This document shows positions 1 to 64,000 of a stretch of DNA of 64,000 bases, one piece after another (the stretch's first letter is position 1; each line of letters opens with the position of its first letter). Source of the stretch: Bacillota bacterium (lineage in GTDB: Bacteria > Bacillota > Dethiobacteria > DTU022); the NCBI GenBank assembly GCA_019428945.1, contig JAHYJM010000005.1, positions 1,562 through 65,561 of the forward strand, in the 5' to 3' direction. Position numbers and translations under genes: made by a program. The notes under the pieces were generated by a model. It was not told the DNA's origin. It worked only from the letters and a program-made list of their open reading frames with translations, and searched no databases.

Positions 1-80
1 CGGTGAAATCCGGTACGGGCAAAGGTTTTTACAGCCGCTTCTAAAATAACCTGGTACTTATCACCAGTTCTTTTGGCCAT
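1..80 (-). CDS. TetR-family transcriptional regulator, N-terminal HTH fragment (5' end of a gene running off the window)
   Basis: The minus-strand reading from ATG (rev-comp of 78-80) gives MAKRTGDKYQVILEAAVKTFARTGFH, a typical TetR HTH N-terminus. The RBS GGGGAGGG is the rev-comp of 84-92. Confidence 0.55.
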   Translation of the reverse strand, partial: MAKRTGDKYQVILEAAVKTFARTGFH

Positions 81-100
81 AATATCCCTCCCCTAAAAAT

Positions 101-116
101 GAATGAATACTCATTC
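101..116. promoter_or_regulatory. Palindrome GAATGA-N4-TCATTC, about 20 bp upstream of the TetR start; candidate TetR operator
   Basis: Read directly: GAATGAATACTCATTC has 6-bp perfect inverted arms. It lies between the divergent tetR and tig upstream regions. Confidence 0.3.
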
Positions 117-252
117 GCTATTTATTGTATATTATTTTGAGATAATAATCAAGATCTGTCGCAATTTTTAATTCTGTTATTTTTCTCCTTAATTCTCTTA
201 TCATTCCCTGTTGTCTAGCTTATTTTTATATGTTAATATATATTTGCTCGTT

Positions 253-282
253 AACGCCTCTCGAAAAGGCGTTTTTATTATT
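253..282 (+). terminator. Hairpin AACGCCT-CTCGAAA-AGGCGTT followed by TTTATTATT, immediately 5' of a TTGACA -35-like hexamer (283-288)
   Basis: 7-bp perfect stem plus T-rich tract on the plus strand. It probably insulates tig from upstream plus-strand transcription. Confidence 0.35.
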
Positions 283-384
283 GACACTGAGGCCGCGCAC
301 AGCGATCTGACTTAAAGGTATTTAAGAGGCATTTCAAGGCGATAAAGAGGCGATAAAGAATAGAAGTGTAAGGAGAGGAACGTA

Positions 385-1863
385 ATGTTGAAAAGCAAGG
401 AAAATATTGAGAATAGTAAGGTTAAGCTGGAGATCGAGGTAGCTGCTCCCGATGTCGACACTGCCCTGGCAAAAGCTTACAGAAAAGTTGTTAAAAAAGT
501 TAATCTGCCCGGATTCCGCAAAGGCAAGATTCCCCGCCGCATACTGGAATCGCGTTTTGGTCCGGAAATTTTACATGAGGAAGCGCTTGAGCTCCTTGTT
601 CCTTCCGCTTATGATAAAGCATTGGAAGAAGCTGATATAGATCCGATCAACCACCCTGATTTTGAACTTGTTCAGATTGAGGGAGGAAAGCCTTTAATCT
701 TTCACGCAGTTGTTGAAGTGCTTCCCCCGGTTGAAGTTGGCGAGTATAAAGGACTCAAGGCAGAGCAGGAAGAAGTCGAACTTGATGAAATGCAGATCGA
801 GCATCACTTATTCATGCTTAGAGAACAGAATGCGCGTCTGGTTCCAAGGGAAGAAGGCCCGGTAAAAGAGGGCGACATAGTAATGATAGACTTCAAAGGT
901 TATGTAGATGGTGAACCTTTTGAAGGTGGCGAAGCTGAAAACTATTCGCTTGAAATTGGTTCAAAATCATTTATTCCCGGTTTTGAAGAACAGTTAATTG
1001 GTGCTCACCCCGAAGAAGATATTGAAGTTAAGCTTAAGTTCCCAGATAATTACCGCAAAGAAGATGTCGCCGGAAAAGATGCAATCTTTAAGGTTAAAGT
1101 CAACCAGATTAAGGAGAAAGAGCTTCCTGAACTTGATGATGAATTTGTCAAAGAAGTAAGCGAGTTTGAAACCATTGAAGATATGAAGGCTGATTTAAGA
1201 GTTAAGATGCTGAAAAATGCAGAAGACCAGTCCTTATCAAAGCTGGAAGAAGAGCTGATCGAAAAAGTTGCATCCTCATCAGCGGTTGAAACTCCGAAAG
1301 TTCTTGTAGACAGACAGATTGACAGAATGCTTGGCGACCTTGAAAGTTACCTTCGGTATCAGGGCATGGGTTTGGACCAGTTCATAGAGATGTCAGGTAA
1401 AACCAGGGAAGAATTGCGCGAAGACAGAAGGGAAGAGGCAGAGCAGCGAGCCAAGGCCAACCTGGTTCTCGATGCCATTGCTAAAAAAGAAGGAATTACT
1501 GTTGAAGATAGCGAAATAGAGGCCAAAATAGCTGAAATTGCTGAAAGTTATAATGATGACCCTGAAAGGATCAGGGATATTCTTGAGAAGCAGGGCCGGA
1601 TTCCGGTCATGATGGAAGAGATTCGCATCCGCAAAGTGATTGACCTTCTTGTCGGGAACGCAGAAATTAAGAAAGTTAAGCCGAATAAACCTGAAAAGGA
1701 CAGTAAGCCAAAGAAAGCAAAGTCTGCCAAAGCGCCGGATTCGAAGGCGGAGCCGAAGGAAGCAAAAAAAGCAAAAACAACCGCTAAACCAAAAAAAACA
1801 GCGGCAGCAAAGACAGAAGATAAAGAAAAGAAACAGGAAAAAAAGGGAAATAAAGATAGTTAA
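385..1863 (+). CDS. tig: Trigger factor (ribosome-associated chaperone/PPIase) with a ~65-aa Lys/Ala-rich C-terminal extension
   Basis: N-terminus MLKSKENIENSKVKLEIEV...GFRKGKIPRRILESRFG is canonical trigger factor. The conserved order tig-clpP-clpX-lon follows. The tail reads KPKKAKSAKAPDSKAEPKEAKKAKTTAKPKK.... Confidence 0.95.
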   Translation: MLKSKENIENSKVKLEIEVAAPDVDTALAKAYRKVVKKVNLPGFRKGKIPRRILESRFGPEILHEEALELLVPSAYDKALEEADIDPINHPDFELVQIEGGKPLIFHAVVEVLPPVEVGEYKGLKAEQEEVELDEMQIEHHLFMLREQNARLVPREEGPVKEGDIVMIDFKGYVDGEPFEGGEAENYSLEIGSKSFIPGFEEQLIGAHPEEDIEVKLKFPDNYRKEDVAGKDAIFKVKVNQIKEKELPELDDEFVKEVSEFETIEDMKADLRVKMLKNAEDQSLSKLEEELIEKVASSSAVETPKVLVDRQIDRMLGDLESYLRYQGMGLDQFIEMSGKTREELREDRREEAEQRAKANLVLDAIAKKEGITVEDSEIEAKIAEIAESYNDDPERIRDILEKQGRIPVMMEEIRIRKVIDLLVGNAEIKKVKPNKPEKDSKPKKAKSAKAPDSKAEPKEAKKAKTTAKPKKTAAAKTEDKEKKQEKKGNKDS

Positions 1864-1928
1864 AATGTGATATAATATTATAAGTAAGAATGATTACTAA
1901 TAATTGATTTATGTGGGGAGGTTTCAAT

Positions 1929-2516
1929 ATGAGTTTACTGGTTCCAATGGTTGTTGAACAGACTAGCCGTGGTGAAAGGGCTTATGATATATATTCCCGC
2001 TTGCTAAAGGATAGAATTATCTTTCTAGGCAGTGCGATAGATGATAATGTGGCCAATCTGGTGGTGGCCCAGATGCTTTTTCTCGAATCTGAGGATCCGA
2101 AAAAAGATATAAATATATATATAAACTCTCCCGGCGGCTCGGTCTATGCCGGTATGGCTATCCTGGATACAATGCGCTATGTTAAGCCGTCGATTTCGAC
2201 TATATGTGTCGGTCTTGCTGCAAGTTTTGGCGCGGTTTTGCTTTCTGCCGGTGAAAAAGGTAAGCGTTTTGCCCTGCCCAATTCACGCATAATGCTGCAC
2301 CAGCCCATGGGCGGCGCCCAGGGTCAGGCAGTGGATATAGAAATACACGCACGCGAGATTCTAAAAACCCGTGAGTCACTGAACCAGATATTAGCAGATA
2401 ATACCGGCCAGCCGGTGGAAACTATCGCGCACGATACAGACCGCGACTTTTTCATGTCGGCAGATGATGCTAAAAACTATGGATTAATTGATGAGATCCT
2501 GGTTAACAGACCCTAA
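1929..2516 (+). CDS. clpP: ATP-dependent Clp protease proteolytic subunit
   Basis: [34 protein letters not shown] matches the ClpP N-terminus. I prefer the internal ATG at 1929 (RBS GGGGAGG upstream) over the ORF-track start at 1911. Confidence 0.95.
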
Positions 2517-2542
2517 TAGCGGAGTTGAGGTGAGTTCTCCAA

Positions 2543-3802
2543 ATGTTTAAATTTAATGAAGAAAAAGGACAGCTTAAATGTTCATTTTGCGGAAAGAGCC
2601 AGGAACAGGTGCGCAAGCTTGTGGCCGGCCCGGGTGTTTATATCTGCGATGAGTGCATTGAACTGTGCAATGAGATTATCGAAGAGGAAATAGGCGATGA
2701 GACCGAACTAGGTAAGGTTGAGCTGCCTAAGCCCCAGGATATCAAAGATGTGCTCGATCAGTATGTAATCGGCCAGGATGACGCCAAAAAGAGTCTTTCT
2801 GTGGCTGTTTACAATCATTACAAGCGTGTAAACGCCGGTCTGAAGGTGGAAGATGTTGAACTGCAGAAAAGCAACATCGTTCTGATTGGACCGACCGGGG
2901 TCGGGAAAACCCTGCTGGCGCAGACTCTTGCCCGTATCCTTAATGTACCTTTTGCTATAGCCGACGCTACCTCGCTGACCGAGGCGGGCTATGTTGGTGA
3001 AGATGTTGAAAATATCCTGCTTAAACTGATCCAGGCAGCTGACTATGACCTTGAAAAGGCTGAGAAAGGCATTGTCTATATTGACGAGATCGACAAGATT
3101 GCCCGTAAAACCGACAACCCCTCCATCACCCGTGATGTTTCCGGTGAGGGAGTTCAGCAGGCGCTGCTTAAAATTCTGGAAGGAACAGTAGCGAGCGTTC
3201 CACCCCAGGGTGGACGAAAACATCCGCACCAGGAATTTATGCAGATCGATACAACAGATATACTCTTTATTTGCGGTGGTGCTTTTGATGGCCTGGAAAA
3301 AATTGTGCAGAACCGTATTGGCAAAAAAGGTATCGGTTTCGGTGCAGAAGTAGTTTCCCGCGATGACGGTAACCTGGGAGCTATATTGAAGCAGATCCTG
3401 CCCCAGGACCTGCTGAAGTATGGCCTTATCCCTGAATTTGTTGGACGTATACCGGTTATTGCCACCTTGGATCCACTTGACAGTGAAGCGTTCGTGCGCA
3501 TTCTCAAAGAACCGCGCAACGCTTTGATTAAACAGTATCAGAAAATCTTTGAAATCGATGGCGTTGCCCTTGAATTCAAAGATAACTGTTTGCAGGCAAT
3601 TGCCGAGGAAGCGATGAAAAGAAATACGGGGGCCAGGGGCTTGAGGGCTATCCTGGAAGAAACTCTGCTCGATGTTATGTTTGACCTGCCTTCAAGAGAT
3701 GATATCGAAAGGTGTGTTATTACCCGGGAAGTTGTTATAAATAAAGAAGCGCCAATGCTTGCAACCAGGGATAAACGTAAAAAGAAAGAAGAGTCTGCTT
3801 AA
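2543..3802 (+). CDS. clpX: ATP-dependent Clp protease ATP-binding subunit ClpX
   Basis: Zinc-finger CSFCGK...CDEC, Walker A GPTGVGKT, and the LGF-like IGFG motif. Position is after clpP. Confidence 0.95.
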
Positions 3803-3927
3803 AGAACATGTAGGACTGTAACAGGTTTTAAGGATAAGCAAAACAAGGGAATAGAAAAGCGGGGAGCGAATATTTCTTGTAAAAGGGGCTTCTCGCTTTA
3901 TTTTTAAAAGAAAGGTGGTTTACAGTC

Positions 3928-6342
3928 ATGACCGTTAAGAAAGAACGATTACCGGTTCTTCCTCTGAGAGGGGTGCTGGTTTTTCCAAATATGGTATTAC
4001 ATCTTGATGTGGGACGCGAGCGTTCAATTTCCGCTCTTGAACGGGCAATGATGAAAGATAACCGGATTCTGCTTATAACACAGAAGGATGCCAAGGTTGA
4101 TGAGCCTGCCAGGGAGGATATTCACGATGTCGGTTCGGTTGCCCGTGTCAAACAGATGATCAAATTGCCCGGCGGAACTATCCGGGTTCTGGTTGAAGGG
4201 TTGAACCGGGCCAGAATCAGCGAGTTAATTACCGAAGAACTTTTTCTCGAAGCAGAAGTTGAAGTAATCGAAGACGACGCGAAAAAAACTCCGGAAATTG
4301 AAGCCCTGATGCGCAATGTTCTATACCAGTTTGAACAATATATTAAAATCAGCCGCAAGGTTCCGCCTGAAACTCTGACTACTGTTTCAGATATCGAGGA
4401 GCCGGGTCGTTTTACCGATATTATTGCTTCACACCTGAGCATGAAAATTCAACAGAAGCAGGAGCTTCTGGAAGCAATCGATCCCCGAAAGCGGCTTGAA
4501 GTTCTAAACGATATACTCAGCCGGGAAATGGAGATCCTTGAAATCGAGCGGAAAATCAATCTGCGTGTCAGGAAGCAGATGGAAAAGACACAGAAAGAAT
4601 ATTATCTGCGAGAGCAGATGAAGGCTATCCAAAAGGAGCTTGGCGAAAAAGATGAAAGAATGGCTGAAGCTGAAGAATACAGGGAAAAAATAGCTGAAGC
4701 AAAGCTTCCTGAGGAAGTTGAAGAGAAGGCGATCAAGGAAGTCGAACGACTTGAAAAAATGCCTCCGGCCGCTGCGGAAGGTACTGTGATAAGGACATAT
4801 CTTGACTGGCTTCTTGATCTGCCCTGGTCGGTGGATACAGAAGACAGGCTTGATCTTGATATGGCTGAACAGATCCTAGATGAAGATCATTATGGCCTGG
4901 AAAAAGTTAAAGAACGGATCATTGAATACCTTGCTGTAAGGCAGCTGGCCGAAAAGCTGAAAGGGCCGATTCTCTGCCTGATTGGGCCGCCCGGTGTGGG
5001 TAAGACTTCACTGGCCAAATCAGTGGCCAGGGCGCTTGAGCGTAACTTTGTCCGTATCTCTCTCGGAGGTGTACGTGACGAAGCTGAAATCCGTGGTCAC
5101 CGCCGAACTTATATTGGCGCTCTGCCCGGCCGGATTATTCAGGGCATGCGCCAGGCAAAATCTAAGAATCCTGTTTTTCTTATGGATGAAATAGATAAGA
5201 TGTCGACCGATTTCAGGGGGGACCCTTCATCTGCGCTTCTCGAGGTTTTAGACCCCGAACAGAACAGCGCTTTCAGTGACCACTATATTGAAGTTCCCTT
5301 TGATCTTTCACAGGTAATGTTTATAACCACTGGGAATACAACCTACAATATACCCCAGCCGCTGCTTGACAGGATGGAGTTAATTCATATTCCCGGTTAC
5401 ACCGAGGAAGATAAGGTTCAAATTGCCAGGCAGTATCTTATTCCGAAACAGCTAAAAGAGCACGGTTTAACTGAGAAAAACCTTGAAATATCCGAAGGCA
5501 CTGTAAGACGAATTATCCGTGAGTATACACGGGAAGCAGGTGTGCGTAACCTCGAACGCAATATTTCCGCTATTTGTCGTAAGGTGGCCCGTGAGGTCGT
5601 AAAAGATCGCGAAAAGCATATCAGGCTGACTAAAAGCAACCTGCAAAAATATCTCGGCGTTCCCCGTTACCGTTTTGGGGCAGCTGAAAAAGAAAACGAA
5701 GTGGGCGTTGCCACAGGTTTGGCCTGGACAGAAAGCGGCGGAGACATCCTCTCGATTGAAGTGAGCCTGATGAAAGGTAAGGGGAAAATGATTCTTACCG
5801 GGCAGCTTGGTGATGTAATGCAGGAATCAGCCAAGGCCGCAATGAGTTATATCCGTTCAAGGGCCGAATCGCTGGGGCTTGGAGAAAGCTTCTACGAAGA
5901 TATCGATATTCATATTCATGTTCCCGAAGGGGCGATACCAAAAGATGGGCCTTCTGCCGGTATTGCCATGGCTACTGCTCTTGCTTCTGCATTGACCAAA
6001 GTACCAATCAGGAAAGATGTAACCATGACCGGTGAAATTACCCTGCGTGGGCGCGTATTGCCCATAGGCGGGGTTAAGGAAAAAATGCTGGCAGCGCACC
6101 GTGCCGGAATAAAGAACATATTGCTTCCGGCTGAAAACCGTCGTGACTTAAGCGATATCCCGGCAAATGTGCGTCGAAAAGTTGAGGTAACACTGGTAGA
6201 ACATATGGATGAAGTTCTCGATATGGCCCTGGTAGAACCGGTTTGTCGGACGAAAAACGGCAGCAAGCGTAAAAAACTCAGGGAAGACAATCTTAACCTG
6301 CCGGCTGACAAAGAAAACCGTGATTCAGCCTTTCAACACTAA
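3928..6342 (+). CDS. lon: ATP-dependent protease Lon (LonA)
   Basis: 804 aa. N-terminal LON domain, AAA+ GPPGVGKTS, and the C-terminal protease motif [11 protein letters not shown] with catalytic Ser. Confidence 0.95.
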
Positions 6343-6402
6343 TAAAAGCAGCTTGCAGAATTACGGATACATAAATCAGGATCAATAAAAACTCGCAATC
6401 AG

Positions 6403-6440
6403 GGGGCAAGCATTAACAGCCTCTGCCCCCTTTTTATTTT
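6403..6440 (+). terminator. Rho-independent terminator after lon
   Basis: GGGGGC...GCCCCC stem followed by TTTTTATTTT. Confidence 0.7.
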
Positions 6441-6460
6441 AATCTAACGGAGTTAATAAA

Positions 6461-7042
6461 TTGAAAATTAACAAAGCTGAACTTAAAACCTCTGCCTACA
6501 GCGAAAACGATTTTCCTCCTTGGGATATGCCCGAGGTTTCCTTTATCGGGCGCTCAAATGTTGGCAAATCATCACTCTTGAACACCCTGATTGGCCGTAA
6601 AAATTTGGCCAGGATCAGCTCAACTCCCGGTAAAACCAGGGGACTCTACTTCTATGCCTTGAATGATAAACTATGCTTTGTTGATCTCCCCGGTTACGGT
6701 TATGCTAAAGTATCGAAAAAAGAACGTGAACGCTGGGCGCCAATTATTGAAGATTATCTTGCAACCAGAAGCAATCTACGCGGGTGTTTACACCTCATTG
6801 ATTGCCGTCACCAACCGACAGAAGATGACCGTTTAATGTCGGAATGGCTCCGGGCTCATACAATACCAACTATAACTGTGGCAACAAAATCAGACAAGAT
6901 GTCCCGGAGCGTTATGCTCAGGCAGCTGAAGGTTATCCGCACAGGTCTGGGACTATTTGATGAAGATCTGCTGCTGCCCTTTTCTTCCCGTACAGGAGCA
7001 GGTCGCGATGATTTGTGGAAAGCAATAATGAATGTAATTTAG
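6461..7042 (+). CDS. engB: Ribosome-biogenesis GTP-binding protein YsxC/EngB
   Basis: G1 motif GRSNVGKSSLLN, DLPGYGYAKVSK. The order lon-engB is conserved in Firmicutes. Start is TTG. Confidence 0.9.
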   Translation: MKINKAELKTSAYSENDFPPWDMPEVSFIGRSNVGKSSLLNTLIGRKNLARISSTPGKTRGLYFYALNDKLCFVDLPGYGYAKVSKKERERWAPIIEDYLATRSNLRGCLHLIDCRHQPTEDDRLMSEWLRAHTIPTITVATKSDKMSRSVMLRQLKVIRTGLGLFDEDLLLPFSSRTGAGRDDLWKAIMNVI

Positions 7043-7049
7043 TTAAAGG

Positions 7050-7835
7050 GTGATAAATTTGCCGTTTGCGGGAATTGATGTCGGTTCGCTCACAGCAGAA
7101 GTGGTGATTGTAGAACAGGGCAAAATTGTTAACTATACAATATGTCCCACAGGTTCCAACAGCAGAAAAGCGGCTGAAACTGCAATGAAAGAAGCGCTGC
7201 TGGGGGCAGATCTGAGCCTTTCGGATCTGCAGTACATCATTGCTACCGGTTACGGGCGTATAAATATTGATTTTGCCGATAAACGGGTTACTGAAATTAC
7301 CTGCCATGGGCGGGGCGCGCACTTTTGGAATCCCGATGTACGCACTATTATTGATATAGGCGGTCAGGACAGCAAAGTGATCAGGTTAAATACTGACGGC
7401 AGGGTTGTAGATTTTGCCATGAATGATAAGTGTGCCGCCGGCACAGGCCGTTTTTTGGAAGTGATGGCACAGGCTCTTGAAGTAGAACTGACCGGTCTGG
7501 CGGAACTGAGCGGAAAAGCGGAAAATACAGTTTCGATCAGCAGCATGTGTACTGTATTCGCTGAATCAGAAGTTGTATCCCTTATTGCCCGGGGGTTACC
7601 TCGGGAAGATATCGCCCGAGGGTTGCATCAGTCTATAGCAGATCGCACAGCCGGCCTTGTTAAAAGAGTTGGTCTTGAAGAACTTGTGATGATGACCGGT
7701 GGTGTGGCACGGAACAGTGCTGTTGTAAGCGCTCTTAATGACAAGCTGAAAACCGTAATCATCATTCCTCCCGAACCACAAATAGCAGGAGCGCTTGGCG
7801 CAGCTCTTCTGGCCGAAGAAGAAATAAAAACCTGA
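7050..7835 (+). CDS. BadF/BadG/BcrA/BcrD-family ATPase, HgdC-type CoA-substrate-specific enzyme activase (ATP-dependent [4Fe-4S] electron-transfer protein)
   Basis: Acetate/sugar-kinase-fold motifs GIDVGS and IIDIGGQDSK. The two conserved bridging-cluster cysteines are present (MNDKCAAGTGRFLE, SSMCTVFAESEV). Start is GTG at 7050 or TTG at 7059. Confidence 0.8.
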   Translation: MINLPFAGIDVGSLTAEVVIVEQGKIVNYTICPTGSNSRKAAETAMKEALLGADLSLSDLQYIIATGYGRINIDFADKRVTEITCHGRGAHFWNPDVRTIIDIGGQDSKVIRLNTDGRVVDFAMNDKCAAGTGRFLEVMAQALEVELTGLAELSGKAENTVSISSMCTVFAESEVVSLIARGLPREDIARGLHQSIADRTAGLVKRVGLEELVMMTGGVARNSAVVSALNDKLKTVIIIPPEPQIAGALGAALLAEEEIKT

Positions 7836-7859
7836 AATCACAATAATATATTATAATTA

Positions 7860-8411
7860 TTAATTTAATATATGCCCCAGGCCGTTATGCTGCAGGCTTT
7901 TTTTGATCTGAGTGCTTAATGCGGCTGCCAGCAGAACTTTTAGCAGGTCAAAAGGAATAAAAGGCAGCACACCTACAAGTAAAACCTGCTTGATGCTGTA
8001 TTGCATTAAGAGGGCAAGCTGCAGGGAGCCAAAGAGATATATGAAAAATATTGCCGGCAGCAAAGAAACAGCATTAAGAACATAAGAGTTCTTATAATAT
8101 TTTTTCATTAACAGACCGGTTATCAGGACTGCAGGTATAAATCCCCAGAGATAACCGCCGGTTGGGCCTGTAAGCATGTATATGCCACCTCTGGCCATCG
8201 AAAAAACAGGCGCTCCGGCTGCGCCAAGCAACAGGTAGGCAATTATTGTTAAAATACCTGCCCTGGGGCCCAGTAGGGCTCCGGCAATTAGCACGCCTAC
8301 CACCTGACCGGTGAAGGGTACCGGGCTGAAGGGCAGGGGTATTGCCACCTGTGCCAGAACAGCAATCAAGGCGGTAAATAAAGCAGAAGCGGTTAATTTT
8401 GCTATAGGCAT
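7860..8411 (-). CDS. bioY: Biotin transporter BioY (ECF-type S component)
   Basis: 183 aa polytopic membrane protein with a BioY-like sequence (GQVVGVLIAGALLGPRAG...PTGGYLWGF). It follows birA directly in the same operon. Confidence 0.85.
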   Translation of the reverse strand: MPIAKLTASALFTALIAVLAQVAIPLPFSPVPFTGQVVGVLIAGALLGPRAGILTIIAYLLLGAAGAPVFSMARGGIYMLTGPTGGYLWGFIPAVLITGLLMKKYYKNSYVLNAVSLLPAIFFIYLFGSLQLALLMQYSIKQVLLVGVLPFIPFDLLKVLLAAALSTQIKKSLQHNGLGHILN

Positions 8412-9367
8412 CAGGTTATCTCCCCGAAATTTAGATAATGTGTTTTTCCGGTATTGTCCTCTATAATCAAAGCTCCCTTTTCACTTAGGTTAACTGCTCT
8501 TCCGGTAAGCGATCCTCCAGGTCGGCTTATTGTAACCTGCTGACCAAGTGTTGAACTAAAATATTTCCACTTTTTATAAAAAGGGGAGAAACCATTGCTG
8601 AAAAAGAGTTTATAGTCATTTACCAGCGCTTTATAAATCTCCACCAGCATGTAAGTGCGATTATGGCGCTTACCGCTCTCGATAAACAGTGAGGTTGCCC
8701 TTTCTTTCAGCTCTGTGGGGAAAGTATCAGTGTTCTGACTGATATTAAGCCCGATTCCGACGATGATATATTCAATGCGATCAGGTTCGCCCTTTAACTC
8801 CGTTAGAACGCCTCCAAACTTCTTCGAGTTTATTAAGAGATCATTCGGCCACTTAACCTGCACCTGCAGGTTATGTATTTCACGGAAATAAGCGGCAATA
8901 GAAACGGCCGTAACAAGGGTTACCGGGGTGACCTCTTCAGGGGTTATATGTTCGGGGCGGAGAATAATTGAAAACCAGATCCCGCTTTTAGGCGGGGAGA
9001 ACCAATGACGTCCGAGACGCCCACGACCTTGCAGCTGCTCTTCAGCTGCAATGACACTATATCCTGGCGCACCGGATTCAGCCAGGATACGTGCTTCACG
9101 GTTTGTTGAATCAACTGAGTGTTTGCAAATTATTCTGTTTTCTATCAGCAGCCTGCTGTCCAAAAAATCTGGTTCAGTATCAAGTCTGTAACCGCGGTTG
9201 GTGACAGAACTGATTTCGTAACCTTCTTCTCGTAACCGTTCGATCTGCTTCCAGATTGCTGCCCGGCTGGTATCTGTGTTTTTACTTAGATCTGTTCCAG
9301 AAATAAACTGCCCTTTACAATCTTTCAGTTGTTTTAATATTTTTTCCCTGCTGTTGTTTTTATTCAC
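8411..9367 (-). CDS. birA: Bifunctional biotin-[acetyl-CoA-carboxylase] ligase / biotin operon repressor BirA
   Basis: N-terminal winged HTH (ISGTDLSKNTDTSRAAIWKQIERLREEG), catalytic GRGRLGRHW motif, and a C-terminal SH3-like domain. Confidence 0.9.
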   Translation of the reverse strand: MNKNNSREKILKQLKDCKGQFISGTDLSKNTDTSRAAIWKQIERLREEGYEISSVTNRGYRLDTEPDFLDSRLLIENRIICKHSVDSTNREARILAESGAPGYSVIAAEEQLQGRGRLGRHWFSPPKSGIWFSIILRPEHITPEEVTPVTLVTAVSIAAYFREIHNLQVQVKWPNDLLINSKKFGGVLTELKGEPDRIEYIIVGIGLNISQNTDTFPTELKERATSLFIESGKRHNRTYMLVEIYKALVNDYKLFFSNGFSPFYKKWKYFSSTLGQQVTISRPGGSLTGRAVNLSEKGALIIEDNTGKTHYLNFGEIT

Positions 9368-9418
9368 TACTACCCCCGGATGATAACTTTTGATAGAATA
9401 TAAGCGAGAAATCAGTGA

Positions 9419-9451
9419 TTGTCAACCCCGAACATTAATTATGGTTGACAA
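9419..9451. promoter_or_regulatory. BirA operator (bioO): TTGTCAACC-N15-GGTTGACAA inverted repeat upstream of birA-bioY
   Basis: 9-bp perfect inverted repeat read directly from the sequence. Spacing and half-site resemble the Firmicute BirA box TGTTAACC-N14/15-GGTTAACA. It is ~50 bp upstream of the birA start. Confidence 0.6.
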
Positions 9452-9542
9452 TTAAAGATGGCATCCGGCAAATCAAGTAAAAACTTTTATACTTCATTAA
9501 ACTAGTATTGATTGCCGGCAGATTTGATCCTCACGGAGCCTA

Positions 9543-9574
9543 CAAAAAAAAGACGCGGTTTGCATAACCGCGTC
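9543..9574 (-). terminator. Strong hairpin GACGCGGTT-TGCAT-AACCGCGTC with a U8 tract on the minus strand, upstream of the birA operator
   Basis: 9-bp perfect stem; an A8 run precedes it on the plus strand, which gives U8 after the stem on the minus strand. It would block minus-strand read-through into birA. Confidence 0.35.
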
Positions 9575-9698
9575 CAGCAAATATATATAAAAAGAGGGGG
9601 TCAACTCACATTTATTATAAAGGCTTAACATTACAGGAATATTACAATCAGGTTTTTTTTTCATTACATTAATAAAATTTTAATGAGGGAGTAATAAA

Positions 9699-11465
9699 AT
9701 GCGGCGTGCAGCCGATTTTGTGACAACTAAGCCGGTAATACTCGGAAGGGAAGCCAACGTTGAAAAAGTTCTTGATATTTTACTTAAGGCTGAAGATGGT
9801 TTAATTTGTCTGGGCAAAAACGGGATAATCAACCAGGTTATAACCTGTGAATCGGCTTTAGGTTCCATTAAAAACGCTTCAGGCAGTCGGAAACTGACTG
9901 CTGCCGATCTGGCGTTGAAGAAATTGGAAACTACCGGTACTGATACGTTTTGGCCCAATTTTATCGATAAACTTAATAACAACGGGATTGTGGCTGTTTT
10001 TGATTCGAACAAAACTATAATTGGAGTAATAACAATTAACAGTATTCTGAAAGAGCTGGCGGGTAAGACATTGGAGCTGGAACGAGAAATTGATGCAATT
10101 ATTAATTTTACATCTGACGAGATATTTGTAGCCGATGGTGACGGCAGGGTGTTGAGGGCTAATTCTGTATTTGAAGATAATTTTGGCGTCAAACTCGATT
10201 CCGTAATCGGCAAAAATGTTAATGAACTTGAAAAGAAAAAGATCTTCACACCATCTGTTACCAGGTTGGTTATCGATAAAAAGAGCACTCAAACAGTAAT
10301 TCAGTCCCGCCGCGATGGAAGGAAACTTTTAGCTACAGGTACCCCGGCTTTTAATGAAGACGGGTCAGTGTTCAGGGTTATTGTAAATACAAGAGATATT
10401 ACAAAGCTGAACAACTTAAAACAGCAGCTTGAAGAAGCGGAGTTGTTAAAAAACCGTTACCAGCAGGAACTGATTGAACTGCGGCAGGGTTACCTGCACA
10501 GTGGTGAAATTGTGGCTTCGAGTCCGGTCATGCTGGATCTCCTGAAAGTCGCCACTAAAATAGCTGCAGTTGATTCCACAGTGCTGCTTACAGGTGAATC
10601 AGGGGTGGGTAAGGGAATGATAGCCCGCTACATTCATAACACCAGCCCCCGCGCCGACAAACCTTTTACAGTCGTTAATTGTGGAGCGATTCCGGAAAAT
10701 CTTCTTGAAAGCGAGCTTTTCGGTTATGCCGGAGGCGCTTTTACAGGCGCCCGGCGTGAAGGAAAAATTGGTAAGCTGGAACTTGCTAACGAAGGGACCC
10801 TGTTTCTGGATGAAATAACCGAGCTTCCACTTAATCTGCAGGTTAAACTGCTGCATGTAATCCAGGAAGGAATAATCAGCCGTATTGGCGGAACCCGTGA
10901 GATAAAACTCAACCTGCGCTTTATTGCCGCTACAAACCGCGATATTGCCGGCCTGGTGGAGGAAGGCAAATTTCGTGAAGACCTCTATTTCAGGCTTGAT
11001 GTAATACCCTTAATAGTACCTCCTCTTCGGGAGAGACATGAAGATATTAAAGCCCTGGCCGGGCAGTTTTTAAGCAGACTTAACAGACGTTATCAGAAAG
11101 ATAAGTATTTCAACTCTGAAGTATATAGTTTCCTTGAGGAATATAACTGGCCGGGAAATGTTCGTGAACTGGAAAACCTGGTTGAAAGAATGATGATTGT
11201 AGTAGACAGCAGTGAGATAGGAGCAATCCATCTACCCCGGCGACTGACGGGAATTGAACAGGCGGAGATTCCCAAAAAACCGGCCATAAAGCTTGAGCCC
11301 TTAAAAGAGGCAAAAGAGAGTCTTGAACGTAGGCTGCTTATCGAAGCTCTTCGTGTTTGCAGGACAACATATGAAATTGCAGAGATTCTTAAAATAGACC
11401 AGTCAACGGTAGTACGCAAATTGAAGAAGTATAACCTGGTTACCGGGGGGCACGAAATAGATTAA
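9699..11465 (+). CDS. Sigma-54-dependent transcriptional activator (bEBP) with N-terminal CBS-like and PAS sensor domains (RocR/AcoR-like)
   Basis: AAA+ sigma-54 interaction domain with GESGVGKGMIARYIHNTSPR, the GAFTGA-like GGAFTGA motif, and a C-terminal Fis-type HTH (TYEIAEILKIDQSTVVRKLKK). Confidence 0.9.
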   Translation: MRRAADFVTTKPVILGREANVEKVLDILLKAEDGLICLGKNGIINQVITCESALGSIKNASGSRKLTAADLALKKLETTGTDTFWPNFIDKLNNNGIVAVFDSNKTIIGVITINSILKELAGKTLELEREIDAIINFTSDEIFVADGDGRVLRANSVFEDNFGVKLDSVIGKNVNELEKKKIFTPSVTRLVIDKKSTQTVIQSRRDGRKLLATGTPAFNEDGSVFRVIVNTRDITKLNNLKQQLEEAELLKNRYQQELIELRQGYLHSGEIVASSPVMLDLLKVATKIAAVDSTVLLTGESGVGKGMIARYIHNTSPRADKPFTVVNCGAIPENLLESELFGYAGGAFTGARREGKIGKLELANEGTLFLDEITELPLNLQVKLLHVIQEGIISRIGGTREIKLNLRFIAATNRDIAGLVEEGKFREDLYFRLDVIPLIVPPLRERHEDIKALAGQFLSRLNRRYQKDKYFNSEVYSFLEEYNWPGNVRELENLVERMMIVVDSSEIGAIHLPRRLTGIEQAEIPKKPAIKLEPLKEAKESLERRLLIEALRVCRTTYEIAEILKIDQSTVVRKLKKYNLVTGGHEID

Positions 11466-11493
11466 TGAAAAGCAACTGAAAATCCAACGGTTT

Positions 11494-11530
11494 GATGTGT
11501 AAATGCATTAAAATGATGTGTAAATGCATT
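11494..11530. promoter_or_regulatory. Two direct copies of GATGTGTAAATGCATTA, 20 bp centre-to-centre; candidate upstream activating sequences for the sigma-54 activator
   Basis: Exact 17-nt repeat at 11494-11510 and 11514-11530. Each contains the palindrome AATGCATT. They lie ~120-150 bp upstream of the -24/-12 element. Confidence 0.45.
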
Positions 11531-11646
11531 AGAGCTGGTGATATTTTTCTCAAATAAAAAAGTACATAAATCAATTATCCTGGGATAAGGCCTTAATTAG
11601 AGGCCTTATTCTTACTTTAAAGTTATTGGAGCCAGAAAAACAAATA

Positions 11647-11662
11647 TGGCACCAATATTGCA
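11647..11662 (+). promoter_or_regulatory. Sigma-54 (-24/-12) promoter TGGCAC-N5-TTGCA
   Basis: Exact consensus tggcaccaatattgca. It sits ~45 nt upstream of the aminotransferase ATG, with RBS GAAAGGGG in between. Confidence 0.75.
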
Positions 11663-11707
11663 CTATAATATGTTAAGAAACTCACAAGCAGAAAGGGGTT
11701 TAACTTT

Positions 11708-13051
11708 ATGAACCAGAAACCAGTTGGACCGGACTACGGGCCGGGACCGAACTCGCAGGAACTGATGAAATTGCGCGACGAAAATGTAGCCCGCGGCATA
11801 TCATACGTGATGCCGGTATTTGTCAAAGAAGCCAAAGGAGCGATTATTACCGATGTAGACGGCCGGGAATATATTGACTTTGTCAGCGGCATCGGGGTTT
11901 CGAACTTCGGCAACAACTACCCGGCCGTAGTCGAAGCGATTAAGAACCAGGCTGACCAGTATTTACACACCTGCTTCATGGTGACCATGTATGAACCTTA
12001 CGTAAAACTGGCCGAGAAACTGAATAAGATTACGCCCGGGGAATTTCAGAAGAAAACCGCCTTTTTCAACAGCGGGGCCGAAGCGGTTGAAAATGCCGTC
12101 AAGCTCTCGCGCCGCTACACGAAAAAGACAGCGATGATTTCGCTGGAGTGCGCCTTTCACGGCCGTACCCTGATGACAATGACCCTTACCTCGAAAGTAA
12201 AACCCTATAAATACGGCTTTGGACCCTTTGCCACCGACGTATACAAGATTCCGTCGGCCTACTGTTACCGCTGCCGCTTCGGGATGACCTACCCGGCCTG
12301 CGACCTGCACTGCGCCAGGTACTTAGAGCAGTTCTTTGCTGTTGAATGCGCCGCAGACAACGTTGCCGCCGTTATCGCCGAACCGGTCCAGGGCGAAGGC
12401 GGCTTTATCGTTCCCCCTAAAGACTACTTTAAAGTGCTCCATGAAATATGCCGGAAAAACGATGTGCTTCTAATCTTAGATGAAATCCAATCCGGCTTCT
12501 ACCGCACCGGAGGCGCCTTTGCCAGTGAGCACTACGGCATCGCCCCTGATTTGATCACCATGGCCAAATCGCTGGCCGGCGGAGTGCCGATCAGCGCGCT
12601 GACCGGCAGGGCCGAAGTGATGGATGCCGCAGGGCCCGGAGAAATCGGCGGTACCTATGGCGGTAACCCGATCGGCTGTGCCGCCGGACTGGCCGTGATG
12701 GAAGCGATCGAGAAAGACGATATTGCCGGCCAGGCGAAAAAGACAGCGGAACTTACAGCGACCCGGTTAGATGAAATGGCGGAGAAATATTCACTTATCG
12801 GCGAACATCGCGGTTTGGGCGCCATGCGGGCGATTGAGCTGGTAAAAGACAAAGCCAGCAAAGAGCCGGCAGCCGACGCGGCTAAGGCGATCGTCAAACG
12901 CTGCCATGAACGCGGCCTGATCATTATCACCGCCGGGATCTTTGGCAACGTGATCCGCTTCCTGATGCCCGTTAATATTACGGAGGAACAGCTAAACCGG
13001 GGCCTTGATATCCTGGAAGATGCTATTGCTGAAGAGCAGGGAGGAAAGTAA
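11708..13051 (+). CDS. Class-III PLP-dependent aminotransferase (GabT / omega-amino-acid:2-oxoglutarate aminotransferase family)
   Basis: 447 aa. Family-typical motifs: FNSGAEAVENAVKL, ILDEIQSGFYRTG, and the PLP lysine region DLITMAKSLAGG. Confidence 0.85.
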   Translation: MNQKPVGPDYGPGPNSQELMKLRDENVARGISYVMPVFVKEAKGAIITDVDGREYIDFVSGIGVSNFGNNYPAVVEAIKNQADQYLHTCFMVTMYEPYVKLAEKLNKITPGEFQKKTAFFNSGAEAVENAVKLSRRYTKKTAMISLECAFHGRTLMTMTLTSKVKPYKYGFGPFATDVYKIPSAYCYRCRFGMTYPACDLHCARYLEQFFAVECAADNVAAVIAEPVQGEGGFIVPPKDYFKVLHEICRKNDVLLILDEIQSGFYRTGGAFASEHYGIAPDLITMAKSLAGGVPISALTGRAEVMDAAGPGEIGGTYGGNPIGCAAGLAVMEAIEKDDIAGQAKKTAELTATRLDEMAEKYSLIGEHRGLGAMRAIELVKDKASKEPAADAAKAIVKRCHERGLIIITAGIFGNVIRFLMPVNITEEQLNRGLDILEDAIAEEQGGK

Positions 13052-13054
13052 AAT

Positions 13055-14851
13055 TTGTATGGAGTTTACGGCAAGCTTTTAATCGTTGATCTCAGTAAGA
13101 TGGACATCATCGAAAAAGAGCTTGAGCAAGAAGTATTTTATGAATTCCTGGGAGGCAGGGGCCTGGGCGCTTACCTGCTGGCAAAAATGCTGGCACCGGG
13201 TGAGGATCCGCTCTCTCCGAACAACGTTATTGTTTTTGCTACTGGACCTGCCACTGATTCAGGCCTGGCTCCTGCCTCCGGTTATGGTATTTTTACAAAA
13301 TCACCGGTAACCGGTCTTTTTACAGAAGCCTATGCGAAGGGATACTTGCCGTCGTTAATTAAGAGGACGGGTTATGATGCAATTGTTATAACCGGCGCGG
13401 CTTCGCATCCGAGTTTCATTACTATTTCTGAACTGGGTGTTAATTTCTATGATGCTGTAGAAACATGGGGAATGGATACAGATACAGCTGAAGGATCTAT
13501 TCTTAATGTTGTTGGTGCAACTGATTCAGAAGTGCTGGTAATCGGGCCTGCCGGGGAAAATATGATTGCTTCTGCCTGCTTAAAAAGTAATCGCCACAGA
13601 AGTTTCGGACGAGCTGGATTAGGGGCTGTTTTCGGATCGAAAAATTTAAAAGGCGTCGTTTTTAGGGGTGGCGCTAAAGCTGAGCTTTATGAAAGTGAAG
13701 CTTTTACTGGCTGGAATGATCAGTTCATTAGACGTTGTAATAATGAGGAAGAAGCGAAGGCGATAAAATTTTTTAGTATACCTTCGCTTGTAACCGTTGC
13801 CAATACAAGAGGCTTTTTTACTTCCGGTTATTGGGCTGAAGGACGGCTTGAGGGATGGGAAAAAATTGTTGAATCTTACCGCTCGGGTAAAGTGAGTGCA
13901 AAGGGTTTGAGTTGTCATAGTTGTTTATTAAGCTGCGACCAAGAAACCTTTATAAACTATGATCATTGCGGAAGAGGAGTTAAAGGACTGGATTACAACT
14001 ACTTAAGCGCGATTGGCGGCCTTTGCCGCATTACCAGCCTGGAAGATATAGTCAGCCTTGTAGACCTCTGCGAACAGCTCGGTATTGACCCTGTCAGCGC
14101 CGGGAATATAGCATCATTTGCTATTGAAGCCGGGTTAAGAGGCAAATTGGATAACCCGCCTCTTTATGGCAACTCTGATCGAATTGCCTTATTTTTGGAA
14201 TCCGTTGCATATAGGAAAGGTGAAGGAGTCATCTTTGCCGATGGTATCAGGGAAGCCGCCGCCATGTTGGATATGCCTGACCTTGCAGTGCATTTCAGAG
14301 GGCTTGAACCTGCCGGCTTTGATCCCAGGGTTATTAAAATAGTCGCCCTGTCGCATTTAGTATCGGGGTTCGGAGAATCAAATCCGGAGAGTTTCTATCT
14401 CTCCGGCCTCGGTTATGGCCTTTTTGATACAGAAAAGAGGAATAACCCTGCCCGTATTTTTGTTGAATACGAAGATAAAATGAATATTATTGACAGTCTT
14501 GTCTTCTGCCGAAACGCCCATAAGCTTATTCAATGGGAAAATTTAATAGCAGTTGTATTCCTTCTTACCGGAAAGCGTTACAGCGCAGCCGGCCTTCGCG
14601 CTGTTTCGGCCCGAAATCTTTCAACAATCAGGCTCTTCAATCTGAGCGAAGTCACTACGGGTATGGGAGACAGCCTGCCCTCCAGATTTATAGAAGAGCC
14701 GATAAATAATGAAAAAGATTTGGTAAAAGTTGAAGAATTGGAGCTGATGCTTAAAGATTATTATTTACTCAGAGGTTGGAATGAGAAAGGTATACCCCCT
14801 GCGGGGAACAATAATCAACAATTATTAAGGAGGACAATACAATGTCTGTAG
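13055..14851 (+). CDS. aor: Aldehyde:ferredoxin oxidoreductase, tungsten-dependent AOR family
   Basis: 598 aa. AOR N-terminus MYGVYGKLLIVDLS and the [4Fe-4S] ligand motif CHSCLLSC. Tungstate transporter genes are in the same window. Confidence 0.85.
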   Translation: MYGVYGKLLIVDLSKMDIIEKELEQEVFYEFLGGRGLGAYLLAKMLAPGEDPLSPNNVIVFATGPATDSGLAPASGYGIFTKSPVTGLFTEAYAKGYLPSLIKRTGYDAIVITGAASHPSFITISELGVNFYDAVETWGMDTDTAEGSILNVVGATDSEVLVIGPAGENMIASACLKSNRHRSFGRAGLGAVFGSKNLKGVVFRGGAKAELYESEAFTGWNDQFIRRCNNEEEAKAIKFFSIPSLVTVANTRGFFTSGYWAEGRLEGWEKIVESYRSGKVSAKGLSCHSCLLSCDQETFINYDHCGRGVKGLDYNYLSAIGGLCRITSLEDIVSLVDLCEQLGIDPVSAGNIASFAIEAGLRGKLDNPPLYGNSDRIALFLESVAYRKGEGVIFADGIREAAAMLDMPDLAVHFRGLEPAGFDPRVIKIVALSHLVSGFGESNPESFYLSGLGYGLFDTEKRNNPARIFVEYEDKMNIIDSLVFCRNAHKLIQWENLIAVVFLLTGKRYSAAGLRAVSARNLSTIRLFNLSEVTTGMGDSLPSRFIEEPINNEKDLVKVEELELMLKDYYLLRGWNEKGIPPAGNNNQQLLRRTIQCL

Positions 14852-16134
14852 AAGTACAAAAAAGCAAAAAAGAAGATAATACTCTAACTGCTACTTTAAA
14901 TATGATTAAACAGTCAATTGAGCTGTCAGAGCTTTCAAATGATGTTTATGAACATCTCAAAACACCGATGAGGTTTGTTGAAGTCGCTGTCCCGGTTGAA
15001 ATGGATGACGGCAGCACCAAGGTTTTTACCGGTTACCGTTCTCAGCACAATAATGTTTTCGGGCCTTATAAAGGCGGTATTCGTTATCACCCTGCTGTGA
15101 CCACCGACAGCATAAAAGCCCTGTCAATGTGGATGACGCTGAAATGTTCACTGGTTGGTGTTCCGTTTGGCGGTGGCAAAGGAGCTATTGTCTGCGATCC
15201 TCTTACAATGTCAATGAAAGAGAAAGAAAGAATGACTCGTAGTTATGTCCGGGTTCTCGGCTCAATCCTGGGACCGGAAACTGATATTCCTGCTCCCGAT
15301 GTTGCTACAGACGGACAGGTTATGGCCTGGATTGCAGATGAATACAGCAACATAATGAGAGTGCCTTCTTTTGGGGTTGTTACCGGTAAACCTTTGGCTG
15401 TGGGCGGTTGTGTAGGCCGGACAGAGGCAACAGGCAAAGGTGTTTTCTTCGTGACCAGGGAAGCGGCAGCAGCAACTGGTATGGATTTGGAGAAAGCCCG
15501 TGTAGCCGTACAGGGTTTTGGAAATGTAGGCAGTAATGCCGCAATTCTCTTTGCTGAAGCAGGCAGCCCTGTTGTAGCTGTCAGTGATGTTAGCGGTGGC
15601 GTATATAACCCGAAGGGACTGGATATTCTTGCCCTGGTCAATCATGTTGAGAGAACCGGTTTTGTAAAAGGATTTCCCGGTGGAGACGAAATAACAAATG
15701 CAGACCTTCTGACGATTGACTGCGATGTGCTTATTCCGGCAGCTCTTGAAAATCAGTTGAAAGGTGATAATGCTGATCAGGTCAAAGCGAAAATAATTAT
15801 TGAGGGAGCCAATGGCCCGACTACTCCCGAAGCCGATCATATCCTTAAGGATAATAATATATTACTTGTTCCTGATATTCTCGCCAACAGCGGAGGGGTT
15901 ACCGTATCTTACTTCGAGTGGGTCCAGAACAACTATGGTTTCCGCTGGGATTTAGGCACAGTTAACCGCCGACTGGAAGAGAAAATGACTGAAGCATTCA
16001 AGCTGGTTTACAGCTTCTATTGCGAAAAGTGCATCGGTTCCGATATGCGTACAGGTGCGTACAGGTATTCAATTCAACGCCTGGCTGAAGCAATGCAGTT
16101 CCGTGGCTGGATTCGCAACGGTACGCACAGTTAA
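14842..16134 (+). CDS. gdhA: Glutamate dehydrogenase (Glu/Leu/Phe/Val dehydrogenase family)
   Basis: Catalytic-lysine region KGGIRYHP...GVPFGGGKG and the Rossmann motif GFGNVGS. Confidence 0.9.
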   Translation: MSVEVQKSKKEDNTLTATLNMIKQSIELSELSNDVYEHLKTPMRFVEVAVPVEMDDGSTKVFTGYRSQHNNVFGPYKGGIRYHPAVTTDSIKALSMWMTLKCSLVGVPFGGGKGAIVCDPLTMSMKEKERMTRSYVRVLGSILGPETDIPAPDVATDGQVMAWIADEYSNIMRVPSFGVVTGKPLAVGGCVGRTEATGKGVFFVTREAAAATGMDLEKARVAVQGFGNVGSNAAILFAEAGSPVVAVSDVSGGVYNPKGLDILALVNHVERTGFVKGFPGGDEITNADLLTIDCDVLIPAALENQLKGDNADQVKAKIIIEGANGPTTPEADHILKDNNILLVPDILANSGGVTVSYFEWVQNNYGFRWDLGTVNRRLEEKMTEAFKLVYSFYCEKCIGSDMRTGAYRYSIQRLAEAMQFRGWIRNGTHS

Positions 16135-16147
16135 AAATAGTCCAGTT

Positions 16148-16182
16148 AAAGGGACAGGTGAGCGCCTGTCCCTTTAATTAGG
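16148..16182 (+). terminator. Rho-independent terminator after gdh
   Basis: AAAGGGACAGG-TGAGCG-CCTGTCCCTTT is an 11-bp perfect stem, followed by AATTAGGTTT. Confidence 0.7.
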
Positions 16183-16301
16183 TTTAATGTAGTAATAAAA
16201 ACGAATATTTGTTATAATTCTATATGAATTTCGGTATCTTTCTGTCACTTCCTGTAGGCTGAAGTTTAGAATCATAAATAGTGGTTTTCAAATCTCTTTA
16301 A

Positions 16302-16580
16302 ATGAGAGGAGAAGATATATTGTCGCGGGTTGTAAATACTGAAATAACTGCTGACCTTCTAATTAACCAGGATTGGTGTAAGGGGTGCGGCATCTGTATT
16401 GCTTTCTGTCCAAGGGAAGCTCTTTTTTTAGATGAAAAGGGAAAAGCAGAAAAAAATAATGAGAAGTGTACCTGTTGTGGAATTTGCGAAACATTTTGCC
16501 CTGATTTTGCACTGACTGTAGTAAAGAGGAGGCTTTCAGCAGATGGCGGAGACAAAGCCGGTTTTAATGCAAGGCAATGA
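16302..16580 (+). CDS. korD: 2-oxoacid:ferredoxin oxidoreductase delta subunit (2x[4Fe-4S] ferredoxin)
   Basis: Two CxxCxxCxxxCP motifs (CKGCGICIAFCP, CTCCGICETFCP). The true start is probably TTG near 16320, after the RBS GAGAGGAGAAG. The 3' end overlaps korA. Confidence 0.75.
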   Translation: MRGEDILSRVVNTEITADLLINQDWCKGCGICIAFCPREALFLDEKGKAEKNNEKCTCCGICETFCPDFALTVVKRRLSADGGDKAGFNARQ

Positions 16581-17670
16581 AGCCTGTGCTGAAGGTGCGA
16601 TCAGCGCCGGTGTAAGATTTTATGCCGGCTATCCGATAACACCATCAACAGAAATAGCCGAGCACATGGCAGCAAGATTGCCTGATCTCGGCGGTGTTTT
16701 TATCCAGATGGAAGATGAAATAGCCAGTATGGCTGCCGTGATTGGCGCCTCTATCGGTGGAATGCGAACCCTGACTGCAACAAGTGGTCCGGGATTTTCT
16801 TTGAAACAGGAGAATCTCGGCTATGCAATCATGGCTGAAATTCCCTGTGTTGTTGTTAATGTTCAGCGTATGGGACCAAGCACCGGAGTCCCGACAGCGC
16901 CGGCCCAGGGAGATGTTATGCAGGCCCGCTGGGGCACTCATGGTGATCACCCTATTATCGTTTTTTCACCGGCCTCTGTCTATGAAACTTTTTATCTTAC
17001 CATTGCTGCTGTCAACCTCAGCCAGAAGTTAAGGCAGCCGGTTATTATGCTGCTCGATGAAGTTATAGGGCATATGCGCGAAAAAGTGATGATTCCGGAG
17101 GCCGGTAAACTATTGGTGGAAAAATCTAGTGATAATATTCCTGCCGATTGGAAGCCTTATGACGAGAAGGGGTTGACTCCCCTGGTACCCTTTGGTTTTG
17201 GCCATTATTATCATGTAACCGGACTTTTCCATGACCAGTATGGTTTTCCCACAGGTGATCCGACCCAGGTTGAAAGAGCCCTGGACAGAATTCATGGTAA
17301 GCTGGAAAAGTATCGTGATGAAATAGTTCTAACCAACTACATCGGTCACAAGGAGCCCCGTGTTGTGATTATAACTTATGGTTGTACGGTCAGATCAGCC
17401 CGTGCTGTGGTTAAAAAAGCTTACTGGCAGAACCGTTTGCCGGTGGGACTGCTCAGTTTGCAGACAATTTGGCCTTTCCCCGGGAAAGAAGTTGCTGCTA
17501 TAGCAAAACAGGCAGATGTGATTATTGTGCCTGAAATGAACATGGGACAAATAGTCGGTGAAGTAGAAAGGTACGCCTGCGGTAATGCCGAGGTTGTGCC
17601 CCTTAACCGGTATGACGGAGAAATGATGTCTCCCGATCAAATATCCGAACTGTTAGGAAGGTGGCTGTAA
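16543..17670 (+). CDS. korA: 2-oxoacid (2-oxoglutarate/pyruvate-type):ferredoxin oxidoreductase alpha subunit
   Basis: N-terminus LMQGNEACAEGAISAGVRFYAGYPITPSTEI is typical of KorA/PorA. Confidence 0.85.
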   Translation: MAETKPVLMQGNEACAEGAISAGVRFYAGYPITPSTEIAEHMAARLPDLGGVFIQMEDEIASMAAVIGASIGGMRTLTATSGPGFSLKQENLGYAIMAEIPCVVVNVQRMGPSTGVPTAPAQGDVMQARWGTHGDHPIIVFSPASVYETFYLTIAAVNLSQKLRQPVIMLLDEVIGHMREKVMIPEAGKLLVEKSSDNIPADWKPYDEKGLTPLVPFGFGHYYHVTGLFHDQYGFPTGDPTQVERALDRIHGKLEKYRDEIVLTNYIGHKEPRVVIITYGCTVRSARAVVKKAYWQNRLPVGLLSLQTIWPFPGKEVAAIAKQADVIIVPEMNMGQIVGEVERYACGNAEVVPLNRYDGEMMSPDQISELLGRWL

Positions 17671-18476
17671 TGGAACAGCTGACCCAGGATTATTTACGCA
17701 CAAAAAAATTGCCTCATATCTGGTGTCCCGGTTGTGGAAACGGGATAGTTACTGCTGCGCTTGTAAGGGCTATTGAGCGTACCGGCTATGACCAGAGCGA
17801 GGTAGTGATTGTATCAGGAATTGGCTGTTCATCCAGGGCGGCCGGTTATTTAAATTTCAACACACTGCATACAACTCATGGCAGAGCGCTTGCATTTGCA
17901 ACCGGTTTGAAAATGGCCAGACCTGAACTGAAGCTCTTTGTTATCATGGGTGACGGAGACTGCAGTGCCATAGGCGGTAATCACTTTATTCATGCTGCAA
18001 GAAGGAATATCGATCTTAATGCAGTAATAATCAATAACCATATTTACGGGATGACAGGGGGACAGCATTCACCCTTAACCCCGACGGGTATGAAGGCAAC
18101 CACCGCTCCCGGCGGCACACTTGAGAGAGCCTTTGACCTGCTTGAACTGGCAAGGGGAGCCGGAGCTACTTTTGGAGCCCGTGGTAACGCTGCCCAGCCG
18201 CGACAGCTGGAACAGCTCATACTAAGGGCTGCCAATCATAAAGGATTTTCAGTTCTTGAAGCGCTTTCTCCCTGTCCGATTGCTTACGGCAGGCGCAATA
18301 AACTTGGCGGGGCAGTTGAGATGCTTCGTGAAATGAAAGACAGCGCTGTTTCGATGGAGAAAGCTTCAGGTATGGAGCCGGAAGAGCTGGAAGGTAAGAC
18401 CTTAAGCGGCGTCATATTCTCAACCGAAGCCCCGGAATTTTCGGAAGAATATTACCGGTCAATCGGCAAGGCGTAA
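17661..18476 (+). CDS. korB: 2-oxoacid:ferredoxin oxidoreductase beta subunit (TPP-binding)
   Basis: WCPGCGNG and the TPP motif GDGDCSAIGGNH. Confidence 0.85.
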   Translation: MAVMEQLTQDYLRTKKLPHIWCPGCGNGIVTAALVRAIERTGYDQSEVVIVSGIGCSSRAAGYLNFNTLHTTHGRALAFATGLKMARPELKLFVIMGDGDCSAIGGNHFIHAARRNIDLNAVIINNHIYGMTGGQHSPLTPTGMKATTAPGGTLERAFDLLELARGAGATFGARGNAAQPRQLEQLILRAANHKGFSVLEALSPCPIAYGRRNKLGGAVEMLREMKDSAVSMEKASGMEPEELEGKTLSGVIFSTEAPEFSEEYYRSIGKA

Positions 18477-18492
18477 AGCGGGAGGTAATTAT

Positions 18493-19071
18493 TTGAGTAA
18501 CAGGCAGGAAATTTTATTAACCGGAGCAGGCGGGCAGGGACTTATTCTCGCTTCAATCGTCCTGGCTGAAGCTGCGGTTAACGACAATAAAAATGTTGTA
18601 CAAACCCAGTCTTACGGCCCTGAAGCCCGTGGCGGGGCCAGTATGGCCGGGGTAATAATTGATGTTGATACAATCGAATATCCGAAGGTCACCAAACCTT
18701 CTGTGCTGCTCTGTATGAACCAGGCTTCATTTAACAAATATATTCCCAAGGTTGAACCGGGTTGTACTATCATCGTTGATTCAACATTTGTCAGCGGCCC
18801 TTACCGCGAAGATTATAAAATAAATGCTCTGCCTATTACGCAGGCCGCAAGAGAACAGCTGGGGCGCGAGGTTGTTGCCAACATGCTTGCTCTGGGCGCT
18901 ATTAATGCCGCCACAGGCCTGGTTGATCGGGAAATTTTCAGAGAAAGCATTTTTAAGTTAGCGCCCAAGGGAAGTGGTGAGCTCAATCAAAAGGCTTTTG
19001 ACCTGGGTTACCGACTCTATAATGAGGGTATGGGGCAGAATCTCGGAATATCTTCTCAAACCCCTCAATAA
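18493..19071 (+). CDS. korG: 2-oxoacid:ferredoxin oxidoreductase gamma subunit
   Basis: 192 aa. ILLTGAGGQGLILAS is the gamma-subunit N-terminus. Confidence 0.85.
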   Translation: MSNRQEILLTGAGGQGLILASIVLAEAAVNDNKNVVQTQSYGPEARGGASMAGVIIDVDTIEYPKVTKPSVLLCMNQASFNKYIPKVEPGCTIIVDSTFVSGPYREDYKINALPITQAAREQLGREVVANMLALGAINAATGLVDREIFRESIFKLAPKGSGELNQKAFDLGYRLYNEGMGQNLGISSQTPQ

Positions 19072-20326
19072 AAGGGTTATCCTGGTTGTTGTCGTTACCG
19101 TTATTGCTACTGAGCTTTTTATTGTAACTGATATAGGGCCTTTTCGATTTTCAATTGGCACTGTTGTTTTTGTCTACGCTATTCTCAGCCTCAACCACAT
19201 CTTGATCATCCCAACAGCTGTAATGGTTGCATTCTCAACTCTTCTTCTCAGGGTTGGGTTGGACTACTTCTTTTGGCTTCCCCGCGAATATTTTAATTTT
19301 ATGGTCGCTCACCAGTATTCTGGTGTAGTTTATTTTATGCTTCTCGCTTTAATTTTAAAGTTAGGCGGTATAAGAGAAGGCACAAGAAATATATCATTAA
19401 CCCTGGTGCTCTATCTTGGTGGAGCAGTAATTCTGTCTAACCTGGCTGAAGCGCTGGTAAGGGTTTCTTCGGTTGATATTTTTACTTTAGTAAATCTGAT
19501 TATTTTAATCCTTATGTCTTCTGTACAGGTATTTCTGGTCACCAGCCTGGTTAACATCAGCCAGTTTCAGAAAACCCTGGTCATGGATGAACAGCAGCGT
19601 GTCAGTTATGAAAAGATGCTGATCATCGCTTCCGAGCTTTATGATGAGCTATTTTATATGCAGAAATCAATGGAAAACATAGAAAATATTATGGCTAAAA
19701 GTTACAATTTACACAAGCGTTTAAAAGAACTCAAGCTTGCCGACAGGTCTTTTGAACATTCTGCTCTCGAAATTGCGGAAGAAGTGCATGAAGTAAAAAA
19801 AGATACAATCCGTATTCTGGCCGGTTTGGGTGAAGCGCTCAAAATCAGAAAAGAAAAACCGGTTATGAACCTCTCTGAGATACTTGACCTTGTCATTAAA
19901 ACCAACCGTAGTTACAGTCAGAGTCTCGATAAGAAAATTCAGTACAGTCTGAGGATCGAAGAAGATCTTGAAGTTGAGCAGATCTACCCACTGCTGGCAA
20001 TTCTTAACAACCTGGTTTCTAACGCGGTCGAAGCAATAACATCTGAGGGGTTAATTCACCTGGTGATCAGGTGCAGAAACTCTATCCTGAGAATATATGT
20101 TTGTGACAACGGCGAACCAATAAAGGATCGTGACAGAAACCTTATGTTCGAACCCGGTTACACCACCAAGTTTTCAGCCGAAGGAGTTCCATCGACAGGC
20201 ATAGGTCTTGCTTATGTCAAAGGCCTGGTGGAAAACTTCAGGGGCAGGGTTGTGTACAGGAAAATTAAAGAAGAAAAATGTTTTATTGTTATGATTCCAG
20301 CTGGAAGTATTTCCGGAGGCCAATAA
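18974..20326 (+). CDS. Multi-pass membrane sensor histidine kinase (GHKL ATPase; GlnK/LytS-like family)
   Basis: N-terminal hydrophobic helices. H-box region RSFEHSALEIAEEVHEVKKD. GHKL N-box and G-box (NNLVSNAVEAI, GIGLAYVKGLVE). The annotated start overlaps korG by ~100 nt and no clean in-frame start exists after the korG stop, so the start is uncertain. Confidence 0.7.
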   Translation: MVSSIKRLLTWVTDSIMRVWGRISEYLLKPLNKRVILVVVVTVIATELFIVTDIGPFRFSIGTVVFVYAILSLNHILIIPTAVMVAFSTLLLRVGLDYFFWLPREYFNFMVAHQYSGVVYFMLLALILKLGGIREGTRNISLTLVLYLGGAVILSNLAEALVRVSSVDIFTLVNLIILILMSSVQVFLVTSLVNISQFQKTLVMDEQQRVSYEKMLIIASELYDELFYMQKSMENIENIMAKSYNLHKRLKELKLADRSFEHSALEIAEEVHEVKKDTIRILAGLGEALKIRKEKPVMNLSEILDLVIKTNRSYSQSLDKKIQYSLRIEEDLEVEQIYPLLAILNNLVSNAVEAITSEGLIHLVIRCRNSILRIYVCDNGEPIKDRDRNLMFEPGYTTKFSAEGVPSTGIGLAYVKGLVENFRGRVVYRKIKEEKCFIVMIPAGSISGGQ

Positions 20327-20327
20327 G

Positions 20328-21254
20328 ATGAATGATTTTACTTTTTTCATAATTGACGATGACCTTGCCTGCCGTCGGATCCTGTCACAGATTATTGAAG
20401 ATGAAAGTCTTGGTGAAGTGATTGGCGAACTGCCTGATGGGCATGGTAATGTTGTCGGAACAATATTATACCATCAGCCCGAGGTGCTGCTTGTTGACCT
20501 CTTAATGCCGGGTAAAGATGGAATAGAGATTGTTGAACAGCTCAGAGATAGAAACTACCGGGGTAAAATTGTGATGATATCGCAGGTGGAAAAAAAGGAA
20601 ATGGTTGCCCAGGCATATGCTGCCGGTATCGAATTCTATATAAATAAGCCTGTTAACAGGGTTGAAGTTATTTCAGTAATCAAGAATATAACCGAACGTT
20701 TGAGAATGGAACGTTCATTTGAGCAAATGAGAGATTCACTCGAAGCCCTGGACCGAATCGGCAGTCTCAGAAGAGGTGCAGTATCCAGGGAAAGCAGGCA
20801 GCCCGATCAGGATATAATCAAAGAAAAAACACGTGAAATATTAGCTGATCTGGGATTGATTGGTGAACCGGGAAGCCATGATCTGATCCAGGTTGTCCTG
20901 TTTTTGAATACTGTTCCCGATGTGGAGAAATATCTTGGCGAATACAGGCGCCTTAAAGATCTTTACCAGGCAGTTCAGGAAAAATATTTACGTGAAGAAG
21001 AAAAACAGACTGATGTGCGCGCTATTGAGCAGCGGGTGCGTCGTGCGATCAGGCATGCTATGGATCATGTGGCTGCCCTGGGCATTGAAGATTATAATAA
21101 CCCTACCTTTGAACGCTACGGATCAAAGTTCTTCGATTTTAATGAGCTTCGCGTGAAAATGAAAGAGTTGGAGCAGGAGATGGAGGTACCGACAAAGACC
21201 CGGGTAAACATCAAACAGTTTATAAACGCTCTTTACTGGGAAATTAAAAAGTAA
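20328..21254 (+). CDS. Response regulator with receiver domain and GlnL/YcbB-type C-terminal output domain
   Basis: Receiver domain with DD...D...K signature (FIIDDD, LLVDLLMPGKDG, ISQVEKKEM). The ~180-aa non-HTH C-terminal domain resembles the YcbB family. The gene follows the kinase by 1 nt. Confidence 0.7.
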   Translation: MNDFTFFIIDDDLACRRILSQIIEDESLGEVIGELPDGHGNVVGTILYHQPEVLLVDLLMPGKDGIEIVEQLRDRNYRGKIVMISQVEKKEMVAQAYAAGIEFYINKPVNRVEVISVIKNITERLRMERSFEQMRDSLEALDRIGSLRRGAVSRESRQPDQDIIKEKTREILADLGLIGEPGSHDLIQVVLFLNTVPDVEKYLGEYRRLKDLYQAVQEKYLREEEKQTDVRAIEQRVRRAIRHAMDHVAALGIEDYNNPTFERYGSKFFDFNELRVKMKELEQEMEVPTKTRVNIKQFINALYWEIKK

Positions 21255-21280
21255 ATTTCCCCCGACTCAAAGCCGCGCCT

Positions 21281-21309
21281 TGACTTTCAACCTTACTAAT
21301 AATACTATT
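21281..21309 (+). promoter_or_regulatory. Candidate sigma-A promoter for valS (TTGACT-17-TACTAT)
   Basis: Hexamers read directly. No T-box motif was found in the 165-nt gap upstream of valS. Confidence 0.3.
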
Positions 21310-21419
21310 TAAAAAGTTGATTTGGTAAACCTTATGGATGACGAAGCGGTGATTTTATGCGAGTTTTTTTATTTGAATTTCTGTCTTCTGTCTCCTAACC
21401 TAACGAGGTGACTTAATAA

Positions 21420-24101
21420 ATGTCCGAAACAACATTGCCCCCTGTTTATGACCCGGCCGCCGTTGAAGAAAAACTGTACCAGTTCTGGTTAGATGGTGAG
21501 TATTTCAAAGCGGCCCGTGAGGCAGGACGACAGACTTTTACCATTGTTATCCCCCCGCCTAACGTTACCGGTTCTCTGCATATGGGTCATGCACTCAACA
21601 ATACTGTTCAGGATATTTTAATTCGCTGGAAACGGATGCAGGGATATGATACACTCTGGCTTCCCGGTTCTGATCATGCCGGAATAGCTACTCAGACTGT
21701 AGTTGAAAAACATCTGGCCGAAGAGGGTTTAGACAGCCGTCAAATGGGACGGGAAGCTTTCATTGAGAGAGTCTGGGAGTGGAAAGAGAAATATCATGCC
21801 CGGATAACGAAGCAGCTTTATCGTCTCGGTGTATCATGTGATTGGTCCCGTGAACGCTTTACAATGGATGAAGGCTGTTCAAAAGCGGTGCGTAAAGTAT
21901 TTGTCGATCTTTACCGGCGTGGATTAATATACCGGGGAGATTACATGATTAACTGGTGTCCCCGTTGTCATACAGCCCTCTCTGATATTGAAGTTGAGCA
22001 TGAGGACGAATCTTCATCTCTCACTCATATATGTTACCCCCTTGAAGATGGCAGCGGTTCAATATCTGTTGCCACTACCCGTCCTGAAACGATGTTGGGT
22101 GATACAGGTGTGGCAGTGCATCCGGATGATAAACGTTACCGTAAACTAGTTGGCAAATATGTGATACTGCCGCTTCTTGACCGGCCCATACCAATAGTAG
22201 CTGATGAATATGTCGACCCCGAATTCGGCAGCGGAGCCGTTAAGGTTACTCCCGGACACGATCCGAACGATTTTGCTATCGGACAGCGTCATAAACTTGA
22301 TTTGATCAAGATAATTGATGAAGATGCCAGAATGACTGAAGCAGCAGGCCCTTATGCCGGTCTGGATCGTTATGAATGCCGGGAGAAAGTAGTTGCCGAT
22401 CTGCAAAAGCTGGGCGCTGTAGAAAAAATTGAGGTTTATGACCATGCTGTTGGCCGCTGCCAGCGCTGCAGCACGGTGGTAGAACCTCTTATTTCGAGAC
22501 AGTGGTTTGTAAAAATGAAGCCTCTGGCTGAACCGGCACTGCAGGTCGTAAATGATGATCTGACCCGTTTTGTGCCCCCCCGCTTCACCCGCATTTACAA
22601 AAATTGGGTTGAGAATATACGGGACTGGTGTATTTCACGCCAGATATGGTGGGGACACCGCATACCCGCTTGGTACTGTGCCTGCGGTGAAGTTATTGTT
22701 GATTATGCTGAACCGAAAAACTGTCCCTCCTGCGGTGGCAGCTCGATTGAACAGGATCCGGATGTTCTTGATACCTGGTTCAGTTCAGCCCTCTGGCCCT
22801 TTTCTACCCTGGGCTGGCCTGATGAAACACCTGATCTTAAGCATTATTACCCCACTTCAGTGCTGGTTACTGCTTATGATATTATATATTTCTGGGTTGC
22901 CAGGATGATGTTCATGGGATTAGCTTTCATGGGGGAAGTACCATTTAATACAGTTTATATAACTGGTTTGGTGCGTGATGCTCAGGGTCGTAAAATGAGT
23001 AAATCGCTTGGTAACGGTATTGATCCCCTTGAAGTTATCGAAAACTATGGTGCAGACACATTGCGGTTTACGCTCATTACCGGTCAGGCGCCCGGTAATG
23101 ACCAGCGATTTCGTCAGGAAAGCGTTGAGGCAGGGCGCAATTTTGCAAACAAGGTATGGAATGCCTCGCGGTTTGTGTTAATGAATCTTTATGATGAAGG
23201 AAGCAGCGAGCCGGATTTTCCCCGTTTCGAGCCGGAAAGCCTTCCCACCGGGCTGAACCGGGCAGACCGTTGGATTTTGCATCGATATAATGAAACTGTG
23301 ATAAAAGCGACCGCCTTGCTTGAAAAGCACGAGCTTGGTGAAGCAGCGCGCCTTATATATGAATATTTGTGGAACGATTTTTGTGACTGGTATGTAGAAA
23401 TAAGCAAATATTATTTGTACCGCACAGATGGCAGCAGTGAAGCCGATCAAGATCGCCGCCGCACCCGTTCGATGCTCTCTTACCTTCTCGACGGTGTCAT
23501 GAAACTGCTTCACCCCTTTATGCCATTTATTTCTGAGGAAATTTGGCAGCAGCTACCCTATCGTGATGGAAAAACATTAGTAAGAGCAGACTGGCCGAAA
23601 GCGCTTGACTCACTTAATTTCCCGGTTGAAGCGACAGAAATATCACTTTTGCATGAGGTAGCCAGGGCGATCAGAAACCTGCGCAGCCAGGTTAAGCTGC
23701 CGCCGGGCAAAAAAGCGGCAGTTGTTGTCCGGGCTTCAGGAAATATAGCTAAATGCCTGCAGGAAGAAAGTCATCAGCTCAACAAGCTTGCTTTTGCTGA
23801 ACCGCTGACGGTTTCGCCTGAAGCAGCAAAGCCGGAACAGGCCCTGACAGCTATTATCGGCGATGAAATTGATGTTTACCTGCCCCTGGAAGGAGTAATT
23901 GATTTCGAAGCTGAAATAAATCGCCTGCAGAAGGAACTTGGGCAGTTAGAGGTTGAAATTAAAAAAACTGAAAGTAAGCTTGGCAGCCCCGGTTTTATCA
24001 ATAAAGCACCTGCAGAAGTTGTGGAGAAAGAAAAAGCCCGCCGGGATGAGCAGGAAACAAAGCTTGTAAAACTCCGGGAACGCCTGGAGGAGCTAAACTA
24101 A
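21420..24101 (+). CDS. valS: Valyl-tRNA synthetase
   Basis: 893 aa class-I aaRS. The HIGH motif appears as PNVTGSLHMGHA and the KMSKS motif is present. The C-terminal coiled-coil is present. Confidence 0.95.
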   Translation: MSETTLPPVYDPAAVEEKLYQFWLDGEYFKAAREAGRQTFTIVIPPPNVTGSLHMGHALNNTVQDILIRWKRMQGYDTLWLPGSDHAGIATQTVVEKHLAEEGLDSRQMGREAFIERVWEWKEKYHARITKQLYRLGVSCDWSRERFTMDEGCSKAVRKVFVDLYRRGLIYRGDYMINWCPRCHTALSDIEVEHEDESSSLTHICYPLEDGSGSISVATTRPETMLGDTGVAVHPDDKRYRKLVGKYVILPLLDRPIPIVADEYVDPEFGSGAVKVTPGHDPNDFAIGQRHKLDLIKIIDEDARMTEAAGPYAGLDRYECREKVVADLQKLGAVEKIEVYDHAVGRCQRCSTVVEPLISRQWFVKMKPLAEPALQVVNDDLTRFVPPRFTRIYKNWVENIRDWCISRQIWWGHRIPAWYCACGEVIVDYAEPKNCPSCGGSSIEQDPDVLDTWFSSALWPFSTLGWPDETPDLKHYYPTSVLVTAYDIIYFWVARMMFMGLAFMGEVPFNTVYITGLVRDAQGRKMSKSLGNGIDPLEVIENYGADTLRFTLITGQAPGNDQRFRQESVEAGRNFANKVWNASRFVLMNLYDEGSSEPDFPRFEPESLPTGLNRADRWILHRYNETVIKATALLEKHELGEAARLIYEYLWNDFCDWYVEISKYYLYRTDGSSEADQDRRRTRSMLSYLLDGVMKLLHPFMPFISEEIWQQLPYRDGKTLVRADWPKALDSLNFPVEATEISLLHEVARAIRNLRSQVKLPPGKKAAVVVRASGNIAKCLQEESHQLNKLAFAEPLTVSPEAAKPEQALTAIIGDEIDVYLPLEGVIDFEAEINRLQKELGQLEVEIKKTESKLGSPGFINKAPAEVVEKEKARRDEQETKLVKLRERLEELN

Positions 24102-24104
24102 ACG

Positions 24105-25460
24105 ATGAATACAGAAAAACGTTATGAAGAAGCTCTGAATTGGATTCACGGTCTCGGTCGTTTTGGAATTAAACCCGGTCTGGAAAGGATTACTGCGCTT
24201 CTTGAAATGCTTGGCAATCCGCATCATAACATTTCCTTTGTTCACATCGGAGGGACCAACGGAAAAGGTTCGACTGCTGCGATGCTGGCTTCTATTCTAA
24301 GAACAGCGGGCTTAAATATCGGCCTCTATACTTCGCCCTATCTTTTATCTTTCACAAACCGGATGGCTGTTAACGGCAGCGACATAAATCAGGGTGATCT
24401 CGCTGATCTTGTTGATGAGATTAAACCTTTAATTGATCAGATATTAAACGATCCTGAACTGGGGCAACCGACCGAATTTGAAGTTGTTACTGTTCTGGCG
24501 TTAACCTATTTTGCCCGGCAAAAAGTAGATCTGGTTGTGCTTGAAGTAGGGCTTGGTGGCAGATTGGATGCAACAAACGTTGTTATTCCAATTTTGAGTA
24601 TTATTACCAACATCAGCTTGGAGCATACGGAAATTCTTGGAGATACCATCACAAAAATTGCCGGTGAAAAAGCAGGTATCATCAAGCCTGGCAGGCCGCT
24701 CCTGACAGCCTCATCAGATGAAGAAGTTCTGAAACTATTTGAAGATCGCTGTCATGAACTTAGAGCGCCGCTTTACAGGGTTTATCCGCCAGTTGAGCAG
24801 GCTTCCTTTAAGTCTGAGCACCGCCCTGTGGCTATCTCGCAAGATATCACTCCGGAAGGTCAGTATTTTTCTTACAGAGGTTTTAAATGGGGCTTTGATC
24901 ATCTTTTTATTCGACTGCGCGGAAAATATCAGCTTGAAAATGCCTGTACTGCTCTTGCCGCAGCTGAAATAATATCCGGAAAGGGTTTTCCGATTGATGA
25001 AGAAGCTGTTCGAAAAGGGCTGGCTGAAACAGTCTGGCCGGGTCGCCTGGAACTAATGCAAAATGAGCCCCTCCTGATTATGGACGGGGCACATAACCCG
25101 GCAGCAATAGAAAAGCTGGCTGAAGCATTTCCGCTCTATTTTGATTATAGAAGACTTATACTGATTTTCGGTATGCTTGCCGATAAAGATATGGCTTCTA
25201 TGCTGAATACTATATTGCCTATTGCCGATATAGTTATTTTTACCCGCCCTTTGCTGCCGCGAGCTGCTGAACCGGAATCAGTTGCAGCTTATGCCATAGA
25301 AAAACTCGGTTACAGCAAAGAATGCTATATTGTCGGTCACTATGGCGAAGCACTGGAAAAAGCTCTGGGAATTGCCGCGCCCGGCGATGCTATCCTGGTT
25401 ACCGGGTCGCTTTATACAGTCAGCGATATACGTGCGTATTGGGTAGGGCATCGCAGATAA
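24105..25460 (+). CDS. folC: Folylpolyglutamate synthase / dihydrofolate synthase
   Basis: Mur-ligase-family P-loop HIGGTNGKGST. The order valS-folC is conserved. Confidence 0.9.
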   Translation: MNTEKRYEEALNWIHGLGRFGIKPGLERITALLEMLGNPHHNISFVHIGGTNGKGSTAAMLASILRTAGLNIGLYTSPYLLSFTNRMAVNGSDINQGDLADLVDEIKPLIDQILNDPELGQPTEFEVVTVLALTYFARQKVDLVVLEVGLGGRLDATNVVIPILSIITNISLEHTEILGDTITKIAGEKAGIIKPGRPLLTASSDEEVLKLFEDRCHELRAPLYRVYPPVEQASFKSEHRPVAISQDITPEGQYFSYRGFKWGFDHLFIRLRGKYQLENACTALAAAEIISGKGFPIDEEAVRKGLAETVWPGRLELMQNEPLLIMDGAHNPAAIEKLAEAFPLYFDYRRLILIFGMLADKDMASMLNTILPIADIVIFTRPLLPRAAEPESVAAYAIEKLGYSKECYIVGHYGEALEKALGIAAPGDAILVTGSLYTVSDIRAYWVGHRR

Positions 25461-25607
25461 TTCGGCAGATAATTGTTATTATTGCCAGTTTGTGAAAAGA
25501 ACCTTTTGATGCAGGAGTTTAAAGAGATATCACGAAATCATATGAGGTGTTTATTTTTCTCTGCCAAAAAGTTTCTTAAATATAACAGGAAAGGGTGAAC
25601 TAAGTTT

Positions 25608-26933
25608 ATGGGCAGCGCGGTCTTTAAAGGAGGCGTTCATCCGGACTATCATAAAGAGATAACAGCGACTATGGCTGTATCGAAGATGAAAGCCCCTTCT
25701 ACAGTAGTAATTCCTCTGCAACAGCATATTGGCGCACCCTGTGAACCTCTCGAAGGAATCGAAGAAGGTGTCCGAGTTAAAATGGGGCAAAAAATTGCCG
25801 ACAGTAGTGGTTTTGTTTCCGCTCCCATCCATGCAAGTGTATCGGGTACAATTAAAGCCATCGGCCCGTACAATCATCCCCTCGGACGTCCGGTTAATGC
25901 GATTACGATTGAGTCGGATGGACAGGAAGAGTGGGATGAGAAAGTTAAACCGGCAGGTAATCTGGAGAACCTTACCCCGGATGATCTACGCAAAATCATT
26001 CGTGAAGCCGGAATTGTCGGCTTGGGCGGAGCCACCTTCCCGGCTCATGTCAAGTTGTCGCCACCACCGGAGAAAAAAATTGATTATGTAGTTATCAACG
26101 GCGCTGAGTGTGAACCGTACCTGACAGCGGATCACCGGGTTATGCTTGAAAATCCTGAAGAAATAATCTTCGGTCTAAAAGTGATGATCAAAGCGTTGGG
26201 TGCCGAGAAAGGCGTGATCGGTATTGAAGACAATAAAGCCGATGCAATCAGGGTTATGGAGCAGGCAGTTGCCGGTGAAGATAACATAACAGTAGCCCAT
26301 TTGCATACCAAATACCCCCAGGGCGCTGAAAAAATGCTGATCCAGGTTACAACCGGGCGTATAGTACCTTCCGGCGGCCTTCCTCTTGATATAGGTGTTG
26401 TAAACCATAACGTGGGGACAGCCGTTGCCATAACAAGCACTATACGCGAAGGTAAGCCTTTAATTGAAAGAGTTGTTACAGTTACAGGTTCTGGAATCAA
26501 TAAACCGGCAAATCTTCTGGTAAAGGTGGGAACACTGGTTTCAGAAGTGCTTGATGTCTGCGGTGGTTTAAAGGAAGATACCAGAAAGCTGATCACTGGC
26601 GGCCCGATGATGGGTCTGGCCCAGCCAAATACTGATATTCCGGTGATTAAAGGTACCTCCGGAATTCTCGCCCTGACCGACCAGGATGTATATATTGCAG
26701 AAAGCAGTCCCTGTATCCGCTGTGCCAAATGTGTGGAGGCTTGTCCGGTTCAACTGCTGCCTACATCTATAGCGCAGGCAGCCGAGCATGACCTGTTTAA
26801 AAAAGCCGAAAAACTCCATGCCATGGATTGTTTTGAGTGTGGCTGCTGTTCATATGTTTGTCCTTCAAAAATACCTTTAACTCAGTTAATAAGAATTGCC
26901 AAAGCGGAAATAGCGAAAGCGAATAAAAAGTAG
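25608..26933 (+). CDS. rnfC: Rnf complex subunit C (NADH-binding, 2x[4Fe-4S])
   Basis: GGVHPDYHKE N-terminus and the C-terminal ferredoxin motifs CIRCAKCVEACP, CFECGCCSYVCP. Confidence 0.9.
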   Translation: MGSAVFKGGVHPDYHKEITATMAVSKMKAPSTVVIPLQQHIGAPCEPLEGIEEGVRVKMGQKIADSSGFVSAPIHASVSGTIKAIGPYNHPLGRPVNAITIESDGQEEWDEKVKPAGNLENLTPDDLRKIIREAGIVGLGGATFPAHVKLSPPPEKKIDYVVINGAECEPYLTADHRVMLENPEEIIFGLKVMIKALGAEKGVIGIEDNKADAIRVMEQAVAGEDNITVAHLHTKYPQGAEKMLIQVTTGRIVPSGGLPLDIGVVNHNVGTAVAITSTIREGKPLIERVVTVTGSGINKPANLLVKVGTLVSEVLDVCGGLKEDTRKLITGGPMMGLAQPNTDIPVIKGTSGILALTDQDVYIAESSPCIRCAKCVEACPVQLLPTSIAQAAEHDLFKKAEKLHAMDCFECGCCSYVCPSKIPLTQLIRIAKAEIAKANKK

Positions 26934-26964
26934 CCTGCTTTGCAAGGGAGGGAAGTGATAGATA

Positions 26965-27930
26965 ATGGATAACAAAATGGTAGTTTCATCTTCTCCGCAT
27001 ATCAGGAGCCTTGAATCAGTTCAAAGTGTTATGATTGATGTTCTGATAGCCTTGTTTCCCGCTGCCCTGATGGCAGTGCTCCTATTTGGATACAAGGCTT
27101 TGATAACCATGATTATATCTGTGGTAACAGCAATGCTTGTAGAAGCTCTTTGGTTACGGAAGCGTGATATATTTAGCGACGGCAGCGCCGCAGTCACAGG
27201 CCTTCTGTTCGCCATGGTTCTGCCGCCAGCACCGCCGTGGTGGCTGGTAGTTGTAGGTGTGGCCTCGGCGATTATAATCGGCAAACAGGTTTTCGGCGGT
27301 ATCGGTTACAATATCTTTAACCCTGCCCTGGTTGGCAGAGCGGTTGTTGTAATGTCCTGGGGTGGTTATCTGGTTGGGCGAGTATGGTCGCAGCCGCAGC
27401 CTTTTGCCTTAACGGCAGATATTTCTGCTATAACTACGGCGACTCCGCTCGGAGGGCAGGAAGAAGCTCTCGCGGTTAGCCTGACAAACCTCTTTATAGG
27501 CAATGTGGCCGGATGCCTCGGTGAAACATCAACCCTGGCGCTTCTGCTCGGCGCTGCATGGCTCTATTACAAGGGGCATATCGATCTGCGTATACCCGGG
27601 GGATTTATTGGTGTCGTATTCATAATGGGCGCTATCTTCGGTGGAGGTTTTTACGGTGGAGCTCTGACAACAGGTCTTTTCCATGTATTGGCGGGAGGCG
27701 TAATGCTTGGTGCGCTATTCATGGCTACCGACATGGTTACAACGCCAGTTACAGCCAAGGGCAAATTAATATTTGGTATTGGTTGCGGAATTATTACAAT
27801 GATGATCAGGTTGTGGGGCACCTTGCCTGAAGGTGTTACCTTTGCCATATTATTAATGAATGCTGTAACCCCGATTATCGATAACTTTACAGTGCCACAA
27901 CAGTTTGGGGGGGTGAAGAAGAGTGCGTAA
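26965..27930 (+). CDS. rnfD: Rnf complex subunit D (NqrB-like membrane subunit)
   Basis: SSPHIRS N-terminus, polytopic membrane protein, and the flavinylation-region motif TGATPLG-like. Confidence 0.9.
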   Translation: MDNKMVVSSSPHIRSLESVQSVMIDVLIALFPAALMAVLLFGYKALITMIISVVTAMLVEALWLRKRDIFSDGSAAVTGLLFAMVLPPAPPWWLVVVGVASAIIIGKQVFGGIGYNIFNPALVGRAVVVMSWGGYLVGRVWSQPQPFALTADISAITTATPLGGQEEALAVSLTNLFIGNVAGCLGETSTLALLLGAAWLYYKGHIDLRIPGGFIGVVFIMGAIFGGGFYGGALTTGLFHVLAGGVMLGALFMATDMVTTPVTAKGKLIFGIGCGIITMMIRLWGTLPEGVTFAILLMNAVTPIIDNFTVPQQFGGVKKSA

Positions 27931-29071
27931 TATTATAAAACTGTCTGTTACTCTTGCTGTAGTCGGTATTATATCTGCCGCTCTTCTGACCGGTGTGTAT
28001 AATGTTACCGCTCCGATCATTGCCGAACGGCAGGAAGCGGAATACAGGCAAGCCCTGGAACTTTATTTTCCCGGCTTCGCCAGCTATGACAGCGAAGAAA
28101 TTGGCGATGATTACTTTGATTTAATCTACGATGGTTCTGATGAACTGATTGGCATTATGGGCACGATTGAGCAGCAGGGTTATGATGGAACGATAACTTA
28201 TAACCTGGCCATGGACGATTCGGGTTCAATAATCGGAGTCAGGGTTGTATCCCACTCTGAAACTCCGGGTATCGGTGACGTAATCACCACTGAAGTTTTT
28301 CAGGAACAGTTTTTCGGTAAGAACTATGAAGATCCTATCGTAGCCGGCGATGATGTTAATGCAATTACCGGCGCTACAGTCAGCAGTTCTGCAATGATAA
28401 ATTCAATCAGGCGGGTTAGCGGAGTGGTTGCGGAGAACTTCCTGGGCGTTGAATCAGTTGCGATTGATATCTCTGAAGTACCGGATGGAACTTACCAGGG
28501 ATCAGCTCCCGGCCTTGGCGGCGAATTGACTGTTGAGGTTGAGGTTTCCGATGGAGTAATTGTCAGTATTGAGGTTATTGAACACAATGAAACGCCTACT
28601 TATTTTATTGAAGCATACCCCTTTATACCTGAACAGATTATTGCTGAACAGCATTTTGATATAGATACCCAAACAGGCGCTACCATCAGTTCTGAAGCAA
28701 TAATCGAGGCTGTTCAGAATGCCCTTCGTGAGGCTCTCGGCATCGAGGTCGGAGAAGAACCGGAAGAAGAGCCTGTTGATATAAATATCAGCGAAATCCC
28801 CGACGGAATCTACGTCGGCAGTGGTGAAGGTTTTTATGGTCCGATTACTGTTGAAGTCGAAGTTGCGGGTGGGCAGATAGTCAGTATAGTGATAACCGGG
28901 CAGGATGAAACTCCGGAATATTTCAGGGAGTCGAATCCGCTGATTCCGGAACGGATAATTGAGGAACAAAGTCTTGATATCGATACAAGCACCGGAGCAA
29001 CTTTTAGCGCCAAAGGTATTGTGCAGGCTGTTCTAAACGCTCTGGACAGTGAAAGTGGAGGTGAAGACTGA
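27923..29071 (+). CDS. rnfG: Rnf complex subunit G with three FMN-binding (FMN_bind) domains
   Basis: N-terminal membrane anchor plus an RnfG core ending in the flavinylation motif NAITGATVSS. Two additional ~100-aa repeats follow, each with T[QS]TGAT[IF]S. The protein is 382 aa against a typical ~200 aa. Confidence 0.85.
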   Translation: MRNIIKLSVTLAVVGIISAALLTGVYNVTAPIIAERQEAEYRQALELYFPGFASYDSEEIGDDYFDLIYDGSDELIGIMGTIEQQGYDGTITYNLAMDDSGSIIGVRVVSHSETPGIGDVITTEVFQEQFFGKNYEDPIVAGDDVNAITGATVSSSAMINSIRRVSGVVAENFLGVESVAIDISEVPDGTYQGSAPGLGGELTVEVEVSDGVIVSIEVIEHNETPTYFIEAYPFIPEQIIAEQHFDIDTQTGATISSEAIIEAVQNALREALGIEVGEEPEEEPVDINISEIPDGIYVGSGEGFYGPITVEVEVAGGQIVSIVITGQDETPEYFRESNPLIPERIIEEQSLDIDTSTGATFSAKGIVQAVLNALDSESGGED

Positions 29072-29702
29072 TATGAAAGCAACTAGTCCTTATATGCAGG
29101 ACCTCACCCGGGGTATAATTAAAGAGAATCCGGTCTTTATTGCCCTGCTGGGTATGTGCCCCACACTCGGGGTCACAGCATTTATTGTTAACGGTGTCGG
29201 TATGGGGCTTGCGGCAACAGCTGTATTAATTGCTTCTAACCTGGTAATTTCCCTGTTGCGCAACTTTATACCCCCACAGGTGCGCATACCCTGCTTTATC
29301 GTGATTATCGCCACTTTTGTTACTATAATTGAAATGGTCCTGCAGGCTTTTCAACCTGTATTGTACGAAGCACTTGGCGTGTTTGTACCGTTAATTGTCG
29401 TTAACTGTATCATTTTGGGCAGAGCTGAAGCATTTGCCAGCAAAAGGCCGGTAATACGATCTCTATTAGATGGCATTGGCATGGGGATCGGATTTACCCT
29501 TGCCCTTTTTATTTTAGCAGCAGTACGTGAAATACTCGGTCATGGAACTATTCTTGGCCCCGACCCGGATAGCGCCATCCATCTTTTTGGGGCAAATTTT
29601 GAACCGATGGCTCTTTTTGCTCAGCCTGCAGGTGCGTTCATTGCCCTGGGGCTACTTCTGGCCATTGTGAATTTGCTCTTTAAGCGCTTTAACATTAATT
29701 AG
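29049..29702 (+). CDS. rnfE: Rnf complex subunit E
   Basis: NqrD/RnfE-type sequence (ENPVFIALLGMCPTLGV). The real start is probably ATG 29073. Confidence 0.9.
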   Translation: MKVEVKTDMKATSPYMQDLTRGIIKENPVFIALLGMCPTLGVTAFIVNGVGMGLAATAVLIASNLVISLLRNFIPPQVRIPCFIVIIATFVTIIEMVLQAFQPVLYEALGVFVPLIVVNCIILGRAEAFASKRPVIRSLLDGIGMGIGFTLALFILAAVREILGHGTILGPDPDSAIHLFGANFEPMALFAQPAGAFIALGLLLAIVNLLFKRFNIN

Positions 29703-29746
29703 GTGAATCAGACTGATATGTCTGTTAGCCTGGGCAGGAGGATAAT

Positions 29747-30328
29747 ATGGAAAAGCTGCTTTCAATTATATTTATCTATATTTTTGTAGAAAACTTTGTT
29801 TTGCAGCGATTTTTCGGGATCTGTCCGTTTTTAGGTGTTTCCCGGAAAATGGAAACTGCAATCGGGATGAGCATGGCGGTTGTATTTGTCATGACTATTG
29901 CTACACTTGTGACCTGGTTGCTCTATAATTTTATTTTGGTTCCATTTAACCTGACTTACCTTCAGATAGTAACCTTTATCTTGGTTATAGCGTCGCTGGT
30001 TCAACTTGTAGAGATAGTGCTGCGGAAGATCAGCCCCACTCTTTACCAGGGTTTGGGGATCTTTTTACCGCTAATAACCACCAACTGTGCGGTAATGGCA
30101 GTTGCTCTCCTGGCAGTAAGGCAGGAGTTTTCCCTGTTAGAAGCGGTCGTGTTTGCCATCGCTGCATCTATAGGTTTCTCTTTGGCCCTTATTATTATGG
30201 CCGGAATCAGGGAACGACTCGAATTAGCCAAGATGCCCGATGTATTACAGGGATCTGCAGTGACGTTGGTTACTGCCGGTATATTGTCACTGGCATTTTT
30301 AGGGTTTAAGGGAATGTTGACTTTATAG
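29747..30328 (+). CDS. rnfA: Rnf complex subunit A
   Basis: NqrE/RnfA-type sequence, 193 aa, six transmembrane helices. Confidence 0.9.
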   Translation: MEKLLSIIFIYIFVENFVLQRFFGICPFLGVSRKMETAIGMSMAVVFVMTIATLVTWLLYNFILVPFNLTYLQIVTFILVIASLVQLVEIVLRKISPTLYQGLGIFLPLITTNCAVMAVALLAVRQEFSLLEAVVFAIAASIGFSLALIIMAGIRERLELAKMPDVLQGSAVTLVTAGILSLAFLGFKGMLTL

Positions 30329-30365
30329 AGACATTCTTTGATATAATTTACTATTCTTATGCGAG

Positions 30366-31232
30366 GTGAATTTAACCGTGCTAATAATATATGCAATAGC
30401 TGCATTAGGTGTAATCGGCCTCCTCTTTGGTCTTTTCCTCGGTGTGGCAGCCCGTTTTTTTGCAGTAGACACCGACCCGCGTGTTGAAGCCGTAAAAGAG
30501 GAATTACCGGGAGCTAACTGCGGCGCCTGTGGTTATGCCGGGTGTGCAAACTTTGCTGAAGCAGTAGTAAGCGGTGAAGCAAAAGTCAATGGCTGTATCC
30601 CGGGAGGAGATGAAACCTCTAAAGCAATTGCAGGCTTATTGGGACAGGAAGTCGGAAGTTCTGTTCAGCCGGTGGCTACTGTCTTTTGCATCGGGGACAG
30701 CTTCAAAACCAGTGATAAGTTTATTTATGACGGTGTAGCTGATTGTGAGGTGGCTGGTAACTTCCTTGGTGGATTTAAAACATGCAGTTATGGTTGCCTG
30801 GGATATGGCAACTGTGTGAAAGCCTGTCTATTTGATGCAATAAAAATGGGTGAGCACGGACTGCCTGTTGTTGATACAGAGAAATGTACCGGCTGCGGGT
30901 TATGCGCAAATGCCTGCCCGAGAACTATCATTAAGATGCTTCCCAGGGGCGATAGCGGCTATCTGGTTCTGTGCAACTCACATGATCGGGGTAAGTCAGT
31001 ATCCAAAGCCTGTGAAGTCGGCTGTATAGCCTGCAAGGCATGTGTGAAGGTTTGCCCGGAAGAGGCTATAGTGATGGAGGATAATCTGGCCGTGATAGAT
31101 CTGGAAAAATGCACCGACTGCGGCAAGTGCGCCGAAAAATGCCCTCCTGTGACGATATACAGGCGCAACGCCATTCCTACGGAGGCGCAGGCGCTTGCCT
31201 ATGCCGCGGAAAAATCAGCAGAGTCGGCCTAG
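30366..31232 (+). CDS. rnfB: Rnf complex subunit B (polyferredoxin)
   Basis: N-terminal anchor plus multiple Cys clusters (CTGCGLCANACP, CIACKACVKVCP, CTDCGKCAEKCP). Confidence 0.9.
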   Translation: MNLTVLIIYAIAALGVIGLLFGLFLGVAARFFAVDTDPRVEAVKEELPGANCGACGYAGCANFAEAVVSGEAKVNGCIPGGDETSKAIAGLLGQEVGSSVQPVATVFCIGDSFKTSDKFIYDGVADCEVAGNFLGGFKTCSYGCLGYGNCVKACLFDAIKMGEHGLPVVDTEKCTGCGLCANACPRTIIKMLPRGDSGYLVLCNSHDRGKSVSKACEVGCIACKACVKVCPEEAIVMEDNLAVIDLEKCTDCGKCAEKCPPVTIYRRNAIPTEAQALAYAAEKSAESA

Positions 31233-31351
31233 TTCGGATCTGTCTTTTACGGCAGGATTTAGTTTAGGCCTTTGCTGAAGCAATAACAACTGTTACAGGC
31301 AGGTTTTGAGCGATCATAAACCGAATTTGTAACATGCAGACAAGATAATGA

Positions 31352-31402
31352 CTGAAGCGGGATCAAGTTCAAAATGTGATCTATTCCCGCTTCAGCTTTA
31401 TT
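31352..31402 (+). terminator. Candidate intrinsic terminator/attenuator between rnfB and the antiporter module
   Basis: CTGAAGCGGGA / TCCCGCTTCAG is an 11-bp stem with a 22-nt loop, followed by CTTTATT. Confidence 0.4.
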
Positions 31403-31485
31403 GGGAGTCGTCTACAGTAATAATGGCATTAGGAAAGAATTATCTCTCAAATCTCCTGATTCTAACTACCGAGGTGGAGATAAAC

Positions 31486-31977
31486 ATGAACAGGCAGTGG
31501 TTAAACTACATTGGTATAACACTAATTCTATTGGTTTTCTGGATAGCTGTTAGTGGCTCCCTTAGTTGGCCGCAGCTTGTCGTTGGCCTGGCAACGGCTA
31601 TCTTTGTAACTTATTTTAATCGTAATTTACTGATCACTGCTGAAGAAAGACCGCCAATTCGGCTGCGAACTATAATCTGGTTATTTGGTTATCTTTTTCA
31701 GCTGCTTTGGGCGATTGTGATTGCTAATTTTCATGTGGCCTGGATAGTAATGCATCCTAAAATGCCGATTGAGCCAAACCTTGTCTCGCTGGAGGTTGAT
31801 ATCGATAGAGTATCGAGTCGTGTATTGCTTGCAAATTCCATTACCCTTACTCCCGGAACACTGACAGTACTTGCCGATGAAAAGAAATTTCTTGTTCATG
31901 CCCTGACAGTTTCAAGCGGAGAAGATCTTAAAGAATGGAGTTTAATTGACCGAATCAGGGAAATGGAGGAGGCCTGA
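31486..31977 (+). CDS. mrpE: Mrp/Mbh-type antiporter small subunit E (MnhE/MbhA-like)
   Basis: ATG 31486 with RBS GAGGTGGAG. The membrane N-terminus plus a soluble C-terminus is typical of MnhE. It is the first gene of a run in MbhA-H-like order. Confidence 0.7.
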   Translation: MNRQWLNYIGITLILLVFWIAVSGSLSWPQLVVGLATAIFVTYFNRNLLITAEERPPIRLRTIIWLFGYLFQLLWAIVIANFHVAWIVMHPKMPIEPNLVSLEVDIDRVSSRVLLANSITLTPGTLTVLADEKKFLVHALTVSSGEDLKEWSLIDRIREMEEA

Positions 31978-31979
31978 TC

Positions 31980-32261
31980 ATGAATATCTCTCAGATCCTT
32001 GATTTTTCGTACAACCTGGGCGCTATTCTGGTCATGCTGATGATCTTTCTTTCGCTGATCAGGGCGTTAAAAGGGCCGACTGCTCCTGACAGGGTTGCGG
32101 CAATCAATATCATCGGCACAAAAACTGTTGTTATTATTACCCTGATTGCCCGGATCTATGAACAGATTTACTTTTTGGATGTAGCTATGGTTTATGCCCT
32201 GATGAGCTTTATTACTACTGTAGGTGTGGCCAAATACCTTGAGAAGGGAGCTCTTGACTGA
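31980..32261 (+). CDS. mrpF: Mrp/Mbh-type antiporter subunit F (MnhF)
   Basis: 93 aa, three transmembrane helices, MnhF-like. Confidence 0.7.
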   Translation: MNISQILDFSYNLGAILVMLMIFLSLIRALKGPTAPDRVAAINIIGTKTVVIITLIARIYEQIYFLDVAMVYALMSFITTVGVAKYLEKGALD

Positions 32262-32592
32262 TATTAATCACCTGATAGAACCATTATTTGATTTAATATC
32301 ACTGATCAGCCTGATCGGGGGTCTCTTTTTTCTCTTTGTAGGAACGGTAGGGCTCCTGAGACTTCCTGATGTTTTTAACAGGCTGCATGCTACAACCAAA
32401 TGCGATACTTTAGGGGCAGGGTTGGTTCTTCTCTCTCTTGCTGTGCAGAGCACCCCTGCGACTGGTATAAGGCTTGCCCTGATTATTATTTTTATAATCG
32501 TTACTAACCCGACGGCAGCACATGTTATAGCGCGGGCAGCATATAAAACAGGTATTAAACCGCTTACCGGCAGGAGGTTATCTGATGACTGA
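32224..32592 (+). CDS. mrpG: Mrp/Mbh-type antiporter subunit G (MnhG)
   Basis: The MnhG-like sequence includes LRLPDVFNRLHATTKCDTLGAG. The start is probably TTG ~32254. Confidence 0.7.
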   Translation: MWPNTLRRELLTDINHLIEPLFDLISLISLIGGLFFLFVGTVGLLRLPDVFNRLHATTKCDTLGAGLVLLSLAVQSTPATGIRLALIIIFIIVTNPTAAHVIARAAYKTGIKPLTGRRLSDD

Positions 32593-32824
32593 TATTCTAA
32601 ATATACTCCTCCTTTTATTTTTGATCGTATGTGCCGTTGGTGTCGCTCATATTCGAGACCTGCTAAGCGCGGTAATCCTCTTTTCTGCTTTCGGTTTAAT
32701 AATGGCTATAATTTGGCAGCAGCTCGGCGCTCCCGACATTGCCATGGTTGAAGCTGCTCTCGGAACCGGTGTGGCAGCGCTTCTGCTTATTGCTGCGATA
32801 AGCAAAACTAAGCGCGCTGAATAA
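32585..32824 (+). CDS. Small membrane subunit, DUF4040/MbhD-like (MnhB N-terminal-half homologue)
   Basis: 79 aa, two to three transmembrane helices. Its position after G matches MbhD in Mbh/Mbx-type operons. Confidence 0.5.
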   Translation: MTDILNILLLLFLIVCAVGVAHIRDLLSAVILFSAFGLIMAIIWQQLGAPDIAMVEAALGTGVAALLLIAAISKTKRAE

Positions 32825-32847
32825 CTTTAAGCCGGGAGGTAACCTGA

Positions 32848-33192
32848 ATGTCCTACATCCTTATACTATTTTTAGTCATACTGGCTATATTTTTACGTTT
32901 TGTGATAGGGGTAGAGCTGAGAAGCATCCTGACCATATACCTTCTTGGTTTAATTGTGTACCTCTTTAGCTTTACTGTGGCAGAGATGCCTCCCTTTGGC
33001 AGACCTGATAATCCGGCTTTCAATGAAGTTCCTGCTCGCTATCTTGAAGCAGGCCCCTCCGAAACAGGGGCAATTAATATTATAAGCAGCGTAATTACAG
33101 ATTACAGGGCTTTTGACACCCTTGGTGAAGCGACTGTTCTTTTTGTGGCTATAGCTGCTGCCGTTGCAACTCTCAAATCGCACCGATATTAA
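32848..33192 (+). CDS. MnhB-domain small membrane subunit (MbhE-like)
   Basis: The ITDYRAFDTLGE motif is characteristic of MnhB-related domains. Confidence 0.6.
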   Translation: MSYILILFLVILAIFLRFVIGVELRSILTIYLLGLIVYLFSFTVAEMPPFGRPDNPAFNEVPARYLEAGPSETGAINIISSVITDYRAFDTLGEATVLFVAIAAAVATLKSHRY

Positions 33193-33201
33193 AAGGGGGA
33201 G

Positions 33202-33660
33202 ATGATGTTGGAAGATCAAATTGTCCGGATAACCAGCCGACTGGTAGCCCCTTTTATTCAGGTTTACGGTATATATGTTATTCTGCATGGACACCTCTCG
33301 CCCGGTGGTGGTTTTTCAGGCGGGGCAATTTTCGGAGCAAGCCTGGTTTTAATTGCGCTTTCATTTAATCTTGAAGCCGGGGTAAAACAGATATCACACC
33401 AGACAGCATCTGTTTTAGAGAGCGGCGGCGCTCTCGGTTTTACTGTAACCGGCCTGATTGCGATCGCGCTCGGGGGTAATTATCTTGCGAACCGTGCGGC
33501 CGGTTTTCCACTCGGTGAAGCAGGACAGTTTTTCAGTTCAGGAGCAATTATGGTTATAACTGTTTTTGTCGGGATTAAAGTTGCAAGTACCATTACAACT
33601 CTTTTTTACAATATTATTGAGAAGGAGACCCCTCATGGAAACAGTAAGCAGGCTGACTGA
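33202..33660 (+). CDS. MnhB/MrpB-like membrane subunit (MbhF-like)
   Basis: HGHLSPGGGFSGGAIFG is the MrpB-core signature. Confidence 0.6.
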   Translation: MMLEDQIVRITSRLVAPFIQVYGIYVILHGHLSPGGGFSGGAIFGASLVLIALSFNLEAGVKQISHQTASVLESGGALGFTVTGLIAIALGGNYLANRAAGFPLGEAGQFFSSGAIMVITVFVGIKVASTITTLFYNIIEKETPHGNSKQAD

Positions 33661-34003
33661 AAACTATTTTTATCTCGTGGCGATTATTTTATTCGTGATA
33701 GGTACCCACACTATGCTTACTCATTCCAACATGATCAAAAAAGTCATTGCTATGAATATCATGGATAGTTCAGTTTTCCTGCTCTTTGTTGCCATCGGTT
33801 ACACTCACGGCGCTCAAGCCCCTATCATCAGAGATGGTGCTGATATAGTCTATGCGAATCCGCTTCCCGGAGCGCTGATTGTTACCGGTATAGTTGTGGC
33901 TGTCAGTGTAACGGCTTATGCACTGAGCATCATTGTCAAAATCCAGAGAAGTTACGGAACCATTGATTGTGATGAAATTTGTGAGTTAAGGAGCGATGAT
34001 TAG
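33635..34003 (+). CDS. mrpC: Mrp/Mbh antiporter subunit C (NuoK-like)
   Basis: ATG 33635 with RBS GAGAAGGAGA. The NuoK/MnhC-like sequence includes MNIMDSSVFLLFVAIGY. Confidence 0.7.
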   Translation: METVSRLTENYFYLVAIILFVIGTHTMLTHSNMIKKVIAMNIMDSSVFLLFVAIGYTHGAQAPIIRDGADIVYANPLPGALIVTGIVVAVSVTAYALSIIVKIQRSYGTIDCDEICELRSDD

Positions 34004-35481
34004 TGGAGTCTGCCGGCCATCAACCGGTCTTAATTATAGTAACACTTCTAATAAGCGCTTTTCTTTCCCCGCTACTTTACCGGTGGAGGAAATTTCTGTC
34101 TGGAATGGTTCTGCTGGCAGCTTTGACAGGAGCTTTTGTTACTGCGCTTACACTTCTCGGTCAGGTAGCCCGCTCCGGCGAGCTCTCATACTACCTGGGC
34201 AACTGGCCTCCTCCCTGGGGGATTGAGCTGGTAATAGATCCACTGCGTGTATATATGCTTCTTGTTGTTACAGGAGTAAGTCTTTGGATTTTTGTTTATG
34301 CACTGCGTGATCTTGAGCATGAACTTCATCATGATGTGATAGGCTGGTATTATTCACTGTATGCTTTGCTTGTTGCTTCTATGTCAGCTATGACCCTGAC
34401 TAATGATTTATTTAACCTTTTTGTCCTGATGGAGATATGTGCAATTTCTGCCTGCGCCATTATTACTATTAAAGACAAGCGGGAATGTTTAGAGGCCGGT
34501 TTTAAATATTTGATCATGAGCGCCATGGGTACGGGCTGTTTTTTACTTGGGGTTGCAATGATTTATATGGTAACAGGCTATCTTAATTTCTCTTTTATTC
34601 AAACAGGACTGGCTGCTGCCCTGTCTGAATATCCTTTAAATATTTTTACAGCCGCAGCACTTTTTATAGTTGCTTTCGGCACTAAAGCAGCTCTCTTTCC
34701 TTTACATGTCTGGCTGCCCGATGCTCATGCTTCTGCTCCATCGCCTTCCAGCGCAATGCTGTCGGGATTGGTTATAAAAATTTATGCCTTTGCTCTTTTT
34801 ATGATATTTTACAGAGTATTCCCCCGCTCGTTGCTTGATGCCATTCCGCTGAATGAAATCATACTCTGGCTTGGCGCGATGGGAGTTATGTTTGGTTCCA
34901 TTTATGCTATGCTGCAGACTGATCTGAAAAAAATGCTTGCATACTCAAGCATTGGGCAGATTGCCTTCATTTTTATGGGCATTGGCCTCGATCAACCACT
35001 GGCTTTGACTGGAGGCCTTTACCATATTATGGTTCATGCTTTTACCAAGTCAATGCTGTTTATGTCAGCCGGTGCGATAATCTATTCTACAGGTGTTCGC
35101 CGCATCAGCGATCTGGCTGGAATTGGAAGAGTATTGCCCATTCCACTGCTGGCGTTTACCATAGGCAGCGCTTCGATGATTGGGCTGCCCGGAACAGGCG
35201 GATTAATAAGCAAATGGTACCTGGCCCTGGGGGCACTAGAAACGGGGCGAATCTTTTTTTTACTGGTTATTCTGGCCAGCAGCCTGCTTAATGCGATCTA
35301 TTACATGCCTATAGTGATCAATGCTTTTATGAGCGGAGATGAGTTTAAAGAAAAAGTAAAAACTGTACCTCCTTCGATGCAGGCCACCCTGGTTGTGGGT
35401 ATTTTGCTTGTAGTGATCAGCGGGATATTTTCCCGACAGATAATTGTTCTATTCGAACAGGCTTTAACATCTTTATATTAA
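34003..35481 (+). CDS. mrpD: Mrp/Mbh antiporter-like large subunit D (NuoN/NuoM family)
   Basis: 492 aa. Antiporter-module motifs are present (LFPLHVWLPDAHASAPSPSSAMLSG). Confidence 0.8.
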   Translation: MESAGHQPVLIIVTLLISAFLSPLLYRWRKFLSGMVLLAALTGAFVTALTLLGQVARSGELSYYLGNWPPPWGIELVIDPLRVYMLLVVTGVSLWIFVYALRDLEHELHHDVIGWYYSLYALLVASMSAMTLTNDLFNLFVLMEICAISACAIITIKDKRECLEAGFKYLIMSAMGTGCFLLGVAMIYMVTGYLNFSFIQTGLAAALSEYPLNIFTAAALFIVAFGTKAALFPLHVWLPDAHASAPSPSSAMLSGLVIKIYAFALFMIFYRVFPRSLLDAIPLNEIILWLGAMGVMFGSIYAMLQTDLKKMLAYSSIGQIAFIFMGIGLDQPLALTGGLYHIMVHAFTKSMLFMSAGAIIYSTGVRRISDLAGIGRVLPIPLLAFTIGSASMIGLPGTGGLISKWYLALGALETGRIFFLLVILASSLLNAIYYMPIVINAFMSGDEFKEKVKTVPPSMQATLVVGILLVVISGIFSRQIIVLFEQALTSLY

Positions 35482-35552
35482 GCAACTATAATATCCGTAT
35501 TTTAGTTGAAATATTCAGGTAATAACCATATAATAAGCTATAACGTGTTAAG

Positions 35553-37088
35553 TTGGGAGTGGTGGTATTGGATCAAGCATCAATCATCATAATCATGGTA
35601 GTAATTGTTGCATTGCCTGTTGTTATGACTCCGGTTCTTATGTATATCTGCCGCATTTCCGACCGATTGCGCAACGGCCTTGCCATTTTAACCGCGGCGG
35701 CAACTTTTATTCTCACCTTATTGCTATATCCCTTCATCCGGGACGGGGGAGTAGTTCAGCAGAGTTTGTTTGAAATTCTGCCTAACCTTGAAATATCAAT
35801 TCATCTCGATATTCTAAGCTTTAGCCTTGCAGCTTTGGCCTCATTCATATGGTTGCTTTGTACCATTTATTCTATTGACTATATGGCCAAGGAGCATGCC
35901 TGCAGCAGATATTATCCGGTCCTTATTTTTACTTTGGGTGCCTGCCAGGGAATATTCTTTGCCGGGGATCTTTTCAGTCTTTTTGTATTCTTTGAACTCA
36001 TGTCTATTATTGCCTATATCCTGATTATTCATGAGCAGACCGAGGAAGCCCTGAAAGCCGGGTATAAATACTTGGTGATGACTATTATCGGCGGTTTGGC
36101 GCTGTTCTTTGGAATTATTATTGTTTTTGAAATCGGCGGCACCGTTTCTCTCGGTGTGGGTGTTATAATCGGTGAACCTTCATTACTGGCCCTAATTGCT
36201 TTTATCTGTTTTCTGATTGGTTTTGGGATGAAGGCCGGAATGTTTCCCTTACATGTCTGGCTGCCTGATGCACACCCTGTTGCTCCCTCGCCGGCCAGCG
36301 CACTGCTTTCCGGAGTGATGCTTAAAACAGGCGCCTACGGTTTAATTCGGGTTGTATTTCATGTCTATTCTGTTGATCTTCTCAGAAGCAGTGGTTGGAA
36401 TAATATCCTGGCGATTCTTGCTGTTATAACCATACTGCTTGGTTCGGCCGTAGCCCTCACGCAGACTGATATAAAACGCCGTCTTGCATATTCCAGTATC
36501 AGCCAGCTCGGTTATGTTTTGCTTGGGCTGAGTATTTTAAACAACAATGCCCTTACAGGAGCAGTCTTTCATATTTTCAGCCACGCTTTTATGAAGAGCG
36601 CACTCTTCCTTGCAGCAGGGGCAATAATATGGAAAACAGGAATTCGCAACATTAATGATATGAAAGGCCTGGGCAGGTTAATGCCCGTTACCATGGGCAG
36701 TTTTTCGTTAGCCGCTCTGGCCATGATCGGTATTCCGCCTCTGAACGGGTTCCTTAGCAAGTGGACCCTTGCCCTTGGCGCTCTTGATGCAGGTATGCCT
36801 GGGTATGTTATGGTTCTTTTAATAAGCAGCCTGCTTAATGCTCTTTACTATCTGCCCATAATAATTCCGGCTTTCTTTGAATCACCTGAAGGCGAAGAGA
36901 TTAATGATCATGGGGATGAGGGAAGCCATGAAGTCTTGTTTAAAATCAAGGAAGCGACTCCGTTGATGCTTTCGGCAATAGTTATTCTTGCCCTCTGTAC
37001 AATATTCTTTGGATTAACGCCAAACAATATTATCTTTTCTTTATCGCGCCTCACGGCCCTGTTTTTACTGGGGGGAGGGTCCTTCTAA
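35553..37088 (+). CDS. Second antiporter-like large subunit (NuoM/MrpD family)
   Basis: 511 aa. Paralogous motifs are present (MFPLHVWLPDAHPVAPSPASALLSG). Confidence 0.8.
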   Translation: MGVVVLDQASIIIIMVVIVALPVVMTPVLMYICRISDRLRNGLAILTAAATFILTLLLYPFIRDGGVVQQSLFEILPNLEISIHLDILSFSLAALASFIWLLCTIYSIDYMAKEHACSRYYPVLIFTLGACQGIFFAGDLFSLFVFFELMSIIAYILIIHEQTEEALKAGYKYLVMTIIGGLALFFGIIIVFEIGGTVSLGVGVIIGEPSLLALIAFICFLIGFGMKAGMFPLHVWLPDAHPVAPSPASALLSGVMLKTGAYGLIRVVFHVYSVDLLRSSGWNNILAILAVITILLGSAVALTQTDIKRRLAYSSISQLGYVLLGLSILNNNALTGAVFHIFSHAFMKSALFLAAGAIIWKTGIRNINDMKGLGRLMPVTMGSFSLAALAMIGIPPLNGFLSKWTLALGALDAGMPGYVMVLLISSLLNALYYLPIIIPAFFESPEGEEINDHGDEGSHEVLFKIKEATPLMLSAIVILALCTIFFGLTPNNIIFSLSRLTALFLLGGGSF

Positions 37089-39368
37089 TTGTTTGCTGCC
37101 GCTCCGGAACTACTTTCCGACCTGAGCCGGGTATACTATTCTTCCCTGCCGCTATGGATTACACTGCTGCCGCTATTAACCGGTATCGGGCTCTATTTTG
37201 TTAAAAACAGCGCGGAGACTCTCCGTAAGGTTGTTTCTTTGCTGGCCTCGCTTGCTGTACTGGTCGGAGTGATGCTGTTATTGCCGATGGTATTGTCAGG
37301 GACAGTTAAGTATGATCTGATCGATTTTATGCAAATGGGTCTATTTTTTGAAGTTGACCTGGTTGGCTGGATTTTTGCTTTTCTGATAGCCTTTATCTGG
37401 TCTTTAGCCACGCTGTTTTCATTTGCCTATATGGATTTCGAGCACAATAGACGCCGCTATTACAGTGTATTGATTTTTACGCTCGGAGCTACCCTGGGCG
37501 TGGTTCTAGCCGGTGACTTTTTTACACTTTTCCTGTTCTTTGAAATGATGACTCTTTCATCCTTTATTCTGGTTATTCATGAACAGAATCGCGAGGCTAT
37601 GCAGGCAGGTATTCTGTACCTTTATCTCGGTATAGCCGGAGGCCTGGCGCTGCTTTTTGCCATCATGATGCTTTATTCAGCCACGGGAACTGTAAATATA
37701 GTGCCTGTGCTGGAAGACCTGGGCGCCAATCGAACCTTAATTTATATCATGTTTTTGATTGGCTTTGGAGTTAAAGCCGGACTTGTTCCGCTGCACATCT
37801 GGCTGCCTCAGGCTCATCCTGTTGCTCCTTCCCCGGCAAGCGCACTTCTTTCCGGTATAATGATCAAAGCCGGCGCTTACGGTATTTTTAGAGTATCTCT
37901 TATACTCTTTACCTCACCTGGCGAAATCGGTGCAGCAGATGCTTCATACCTTTTTAATGTAGGATCTGTATTGATGTGGATTGGTATCATCACCATGCTG
38001 TCCGGAGCGATAATGGCCCTTCTGCAGAGCAATATGAAAAGGATCCTGGCTTACAGCAGCGTCAGCCAGATCGGTTATATCGCAACCGGGCTTGGCGCTG
38101 CAGTCTTTATGGGCACTGAAGGCGCAATGGGATTTGCCGGTGCCATCTATCACATAATTAATCATGCTTTTTTCAAGGCAGGTCTCTTTATGATGGTTGG
38201 TACAATTTATCTCTATACGCATGAACTGGAATTGTCTAAGCTTGGTGGTATGTTTAAAAAAATGCCCCTGGTTGGTATCACATTTATTATTGCAGCCTTC
38301 GGTATTGCCGGTATTCCGGGCTTTAACGGATATCCCAGCAAAACTCTGATCCATGATGCTTTACTGATTGCCATTAAATTTAATGATCTTTTTAGCATTG
38401 AACTGGCTGAAAAAATATTTACGCTAACCAGCGCACTGACAATCTGCTACTTTATTAAGCTTTTCAGAGGGGTATTCTTAGGACCTGTTCCTGAAAAGCT
38501 CGATCGTGAATATAAACTGGCCCTGTCAATAAAGGCGGTATTAACCACATTTGCAGCGATCATTGTTGCTATTGGCTTATTCCCGAATTTTATTCTTGAA
38601 CGTTTTCTGGTACCTCCTGCCGAGTTTTTAAAATATGAAGGTTATGCCATGGATCATCTTTATCACTTCAATTTTTTTGAATGGCATCCTGTCGAAGCAA
38701 TGCTTGTTGTTATTATTCTGGCAGTGGTCATTTATTTGCCGGGAGCTTATCGAAACTGGTTTTCCTGGCAGCCGCCCCCCTGGCTCAGTATTTACGCTCT
38801 CCTTTACCGGCCCCTGACACATCGTCTCATGATTCTCACCTGTAAAGCCGGGCTAATTCTTGACTCGTCGGTTGATAATGCTTACAATCAATCAGGCAGT
38901 GCAGCACGGAATATGTGTGATTATGTGGGCAACATCGATCATGGTCTGGACAGTTTTTATCATAAGTGGGGGTTGATCGGCAGTAAGTTGGCGGAACGTT
39001 CCAGAGATATGGATCAGAAACTGGACGGTTTCTATCAAAGATCAGGTCAAGCAGCCAGGAAGCTTGCCGATAAATCAGCTGATATGGACTCAGCTCTAGA
39101 TAAAGCATATCAGAAAACCGGAAAAGCCGCTCAGAATTTAGCTAAACAGTCATCAGATCTTGATAAAGCGATAAATGTCGTATATGATCAGGCCGGTAAA
39201 AAAACCAGGGATGAAGTGGAAAAGCGGCTGGCAGGGAAACAAGAAAAACATGATAAAGCAGAGAGTGATAAATGGAGCACCAAGAATTTGAGTTTTGATA
39301 ATCTGCTTCTTGTCCTTGTTCTCGGTATAGTACTTTTTATTATCTTCTACTTCGGGAGATCATCATAA
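37089..39368 (+). CDS. mrpA: Antiporter-like large subunit (NuoL/MrpA family) with a ~190-aa C-terminal repeat extension and terminal transmembrane anchor
   Basis: 759 aa. The core is LVPLHIWLPQAHPVAPSPASALLSG. The tail holds 5 tandem ~25-aa repeats of the form [FAV]Y[QHD]xxGxxAxxLAxxSxDxDxxL, followed by the hydrophobic LLLVLVLGIVLFIIFYF. Confidence 0.8.
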   Translation: MFAAAPELLSDLSRVYYSSLPLWITLLPLLTGIGLYFVKNSAETLRKVVSLLASLAVLVGVMLLLPMVLSGTVKYDLIDFMQMGLFFEVDLVGWIFAFLIAFIWSLATLFSFAYMDFEHNRRRYYSVLIFTLGATLGVVLAGDFFTLFLFFEMMTLSSFILVIHEQNREAMQAGILYLYLGIAGGLALLFAIMMLYSATGTVNIVPVLEDLGANRTLIYIMFLIGFGVKAGLVPLHIWLPQAHPVAPSPASALLSGIMIKAGAYGIFRVSLILFTSPGEIGAADASYLFNVGSVLMWIGIITMLSGAIMALLQSNMKRILAYSSVSQIGYIATGLGAAVFMGTEGAMGFAGAIYHIINHAFFKAGLFMMVGTIYLYTHELELSKLGGMFKKMPLVGITFIIAAFGIAGIPGFNGYPSKTLIHDALLIAIKFNDLFSIELAEKIFTLTSALTICYFIKLFRGVFLGPVPEKLDREYKLALSIKAVLTTFAAIIVAIGLFPNFILERFLVPPAEFLKYEGYAMDHLYHFNFFEWHPVEAMLVVIILAVVIYLPGAYRNWFSWQPPPWLSIYALLYRPLTHRLMILTCKAGLILDSSVDNAYNQSGSAARNMCDYVGNIDHGLDSFYHKWGLIGSKLAERSRDMDQKLDGFYQRSGQAARKLADKSADMDSALDKAYQKTGKAAQNLAKQSSDLDKAINVVYDQAGKKTRDEVEKRLAGKQEKHDKAESDKWSTKNLSFDNLLLVLVLGIVLFIIFYFGRSS
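38876..39240 (+). repeat. Five diverged tandem 75-nt (25-codon) coding repeats in the mrpA-like C-terminal region
   Basis: At DNA level, GATATGGATCAGAAACTGGACGGTTTCTATCAAAGATCAGG resembles GATATGGACTCAGCTCTAGATAAAGCATATCAGAAAACCGG. At protein level, the matching repeats are FYQRSGQAARKLADKSADMD and AYQKTGKAAQNLAKQSSDLD. Confidence 0.6.
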
Positions 39369-39383
39369 AAGGAGCTGCAATTA

Positions 39384-40454
39384 TTGGAGCAGGGAGAAGA
39401 GAAAATCAGTCCTTCAAAAAGCATTTTAAAACGGATAATTACTGATCCAAAATATATATTTCTTCTATTTACTTTTATTATTGTGATAATAATTCTGGTT
39501 TATCGCAGCCCGGCTGCAGGGCAGATGGTCACTTATCAGCGGGTTATGATGGACACCGCAGTTGAACTGCGGTTTGAAACTGCTCCGGGAAGTGCGGCAG
39601 ATGCAATTGCAGAAAGTGTATTTACCGAAATTGAACGGCTTGAAAAGTTGTTTAGCCGGAGCCTGCCTGAGAGTGATGTGAGCAGAGTTAATTTTCAGGC
39701 CGGAGTAAGTTCAGTGCCAGTCAGTAGTGATGTTCTCCATGTTACAGAAAAGGCTTTACATTATGGAGAGATCAGCGGGGGGGCTTTTGATCCAACGATA
39801 GCGCCCCTGATTGATTTATGGGGCTTTTTTGGCCAGGATTACCGGCTGCCTGCGAAAGATGAGATAGAGGCTGTTCTGCCTCTTGTTGATTATCGTTTAC
39901 TGGCTGTTGACAGAAACAACTCTGAATTATTTTTACCTGATCGTGACATGGCTCTCGAACTCGGGGGTATCGCCAAAGGATATATTGTCGGCAGAAGTTT
40001 GGAGATCCTTAAAGAATCCGGCATTTCCAGCGCTTTCGTCAATGCCGGTGGTGACATAGGGTTGATCGGTTTACGCCCCGATGGCACGTCGTGGCGAATT
40101 GGTATTCGCCATCCCCGGGACGCTAATAAGGTGATCGCAGTTATTCCGGCAGAAGGCGGAGCAGTTGTTACATCCGGTGATTACGAGAGAACATTTGAGG
40201 TTTCAGGTGTCAACTACCATCATATCCTGGATCCTCAAAATGGTATGCCTGCTGTACTTTTAACAAGCGTTACTATTGTTGCAGACACTGCCATTGCTGC
40301 TGATGCTCTTTCTACGACAATTTTTGTACTCGGGCCGGATCAGGGACTGGCCTTAATTGAACAGCTGTCTGGTGTGGAAGGTGTCTTAATCACGCCCGAT
40401 CTCGAAATTATAGTTTCAAGCGGTCTGGTAGATATCATTGAACTGCATCCATAA
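39384..40454 (+). CDS. apbE: FAD:protein FMN transferase (ApbE family), membrane-anchored
   Basis: ApbE motifs AFDPTIAPLIDLWGF and GGIAKGY, with an N-terminal signal anchor. It is the flavinylation enzyme for RnfG/RnfD-type FMN_bind domains. Confidence 0.85.
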   Translation: MEQGEEKISPSKSILKRIITDPKYIFLLFTFIIVIIILVYRSPAAGQMVTYQRVMMDTAVELRFETAPGSAADAIAESVFTEIERLEKLFSRSLPESDVSRVNFQAGVSSVPVSSDVLHVTEKALHYGEISGGAFDPTIAPLIDLWGFFGQDYRLPAKDEIEAVLPLVDYRLLAVDRNNSELFLPDRDMALELGGIAKGYIVGRSLEILKESGISSAFVNAGGDIGLIGLRPDGTSWRIGIRHPRDANKVIAVIPAEGGAVVTSGDYERTFEVSGVNYHHILDPQNGMPAVLLTSVTIVADTAIAADALSTTIFVLGPDQGLALIEQLSGVEGVLITPDLEIIVSSGLVDIIELHP

Positions 40455-40492
40455 TTGATGCGGGAAGCTCATATACAACGGAAGGAATAAAT

Positions 40493-41056
40493 ATGTCCGA
40501 TACAAGGATAACTTTGCGCAGTCGCCTGAATTACCTGACATATCTGGCAGTGCTGATTACATTTGCCGTGGTTATTCACACTGTTGAGGCGGCGCTTCCC
40601 TTACCAATGCCGGTACCGGGCGTAAGGCTTGGCCTGGCTAATATTATTACATTGCTTACGCTGGTTTTATTTGGCCTGAAGAGCGGACTTCTGGTTTCTA
40701 TGACACGTTCAGTGCTTGGCAGTATATTTGTTGGCGGGCTTTTCGGTTTTGGCTTCTGGCTCAGTTTTAGCGCCGGTATCGTGAGCTGTCTGGCTATGGC
40801 CATGGTCCTGCAGCTTCAGAAGAGAGGCCTGGTCAGCCTTATTTCGGTCAGTGTAATCGGAGCAGCTACTCATAATATAACTCAGTTGGCTCTGGCAAGT
40901 GTGATTATTGCAAATGCAACACTATTTACCGGTTATTATCCTTTTCTGCTGCTCCTGTCTGTCCCTACCGGTCTTTTTACAGGCCTTGCTGCATATTACC
41001 TTGAGGGTGTGACCAGGAGAATGATTAAACAAAGCGGCACGGGGGTCTTTAAATGA
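40493..41056 (+). CDS. Gx-transporter / heptaprenyl-diphosphate-synthase-component-I-like (PF07456-type) polytopic membrane protein
   Basis: 187 aa with ~5 transmembrane helices, Gly-rich. It is immediately downstream of apbE, a recurrent neighbourhood for this family. Confidence 0.5.
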   Translation: MSDTRITLRSRLNYLTYLAVLITFAVVIHTVEAALPLPMPVPGVRLGLANIITLLTLVLFGLKSGLLVSMTRSVLGSIFVGGLFGFGFWLSFSAGIVSCLAMAMVLQLQKRGLVSLISVSVIGAATHNITQLALASVIIANATLFTGYYPFLLLLSVPTGLFTGLAAYYLEGVTRRMIKQSGTGVFK

Positions 41057-41655
41057 ACCTTATCCTGGCATCTGCTTCGCCGCGTCGTGCCGAGCTTTTA
41101 AAGCAGGCCGGTATTCCTTTCAGTGTGGAAATTCCGGGTATAGAAGAAGCAATCGAAAAAAGTGTATCTCCAAGAGGCCTTGTTCTTAAACATGCCTGCC
41201 GGAAAGCTCTTGCAGTTTCTGAACGTTGCAAAGAAGGCTATATACTCTCTGCAGACACAATTGTTGTTCTTGAAAGTGAAATTATGGGAAAGCCGGCTGA
41301 TGAAAAAGAGGCCAGTCAAATGCTTGGCCGTTTGAGTGGTGAAAAGCATGAGGTTTTTACCGGGTTGGCGCTCATGAATGCTTCGACAGGCATGCTTGAA
41401 ACCGGGGCAGAGGTAACGTCAGTATGGATGAAGCAACTTGATATCAGCCATATCGAGGCTTACATTGCGACAGGTGAAACTTTTGACAAGGCAGGAGCGT
41501 ATGGAATTCAAGGCAGGGCAGGTTTGTTCATTGAGAAGATTGAAGGCTGTTATACAAATGTTGTCGGATTACCCCTTGGTTTACTTTTTGATCTCATCTC
41601 GCGTATGGATGTTCCAATATGGCTGAGCCGAAAGGATGGCGATAATGCAAAATGA
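41053..41655 (+). CDS. maf: Maf-like nucleoside triphosphate pyrophosphatase
   Basis: LILASASPRRAELLKQAGIPF is the Maf N-terminus. Confidence 0.9.
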   Translation: MNLILASASPRRAELLKQAGIPFSVEIPGIEEAIEKSVSPRGLVLKHACRKALAVSERCKEGYILSADTIVVLESEIMGKPADEKEASQMLGRLSGEKHEVFTGLALMNASTGMLETGAEVTSVWMKQLDISHIEAYIATGETFDKAGAYGIQGRAGLFIEKIEGCYTNVVGLPLGLLFDLISRMDVPIWLSRKDGDNAK

Positions 41656-42334
41656 TTCAATAATGATCAGGGACCTTCCCCTGGAGGAAAGACCGAGAGA
41701 AAAACTAAAATCCCTGGGTGCAGGAGCGCTAACCAATGCTGAATTGTTAGCTATTTTGATCCGCACGGGCAATAAGAATGAATCGGCTGTTCAGCTTGCT
41801 ACAAGGATACTGGCCCGGGGCGGAAGTTTAAGAAACCTGCCGGATCTTTCCCTGGAGGATTTGCAGGAAAACAGGGGTATCGGTCCCGATAAAGCAGTGA
41901 CAATAAAAGCAGCGCTTGAGCTGGGCTGCCGTCTGGCCACAGCGCCGCGGGAAGCATCAGGTAGTATAACCAGTCCGAGGCAGGCTGCAGATTTATTTAT
42001 GGAAGATCTGCGCTATAAGAAAAAAGAGTATTTTAAAATTCTCCTTTTGAATACAAAAAATCATATTATCTCCAGGGAAGAAATATCAGTAGGAAGCCTC
42101 AGCGCCTCTATCGTTCATCCAAGAGAAATATTTAACATCCCCCTGCGTAAAAGTGCTTCTTCGGTAATCCTTTTTCACAACCACCCCAGTGGTGATCCTA
42201 CCCCAAGCCAGGAAGATCTTGAAGTTACCAGGCGACTGGTAGATGCCGGTAATATTCTTGGTATAGTAGTCCGTGATCATATTATCATAGGGGATGGCTG
42301 CTTCTTTAGTTTTCGGGAAAAAGGCTTGATATAG
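41636..42334 (+). CDS. radC: RadC-like JAB-domain protein (UPF0758)
   Basis: HhH region plus the JAMM motif HNHPSGDPTPSQED. Confidence 0.85.
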   Translation: MAIMQNDSIMIRDLPLEERPREKLKSLGAGALTNAELLAILIRTGNKNESAVQLATRILARGGSLRNLPDLSLEDLQENRGIGPDKAVTIKAALELGCRLATAPREASGSITSPRQAADLFMEDLRYKKKEYFKILLLNTKNHIISREEISVGSLSASIVHPREIFNIPLRKSASSVILFHNHPSGDPTPSQEDLEVTRRLVDAGNILGIVVRDHIIIGDGCFFSFREKGLI

Positions 42335-42412
42335 CTAACACTTATCAGCAGAGGAATTATATGGTATCATTCTTTTAGAATAGTGGAAAAATATATATGC
42401 AAAAAAATATAA

Positions 42413-44239
42413 TTGAGCCGAGCAGTTAAAAAAATGATTTTGCAGGGAGAAATAATGACTTTAATTAAAGACAGGCTTGAATCAGTTCTTAAAAAAGTGC
42501 AGAAACCTGCGCGTTATCTGGGCAATGAATGGAATGCCGTTCATAAAGAGCATCATAAGACAGCGGTTAAAATGGCCTTTGCTTTTCCTGACCTCTATGA
42601 AGTCGGCATGTCGAACCAGGGGCTGAAAATACTTTATGAAAGTGTCAATGCCCATAATAATTTACTCATGGAAAGAGTTTTTGCCCCGGCTGTTGATATG
42701 GAGGCAGAGATGCGGAAACAGAATCTACCTCTTTTTTCCTTAGAGAGTGCTACGCCGCTTGCAGAATTTGATCTAATCGGATTTTCTTTGCAGTATGAGT
42801 TAAGTTATACCAATGTATTAAATATGCTTGATCTGGCCGGCTTACCCCTCTTCAGCAGTGAACGAAACGATAATGACCCGCTTGTGATTGGCGGCGGACC
42901 ATGCAGCTTTAATCCGGAACCGCTCGCCCCGTTTTTTGATCTTTTTATCCTTGGAGAATCTGAAGAGGCTTTGCCCGCCCTGCTGCTTAATTTAGCCGCT
43001 TACAAAGAAAGCGGCAGAAATAGAAGAGATATGCTGAAGCGATTTTCAGCAATGGCCGGAGTTTATGTGCCGGATTTTTTTGATCCCCTTTATAATGAGA
43101 GCGGTGTATTGGAAAGAGTTAAAAAGAATGATTCAACTGTGCCTGCACGGGTGGTTAAGAATACGGTGTCAAATTTGGATGGAGCGCCATATCCGACTGC
43201 CCCGGTTGTTCCCTACATCCAGACAGTGCATGACCGCGCGGTTGTAGAACTGTTTAGGGGGTGTGCAAGAGGCTGCAGGTTTTGTCAGGCAGGCTATATT
43301 TTCAGACCTGTACGGCGTCGCAGTCCGGAAAAAATTATTTCTATTGCAAAAGATCTAACAGCTGCAACCGGCTATGATGAACTTTCACTCTCATCACTCA
43401 GCAGTAGTGACTACCCGCAGGTTGATGAACTGATCAAAGAGATAGATCAGGCTTTAAGGGGTGACAAAGTCAGGTGCAGTCTGCCGTCGCTGCGTCTTGA
43501 TTCATATTCTGTTGAGCTTGCCGATCGTCTGCACCAGGGCAGGCGTAGCAGCCTTACCTTTGCTCCGGAAGCAGCAACGGAACGCCTGCGTAAGGTGATT
43601 AAAAAAAATATTTCAGAAGATGATATCTATACCGCGCTGAGCGATGCCGTAGCTGCAGGATGGCAGGGTTTTAAACTGTATTTTATGATTGGCCTGCCAA
43701 CCGAGACCAATGAAGATGTAGAGGCTATTGTAACAATGTGCAGAGACATTCGTGATCGTTACCGCGGCAGAGTCAGGGGTACCCTGAAGCTCTCAGTAAG
43801 CGTTGCTACCTTTGTGCCGAAGGCAAATACTCCATTTCAATGGGAACCTCAGCTTTCATTTCAGGAAATAATTGAGCGACAACAAATTCTGATCGATGGT
43901 TTCAGAAAAATACAGGGGATTGACTTAAGCTGGCATGATGCAGAAACAAGTTTTCTTGAAGCTGTTTTTGCCCGGGGCGACCGCCGACTTGCTCTCCTTT
44001 TGGAAAAGGCCTGGCGTCTCGGATGCCGGCTTGATGGTTGGTCTGAACATTTTTCATTTGACTTATGGCAGCAGGCGTTTAAGGAAACAGGTATAAATGG
44101 TGAGGCATATGCTAATAGGCGTTTTTCTTATGACGACTGCCTCCCGTGGGATCATCTGGATTGCGGTACAGATAAAGAATATTTTATCAGGGAACATAAA
44201 CTTGCTTATTCCTGCCAGGATGACGGGGGGAGTAATTAA
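42413..44239 (+). CDS. B12-binding-domain radical SAM protein (TIGR03960-like, associated with RNase E/G)
   Basis: The radical-SAM cysteine triad reads CxxxCxxC (CARGCRFCQAGY). 608 aa. The conserved partner DUF2344 and RNase G follow it. Confidence 0.8.
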   Translation: MSRAVKKMILQGEIMTLIKDRLESVLKKVQKPARYLGNEWNAVHKEHHKTAVKMAFAFPDLYEVGMSNQGLKILYESVNAHNNLLMERVFAPAVDMEAEMRKQNLPLFSLESATPLAEFDLIGFSLQYELSYTNVLNMLDLAGLPLFSSERNDNDPLVIGGGPCSFNPEPLAPFFDLFILGESEEALPALLLNLAAYKESGRNRRDMLKRFSAMAGVYVPDFFDPLYNESGVLERVKKNDSTVPARVVKNTVSNLDGAPYPTAPVVPYIQTVHDRAVVELFRGCARGCRFCQAGYIFRPVRRRSPEKIISIAKDLTAATGYDELSLSSLSSSDYPQVDELIKEIDQALRGDKVRCSLPSLRLDSYSVELADRLHQGRRSSLTFAPEAATERLRKVIKKNISEDDIYTALSDAVAAGWQGFKLYFMIGLPTETNEDVEAIVTMCRDIRDRYRGRVRGTLKLSVSVATFVPKANTPFQWEPQLSFQEIIERQQILIDGFRKIQGIDLSWHDAETSFLEAVFARGDRRLALLLEKAWRLGCRLDGWSEHFSFDLWQQAFKETGINGEAYANRRFSYDDCLPWDHLDCGTDKEYFIREHKLAYSCQDDGGSN

Positions 44240-44964
44240 TGGTTCGAATTGGGTTTCTTTTTTCACGCACCGGCCATTTGGCTTATCTCTCGCATCTTGA
44301 TATGTTAAGGCTTTTTATCCGCGCCTTGCGTAGGGCTGATTTGAACCTTGCTTTTAGCCAGGGATTTAACCCGCACCCTCGACTTACCCTGGCCCTGCCT
44401 CTGCCGCTTGGCGTCACAGCCTCAAATGAACCGGGAGAAGTATATTTTGACGGCGTGGTAACATCTGAAACATTTAAATCAGAAATTGAGAAACAGCTGC
44501 CGGAAGGCCTGCAGATAATAAAAGCAGTGCCAATTGAGCCTGATGCCCCCGCGCTTGCTGCTCTTGTTGAAGCTGCCATGTACCGGGCAGAACTAAGGAG
44601 TTTTTCTGACCTGAGTTTAGAAAACCGGGATCCGGGCAAACTGATCCAAAATTCTTTAGAAATGCTTTTACAAAAAGAAGAAATTTTAGCTTCCCGAACA
44701 GGTAAAAAGAAAAAAATCAGTTACCTCAATGTCCGCCCCTACATCATTGAGGCAGAGTCAGAGCTTACCCCCGGCGGGCTGGCAGTATTGAAGCTGCTCT
44801 TAAAGGCAGGAAGCCGTGGTGGAGTTTCACCGGTATTTCTGTTGGATCAACTAGCGCTTGAAAGTGGCTTCCCGTCATTAAGGGCTGTTTGCTGGAATTT
44901 ACACCGTGAATCAATTTACTATCAAGACGGTGATACTCTGCAGCCTTTGTCTGAAAGGATGTGA
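44239..44964 (+). CDS. Radical-SAM-linked protein, DUF2344/TIGR03936 family
   Basis: 241 aa. Its position between the TIGR03960-type rSAM and rng is conserved in Clostridia. Confidence 0.65.
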   Translation: MVRIGFLFSRTGHLAYLSHLDMLRLFIRALRRADLNLAFSQGFNPHPRLTLALPLPLGVTASNEPGEVYFDGVVTSETFKSEIEKQLPEGLQIIKAVPIEPDAPALAALVEAAMYRAELRSFSDLSLENRDPGKLIQNSLEMLLQKEEILASRTGKKKKISYLNVRPYIIEAESELTPGGLAVLKLLLKAGSRGGVSPVFLLDQLALESGFPSLRAVCWNLHRESIYYQDGDTLQPLSERM

Positions 44965-44973
44965 GCGATTATT

Positions 44974-46656
44974 ATGGATAAAAAGATTATAGTCAATTGT
45001 GATAACAGGGCTACAAGGGTAGCCATGCTGGAGAAGGGAAAACTGGTTGAATTAGATATAGAAAGGCCTTTACAGTACAGGGTAGTTGGCAATCTCTACA
45101 AGGGTACTGTCGCAAATGTACTGCCGGGAATGCAGGCTGCCTTTGTCGATATAGGACTTGAGAAAAATGCATTTCTCTATGTAGATGATGTGTCCTCAGA
45201 TTGGGATGATGAAACTCCGCCACCGGCGCGCGGTACAATTGATAAGCTTTTACAGGTAGGCGAAGAGATTATGGTTCAGGTGATTAAGGAGCCATATGGT
45301 AGCAAAGGGGCCAGGGTAACAGGGCAGATTACTATTCCGGGGCGTTACCTGGTTTTAGTTCCCGGCGCTGATTATATTGGAGTTTCGAGAAGAATTGAAA
45401 GTCAGGCCGAACGTGAAAGGCTGCGGCGTGAAGTTGAGAATTTAAAACCGGAGCAGCTTGGTTTGATCGTGCGAACCGTTGCAGAAGGTGTAGACAGTGA
45501 AGTAATGGCCCAGGATCTACAGTTCCTGGTTCAGTTGTGGAACCGTATCCTGACCCGTTTTCAGCAGAAAGCAGCGCCGGCCATTCTCTACCAGGACTTA
45601 TCTCTTACCTGTCGCATCGCCCGGGATCTTTTCGTGGAAGAATTCAGCAGTTTCCTGATAGATAATGAGCATGAGTATGATAAAGTCAGGGAGATAGTTG
45701 ATTATATATCACCTCATCTGAAAAATAAGGTTAAGCTGTACCAGGAAGATGAACCAATTTTTGAGCGTTATGGGGTTGAAAAAGAGATAGAAAAGGCCCT
45801 TGCCCGCCAGGTATGGTTGAAAAGCGGCGGTTACCTGGTTTTTGATGAGACAGAAGCGCTTACTGTAGTTGATGTCAATACAGGTCGTTATATCGGCCGC
45901 AGGAATCTGGCAGATACAATACTTAAAACAAATCTCGAGGCAGCTGATGAAATTGCCCGGCAGGTCCGGCTGCGGGATATTGGTGGAATTATTATTATCG
46001 ATTTCATAGATATGAGTATTGAAGATCACAGGCGAAAGGTTATCGATAAGCTGAACTATGCGATTAAAAGTGATCGTACAAAAACCTATGTGCTCGGCCT
46101 GACAAACCTCGGCCTGGTTGAAATGACCCGTAAAAAGGTGCGACAGGATCTCTCCGAGTATCTACAGCAGCCCTGTCCTTACTGCGGCGGTTCAGGGCGC
46201 GTTTTAACCCCACTGGTTATCAGTACCCGTATTGAAAGCCAGCTTAAGCAGGAACTCAAGGATGAGAGGAGCAGGGCAGTCCTTGTTGAAATGCACCACG
46301 AGGTTGCGGCAATTATCATCGGCAGTGGCGGTGGTAACCTGAAAAAACTTGAGGATGAATTAGGCCGGCATATTTTTATCAGGGGTACAGAAGATATTCA
46401 TATTGAGCAGTACAGAATAGTTGCCCGGGGAAGCCATAAAGAGATTCAGTCCCTGGCTCTTCCTGTTAAAGCTGGAGATACCCTTGATTTGACTATAGAA
46501 GAACCGCATTCGTCGAACCCCAGCCATGGGATTGCCCGTATAAAGGGTTTTGTAATTAATGTAGAAGGAGCGGGCGATAAAGTAGGTGAATCGGTTAAAG
46601 TAGAAATTAAGGATGTAAATCGTACTTTTGCCCGGGCAATCCTTAAAAGCAAATAA
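44974..46656 (+). CDS. rng: Ribonuclease G/E family endoribonuclease
   Basis: S1 domain N-terminus (VGNLYKGTVANVLPGMQAAFVDIG), the DNase-I-like catalytic region, and a zinc-link CPYCGGSG. Confidence 0.9.
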   Translation: MDKKIIVNCDNRATRVAMLEKGKLVELDIERPLQYRVVGNLYKGTVANVLPGMQAAFVDIGLEKNAFLYVDDVSSDWDDETPPPARGTIDKLLQVGEEIMVQVIKEPYGSKGARVTGQITIPGRYLVLVPGADYIGVSRRIESQAERERLRREVENLKPEQLGLIVRTVAEGVDSEVMAQDLQFLVQLWNRILTRFQQKAAPAILYQDLSLTCRIARDLFVEEFSSFLIDNEHEYDKVREIVDYISPHLKNKVKLYQEDEPIFERYGVEKEIEKALARQVWLKSGGYLVFDETEALTVVDVNTGRYIGRRNLADTILKTNLEAADEIARQVRLRDIGGIIIIDFIDMSIEDHRRKVIDKLNYAIKSDRTKTYVLGLTNLGLVEMTRKKVRQDLSEYLQQPCPYCGGSGRVLTPLVISTRIESQLKQELKDERSRAVLVEMHHEVAAIIIGSGGGNLKKLEDELGRHIFIRGTEDIHIEQYRIVARGSHKEIQSLALPVKAGDTLDLTIEEPHSSNPSHGIARIKGFVINVEGAGDKVGESVKVEIKDVNRTFARAILKSK

Positions 46657-46681
46657 AAAAGGGCGGAGTCTTTGCCCCGCC
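46655..46681 (-). terminator. Intrinsic terminator for tupABC (hairpin plus U6 on the minus strand; bidirectional with the rng 3' end)
   Basis: GGCGG...CCGCC stem with an A6 run on the plus strand, which gives U6 after the stem on the minus strand. Confidence 0.5.
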
Positions 46682-46793
46682 AAATGGTGGAATAAATCAT
46701 ACAGTTAAACAAAATAGAAGTTGAACGGAGCAGCAATCCGGTCAGCTTTTATTTTTAGGGTATTTAAGGTTTTAAAGAGTGCATCTTCACCGG

Positions 46794-47579
46794 TCAATAG
46801 ACCATTTTCCCTTCTACAAAAAGCCGGGTACTTTCATTGTCAGGTTTCGAGAAAATTTTTTCTGTAGGGCCCATTTCAACTATTTTACCCTGGTTTATGA
46901 ATATAACCTGGTCGGCTATACGCTTTGCCTGAAAGACGTTGTGGGTGACCATGATGACGGTGATTGCTTTATCACGGGCCATTTTGATGATCATCTCTTC
47001 AATTAATTCTATATTGCCCGGATCAAGGTTGGCTGTTGGCTCATCAAGAAGCAGTATTTCCGGCTCGAAAGCAACCGCCCTGGCGATAGCTACTCTTTGG
47101 GCTTCACCCCCGGAAAGTGTTTCTGCCCGCCGGCTGGCCAGTTCAGTCATTCCAATCTGATCGAGAAGGGAGTTTACCCTGATTTCAATTTCCTTTTTAT
47201 TGAAACCGCGGGCTTTGAGACCGTAAGCTATGTTATTCCAGACGGTATCCTTAAATAAAAGGGTTTTTTGAAAGACAAGAGCCATATTGCGCTGTAGGGT
47301 TAGCTTTCCCAGCCCATTTTTTGGTGCAGGCTCGCCATTATATAGGATTTCCCCACTGCTTTGATCCGTTAGCATGTTTATAATTCTTAGCAGGGTGCTT
47401 TTACCGGCGCCGCTGGGTCCGATAACTCCATATATGCAGCCTTTGGTAAGAATGAGCTCATTAATATAAAGTACTTCTTCATCATATATCTTTCTGACTG
47501 CTTTCATTTCAAGCAGAATATTTTCACAGTTAATTTTTTTTGCCTCCTTTCTGGATTGTATAAAGGACTGAATTGACAA
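46794..47579 (-). CDS. tupC: Tungstate/molybdate-type ABC transporter ATP-binding protein (TupC-like)
   Basis: Walker A GPSGAGKST, ABC signature LSGGEAQRV, Walker B LLLDEP. It is in an operon with TupA/TupB-like genes. Confidence 0.8.
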   Translation of the reverse strand: MSIQSFIQSRKEAKKINCENILLEMKAVRKIYDEEVLYINELILTKGCIYGVIGPSGAGKSTLLRIINMLTDQSSGEILYNGEPAPKNGLGKLTLQRNMALVFQKTLLFKDTVWNNIAYGLKARGFNKKEIEIRVNSLLDQIGMTELASRRAETLSGGEAQRVAIARAVAFEPEILLLDEPTANLDPGNIELIEEMIIKMARDKAITVIMVTHNVFQAKRIADQVIFINQGKIVEMGPTEKIFSKPDNESTRLFVEGKMVY

Positions 47580-48228
47580 TAAAGGAAATCATCAGCAGAA
47601 TAATTCCCAATCCGATTGCCAGTTCAAAATTGCCTTTTCTTGTTTCGAGGACTATAGCGGTTGTCATAACTCTGGTGTGGCCTTCAATATTGCCGCCGAC
47701 GATCATAACCGCGCCAACCTCTGCCACTACCCTGCTAAAACCGGTGATTACTGCTCCCAGGATAGCATAGCGTGATTCTTTAACGACTGTCCATGCCGCC
47801 AGCGCAGAACCTGCACCAAGAGATCTGGCCGTTTCTTCAATTTCTCCTCCTTTGGCCCTGATCCCGACCATAGTCAGACCGATCACAATTGGTGAGGCAA
47901 GAAATACCTGGGCGATGATCATTGCTGATGGAGTATAAAGCAGACCAAGCACTCCAAGCGGTCCCTGCCTTGAGAGAATTAAGAAGATGATTAAACCGGC
48001 CACAACCGGAGGCATGCCCATAAATGTAAAGATGATTTTATTGAAAAAGCCGGTCTTTTTTTCTTCCTTTAAACCAAGTAAAGTACCAATGGGCACTCCG
48101 ATTAGAGTAGCTAATAAAATAGCAGTAATCGATACACGCAGTGATAACAGAACAATTGTCAGCAGATCCGGGTCAAATGATATGATCAGGCGAAGCGCTT
48201 CCAATAAACCTTCATATAGTCGGGACAA
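47530..48228 (-). CDS. tupB: Tungstate ABC transporter permease (TupB-like)
   Basis: 232-aa permease with 5-6 transmembrane helices. It lies between tupA and tupC. Confidence 0.8.
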   Translation of the reverse strand: MSRLYEGLLEALRLIISFDPDLLTIVLLSLRVSITAILLATLIGVPIGTLLGLKEEKKTGFFNKIIFTFMGMPPVVAGLIIFLILSRQGPLGVLGLLYTPSAMIIAQVFLASPIVIGLTMVGIRAKGGEIEETARSLGAGSALAAWTVVKESRYAILGAVITGFSRVVAEVGAVMIVGGNIEGHTRVMTTAIVLETRKGNFELAIGLGIILLMISFIVNSVLYTIQKGGKKN

Positions 48229-48445
48229 TAACTTACCTCCATTAAAAAAAATAGGCGCGCTCCTGAAGCATGATCTAAACTGTTTATAATACAGGCAGGT
48301 CAGAGGAGCGCACCCAGCTCGTATGGCTTATTTAAATTTGTCTCCCTGTAAAGGATTTATTTCTTATTATTTTTATGACGTGAAAGCTTTTTATAAAAAT
48401 CTGTAACAGATAAAGTCTTTTATAAAAAACTCACTTGCTCATTAA

Positions 48446-48474
48446 CCGGCGCTCCTGCATCGCAGGAGCGCCGG
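48446..48474. other. Perfect 13-bp palindromic hairpin (CCGGCGCTCCTGC-ATC-GCAGGAGCGCCGG) immediately 3' of tupA, inside the 250-nt tupA-tupB gap
   Basis: Read directly. A second imperfect hairpin sharing the GCGCTCCTG/CAGGAGCGC arms lies at ~48244-48300. Confidence 0.5.
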
Positions 48475-48480
48475 ACCTTT

Positions 48481-49380
48481 TTATTCCAATCCGTAACCTG
48501 GGAAGAAGAGTGTCTCGCCGTTAACCTGGTAAGAATTGATCAGGTTTTGCCCTTCTTCCGACATGAGGAATTCTACGTACATCATGGCATATTCGTACTT
48601 AATGCCCTCATGTAATTCAGGATTGACAGCCATGACGCCATACTGGTTAAAAAGAACCGGATCGCCTTCCAGCGCTATAACCAGGTCAATACTGTCTTTC
48701 ATTGAAACATAAGTGCCGCGGTCGGTAAGAGTATATCCGAGACGTTCATTGGCATGGTTAATTGTATCGCCCATACCCTGGCCGATTGACTCATACCAGC
48801 TTTCGCCTGCCGGATCAATACCGGCTGCTTCCCAGAGACGCAGTTCCATCCGGTGCGTTCCAGAATCATCGCCCCGTGATACAAAGATAGCGCCGCTGTC
48901 GGCAATTAAAGACATCGCTTCTGCTGCAGTTGTTACACCACCCACGCCAGCTGGATCCTCAGCAGGGCCAACAAAGATAAAGTCATTATACATGACATCA
49001 TAACGGTCTACAAAATAACCATCCTCTACGCCCTGCAGTTCTGATCCCCGATCGTGAACAAGCAAAACGTCAGCATCTCCACTGCGGCCGGTTTCCAACG
49101 CGGCCCCGGTGCCCTGGGAAACCACCCTGACTTCGAGGCCAGTTTGTTCTGTAAAAATTGGGTTAAGAAAATCGAGCAGGCCTGAATCATAGGTGCTAGT
49201 TGTGGTAGCCAGGATAATAAAGTCATCAATTAGCTCAACTTCTTCTTCCGGTGTGGTTTCTTCTTCAACCGGTTCTTCAACCGGGGCTCCTTCTTCTGCG
49301 CATCCGGCAAAGAATAAAAGTGCTGCCATAAGCATTAAACCAAATAAAAGCTTAAACTGAATTGAACTACGGTTAAACAT
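48481..49380 (-). CDS. tupA: Tungstate-binding periplasmic lipoprotein TupA
   Basis: Lipoprotein signal LLFFAGC and the TTTS oxyanion-binding motif (ILATTTSTYDSGLLDFL). Confidence 0.8.
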   Translation of the reverse strand: MFNRSSIQFKLLFGLMLMAALLFFAGCAEEGAPVEEPVEEETTPEEEVELIDDFIILATTTSTYDSGLLDFLNPIFTEQTGLEVRVVSQGTGAALETGRSGDADVLLVHDRGSELQGVEDGYFVDRYDVMYNDFIFVGPAEDPAGVGGVTTAAEAMSLIADSGAIFVSRGDDSGTHRMELRLWEAAGIDPAGESWYESIGQGMGDTINHANERLGYTLTDRGTYVSMKDSIDLVIALEGDPVLFNQYGVMAVNPELHEGIKYEYAMMYVEFLMSEEGQNLINSYQVNGETLFFPGYGLE

Positions 49381-49440
49381 TAAAAGTCCACTCTCCTCTT
49401 GGTAGTATATTAATTAATACTATGCTTTAATCCGCTGGAA

Positions 49441-49570
49441 AGATGGTCGTGGCATACAACCACGAGAGCCTTCTTTCCGCAACGGGAGGCACAGCTGTTT
49501 CCGGCCGTACCCCAGCCTGCTATTCATGACGCTGCAAGATCGCTTTAGAATGAACAGGTCGAAGGTAAAA
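49441..49570 (-). ncRNA. Structured 5'-leader element E1 directly abutting the tupA RBS; candidate Moco/Tuco-class riboswitch (translation-control type)
   Basis: Shares the conserved blocks CCTTCTTTCCGCAACGGGAGGC, GTTTCC and GATCGAAGG with E2 and E3. It is followed on the minus strand by AAGAGGAGAG (RBS) and the tupA ATG. Confidence 0.45.
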
Positions 49571-49621
49571 CTTTTAGAAATGCTTTATTCCTTAACACTT
49601 CACCCCCCTTGTTTGGTCAAC

Positions 49622-49795
49622 AAAAAAAATCGCAGTTTCCCATGGGTAAGTGCGATTTTAATAACTTTCCTTGATCCTTCTTTCCGCAATGGGAGGCCCG
49701 GCCGTTTCCAGCTAAACCCTGTCGTCCACCTTTCGTAGCAACATGTAGTGCTTTAGATACAGTGGATCGAAGGTTATTATTTAATTGTTAGCAAG
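49622..49795 (-). ncRNA. Structured element E2 with intrinsic-terminator expression platform; candidate Moco/Tuco-class riboswitch (transcription-termination type), in tandem upstream of E1/tupA
   Basis: ~85% identical to E3 over ~150 nt. The minus-strand hairpin ATCGCA..TGCGAT (49629-49656) is followed by U8. Confidence 0.45.
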
Positions 49796-49890
49796 CACAC
49801 TATATCAGGATATTTAAACCATGTCAACTTTGGCAGGTGATCAAAACCGGGCTGGTTTTGCCAGGTTGTTATAAAAAAATATCCTGATTT

Positions 49891-50766
49891 TTAGGCTTTA
49901 CCTACCTTTCCCTTATCCTCTATGGCAGCAGGAACATCTTCACGGTAGATGGTGGAACCGACTTCTCCTCCATCAAGTGCACTGCTAATACTTCCCGGTA
50001 CAAGCCCGTTGATAATCCGGATCTCTTTCAAGTTTTTGGCTGAAAGCAGGTATTCAAGTACGGCTCTTTCAATTACCAGGTCTTCCAAATCTCTTTCGAT
50101 TAAATCTTTTGCGCTGATTCTGGGAATCAACTCCGCATTTGAGTCAATTTTAGGATTATCCGTATAGAGCCCATCGACATCTTTGACATAGATACATTGC
50201 TTTGCGCCGATGACTTCTGCGAGCAAAAATGCTCCCACATCTGTGCGGTTCTGAGGCAATCGTCCTTCAGTCGGGAGCGGCTCCCAGTATCCGTAGGGAG
50301 GCATGCCGTGAACAACAGGAATGCATCCCTGGGCAAAATAGGCACCCAGCTTGGGTATGTCATCGTGGCCGATTTTAATTCCCCCGTAAGGGCTAAGCAG
50401 GGTGGAAAGGATTAACGCATTCTGTTCAGATACGCTCTGACCCAACTTTGCTATTATACCTGTGGGCATTCCCAGCTCCATGGCTATAGCGTAAACGTGG
50501 CGGGAACGAGTGCCTCCGCCAGTAGAGATTATCATTTTATGCTTTTTTGCGTTACTGACGATCTCTTCTATAATTGGTATTACTGCTTTAGCTCCGATGT
50601 CGGTAATACTTTGACCGCCGACTTTCAATACGCTGACATCGGGGAATACCTTGAAAGGTTCACCATATTCAAGACTTTTTAAAAAAGACTTACCAACCAG
50701 TGATTCACCCATCAGCTTGCTTTTCAGGTGAAGCCTTTTACTGTCTTTTTCCCGAATTAAAGCCAT
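49891..50766 (-). CDS. Amino-acid-kinase (AAK) superfamily protein (UMP-kinase / isopentenyl-phosphate-kinase / Mo-storage-protein-like fold)
   Basis: The N-terminal nucleotide-binding motif VLKVGGQSITD and MIISTGGGTRSRH. 291 aa. Last gene of the element-controlled operon. Confidence 0.7.
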   Translation of the reverse strand: MALIREKDSKRLHLKSKLMGESLVGKSFLKSLEYGEPFKVFPDVSVLKVGGQSITDIGAKAVIPIIEEIVSNAKKHKMIISTGGGTRSRHVYAIAMELGMPTGIIAKLGQSVSEQNALILSTLLSPYGGIKIGHDDIPKLGAYFAQGCIPVVHGMPPYGYWEPLPTEGRLPQNRTDVGAFLLAEVIGAKQCIYVKDVDGLYTDNPKIDSNAELIPRISAKDLIERDLEDLVIERAVLEYLLSAKNLKEIRIINGLVPGSISSALDGGEVGSTIYREDVPAAIEDKGKVGKA

Positions 50767-50818
50767 ACTTAGTCATTATCCTTCCAGGTTAATAAATTTA
50801 GGTTGCACAATGAACACA

Positions 50819-51043
50819 TTAATCATCATCTTCATCATCTAGATCGTCATTATGTTTGCCGGCTTCAAGGTAAACCACTTCTGCGCCTACAGCATCGGCT
50901 ATCTGCTCAACTTCCATCTTCCGAATATGCTTAATTTTGAACTTTACGTCAACGTCAGTTACTGCTACTATGGCGAAACGCGGTTTTTTCTCGCCATCTT
51001 TAACCTTTCGGCGTTCGCGAATAAAAATTTTCCCGCTACCCAT
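50819..51043 (-). CDS. Small protein (74 aa) with a poly-acidic C-terminal tail (DDLDDEDDD), function unknown
   Basis: ORF with RBS GGAGG, sitting between two co-oriented genes. Confidence 0.5.
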   Translation of the reverse strand: MGSGKIFIRERRKVKDGEKKPRFAIVAVTDVDVKFKIKHIRKMEVEQIADAVGAEVVYLEAGKHNDDLDDEDDD

Positions 51044-51129
51044 CTCATCACCTCCTAAATAGCATTATTAAGAATAGATTTAACTTATTATAATATATTA
51101 AATTCTTTATGTCACAATTATATCTATTT

Positions 51130-51885
51130 TTAATGATGCCGGCGAAGGTATTCCATGGGACAGGTTTGCCAGGAAGCCTGCTTATTGATATCATGATTCG
51201 GAACAACCAATAAAACTTTACGGTTGTTGATTAAAACGCCCTTCACTTTTTCCCCTAGTTTAATAACTGTATCATCTGAAAGTATCATGCCGGATAAATC
51301 CTCAACTGAGTCTATGGCAGTAGAATTTAGAAGAACCTTAACTGAAGTTGTTTCACCCGGTTTACCCAGTTCATACTTTCCCCTAAAACGCCCATCGCTG
51401 CCGCTTAATCGTAAACCTACCCCGGCCAGAGCTCCAATTACTCCATGGCCGGTTCCGCCATGTTCTGATAATCGTATATTTAGTGATGCAGCGAGATCAT
51501 AGGCGCTCGACTTGCTTAGGACTTCAACCTTAGCTCTACGGCCAAATCCAACTAAAGCCTCTTTTTGTTGATCGGAGAGAATATCAGCATTTGCCAGACA
51601 AAATCCCGGATCAGATCCGTTAGCTCTATATTGAACGAGAAGTTTGGGAAATAACTTTAAGAGCATTTCGGACCTTTTGGTATCCACTTCTGTCGTCACT
51701 GACATGGCGCTGTTATGAGAAGTATAAGGGATGGAAGGGTGAACGAAAAGCTGATGCCTCACCACTCCTGAAAAAGCGATCCCACTGTTAGCCTCAATTT
51801 CACTGACAATCTTTGTCAGCAGGCGCCCTGTTCCCATTTCTGTTGTATGGTTGTCCGTGTCATCTATGCCAATGATAACTTTCAT
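51130..51885 (-). CDS. Conserved hypothetical protein with N-terminal IGIDDTD motif (possibly TiaS-type kinase-domain-like), first gene after element E3
   Basis: 251 aa, no transmembrane segments. MKVIIGIDDTDNHTTEMGTGRL. The TiaS resemblance is recalled and low-confidence. Confidence 0.6.
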   Translation of the reverse strand: MKVIIGIDDTDNHTTEMGTGRLLTKIVSEIEANSGIAFSGVVRHQLFVHPSIPYTSHNSAMSVTTEVDTKRSEMLLKLFPKLLVQYRANGSDPGFCLANADILSDQQKEALVGFGRRAKVEVLSKSSAYDLAASLNIRLSEHGGTGHGVIGALAGVGLRLSGSDGRFRGKYELGKPGETTSVKVLLNSTAIDSVEDLSGMILSDDTVIKLGEKVKGVLINNRKVLLVVPNHDINKQASWQTCPMEYLRRHH

Positions 51886-52039
51886 TGTTTTATTCCACCA
51901 TCACTATCAGTTTTAAGCAAAAAATAGAGCTGATTTTTTTGCCGGCAAACTTTCCAACTACTTTGCAGTCAGAAAAACCATTGTTTTTTAAGTATTCCCT
52001 GCTAAACAAAATATTTCCTCCAGGGCATAATTAAAGACT

Positions 52040-52200
52040 AAAAAATCGCATCTTCCCGGTGAGAAATGCGATCAATTTATACTTGTGGTGATCCTTCTTT
52101 CCGCAACGGGAGGCGCGGCCGTTTCCAGCCGAACCCTGTCGTCCACCTTTCATAGCAGTATCAAGTGCCTTAGAAACAGTAGATCGAAGGTGATACATAT
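52040..52200 (-). ncRNA. Structured element E3 (aptamer-like region plus hairpin/U6 terminator) upstream of the 51885 operon; candidate Moco/Tuco-class riboswitch
   Basis: Conserved core GTGGTGATCCTTCTTTCCGCAACGGGAGGCGCGGCCGTTTCCAGCC...GATCGAAGG. The terminator ATCGCA..TGCGAT (52045-52072) is followed by U6 on the minus strand. Confidence 0.45.
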
Positions 52201-52299
52201 TTGATTGTTAACTACACTATGCATTTTATAACAAATATCTTAATTGGTCAAGAAAATTGATCAATATTACTTTGTTTTGGGTAGTTTTTTTGGGTTTGT

Positions 52300-52328
52300 T
52301 TGACAAAGCATTACCAGCGTGTTAAAAT
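52300..52328 (+). promoter_or_regulatory. Sigma-A promoter for rplU (TTGACA-17-TAAAAT), with an ~88-nt leader downstream (possible L21 leader)
   Basis: Hexamers read directly. It is divergent from element E3. Confidence 0.5.
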
Positions 52329-52422
52329 CTCGATTAGACTTATAACCGCACGAAGAAGGTCCAAAATGCCCCGCAAAGCATTGGGCTACCAGCTTCGGCG
52401 AGTCCTTACGGGGGGTTTGTTT

Positions 52423-52734
52423 ATGTACGCAATTATTGAAACGGGCGGTAAGCAGTACCGCGCTGAAGAAGGCAAAATTGTTCGCGTGGAAAAGCTGCCG
52501 GCTGAAAAAGGTGAAGCAGTAAAGTTTGAAAAAGTTTTAATGTGTGTCAATGAAGAAGAAACACAGGTAGGAAAGCCTTATCTCGAAGGCTGCAAGGTTG
52601 ACGGGAAGGTTGTTGGAGTAGGCCGCGGGCGAAAGATTATTGTCTTCAAGTTTAAACCGAAGAAGAATTACCGCCGTAAACAAGGCCATCGCCAGCCTTA
52701 TACCGATGTTCTAATCAACAGTATCAGTATTTAA
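52423..52734 (+). CDS. rplU: 50S ribosomal protein L21
   Basis: [21 protein letters not shown] 52423 with RBS GGGGGG; the ORF-track start at 52300 is too far upstream. Confidence 0.9.
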
Positions 52735-52783
52735 ATAAAATATTATTAAAATCATATGACAATCGGAAAGAGAGGTGTCATAA

Positions 52784-53056
52784 ATGGCTCATAAAAAAGG
52801 TGTAGGCAGTTCACGCAACGGTCGCGACAGCAACGCAAAAAGGCTTGGCGTCAAACGTTATGGCGGACAGATGGTTAAAGCCGGCAGTATCCTCATCCGG
52901 CAGAGGGGAACCAGGTTCCACCCCGGAATTAATGTGGGAAAAGGCAGTGACGATACGCTTTTTGCAACGGTTGATGGGCGAGTGACATTTGAATATAATG
53001 GTCGTGCCAAGAAACAGGTTAGTGTTTATCCTGAAGAAAGTGCAGCAGCTAACTAG
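52784..53056 (+). CDS. rpmA: 50S ribosomal protein L27 (no N-terminal propeptide)
   Basis: [29 protein letters not shown]. No prp/ysxB gene lies between rplU and rpmA. Confidence 0.95.
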
Positions 53057-53131
53057 ATCGGCATGGTCCGGGTTTATACCCGGACCTTTCTTTATATCCC
53101 AGTAACCAGCTTTGCAGGTGATCTCAGGCTA

Positions 53132-54412
53132 ATGTTTGTAGATGAAATGGAGCTATCTGTTCGCGGAGGCCGCGGCGGCGACGGTGTGGTTTCGTTCCGC
53201 CGGGAAAAGTATGTTCCCAAGGGCGGCCCCGATGGTGGAGATGGCGGAGACGGCGGAAGTGTATACCTGTGGGCTGATCCCTCCAAACACAGTTTTCTGG
53301 ACCTGCGTTACAAACGAATATTAAAAGCCTCCGACGGAAGCCCGGGACGAAGTAAAAACCAGCATGGCGCTTCAGGGGAGGATCTTTTGGTGCCTGTTCC
53401 CCTGGGCACTATTGTTCGTGATAAAAATAATAAAGTTCTTGCCGACTTGGTTATTGCAGGTCAGCGGGCACTCGTTGCTCCAGGAGGAAAGGGCGGAAAA
53501 GGAAACGCCCGTTTCGCCAGTTCAAGGCGGCGTGCGCCACGTCTGGCTGAGAAGGGGTTACCTGGTTTTGAACGCGAGATCTTTCTCGAGCTCAAACTGA
53601 TGGCTCAGGTAGGCTTGGTAGGATTTCCTAATGCCGGTAAATCGACATTGTTAAGCAGAATAACCGAAGCAAAACCGAAAATTGCTTCTTATCCCTTTAC
53701 TACCCTTACTCCAAATCTTGGTGTTGTTAAAGTTGGAGATGAGGGTAGTTTTGTTGTAGCTGATTTGCCCGGTTTAATTGAAGGCGCAAGCGAAGGAGCC
53801 GGCCTGGGTCACCGTTTTCTACGTCATGTGGAAAGAAACCTTCTTTTACTGTTTCTTATAGACCTGTCCCCTGATGCGCATCCCAAACCTGTAGAAGCTT
53901 ACAGCTTGCTTAAAGGTGAACTTACTGCATTTAGCCCTGGATTAACCGACTACCCCGGAGTTATTGTTGGAAACAAACTTGATGTTGAAGGTAGCGCAGA
54001 TCGTTTTGAAGAGCTGCGTAACTCTGTCGGTGATGCAAAAATAGATGAATTAGCCTTTTTTGCCATTTCAGCAGCTACCGGCCAGGGTGTAAGCAAACTT
54101 CTGAAATATTTATTCACCCGGGTCAATGAATTATCTGAAGGAAAAACCGTGATTGATGAGGAAGAAATAATTAGGGCGTCTGAGAGCGAGCAGCTGCCAC
54201 TGGCTATAGATAAAGTTGAAGATGTTTTTGTGGTAAAAGGCACGGCGATAGAGAAAGCGGCAGCCAGAACTGACTTTGATAACGATGAAGCTTTGTTGCG
54301 TTTTCAGAATTATACCCGTCGGAGCGGCGTTGACAAAGAACTGCGCAGGATGGGTATAAAAGAAGGAGATACGGTGCGCATCGGGGATGAAGAATTTACA
54401 TACTATGAGTAA
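53132..54412 (+). CDS. obg: GTPase Obg/CgtA
   Basis: Gly-rich Obg fold (GGRGGDGVVSFRREKYVPKGGPDGGDGGDGG), G domain (GFPNAGKST), and the C-terminal OCT/TGS domain. Confidence 0.9.
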   Translation: MFVDEMELSVRGGRGGDGVVSFRREKYVPKGGPDGGDGGDGGSVYLWADPSKHSFLDLRYKRILKASDGSPGRSKNQHGASGEDLLVPVPLGTIVRDKNNKVLADLVIAGQRALVAPGGKGGKGNARFASSRRRAPRLAEKGLPGFEREIFLELKLMAQVGLVGFPNAGKSTLLSRITEAKPKIASYPFTTLTPNLGVVKVGDEGSFVVADLPGLIEGASEGAGLGHRFLRHVERNLLLLFLIDLSPDAHPKPVEAYSLLKGELTAFSPGLTDYPGVIVGNKLDVEGSADRFEELRNSVGDAKIDELAFFAISAATGQGVSKLLKYLFTRVNELSEGKTVIDEEEIIRASESEQLPLAIDKVEDVFVVKGTAIEKAAARTDFDNDEALLRFQNYTRRSGVDKELRRMGIKEGDTVRIGDEEFTYYE

Positions 54413-54433
54413 TATTTAAGGAGAGCTGTTAGC

Positions 54434-55081
54434 TTGTTTTTCGAAACAACCAGGAATAAGGCAGGTAAACTCAAAATAGGGCTGATGGGTGGTACTTTTG
54501 ATCCGATTCATGTGGGTCACCTTGTTACTGCAGAGGAAGCAAGACAGCAGTTTGATCTTGATTATGTTATTTTTGTTCCGACAGGTGTTCCTCCCCATAA
54601 AGATAATGAAATGATTTCACTGCCTGAACATCGTTTCCTGATGACTTCGCTGGCTGTAATGTCGAACCCTGCTTTTTTCGTATCGCGAATTGAAATCGAA
54701 CAAAAAGAGCCTACCTTTACTATCGACACGGTCAGGCATTTTGGATCCTGGAAAAACCCGGAACCCGAAATTTTCTTTATTACAGGCGCGGACGCCATAT
54801 TAGAGATCTTTACCTGGAAAGATTATGAAGAGCTACTGAGATTAAGTACATTTATTGCAGTCTCAAGGCCGGGATATTCACTTGACCGCTTCCACGAAAC
54901 CCTTGACCGTACCTGCCCTGACATGCAGCAAAAGGTGCACCTGCTGGAAATACCGGCCTTGGCGGTCTCTTCAACATTTATCAGGGAGCGGGTAGCGTTG
55001 GGCAAAACTATAAAATATTTAACTCCCGAGCCTGTTGAACAGTATATTAAGAAGCATGGGTTATACAGGGTGAGCAGCTAG
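54434..55081 (+). CDS. nadD: Nicotinate-nucleotide adenylyltransferase
   Basis: GLMGGTFDPIHVGHL (HxGH motif). TTG start. Confidence 0.9.
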   Translation: MFFETTRNKAGKLKIGLMGGTFDPIHVGHLVTAEEARQQFDLDYVIFVPTGVPPHKDNEMISLPEHRFLMTSLAVMSNPAFFVSRIEIEQKEPTFTIDTVRHFGSWKNPEPEIFFITGADAILEIFTWKDYEELLRLSTFIAVSRPGYSLDRFHETLDRTCPDMQQKVHLLEIPALAVSSTFIRERVALGKTIKYLTPEPVEQYIKKHGLYRVSS

Positions 55082-55140
55082 CAGCGCAGGTAGTACAGAC
55101 CTAGTTATAGGTTATAATATAAGCGGAGGTGTCTTATTAG

Positions 55141-55392
55141 ATGGCAAAAACTTTGTATGTGGGGAATATTCCCTGGAGCACCAAAGAAACCGATCTGGAG
55201 CAGTTTTTTTCACAGTATGGTGAAGTACTTGAATGTCGAATTATCACTGAGCGTGCCACCGGGCGTTCCCGTGGATATGGCTTTGTGGAAGTAAACGATG
55301 ATTGTATCGATGATATGCTGGAAAAAACTAATGGCGCTGAACTTGAAGGCCGGAAGCTGGTCGTTAACGAAGCTAAACCGCGCGAACAGTAA
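55141..55392 (+). CDS. RRM-type RNA-binding protein (83 aa)
   Basis: RNP2 (LYVGNI) and RNP1 (RGYGFVEV). Confidence 0.8.
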   Translation: MAKTLYVGNIPWSTKETDLEQFFSQYGEVLECRIITERATGRSRGYGFVEVNDDCIDDMLEKTNGAELEGRKLVVNEAKPREQ

Positions 55393-55464
55393 CTATACCG
55401 GTAAGAAGTTGCCGAAGAAGGTCTATAGAAATTATTATTAAGTATTATTACAAAAAAATTATGA

Positions 55465-56058
55465 TTGAAGGTCCGTGGCCGGCTGATGAAACCAGAAGAG
55501 AGCCAAAAATTAATGCAAAAGATCCTCGATGGAAGGCTCTACCGGCATTGTCTTGGAGTGGCTGAGGCGGCTGAAACCCTGGCCTGCCGCTTCGGAGCAG
55601 ACCCAGGCAGGGCTTATGTTGCCGGGATGGTTCATGATTATGGCAAACGTTACAGCTTTCAGGAATTAATTAATAAAGCGGCGGAACTTAAGCTTTCCCT
55701 GGACAGGGTTACAATACGTGAGTGTAAGCTGCTTCATGCTCCTGTGGGAGCCGCTCTAGTTGAGTTGGAACTGGGAATCACCGATCCCGGGATAATAAAG
55801 GCAGTTGCCAGCCATACCACCGGACGGCCGGGGATGACTCTTCTGGAAAAAATTATTTACCTGGCTGACTATATAGAAGCCGGCCGCAGGTATGAAGGCG
55901 TTGAAAAGATTAGAGGAGCAGCAATTAATGATCTTGACGGGGCCCTGCTCATAGCAGTTAATCATGCTTTGAATTCTGTTATAGCCAGGGGATTATTACT
56001 GCACCCGTGTTCTGTCGCTTTTCGTAACAGCCTGCTGGTTGACATCTCCGGCAGGTAA
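55465..56058 (+). CDS. yqeK: HD-domain protein YqeK (bis(5'-nucleosyl)-tetraphosphatase family)
   Basis: HD motif (YRHCLGV...HDYGKRYS). Conserved position after nadD. Confidence 0.85.
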   Translation: MKVRGRLMKPEESQKLMQKILDGRLYRHCLGVAEAAETLACRFGADPGRAYVAGMVHDYGKRYSFQELINKAAELKLSLDRVTIRECKLLHAPVGAALVELELGITDPGIIKAVASHTTGRPGMTLLEKIIYLADYIEAGRRYEGVEKIRGAAINDLDGALLIAVNHALNSVIARGLLLHPCSVAFRNSLLVDISGR

Positions 56059-56085
56059 AGATCAAATCTTTGGAGGTGATGTTAT

Positions 56086-56457
56086 TTGGCACAGGTAACG
56101 GCCGGTGACTCCCGGGAACTGGCCCTCTATGCCGCTGAACTGGCATCGGAAAAGAAAGGACATGAACCATACCTTTTGGAGGTTGGTCAGGTCTCGATTG
56201 TAGCTGATTATTTTTTACTGGTGACCGGAACTACAGCAGTACAGGTGAGATCTATCTGCGATCACCTGACTGAAAAGCTTAAGAAAGAAGGGCTCCAGGC
56301 ACTGCGAATTGAAGGTTACAGTGAAGCCTGGTGGGTAGTGTTAGACTATGGAGCCCTGGTAATACATGTTTTTCAACCAGAGGCAAGGACATTTTATGAC
56401 CTTGAGCGGTTGTGGTGTGAAGCGCCGCAGGTAATGCTTGAGCCGGTTAATGATTAA
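56086..56457 (+). CDS. rsfS: Ribosomal silencing factor RsfS (Iojap family)
   Basis: 123 aa, DYFLLVTGTT...WVVLDYGALVIHVF. Confidence 0.9.
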   Translation: MAQVTAGDSRELALYAAELASEKKGHEPYLLEVGQVSIVADYFLLVTGTTAVQVRSICDHLTEKLKKEGLQALRIEGYSEAWWVVLDYGALVIHVFQPEARTFYDLERLWCEAPQVMLEPVND

Positions 56458-56474
56458 ACATATATAACTTCAGA

Positions 56475-57371
56475 GTGTTTTTACCTCAGGTGATTATAAT
56501 GAATAGTGAAGATCATTTACGCAAAATTATTCTTGATGCTGCTGTTGAAGGAACCGATCCTGCAGGAGGCAGTTATCTGTATCTGACTTTGCAGAGCACA
56601 GGGTTGATAGCTTCTGAAAACAATCTTAGCAATCGTGTGGTGGAATTAGCCGCCCTTAAAGCAGATATCATTCCTGATCGTTATCAGCGCAGTATCGGCA
56701 CTGTTGGAACAAAGGGTCAGATTAAGCTGCTCGAAGCTAAAGTCGGTGTGATAGGTGCCGGCGGTCTGGGTGGTTTTGCGCTTGAACTTTTATCCCGAAT
56801 GGGCGTAGGTCGGCTTGTAGTTGTTGATGGAGACAACTTCGCTGACAGCAACCTTAACCGTCAACTTTTTGGGCTTGAAACGAATCTGGGTAAATCCAAG
56901 GTGCGGGCCGCGGCTGAACGCATAATTGAAGTCAACAGTTCTGTCGAATTGGAAACACACCACTGCCTGGGCACAAGTTCGAACCTGCCTGAAATATTCA
57001 GGGGATGCGATCTTGTTCTTGATTGTCTTGACAACCTTCCATCGCGTTTTGACCTGGAGAAAGTATGCGGAGAGCTTGAAATCACGATGATTCACGGAGC
57101 AATTGCAGGATTTCTGGGCCAAATAGCCGTGATCAGACCGGATCAGCCTTTACTTTCGGCAATATATGGCAATATAGCTGAAAGTGGCGCAAAGAAGGGT
57201 GTAGAGACACAACTTGGCAACCCTGCAGCTACACCTGCAATGCTAGCTTCATGGCAGGCGAGCGAAGCGGTTAAATACCTGGCAGGGTTGGAAGGAGTTC
57301 TGGCTTCCAATAAATTGTTAATTATTGACATGCAAGCCGGAGAATCATACCAGGTTGAGGTAAGCCCCTGA
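56475..57371 (+). CDS. ThiF/MoeB/HesA-family E1-like adenylyltransferase with ~85-aa N-terminal extension
   Basis: Rossmann motif VGVIGAGGLGGFALELLSRMGVGRLVVVDGD. Confidence 0.75.
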   Translation: MFLPQVIIMNSEDHLRKIILDAAVEGTDPAGGSYLYLTLQSTGLIASENNLSNRVVELAALKADIIPDRYQRSIGTVGTKGQIKLLEAKVGVIGAGGLGGFALELLSRMGVGRLVVVDGDNFADSNLNRQLFGLETNLGKSKVRAAAERIIEVNSSVELETHHCLGTSSNLPEIFRGCDLVLDCLDNLPSRFDLEKVCGELEITMIHGAIAGFLGQIAVIRPDQPLLSAIYGNIAESGAKKGVETQLGNPAATPAMLASWQASEAVKYLAGLEGVLASNKLLIIDMQAGESYQVEVSP

Positions 57372-57387
57372 AAAAGATATAATGCTA

Positions 57388-57416
57388 TTGACAAGGTGCA
57401 TTGCCGTGCATATAAT
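57388..57416 (+). promoter_or_regulatory. Consensus sigma-A promoter TTGACA-17-TATAAT driving the leuS leader
   Basis: Perfect hexamers and spacing, read directly. Confidence 0.65.
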
Positions 57417-57422
57417 GTTATG

Positions 57423-57782
57423 TGTACTCGAGGTGCCATATAGATTTTGATGAAGGGAAGCAGTAAGCAGGAATGTTTTCTCAGAGAGCCGGCGCCTGGT
57501 GAAAACCGGCAGGCGGAACTGCTGAACTCGTCCCGGAGAAGCAGCGGTAAATTTTTAAAACGCTGCCGTAAACCGGCGTTAACGGTAGAAAGAGGGCAGC
57601 ATATCATGGGGCTGTGGCGCAGGGGGAGCGCGCTTCCTTGGCATGGAAGAGGCCGCGGGTTCAATTCCCGCCAGCTCCACCACATTTTGTCTGACCAATA
57701 AGGGTGGTACCGCGGGTATGAATCCGTCCCTTGACAGGGCGGATTTTTTATTTGGTGAAACATATGGAGACGGAGGTTTAAT
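57423..57782 (+). promoter_or_regulatory. T-box riboswitch leader of leuS (Leu, CUC specifier), interrupted by a tRNA gene
   Basis: The 5' part reads GAUGAAGGGAAGCAGUA (Stem-I base GA motif), ...GAACUCG (specifier-loop candidate) and AGAGAG/GGUGAAAA (distal elements). The 3' part carries the T-box sequence AATAAGGGTGGTACCGCGG (57697-57715) and the terminator ATCCGTCCCT/AGGGCGGAT+T6 (57722-57749). The RBS GGAGACGGAGG precedes the ATG. Confidence 0.65.
57608..57683 (+). tRNA. tRNA-Ala (anticodon GGC)
   Basis: Cloverleaf folded by hand. 7-bp acceptor with a G3:U70 wobble, discriminator A73, D-stem GCGC/GCGC, anticodon stem CTTCC/GGAAG, loop UUGGCAU (GGC), T-stem GCGGG/CCCGC with TTCAATT loop, and an encoded CCA. 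Confidence 0.85.
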
Positions 57783-60263
57783 ATGGTGACGAACTATAAT
57801 CCTGCCGAAATCGAAGAAAAATGGCAGCAGAAATGGGCTGAGGATGATTCCTTCCGCTCGGAAATCGACCATGATAAAACCAAGTATTATGTCCTGGAGA
57901 TGTTCCCCTATCCATCAGGGAAACTGCACATGGGCCATATGCGCGTCTATTCAATTGGTGATGTACTGGCTCGTTTTTTACGTATGCGCGGCTTCAATGT
58001 TATTCATCCAATGGGTTGGGATGCTTTTGGTCTTCCTGCAGAAAATGCAGCAATAGATCACCGGGTTAACCCGGCAATCTGGACTGAACAGAATATAGAA
58101 CATATGAAAAAACAGCAGAACCGGCTGGGAGTCAGCTATGACTGGAGTCGTGAGGTTAATACCTCTGCTCCTGATTATTATCGTTGGTCCCAGTGGTTAT
58201 TTCTTTTAATGTATAAACGCGGGCTGGCTTATAAGAAACAGGCCAGTGTTAACTGGTGTGAAACCTGTGAAACTGTGCTGGCAAATGAACAAGTGGAAAA
58301 GGGTCTTTGCTGGCGCTGTTCATCAGTAGTTGAAACACGTGATCTCGAACAATGGTTTTTACGTATAACTGAATATGCCGAACGTTTGCTTTATGATCTG
58401 GATAAGCTGGAAGATTGGCCTGAAAGGGTCAAAACTATGCAGCACAACTGGATCGGTCGCAGCGAAGGTGCTGAAATAGCATTTAAGGTGAAGGAAATAC
58501 CGGAAGAAGAGGTACGCACATTTACTACCCGGCCTGACACTCTCTTCGGGGTTACATCTATGGTTCTTGCTCCGGAACACCCGCTGGTTAAAAAATTAGT
58601 TGAGGGTACCGAAAGAGAGAAAGATGTAATGGACTTTGTCGCCAGGGTCAGAAAAGAGAGCGAAATTGAACGCACCGCAGATGAGGCGCCAAAAATCGGA
58701 CTATTTACCGGGCGCCATGTTGTTAATCCGATCAATGGTGAAGAAATCCCTGTCCTGGTTGGCAATTATGTCCTGATGGGCTATGGAACAGGTGCAGTAA
58801 TGGGTGTACCCGCTCATGATCAGCGGGATTTCGAATTCGCCAAAAAACATAAACTGCCGATAAGGATAGTTATCCAGCCTGAAGGCGAAGAACTTGATGA
58901 ACACACTATTACAGAAGCTTATACCGGTGAAGGTGTAATGGTGAACTCCGGCAGTTTTAACGGCCTTAATAATACAGAAGGCATGAAGAAAGTGACTGAG
59001 TACCTTAAAGAGAAAGGGCTCGGTGATTTCAGGGTTACTTTCCGGTTGCGGGATTGGCTGATTTCAAGGCAGCGATACTGGGGCGCTCCGATACCGATTG
59101 TCTATTGTGATAAGTGTGGAACAGTACCTGTTCCTGAAACTGATCTGCCCGTTAAACTGCCTCATGATGTGGAGCTATCAGGGAACAGGGTTCCGGGTCT
59201 TGCCCATTATGAAGAGTTTGTTAAGGCTACCTGTCCGGTTTGTGGCGAACCGGCGCGTCGTGAAACTGATACAATGGATACTTTTATATGCTCATCCTGG
59301 TACTTTTTCAGGTATGCCAGCCCACATTCACAAATTGCGCCATTTGAGAAGGATGATGTTGATTATTGGATGCCGGTTGATCAGTATATCGGGGGGATTG
59401 AACATGCAGTGCTCCATCTTCTTTATGCCCGGTTTTTCACCAAGGTTTTGTTTGATGCAGGAATGACCAGGGCAGAAGAACCTTTCAGCCGCCTGTTGGC
59501 CCAGGGAATGGTCTACAAGGATGGCGCTAAAATGTCCAAATCAAAGGGTAATGTGGTAACACCTGATGAAATTGTTGAAAGGTACGGCGCCGACACCGGA
59601 CGTCTCTTTATATTGTTTGCGGCTCCTCCCGAAAAAGATCTTGACTGGAATGACCAGGGGGTAGAAGGTTCGCATCGTTTTCTTCGCCGGGTCTGGCGTC
59701 TTGTAGTGGAATGCCGCGAGCAGTTTGCCACCGGAAAGGGCAATGCAGATCATGGTGAAAAGGAAGCTGAGCTTGAAAGAGTTTTGCATGCGACAATCAG
59801 GAAAGTTACGCACGACATTGAGAAGAGATTTAACTTTAACACAGCGATCAGCGCTATCATGGAGCTGGTCAATGCCATCTATAATTACCGTCTCAGCGTT
59901 GAAGAGGTTAAACAAAACAATAGTCTGTTAAAAGAGACGCTCGTAAAAACAATATTACTGCTGGCGCCTTTTGCACCTCACCTTGCTGAAGGGGCATGGA
60001 ATCTGCTTGGATACAAAGAGAGTGTGCACAAACAGAGCTGGCCCGAGTTCGATACAGTTAAACTGGTAGTTGATGAAGTTGAAATTGTTGTCCAGATTAA
60101 CGGTAAAGTACGCGGCAGAATGGTTGTCCCAGTCGACTTTAATGAAGATGACCTTGCCGAAGCTGCCCGTGAAAATGAGCGTATCAGTGAGCTCATCGAA
60201 GGCAGAGAGGTAGTTAAAATCATAGCAGTTAAAGGACGACTGGTTAACATAGTAGTCCGTTAG
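57783..60263 (+). CDS. leuS: Leucyl-tRNA synthetase
   Basis: 826 aa. The HIGH motif appears as HMGH and the KMSKS motif is present. The CP1 editing domain is present. Confidence 0.95.
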   Translation: MVTNYNPAEIEEKWQQKWAEDDSFRSEIDHDKTKYYVLEMFPYPSGKLHMGHMRVYSIGDVLARFLRMRGFNVIHPMGWDAFGLPAENAAIDHRVNPAIWTEQNIEHMKKQQNRLGVSYDWSREVNTSAPDYYRWSQWLFLLMYKRGLAYKKQASVNWCETCETVLANEQVEKGLCWRCSSVVETRDLEQWFLRITEYAERLLYDLDKLEDWPERVKTMQHNWIGRSEGAEIAFKVKEIPEEEVRTFTTRPDTLFGVTSMVLAPEHPLVKKLVEGTEREKDVMDFVARVRKESEIERTADEAPKIGLFTGRHVVNPINGEEIPVLVGNYVLMGYGTGAVMGVPAHDQRDFEFAKKHKLPIRIVIQPEGEELDEHTITEAYTGEGVMVNSGSFNGLNNTEGMKKVTEYLKEKGLGDFRVTFRLRDWLISRQRYWGAPIPIVYCDKCGTVPVPETDLPVKLPHDVELSGNRVPGLAHYEEFVKATCPVCGEPARRETDTMDTFICSSWYFFRYASPHSQIAPFEKDDVDYWMPVDQYIGGIEHAVLHLLYARFFTKVLFDAGMTRAEEPFSRLLAQGMVYKDGAKMSKSKGNVVTPDEIVERYGADTGRLFILFAAPPEKDLDWNDQGVEGSHRFLRRVWRLVVECREQFATGKGNADHGEKEAELERVLHATIRKVTHDIEKRFNFNTAISAIMELVNAIYNYRLSVEEVKQNNSLLKETLVKTILLLAPFAPHLAEGAWNLLGYKESVHKQSWPEFDTVKLVVDEVEIVVQINGKVRGRMVVPVDFNEDDLAEAARENERISELIEGREVVKIIAVKGRLVNIVVR

Positions 60264-60277
60264 CCGGAGGCGTATAT

Positions 60278-61621
60278 TTGACTTATATAAAAGAAGGGCA
60301 GATTTTACAGCCTTTTCTGGTTGAAGCGGTTCGCGAACATAATGCTCTGCCTTTAACCGGCCGCTGTAATCTGTCCTGTATTTTTTGCAGTCACCGGCAT
60401 AACCCGCCCGATATCAAAGCTTTCAGTTTTGCTCCTCTTTCCGAAGGGTTGTGGTCCGATCTTGCACAATACCTCGATCCCGGACGCAAAATAATTATTG
60501 GTGAATCTGCTACTCGTTTGCGTGAGGGAGAACCATTTACACATCCGCAGATCTACCGGATCCTTGAAAGGCTGCGCCTGCTCTACCCTGAAACTGCAAT
60601 TCAGATTACTACCAATGCTGCTCTTATTAATGAAAATGCGCTGAAAATATTGGCCACCCTGAAACCCCTCGAAATGGTTATATCTTTAAACAGCGCCACT
60701 GCCGCCGGGCGCAATCTGCTGATGAATGATTTCCGGCCTGAAAATGCGCTTCGGGTTTTATCGATGATGAACAATTACAACATACCTTTCCACGGCAGTC
60801 TGGTCGCGCTTCCGCACCTGGTCGGATTTGACGATCTCAGAAAGACTATTGTATTTCTTGACCAGGCCGGGGCCTTGACTGTCAGATTACTCTTGCCCGG
60901 GTACACTGCTTTTAGCGACCTTGCAGTTGTTCCTCCGCCGGGAACATCTGAGATCCTCTACAGTTTTGTTTCTGAAATAAAAAGTGAGTTAAAAGGCGTA
61001 TTACTTGCCGAACCGCCTCTTATAGAGAACCTTGATTCTGTTGTTGAGGGAGTAAATGTTAACAGCCCGGCATTTAGTGCCGGTATAATGGCAGGCGATA
61101 TAGTTACAGAAATCAACGGTATTGAAACTTTGAGCAGGGTCGGAACTTTTAACACTTTATACAGCAGTTATAATCCGGTATTAACCGTAAAGCGCGGCAG
61201 TGATTTTATTAAAGTCTCAAGCAGTAAGAAGGGGTCAGAATCTTTCGGCCTGATCATGAATTACGATCTTGATCCCGATCAAATTAAACGTGTGAAAGAG
61301 AGCTTGAATCTAAGCGCGAGTGCGCTTATGCTTCTCTCGAAACCTGCTTTAAAGCGCTGGGAGGTAGCTGCTGACAAATTTGATATCAAGAATTTAACCT
61401 TTCAAGCCGTCGATTCACTTTACTTCGGTGGTTCGATAAACTGTGCCGGTCTGCTAACAGTCAGAGATTTTCAGCAGGCTTATAATAATGCTAACAATCC
61501 TCTTTCATTTGACAATATTTTAGTGCCCGCTGTTGCATTTGACAGCAACGGCCAAGACCTCAGCGGAAGCAGCTACCTTAACCTTAAAACCGGAAGTATT
61601 CCGGTTACCCTTGTAACCTGA
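60278..61621 (+). CDS. Radical SAM protein with C-terminal PDZ domain (DUF512-type)
   Basis: CNLSCIFC (CX3CX2C) and the PDZ region GIMAGDIVTEINGIE. Confidence 0.7.
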   Translation: MTYIKEGQILQPFLVEAVREHNALPLTGRCNLSCIFCSHRHNPPDIKAFSFAPLSEGLWSDLAQYLDPGRKIIIGESATRLREGEPFTHPQIYRILERLRLLYPETAIQITTNAALINENALKILATLKPLEMVISLNSATAAGRNLLMNDFRPENALRVLSMMNNYNIPFHGSLVALPHLVGFDDLRKTIVFLDQAGALTVRLLLPGYTAFSDLAVVPPPGTSEILYSFVSEIKSELKGVLLAEPPLIENLDSVVEGVNVNSPAFSAGIMAGDIVTEINGIETLSRVGTFNTLYSSYNPVLTVKRGSDFIKVSSSKKGSESFGLIMNYDLDPDQIKRVKESLNLSASALMLLSKPALKRWEVAADKFDIKNLTFQAVDSLYFGGSINCAGLLTVRDFQQAYNNANNPLSFDNILVPAVAFDSNGQDLSGSSYLNLKTGSIPVTLVT

Positions 61622-61645
61622 ATCACCTAATAATTACCGGATCCC

Positions 61646-61674
61646 TTGACAGCTATATATTCAAATTATATAAT
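61646..61674 (+). promoter_or_regulatory. Consensus sigma-A promoter TTGACA-17-TATAAT upstream of the Asp23-family gene
   Basis: Read directly. A ~130-nt leader follows. Confidence 0.5.
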
Positions 61675-61803
61675 ATAGTAGACAGTTCTAAATAATTCGT
61701 ACACATCAGCATAAAAAACAACATATTTAGGCAACTTATTGTCAGGTTTACATGCAGCCGGTTTAAATTTTCCGGCTTTTATAATCTATAAGGAGGAAAT
61801 AAA

Positions 61804-62271
61804 ATGGTCAAACAGGAAAAAGATATGCTTGAAAAAGAACAAACTACCGGTGTTGGAGAAGCTGTTTTAAAACCGGATCCGACAAAAGAAGGAGACAGTA
61901 TTAAAATCTCCTCAGAGGTAATTGCAATTATTGCCGGAATAGTATCCAGCGACATCCCTGGTATAGCCGGTATGAGTGGAGGCCTCGTCGGCGGCATTGC
62001 AGAAAAATTAGGGCGCCGTGACCTGACCAAGGGCATTAAAGTTATTGTTGACGGTGATAAAGTTAAGATTGACATGAACGTAATAGCCGAGTATGGTGTT
62101 TCCATTGTTGAAGCGACCGATAAACTGAAAAATGCTATTCGCGGTAATGTGGAAAAAACAACCGGTTTGAAAGTTAAGGCAATCAACATTAACGTTCTGG
62201 GCATTAATGTTCCGGAAGAGGAAGAGCCTGAAGAAGAAAAGGAAGAGAAAAAAGATAAAGAAAGCAAATAA
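61804..62271 (+). CDS. Asp23/Gls24-family alkaline-shock protein with acidic C-terminal tail
   Basis: EVIAIIAGIVSSDIPGIAGMSGGLVGGIAEKLG is a DUF322/Asp23 signature. Confidence 0.85.
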   Translation: MVKQEKDMLEKEQTTGVGEAVLKPDPTKEGDSIKISSEVIAIIAGIVSSDIPGIAGMSGGLVGGIAEKLGRRDLTKGIKVIVDGDKVKIDMNVIAEYGVSIVEATDKLKNAIRGNVEKTTGLKVKAININVLGINVPEEEEPEEEKEEKKDKESK

Positions 62272-62309
62272 GAACAAGTTAGCATAAATTGAGAATTATT
62301 GGTTTAGAA

Positions 62310-62340
62310 AAGCGTCCGCAAATGGGCGCTTTTTTCTTTT
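62310..62340 (+). terminator. Rho-independent terminator after the Asp23 gene
   Basis: AGCGTCC...GGGCGCT stem followed by TTTTTTCTTTT. Confidence 0.65.
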
Positions 62341-62443
62341 CAGGTAGAATTTACAGAGGGAAAAGTGATTGTTAAATAGAATAAAAAGACTGTTCAAGCT
62401 TAATATATAGTTAAAAGATATATATCTTTAGGAGGTTGTTTAT

Positions 62444-63040
62444 ATGCTTGATTGGATCAGGGAGAAAGGCGGCATAAACGAAAAAGTAATTATCGGTCTC
62501 CTGGTTTTACTCTTGATTAGCGGCGGAATCTGGAGAGGGGCACAACAGAACCTGAACAGCTCTTCCCTAACCCAGGTCGGTGCCGGCGATATAACTGAGC
62601 ATGCTGAGCCTGAGCCTGAATTGATCACTGTTCACCTGGTTGGCGCTGTTATGAACCCGGGTGTTTATCATCTGCAAGAAGGAGCCAGGGTTTATGAATT
62701 GCTTGAACTAGCGGGGGGATTCAATGATGATGCCGAACAAGAAACATTAAACCAGGCCCGGCCGCTTATTGACGGGGAGCAGATCTATATTTTAAAGGCC
62801 GGTGAACTGCCCGGGCAAGAAATGGGTTCTTTTGGCAGCAATTCCAAAAAAGTAAATATAAATAAGGCAGGGGCAGCTGAGCTGGCGACCCTGCCGGGTA
62901 TAGGTGAAGTTCGGGCTAACCAGATCATTGCTCACCGTGAAAAGCACGGGTATTTTACTCAGATTCGAGAATTGATGGATGTGAGCGGTATCGGCGAAAA
63001 AACTTTTGAAAACCTGGAAGAACTAATTACGATATATTAA
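62444..63040 (+). CDS. comEA: Competence protein ComEA (DNA receptor, tandem HhH)
   Basis: N-terminal anchor, SLBB region, and the C-terminal HhH motif INKAGAAELATLPGIGEVRANQII. Confidence 0.85.
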   Translation: MLDWIREKGGINEKVIIGLLVLLLISGGIWRGAQQNLNSSSLTQVGAGDITEHAEPEPELITVHLVGAVMNPGVYHLQEGARVYELLELAGGFNDDAEQETLNQARPLIDGEQIYILKAGELPGQEMGSFGSNSKKVNINKAGAAELATLPGIGEVRANQIIAHREKHGYFTQIRELMDVSGIGEKTFENLEELITIY

Positions 63041-63044
63041 ATTG

Positions 63045-64000
63045 TCATTGCCAGGCTTTCAGGTATTCTTCCTGTGCGCAGGTAAGTTTATCAATAGTTA
63101 TTCCCATTGCTTCAAGCTTAATCGCAGCAATATTTTGATCAAACTGTTCGGGAAGCTTTATAACTGATTTCGGCAGATTTTTGCCTTCACGAAGCAAATA
63201 AAGCATTGCTTCGAATTGCAGAGCGAATGAAAGATCCATAATTTCTGCCGGATGACCGTCACCTGCAGCAAGGTTGACCAGGCGTCCTTCGCCGAGCAGG
63301 TAAACTCTTCTGCCATTATTTAATTTATATTCATCAATATTCTGGCGCGGCTGACCCATGTTTTTCCCAAGGGTTGCCAGTGCATTTTTGTCTATCTCCA
63401 CATCAAAGTGGCCGGCGTTACTCAATATTGCGCCATCTTTTAGAAGTTCAACATGTTCTGCGGCGATAATTCCACGGCAACCTGTAGTAGTCACAAATAT
63501 ATCACCGATTTTAGCTGCTTCGAGCATGGGCATAACCCTGAAGCCTTCTACTGCTGCTTCCAGGGCATGAACAGGATCGACTTCTGTAATAATTACATTT
63601 GCGCCAAGCCCGGCAGCACGCATCGCCACACCGCGTCCGCACCAGCCAAAGCCGGAAATAACAACATTCTTTCCTGATATTAGCAGGTTGGTTGTGCGCA
63701 TAATACCATCCCATACTGACTGTCCGGTGCCGTAACGGTTGTCAAAAAGGTATTTGCACATGGAGTCGTTAACGGCAATTACCGGAAAAGTAAGTTTACC
63801 TTCCGCTGCCATTGCTCTCAGGCGAATCAGGCCTGTAGTTGTTTCCTCAGCACCTCCGATCACCTGGTCAATTAAGTCGGGACGATCACGGTGAAGCATC
63901 GTGATTAAATCTCCGCCATCATCAATGATCAAATTCGGGCCACTATCGATTGTACTGCGAATATGGCTGTTATATTCTTCGGTGGTAGCGCCATGCCATC
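63045..64000 (-). CDS. ahcY: Adenosylhomocysteinase (C-terminal ~300 aa; the 5' end lies beyond the window)
   Basis: The NAD-binding motif GFGWCGRG is present, with the flanking sequence [31 protein letters not shown] and the C-terminal [10 protein letters not shown]. The ORF is still open at the window edge. Confidence 0.9.

Follow-up and report, generated by a model that had tools for sequence, protein, structure and literature searches.

Class I transcriptional T-box leaders of the canonical type (e.g., those of tyrS, glyQS and leuS in Bacillus subtilis; Rfam family RF00230) are built from Stem I with its specifier loop, Stem II, the Stem IIA/B region, a Stem III flanked by RRRxG and AA, and a UGGN bulge; an antiterminator competes with a terminator, and the gene downstream encodes an aminoacyl-tRNA synthetase that fits the specifier. 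The leuS leader described here has all of these features in common with them. The loop of Stem III spans a few nucleotides in canonical T-boxes, whereas here it appears to contain a whole functional tRNA gene, and one for alanine rather than leucine. Since the Stem III loop holds a tRNA gene, the leader would also be a tRNA precursor.

In Escherichia coli, the thrU-tyrU-glyT-thrT-tufB operon brings tRNAs and a translation-related mRNA under one promoter, and the tRNAs are released by RNase P and 3′ processing. There, the tRNAs merely precede the ORF, whereas the tRNA considered here lies within a riboswitch, 5′ of the attenuator, an order that would uncouple the yield of tRNA from that of the regulated mRNA.

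Lineage-specific insertions are known from other T-boxes: those of staphylococcal glyS contain a stem Sa, and translational T-boxes may have additional sequence in Stem III or helix A2 (PMC9177973, PMC4574755, PMC7583486). Like the nested tRNA, these are structured domains added to the discriminator half, which lineages preserve and with which the core mechanism can cope; they are, however, simple hairpins without a gene product of their own, while the insertion in the leuS leader has the marks of a tRNA that decodes: its identity elements do not vary, and it is shared by several phyla. A complete tRNA within a larger structured non-coding RNA is also found in GOLLD RNA (PMC12990946), but GOLLD is large, of unknown function, often phage-associated and not a cis-regulatory leader, and the identity of its tRNA varies. 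A further parallel is the stand-alone trnSL-Ala1 gene of B. subtilis (PMC1874595), a tRNA-Ala gene present once and apart from the tRNA clusters that accompany rRNA genes. It forms a monocistronic unit that runs from a promoter of its own (with an 8-nt leader) to its own terminator, whereas the nested tRNA has neither, and B. subtilis is thus without the nesting. Lastly, endonucleolytic cleavage generates a processed mRNA 5′ end in the Staphylococcus aureus met leader (PMC7913692) and in the B. subtilis thrS leader, akin to the cleavage predicted here; ordinary helices are cut there by RNase III, J or Y, while in the leuS leader the cuts would be directed by tRNA signals (RNase P, RNase Z/exonucleases).

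The leuS leader and its nested tRNA gene

The window (the whole stretch of DNA analysed, 64,000 nt) contains a complete T-box leader at 57441–57734, identified by Rfam cmscan with RF00230 at 111.8 bits (gathering score 93) over model positions 1–219. This leader and all features described below are on the plus strand. The sole oddity of the alignment is a 98-nt insertion at the Stem III loop, where the model expects some 15 nt. A sequence-only reading had placed a tRNA-Ala inside one apparent Leu T-box leader of leuS, and all of the elements it listed were recovered by Rfam, ARAGORN, ORF and promoter/terminator searches: Rfam locates Stem I 5′ and the antiterminator 3′ of the tRNA, which two tRNA finders recognise.

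The leader is preceded by a sigma-70-type promoter, TTGACA-17 nt-TATAAT, at 57388–57416, which, as had been proposed, is a consensus site (12/12 matches). In the Rfam alignment, Stem I (57447–57539) comprises a K-turn (GAUGA), the specifier loop, an AGAGA bulge and the distal loop GGUGAAA. The specifier codon is CUC (Leu) at 57527–57529, in the context GAA-CUC-G (57524–57530), i.e., a codon followed by a purine, as T-box leaders require. The Stem II hairpin and the Stem IIA/B region follow at 57541–57585, the latter with the F-box CGUUA (57577–57581). On the 3′ side of the tRNA, the antiterminator (57701–57731; Rfam and sequence) consists of helix A1 (AGGG/CCCU), the bulge UGGUACC (57705–57711) and helix A2 (GCGG/CCGU). 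UGGN, the part of the T-box bulge that pairs with NCCA of the tRNA ligand, is here UGGU (57705–57708), which should fit the A73 of bacterial tRNA-Leu; the tRNA-Leu gene of this genome lies outside the window. The intrinsic terminator (57720–57749), a hairpin with a 10-pair stem at 57720–57746 followed by the U run TTTTATTT, shares sequence with the 3′ strands of both A1 and A2, so that antiterminator and terminator are mutually exclusive. The minimum-free-energy fold of the whole leader recovers the terminator, but its global structure is unreliable, for which reason we made no use of it.

Downstream lies leuS (57783–60263), an ORF of 826 amino acids that is 100% identical to annotated leucine–tRNA ligase, including one from a Bacillota/Dethiobacteria metagenome-assembled genome; the gene agrees with the Leu specifier.

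The tRNA-Ala(GGC) gene was found by both ARAGORN and the Rfam tRNA model (66.9 bits; gathering score 29) at 57608–57682, with the anticodon at 57640–57642. It has G3:U70, A73 and an encoded CCA. The gene is thus intact, as the sequence-only reading had it, but its end, CCA included, is at 57682 and not at 57683. The distance of 14 nt (57683–57696) that had been given between the CCA and the T-box sequence AAUAAGGGUGGUACCGCGG is correct.

The T-box discriminator is defined by the motif 5′-RRRxG-Stem III-AA-3′ (PMC7583486). In the window, it reads AAGAG, GGCAG...CUGACC, AA. The 5′ purine string AAGAG occupies 57590–57594 and is followed by the 5′ strand of Stem III, GGCAGCA (57595–57601), for which RNAduplex predicts pairing with 57688–57696; the latter stretch, UGUCUGACC, is the bulged 3′ strand, delineated by RNAduplex and covariation. 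The AA after Stem III (57697–57698) corresponds to the invariant alignment columns A24 and A25. Between the two strands, the tRNA is flanked by an unpaired 5′ leader of 6 nt with U at position −1 (57602–57607) and an unpaired 3′ trailer (57683–57687). The tRNA accounts for the length of the Stem III loop, some 86–90 nt. It had also been suggested that the tRNA stands in for the usual Stem II/III region. This is not so: Stem II, Stem IIA/B with CGUUA, and the base helix of Stem III with its RRRxG and AA flanks are all present, the tRNA being located in the Stem III loop, and we have therefore discarded replacement of either stem.

Comparison amongst related loci concurs. Flanks from the same locus pair with −12.4 kcal/mol as against −8.3 for flanks combined across loci (p ~1e-12). 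In an anchored alignment of 88 distinct loci, 75.6% of the Stem III cells are paired, compared to 55.7% in shuffles (0/500) and 25–43% when the strands are slid; the covariation score of Stem III in these 88 loci is 0.600 versus 0.253. The RRRxG motif is kept across loci as GAGUG, AAGCG, GAGCG and similar strings. In one related leader that reaches the RF00230 gathering score (L166), Rfam aligns the tRNA as a Stem III loop insertion, while at the corresponding place of two leuS leaders without a tRNA (L123 and L178), Stem III is short and ordinary. Judged from these sequence comparisons, the tRNA has been inserted at the tip of Stem III, in its apical loop, and leaves the base helix and the RRRxG...AA discriminator motif intact and covarying.

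Recurrence and conservation of the nested tRNA

We scanned other genomes for a generic tRNA T-arm located 15–45 nt before a T-box sequence, leaving tRNA identity and anticodon unconstrained; only T-boxes with the exact sequence GGGUGGUACCGCG (GGGTGGTACCGCG), i.e., those for A73-type ligands, were taken. Matches occurred in at least 120 species genomes. Among the 120 matches listed, 114 have tRNA-Ala(GGC), 110 of them called by ARAGORN and four cut by the locus edge, and the anticodon is GGC in 110 out of 110 loci with an ARAGORN call. Although any T-arm was allowed next to the exact T-box sequence, no different identifiable tRNA precedes the T-box in any of these 120. The remaining matches are five chance T-arm-like sequences without a tRNA (L021, L056 and L118–L120) and one unassigned tRNA 3′ end, cut by the locus edge and without leuS downstream (L054).

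All 112 loci with enough sequence have leuS downstream, with LeuS identities of 44–88%. In some of the relatives, the operon is composed of an ilvE-like gene and leuS or of an AMP-ligase gene and leuS. The GAA-CUC-R context occurs in most of the related leaders, with a few near-variants (by eye and partial regular-expression search). In nine of 18 diverse loci, Rfam recognises a T-box across the tRNA at the gathering score, the other half scoring below it.

Orthologous leuS leaders with the same insertion, which the sequence-only reading had proposed to look for, are hence found in at least 114 other species genomes, a recurrence that places the composite far beyond chance. The carriers are labelled by their submitters as Bacillota, Chloroflexota, Armatimonadota, Sysuimicrobiota, Coprothermobacterota, Caldisericota and Actinomycetota. 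Cultured organisms among them are Thermosyntropha lipolytica DSM 11003, Desulfofundulus thermosubterraneus DSM 16057, Desulfitispora alkaliphila DSM 22410 and Thermaerobacter marianensis. Nesting in over 100 species from about seven phyla implies a conserved arrangement and not an accident. Such a distribution points to one of two origins, namely an old insertion in Bacillati or a transfer of leuS along with its leader. In a sample of metagenome LeuS loci, 77 of 80 have no T-box and one of the three that do has the tRNA; with only three T-box loci, this sample yields no frequency.

The nested tRNA itself is constrained as a tRNA. All 21 stem pairs are canonical in each of 83 distinct nested tRNA sequences, with many compensatory changes, and most stem positions of the cloverleaf show several pair types amongst these orthologues. 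G3:U70 is present in all 83, and A73 in all of 111 loci. G3:U70 and A73 are the identity elements by which AlaRS recognises tRNA-Ala. Rfam tRNA scores range from 59 to 72 bits in the window and related loci. CCA is encoded in 81 of the 111 nested tRNAs, and 12 of the 111 loci lack even ACC after the acceptor stem. By its pattern of substitutions, the nested tRNA is evolving like a working tRNA, apparently under selection as such.

These data leave little room for an element that plays no part in translation, be it a structural domain in the shape of a tRNA or a pseudogene in decay. Insertions of unknown function have been found in every T-box domain (PMC7583486), and 30 of the 111 copies do not encode CCA. 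Yet the lack of an encoded CCA is normal in many bacterial tRNA genes, and neither structural mimicry nor decay accords with a GGC anticodon in all 110 ARAGORN-called loci that the search did not impose, with invariant G3:U70 and A73, with stems that are fully canonical in 83 of 83 sequences, or with Rfam scores of this height; we regard this explanation as very improbable.

Extremely unlikely, in our view, is that the embedded tRNA-Ala acts as a ligand in cis, its ACCA pairing with the UGGU bulge, or that the T-box senses alanine. The sequences are compatible, for UGGU matches both tRNA-Ala and tRNA-Leu, which share the discriminator base A73, and the embedded ACCA precedes the T-box sequence GGGUGG by only 19 nt and the UGGU bulge by 22 nt. 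However, the specifier is CUC (Leu) rather than GCC and the regulated gene is leuS; in the nascent RNA, the CCA has no free 3′ end, and 3′ extensions are sterically excluded by the discriminator (PMC7583486); and in 12 of 111 loci, even ACC is missing. On these grounds, we have dismissed both alanine sensing and a cis-acting ACCA.

Predicted transcription and processing of the tRNA

A promoter-like site (at least 10/12 matches) occurs upstream of Stem I in 66 of 99 related loci, as against 2% of shuffles. In the 67 nt before the tRNA, no such site was found in any of the 99 loci, and sites with at least 9/12 matches occur in two of them, near the shuffle rate. At the window locus, the only terminator found that could serve the tRNA is that of the T-box. 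The sequence-based promoter scans fit an arrangement of the tufB-operon type, where tRNA and ORF share one promoter with none intervening. Given promoter sites 5′ of Stem I and none before the tRNA, the tRNA is probably co-transcribed with the leader as one RNA.

The internal promoter that had been considered for the tRNA thus finds no counterpart in these loci. An independent tRNA gene, inserted with its own promoter between the two halves of the leader and not made from the leader transcript, could invoke the monocistronic trnSL-Ala1 gene of B. subtilis (PMC1874595) and a weak promoter-like site in the window, TTAACG-17-TATCAT (57579–57607; 9/12). The −10 element of this site, however, extends to tRNA position −1, and transcription from it would therefore begin within the tRNA. 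The site is not kept in the closest relatives, has no equivalent in the 99 loci, and was rejected as the tRNA promoter; besides, CGUUA, RRRxG and the first strand of Stem III, all of them conserved parts of the T-box, fill the flank before the tRNA. We consider an independent transcription unit highly unlikely.

The unpaired 5′ leader of the tRNA has a median of 5 nt across loci and ends with U(−1) in 71 of 111, which would provide room for RNase P. In 12 of 110 loci, the predicted Stem III pairing comes within 1 nt of the tRNA 5′ end, so near that RNase P might be hindered there. For those copies that encode CCA, 3′ maturation from the terminated leader would require an endonucleolytic cut upstream of the terminator hairpin.

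We thus read the locus, with a probability of roughly 0.7, as a canonical transcription-attenuating Leu T-box of leuS whose Stem III carries, in its apical loop, a functional gene for tRNA-Ala(GGC). This reading is backed by anatomy and conservation, by the covariation of both Stem III and the tRNA, by the lack of a promoter dedicated to the tRNA, and by leuS as the gene that follows. RNA polymerase would initiate at the promoter at 57388–57416, and tRNA-Leu would be captured by Stem I via the CUC specifier, after which Stem II, Stem IIA/B, the Stem III 5′ strand, the 75-nt tRNA and the Stem III 3′ strand would be transcribed in turn. The tRNA would fold independently and Stem III close below it, assembling the RRRxG-Stem III-AA discriminator as in an ordinary T-box. 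Some 40–60 nt past the tRNA, the charged or uncharged 3′ end of tRNA-Leu would select terminator or antiterminator. As the terminator comes only after the tRNA, terminated and read-through transcripts alike would carry it, and RNase P and 3′ processing would release tRNA-Ala(GGC) from both. The tRNA would so borrow the constitutive promoter and the terminator of the leader as its own unit, while leuS remains leucine-controlled. Along with co-transcription, we infer that the tRNA is processed and used in translation and that the T-box decision is unimpaired. Should a carrier genome have no other tRNA-Ala(GGC), the nested gene would be essential for decoding GCC/GCU, except where all four alanine codons are read by a UGC isoacceptor.

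A possible role in the riboswitch and wider implications

A pure passenger role fails to explain the exclusivity of the tRNA-Ala(GGC)/leuS partnership and its persistence across phyla. The nested tRNA could instead be an integral working part of the riboswitch. As a timer, the insert of ~100 nt would prolong the window for capture of tRNA-Leu before the discriminator is made. As a processing recruiter, it would attract RNase P and 3′ nucleases that split the leader, upon which the Stem I fragment, a possible sink for tRNA-Leu, would be cleared fast and the leuS mRNA would acquire a processed, hairpin-protected 5′ end. In a third version, proposed by the sequence-only reading, cleavage would race against the read-through decision.

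In the Stem III loop of B. subtilis glyQS, RNA polymerase is known to pause, and the thrS mRNA of this species becomes more stable when its leader is cleaved. Ligand binding by T-boxes is a two-step, kinetically controlled process (PMC6197855; PMC7583486), and leader cleavage sets mRNA stability elsewhere, the cut by RNase III in the S. aureus met T-box leader affecting the stability of the mRNA (PMC7913692). Moreover, the partnership is strict and kept in about seven phyla although tRNA-less leuS T-boxes exist, and the insertion site is constant, i.e., the Stem III loop.

Nothing in the sequence, however, demands an integral role. The tRNA is constrained as a decoder, with its anticodon invariant and G3:U70 and A73 conserved, which a passenger gene predicts and a timer does not need. 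Lengths vary widely across loci, from 0 to 23 nt for the leader of the tRNA, from 0 to 20 nt for its trailer and from 4 to 21 predicted pairs for the flank duplex (Stem III), and one ancient insertion followed by vertical inheritance would likewise account for the exclusivity. A coupling of tRNA-Ala maturation to read-through, by an excision that would cut Stem I off from the antiterminator, looks less likely, because the decision falls just 40–60 nt after the tRNA, and is probably faster than RNase P, and because Stem III would keep the halves of the leader joined after excision. Overall, an integral role appears unlikely. In its most explicit form, which we offer as a tentative and rather doubtful proposal, the nested tRNA would be a selected module of the leuS riboswitch, itself a tRNA precursor: each leader would be cut at the Stem III loop, giving a two-piece sensor held together by Stem III, a Stem I fragment (a potential tRNA-Leu decoy) that is cleared, and a protected, processed leuS 5′ end; alternatively or additionally, the ~100-nt insert would set the kinetic window for capture of tRNA-Leu.

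Full-text literature searches found no description of a tRNA gene nested in a T-box, an earlier mention in Vitreschak et al. 2008 (RNA 14:717) being possible; this conserved gene-within-riboswitch arrangement is thus, apparently, undescribed. Annotation is directly concerned: pipelines that mask tRNAs or limit insert length will miss or split such T-boxes, half of the diverse examples already falling below the Rfam gathering score.

With the nested, co-transcribed gene as the preferred reading, one T-box insertion would prove to be a complete, conserved decoding tRNA gene within an aminoacylation-sensing domain. One transcript would have two outputs, in that the leader can double as a tRNA precursor, yielding constitutive tRNA-Ala along with leucine-regulated LeuRS. 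The leader is also a natural experiment on the carrying capacity of the Stem III loop and on the ability of a T-box to work as a nicked, two-piece RNA once processed, and it gives access to the time available for sensing tRNA during transcription. Were the tRNA a selected module of the riboswitch, leuS control would be tied to the tRNA-processing capacity of the cell, and the retention of the tRNA-Ala(GGC)/leuS pairing in about seven phyla would be explained.

The leuS leader in the window

The window holds a single tRNA gene, called by ARAGORN as tRNA-Ala(GGC) at 57608-57682 on the + strand and scoring 66.9 bits against the Rfam tRNA model. The sequence-only reading had its start right but its end, 57683, one nucleotide too far, the tRNA with its CCA stopping at 57682. 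One full-length T-box match (RF00230, 57441-57734, model positions 1-219) spans the tRNA and scores 111.8 bits, where the gathering threshold is 93; the single irregularity in the alignment is an insertion of 98 nt, where the model has about 15 nt, and this insertion is the tRNA. The specifier loop reads GAA-CUC-G, and the leader is therefore predicted to sense tRNA-Leu. A sigma-70-type promoter (57388-57416; 12 of 12 matches to the hexamers), a terminator hairpin with U run (57720-57749) and the leuS ORF (57783-60263; 826 aa, matching leucine--tRNA ligases from Bacillota/Dethiobacteria MAGs at 100% identity) complete the unit. All elements named from sequence alone were recovered by ARAGORN, Rfam, the promoter/terminator scan and the ORF, and every defining trait of a T-box and of a tRNA-Ala that could be checked is present.

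The genes upstream of the leader are obg, nadD, an HD-domain gene, rsfS and a ThiF-family gene; a radical-SAM/PDZ gene lies downstream of leuS. A second promoter-like site (TTGAGG-17 nt-TATAAT, 57355-57383, + strand, 10/12) overlaps the end of the ThiF-family ORF, 33 nt 5′ of the main leader promoter, with which it could form tandem promoters. The window also carries three Moco/tungsten-cofactor aptamers (RF01055), all on the - strand: two in tandem, about 85 nt apart (49454-49576 and 49661-49784; 55.9 and 61.2 bits), upstream of ORF 48481-49380 (-), and a third (52078-52201; 65.5 bits) upstream of ORF 51130-51885 (-).

Recurrence across species

One genome per species (GTDB) was scanned for a generic T-arm, GGTTCRANNCC, located 15-45 nt before GGGTGGTACCGCG, a pattern that left tRNA identity, anticodon and downstream gene unconstrained; at least 120 loci matched. 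Among the matches listed, ARAGORN called a same-strand tRNA over the match in 110 loci, all 110 of them tRNA-Ala(GGC). The same tRNA is cut by the edge of the locus sequence in L029, L036, L101 and L105. In L054 the edge leaves a tRNA 3′ end to which no identity could be assigned. Five matches (L021, L056, L118-L120) were rejected as chance T-arm-like sequences without a tRNA. No second tRNA identity was established among the 120 loci listed. Among the matches listed, tblastn with the window LeuS placed leuS downstream at all 112 tRNA-bearing loci long enough to show it (44-88% identity), so that the leuS leaders of other species do carry the same insertion, and the arrangement is conserved across species. 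Most related leaders have the specifier context GAA-CUC-R, a few having near-variants. Of 18 diverse loci, 9 have an Rfam T-box match that spans the tRNA at or above the gathering score.

By the submitters' record titles, the carriers include Bacillota (Syntrophomonadaceae/Dethiobacteria, Peptococcaceae, Desulfofundulus, Pelotomaculum, Thermacetogeniaceae, Symbiobacterium, Thermaerobacter, Desulfitispora and one "Bacilli" MAG), Chloroflexota (Anaerolineae, Chloroflexia, Thermomicrobiales, Ktedonobacter, Limnocylindria, Caldilineae), Armatimonadota, Ca. Sysuimicrobiota (Fervidifonticultor), Coprothermobacterota, Caldisericota and Actinomycetota. Five MAGs (L007, L019, L024, L055, L106) are labelled Proteobacteria, Methylocystaceae, Bacteroidales or Desulfarculaceae, all other carriers among the matches listed belonging to Bacillati phyla; since their LeuS resemble the Chloroflexota or Bacillota type, these labels may reflect mis-binning or mislabelling.

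Some lineages have an extra gene between the T-box/tRNA and leuS. An ORF directly follows the T-box in L014, L035, L058, L064, L066, L070, L071, L076, L087 and L102, and L027, L072 and L104 also have an intervening gene. Its product is an ilvE-like class IV aminotransferase (Pfam Aminotran_4, confirmed for L014) in Sysuimicrobiota, Armatimonadota and some Anaerolineae; in Desulfofundulus and Pelotomaculum it is an AMP-binding ligase, about 555 aa long (Pfam confirmed for L027).

L049 and L091 (Coprothermobacterota), L095 (Caldisericota), L076 and L103 have a drastically shorter Stem I, which lacks the AGAGA bulge and distal platform and whose specifier loop is closed after a few pairs; these leaders keep the nested tRNA and discriminator. 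This is reminiscent of actinobacterial ileS T-boxes, which have a short Stem I. A Coriobacteriia MAG (L111) has a promoter-like site some 120 nt ahead of the tRNA, with tRNA-Ala(GGC) following within about 65 nt and the T-box 3′ half and leuS after it, and no recognisable Stem I or specifier; this may be a decayed T-box with a surviving tRNA.

The tRNA within Stem III

In all listed loci, the immediate 5′ and 3′ flanks of the tRNA pair with each other, with compensatory changes (GACAAA/UUUGUC; GAUAGGU/ACCUAUC; in the window's clade, GGCAG/CUG(A)CC versus GGCAA/UUG(A)CC). The mean duplex energy is -12.4 kcal/mol for own-locus flanks versus -8.3 for cross-locus combinations (p ~1e-12). The helix always starts directly 3′ of a purine string (GAGUG, AAGCG, GAGCG, AAGAG or similar) and ends directly 5′ of AA, 5 nt upstream of GGGUGG, and thus matches the published signature of the discriminator, the aminoacylation-sensing half of the T-box: 5′-RRRxG-Stem III-AA-3′ (PMC7583486, PMC7778990).

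We aligned 88 distinct loci on the purine-string and AA motifs, ignoring pairing. The seven base-proximal Stem III pairs are 75.6% paired, versus 55.7% in column shuffles (0 of 500 reach it), falling to 25-43% when the partner strand is slid; 187 double-sided changes were counted where 73 are expected, with a covariation score of 0.600 versus 0.253. In the metagenomic locus L166, the Rfam alignment places the tRNA as an insertion within the Stem III hairpin, and the corresponding position in two leuS leaders without a tRNA, L123 and L178, holds a short Stem III of the usual kind. Flank pairing, covariation, discriminator motifs and the L166 alignment locate the tRNA in the apical loop of Stem III, with medians of 5 (5′ side) and 4 (3′ side) unpaired nt between tRNA and stem. 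The insertion leaves Stem I, Stem II, IIA/B, Stem III, the T-box bulge and the terminator intact; the suggestion that the tRNA replaces Stems II and III fails, both being present and the tRNA being a loop insertion. The L166 contig, from a bioreactor metagenome, also has a divergent c-di-GMP-I riboswitch (1860-1946, -; 84.4 bits) just upstream of the T-box/tRNA leader.

Proposed expression and function of the nested tRNA

The cloverleaf has 21 of 21 canonical pairs in all 83 distinct sequences, with several pair types at most positions and G3:U70 invariant. The anticodon is always GGC among the matches listed; A73 occurs in 111/111 loci, encoded CCA in 81/111 and U at -1 in 71/111. No promoter-like site of at least 10/12 precedes the tRNA within 67 nt in any of 99 loci, which speaks against a promoter of its own, and sites of at least 9/12 (2/99) occur at the shuffle rate; upstream of Stem I, 66/99 loci have a site of at least 10/12, versus 2% of shuffles. 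The window's 9/12 site (57579-57607) was rejected, being unconserved and implying a start inside the tRNA. The nested tRNA, which failed the test for an independent transcription unit, appears to be a working gene without its own promoter. It would therefore have to derive from the leader transcript and, lying upstream of the attenuator, be made with or without leuS read-through. Eleven loci (L024, L025, L040, L047, L050, L059, L062, L067, L075, L087, L106), most of them labelled Chloroflexota (Anaerolineae), carry a same-strand tRNA-Ala(CGC) roughly 20-50 nt 5′ of Stem I and 250-430 nt 5′ of the nested tRNA, which supports the idea of tRNA-Ala genes riding on the leader promoter. In L025, the one inspected, a promoter-like site precedes tRNA-Ala(CGC), the T-box containing tRNA-Ala(GGC), and leuS, in that order.

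Related in kind are lineage-specific T-box insertions, which are plain hairpins (stem Sa, for example); operons that combine tRNA and mRNA, tufB among them; GOLLD RNAs, which carry embedded tRNAs (PMC12990946); and T-box leaders processed by endonucleolytic cleavage (PMC7913692). We found no description of a tRNA nested in a T-box in the searchable full-text literature, though an earlier mention is possible. The nesting was probably overlooked because in Bacillus subtilis, the T-box model organism, the tRNA-Ala gene trnSL-Ala1 is, unlike the nested gene, monocistronic (PMC1874595).

The sequence-only reading proposed that tRNA excision severs the sensor and gates read-through. We do not favour this: Stem III, a flank duplex with a median of 10 predicted pairs, would hold the leader halves together even after excision, and the decision point lies only 40-60 nt downstream of the tRNA. 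Alternatively, the insert may be a selected module, which would either time the capture of tRNA or serve as a processing site within the leader, clearing Stem I decoys and giving leuS mRNA a protected 5′ end; the exclusivity of the Ala(GGC)-leuS pairing among the matches listed, and its persistence, keep this alive. As a matter of anatomy and evolution the nesting is well supported; its functional meaning is a proposal. The leader would be a bifunctional RNA: Stem I would capture tRNA-Leu via CUC, the nested tRNA would fold autonomously with Stem III closing beneath it, and the discriminator would read the tRNA-Leu 3′ end in the usual T-box manner, while RNase P and 3′ processing would free tRNA-Ala(GGC) from terminated and read-through RNAs alike.
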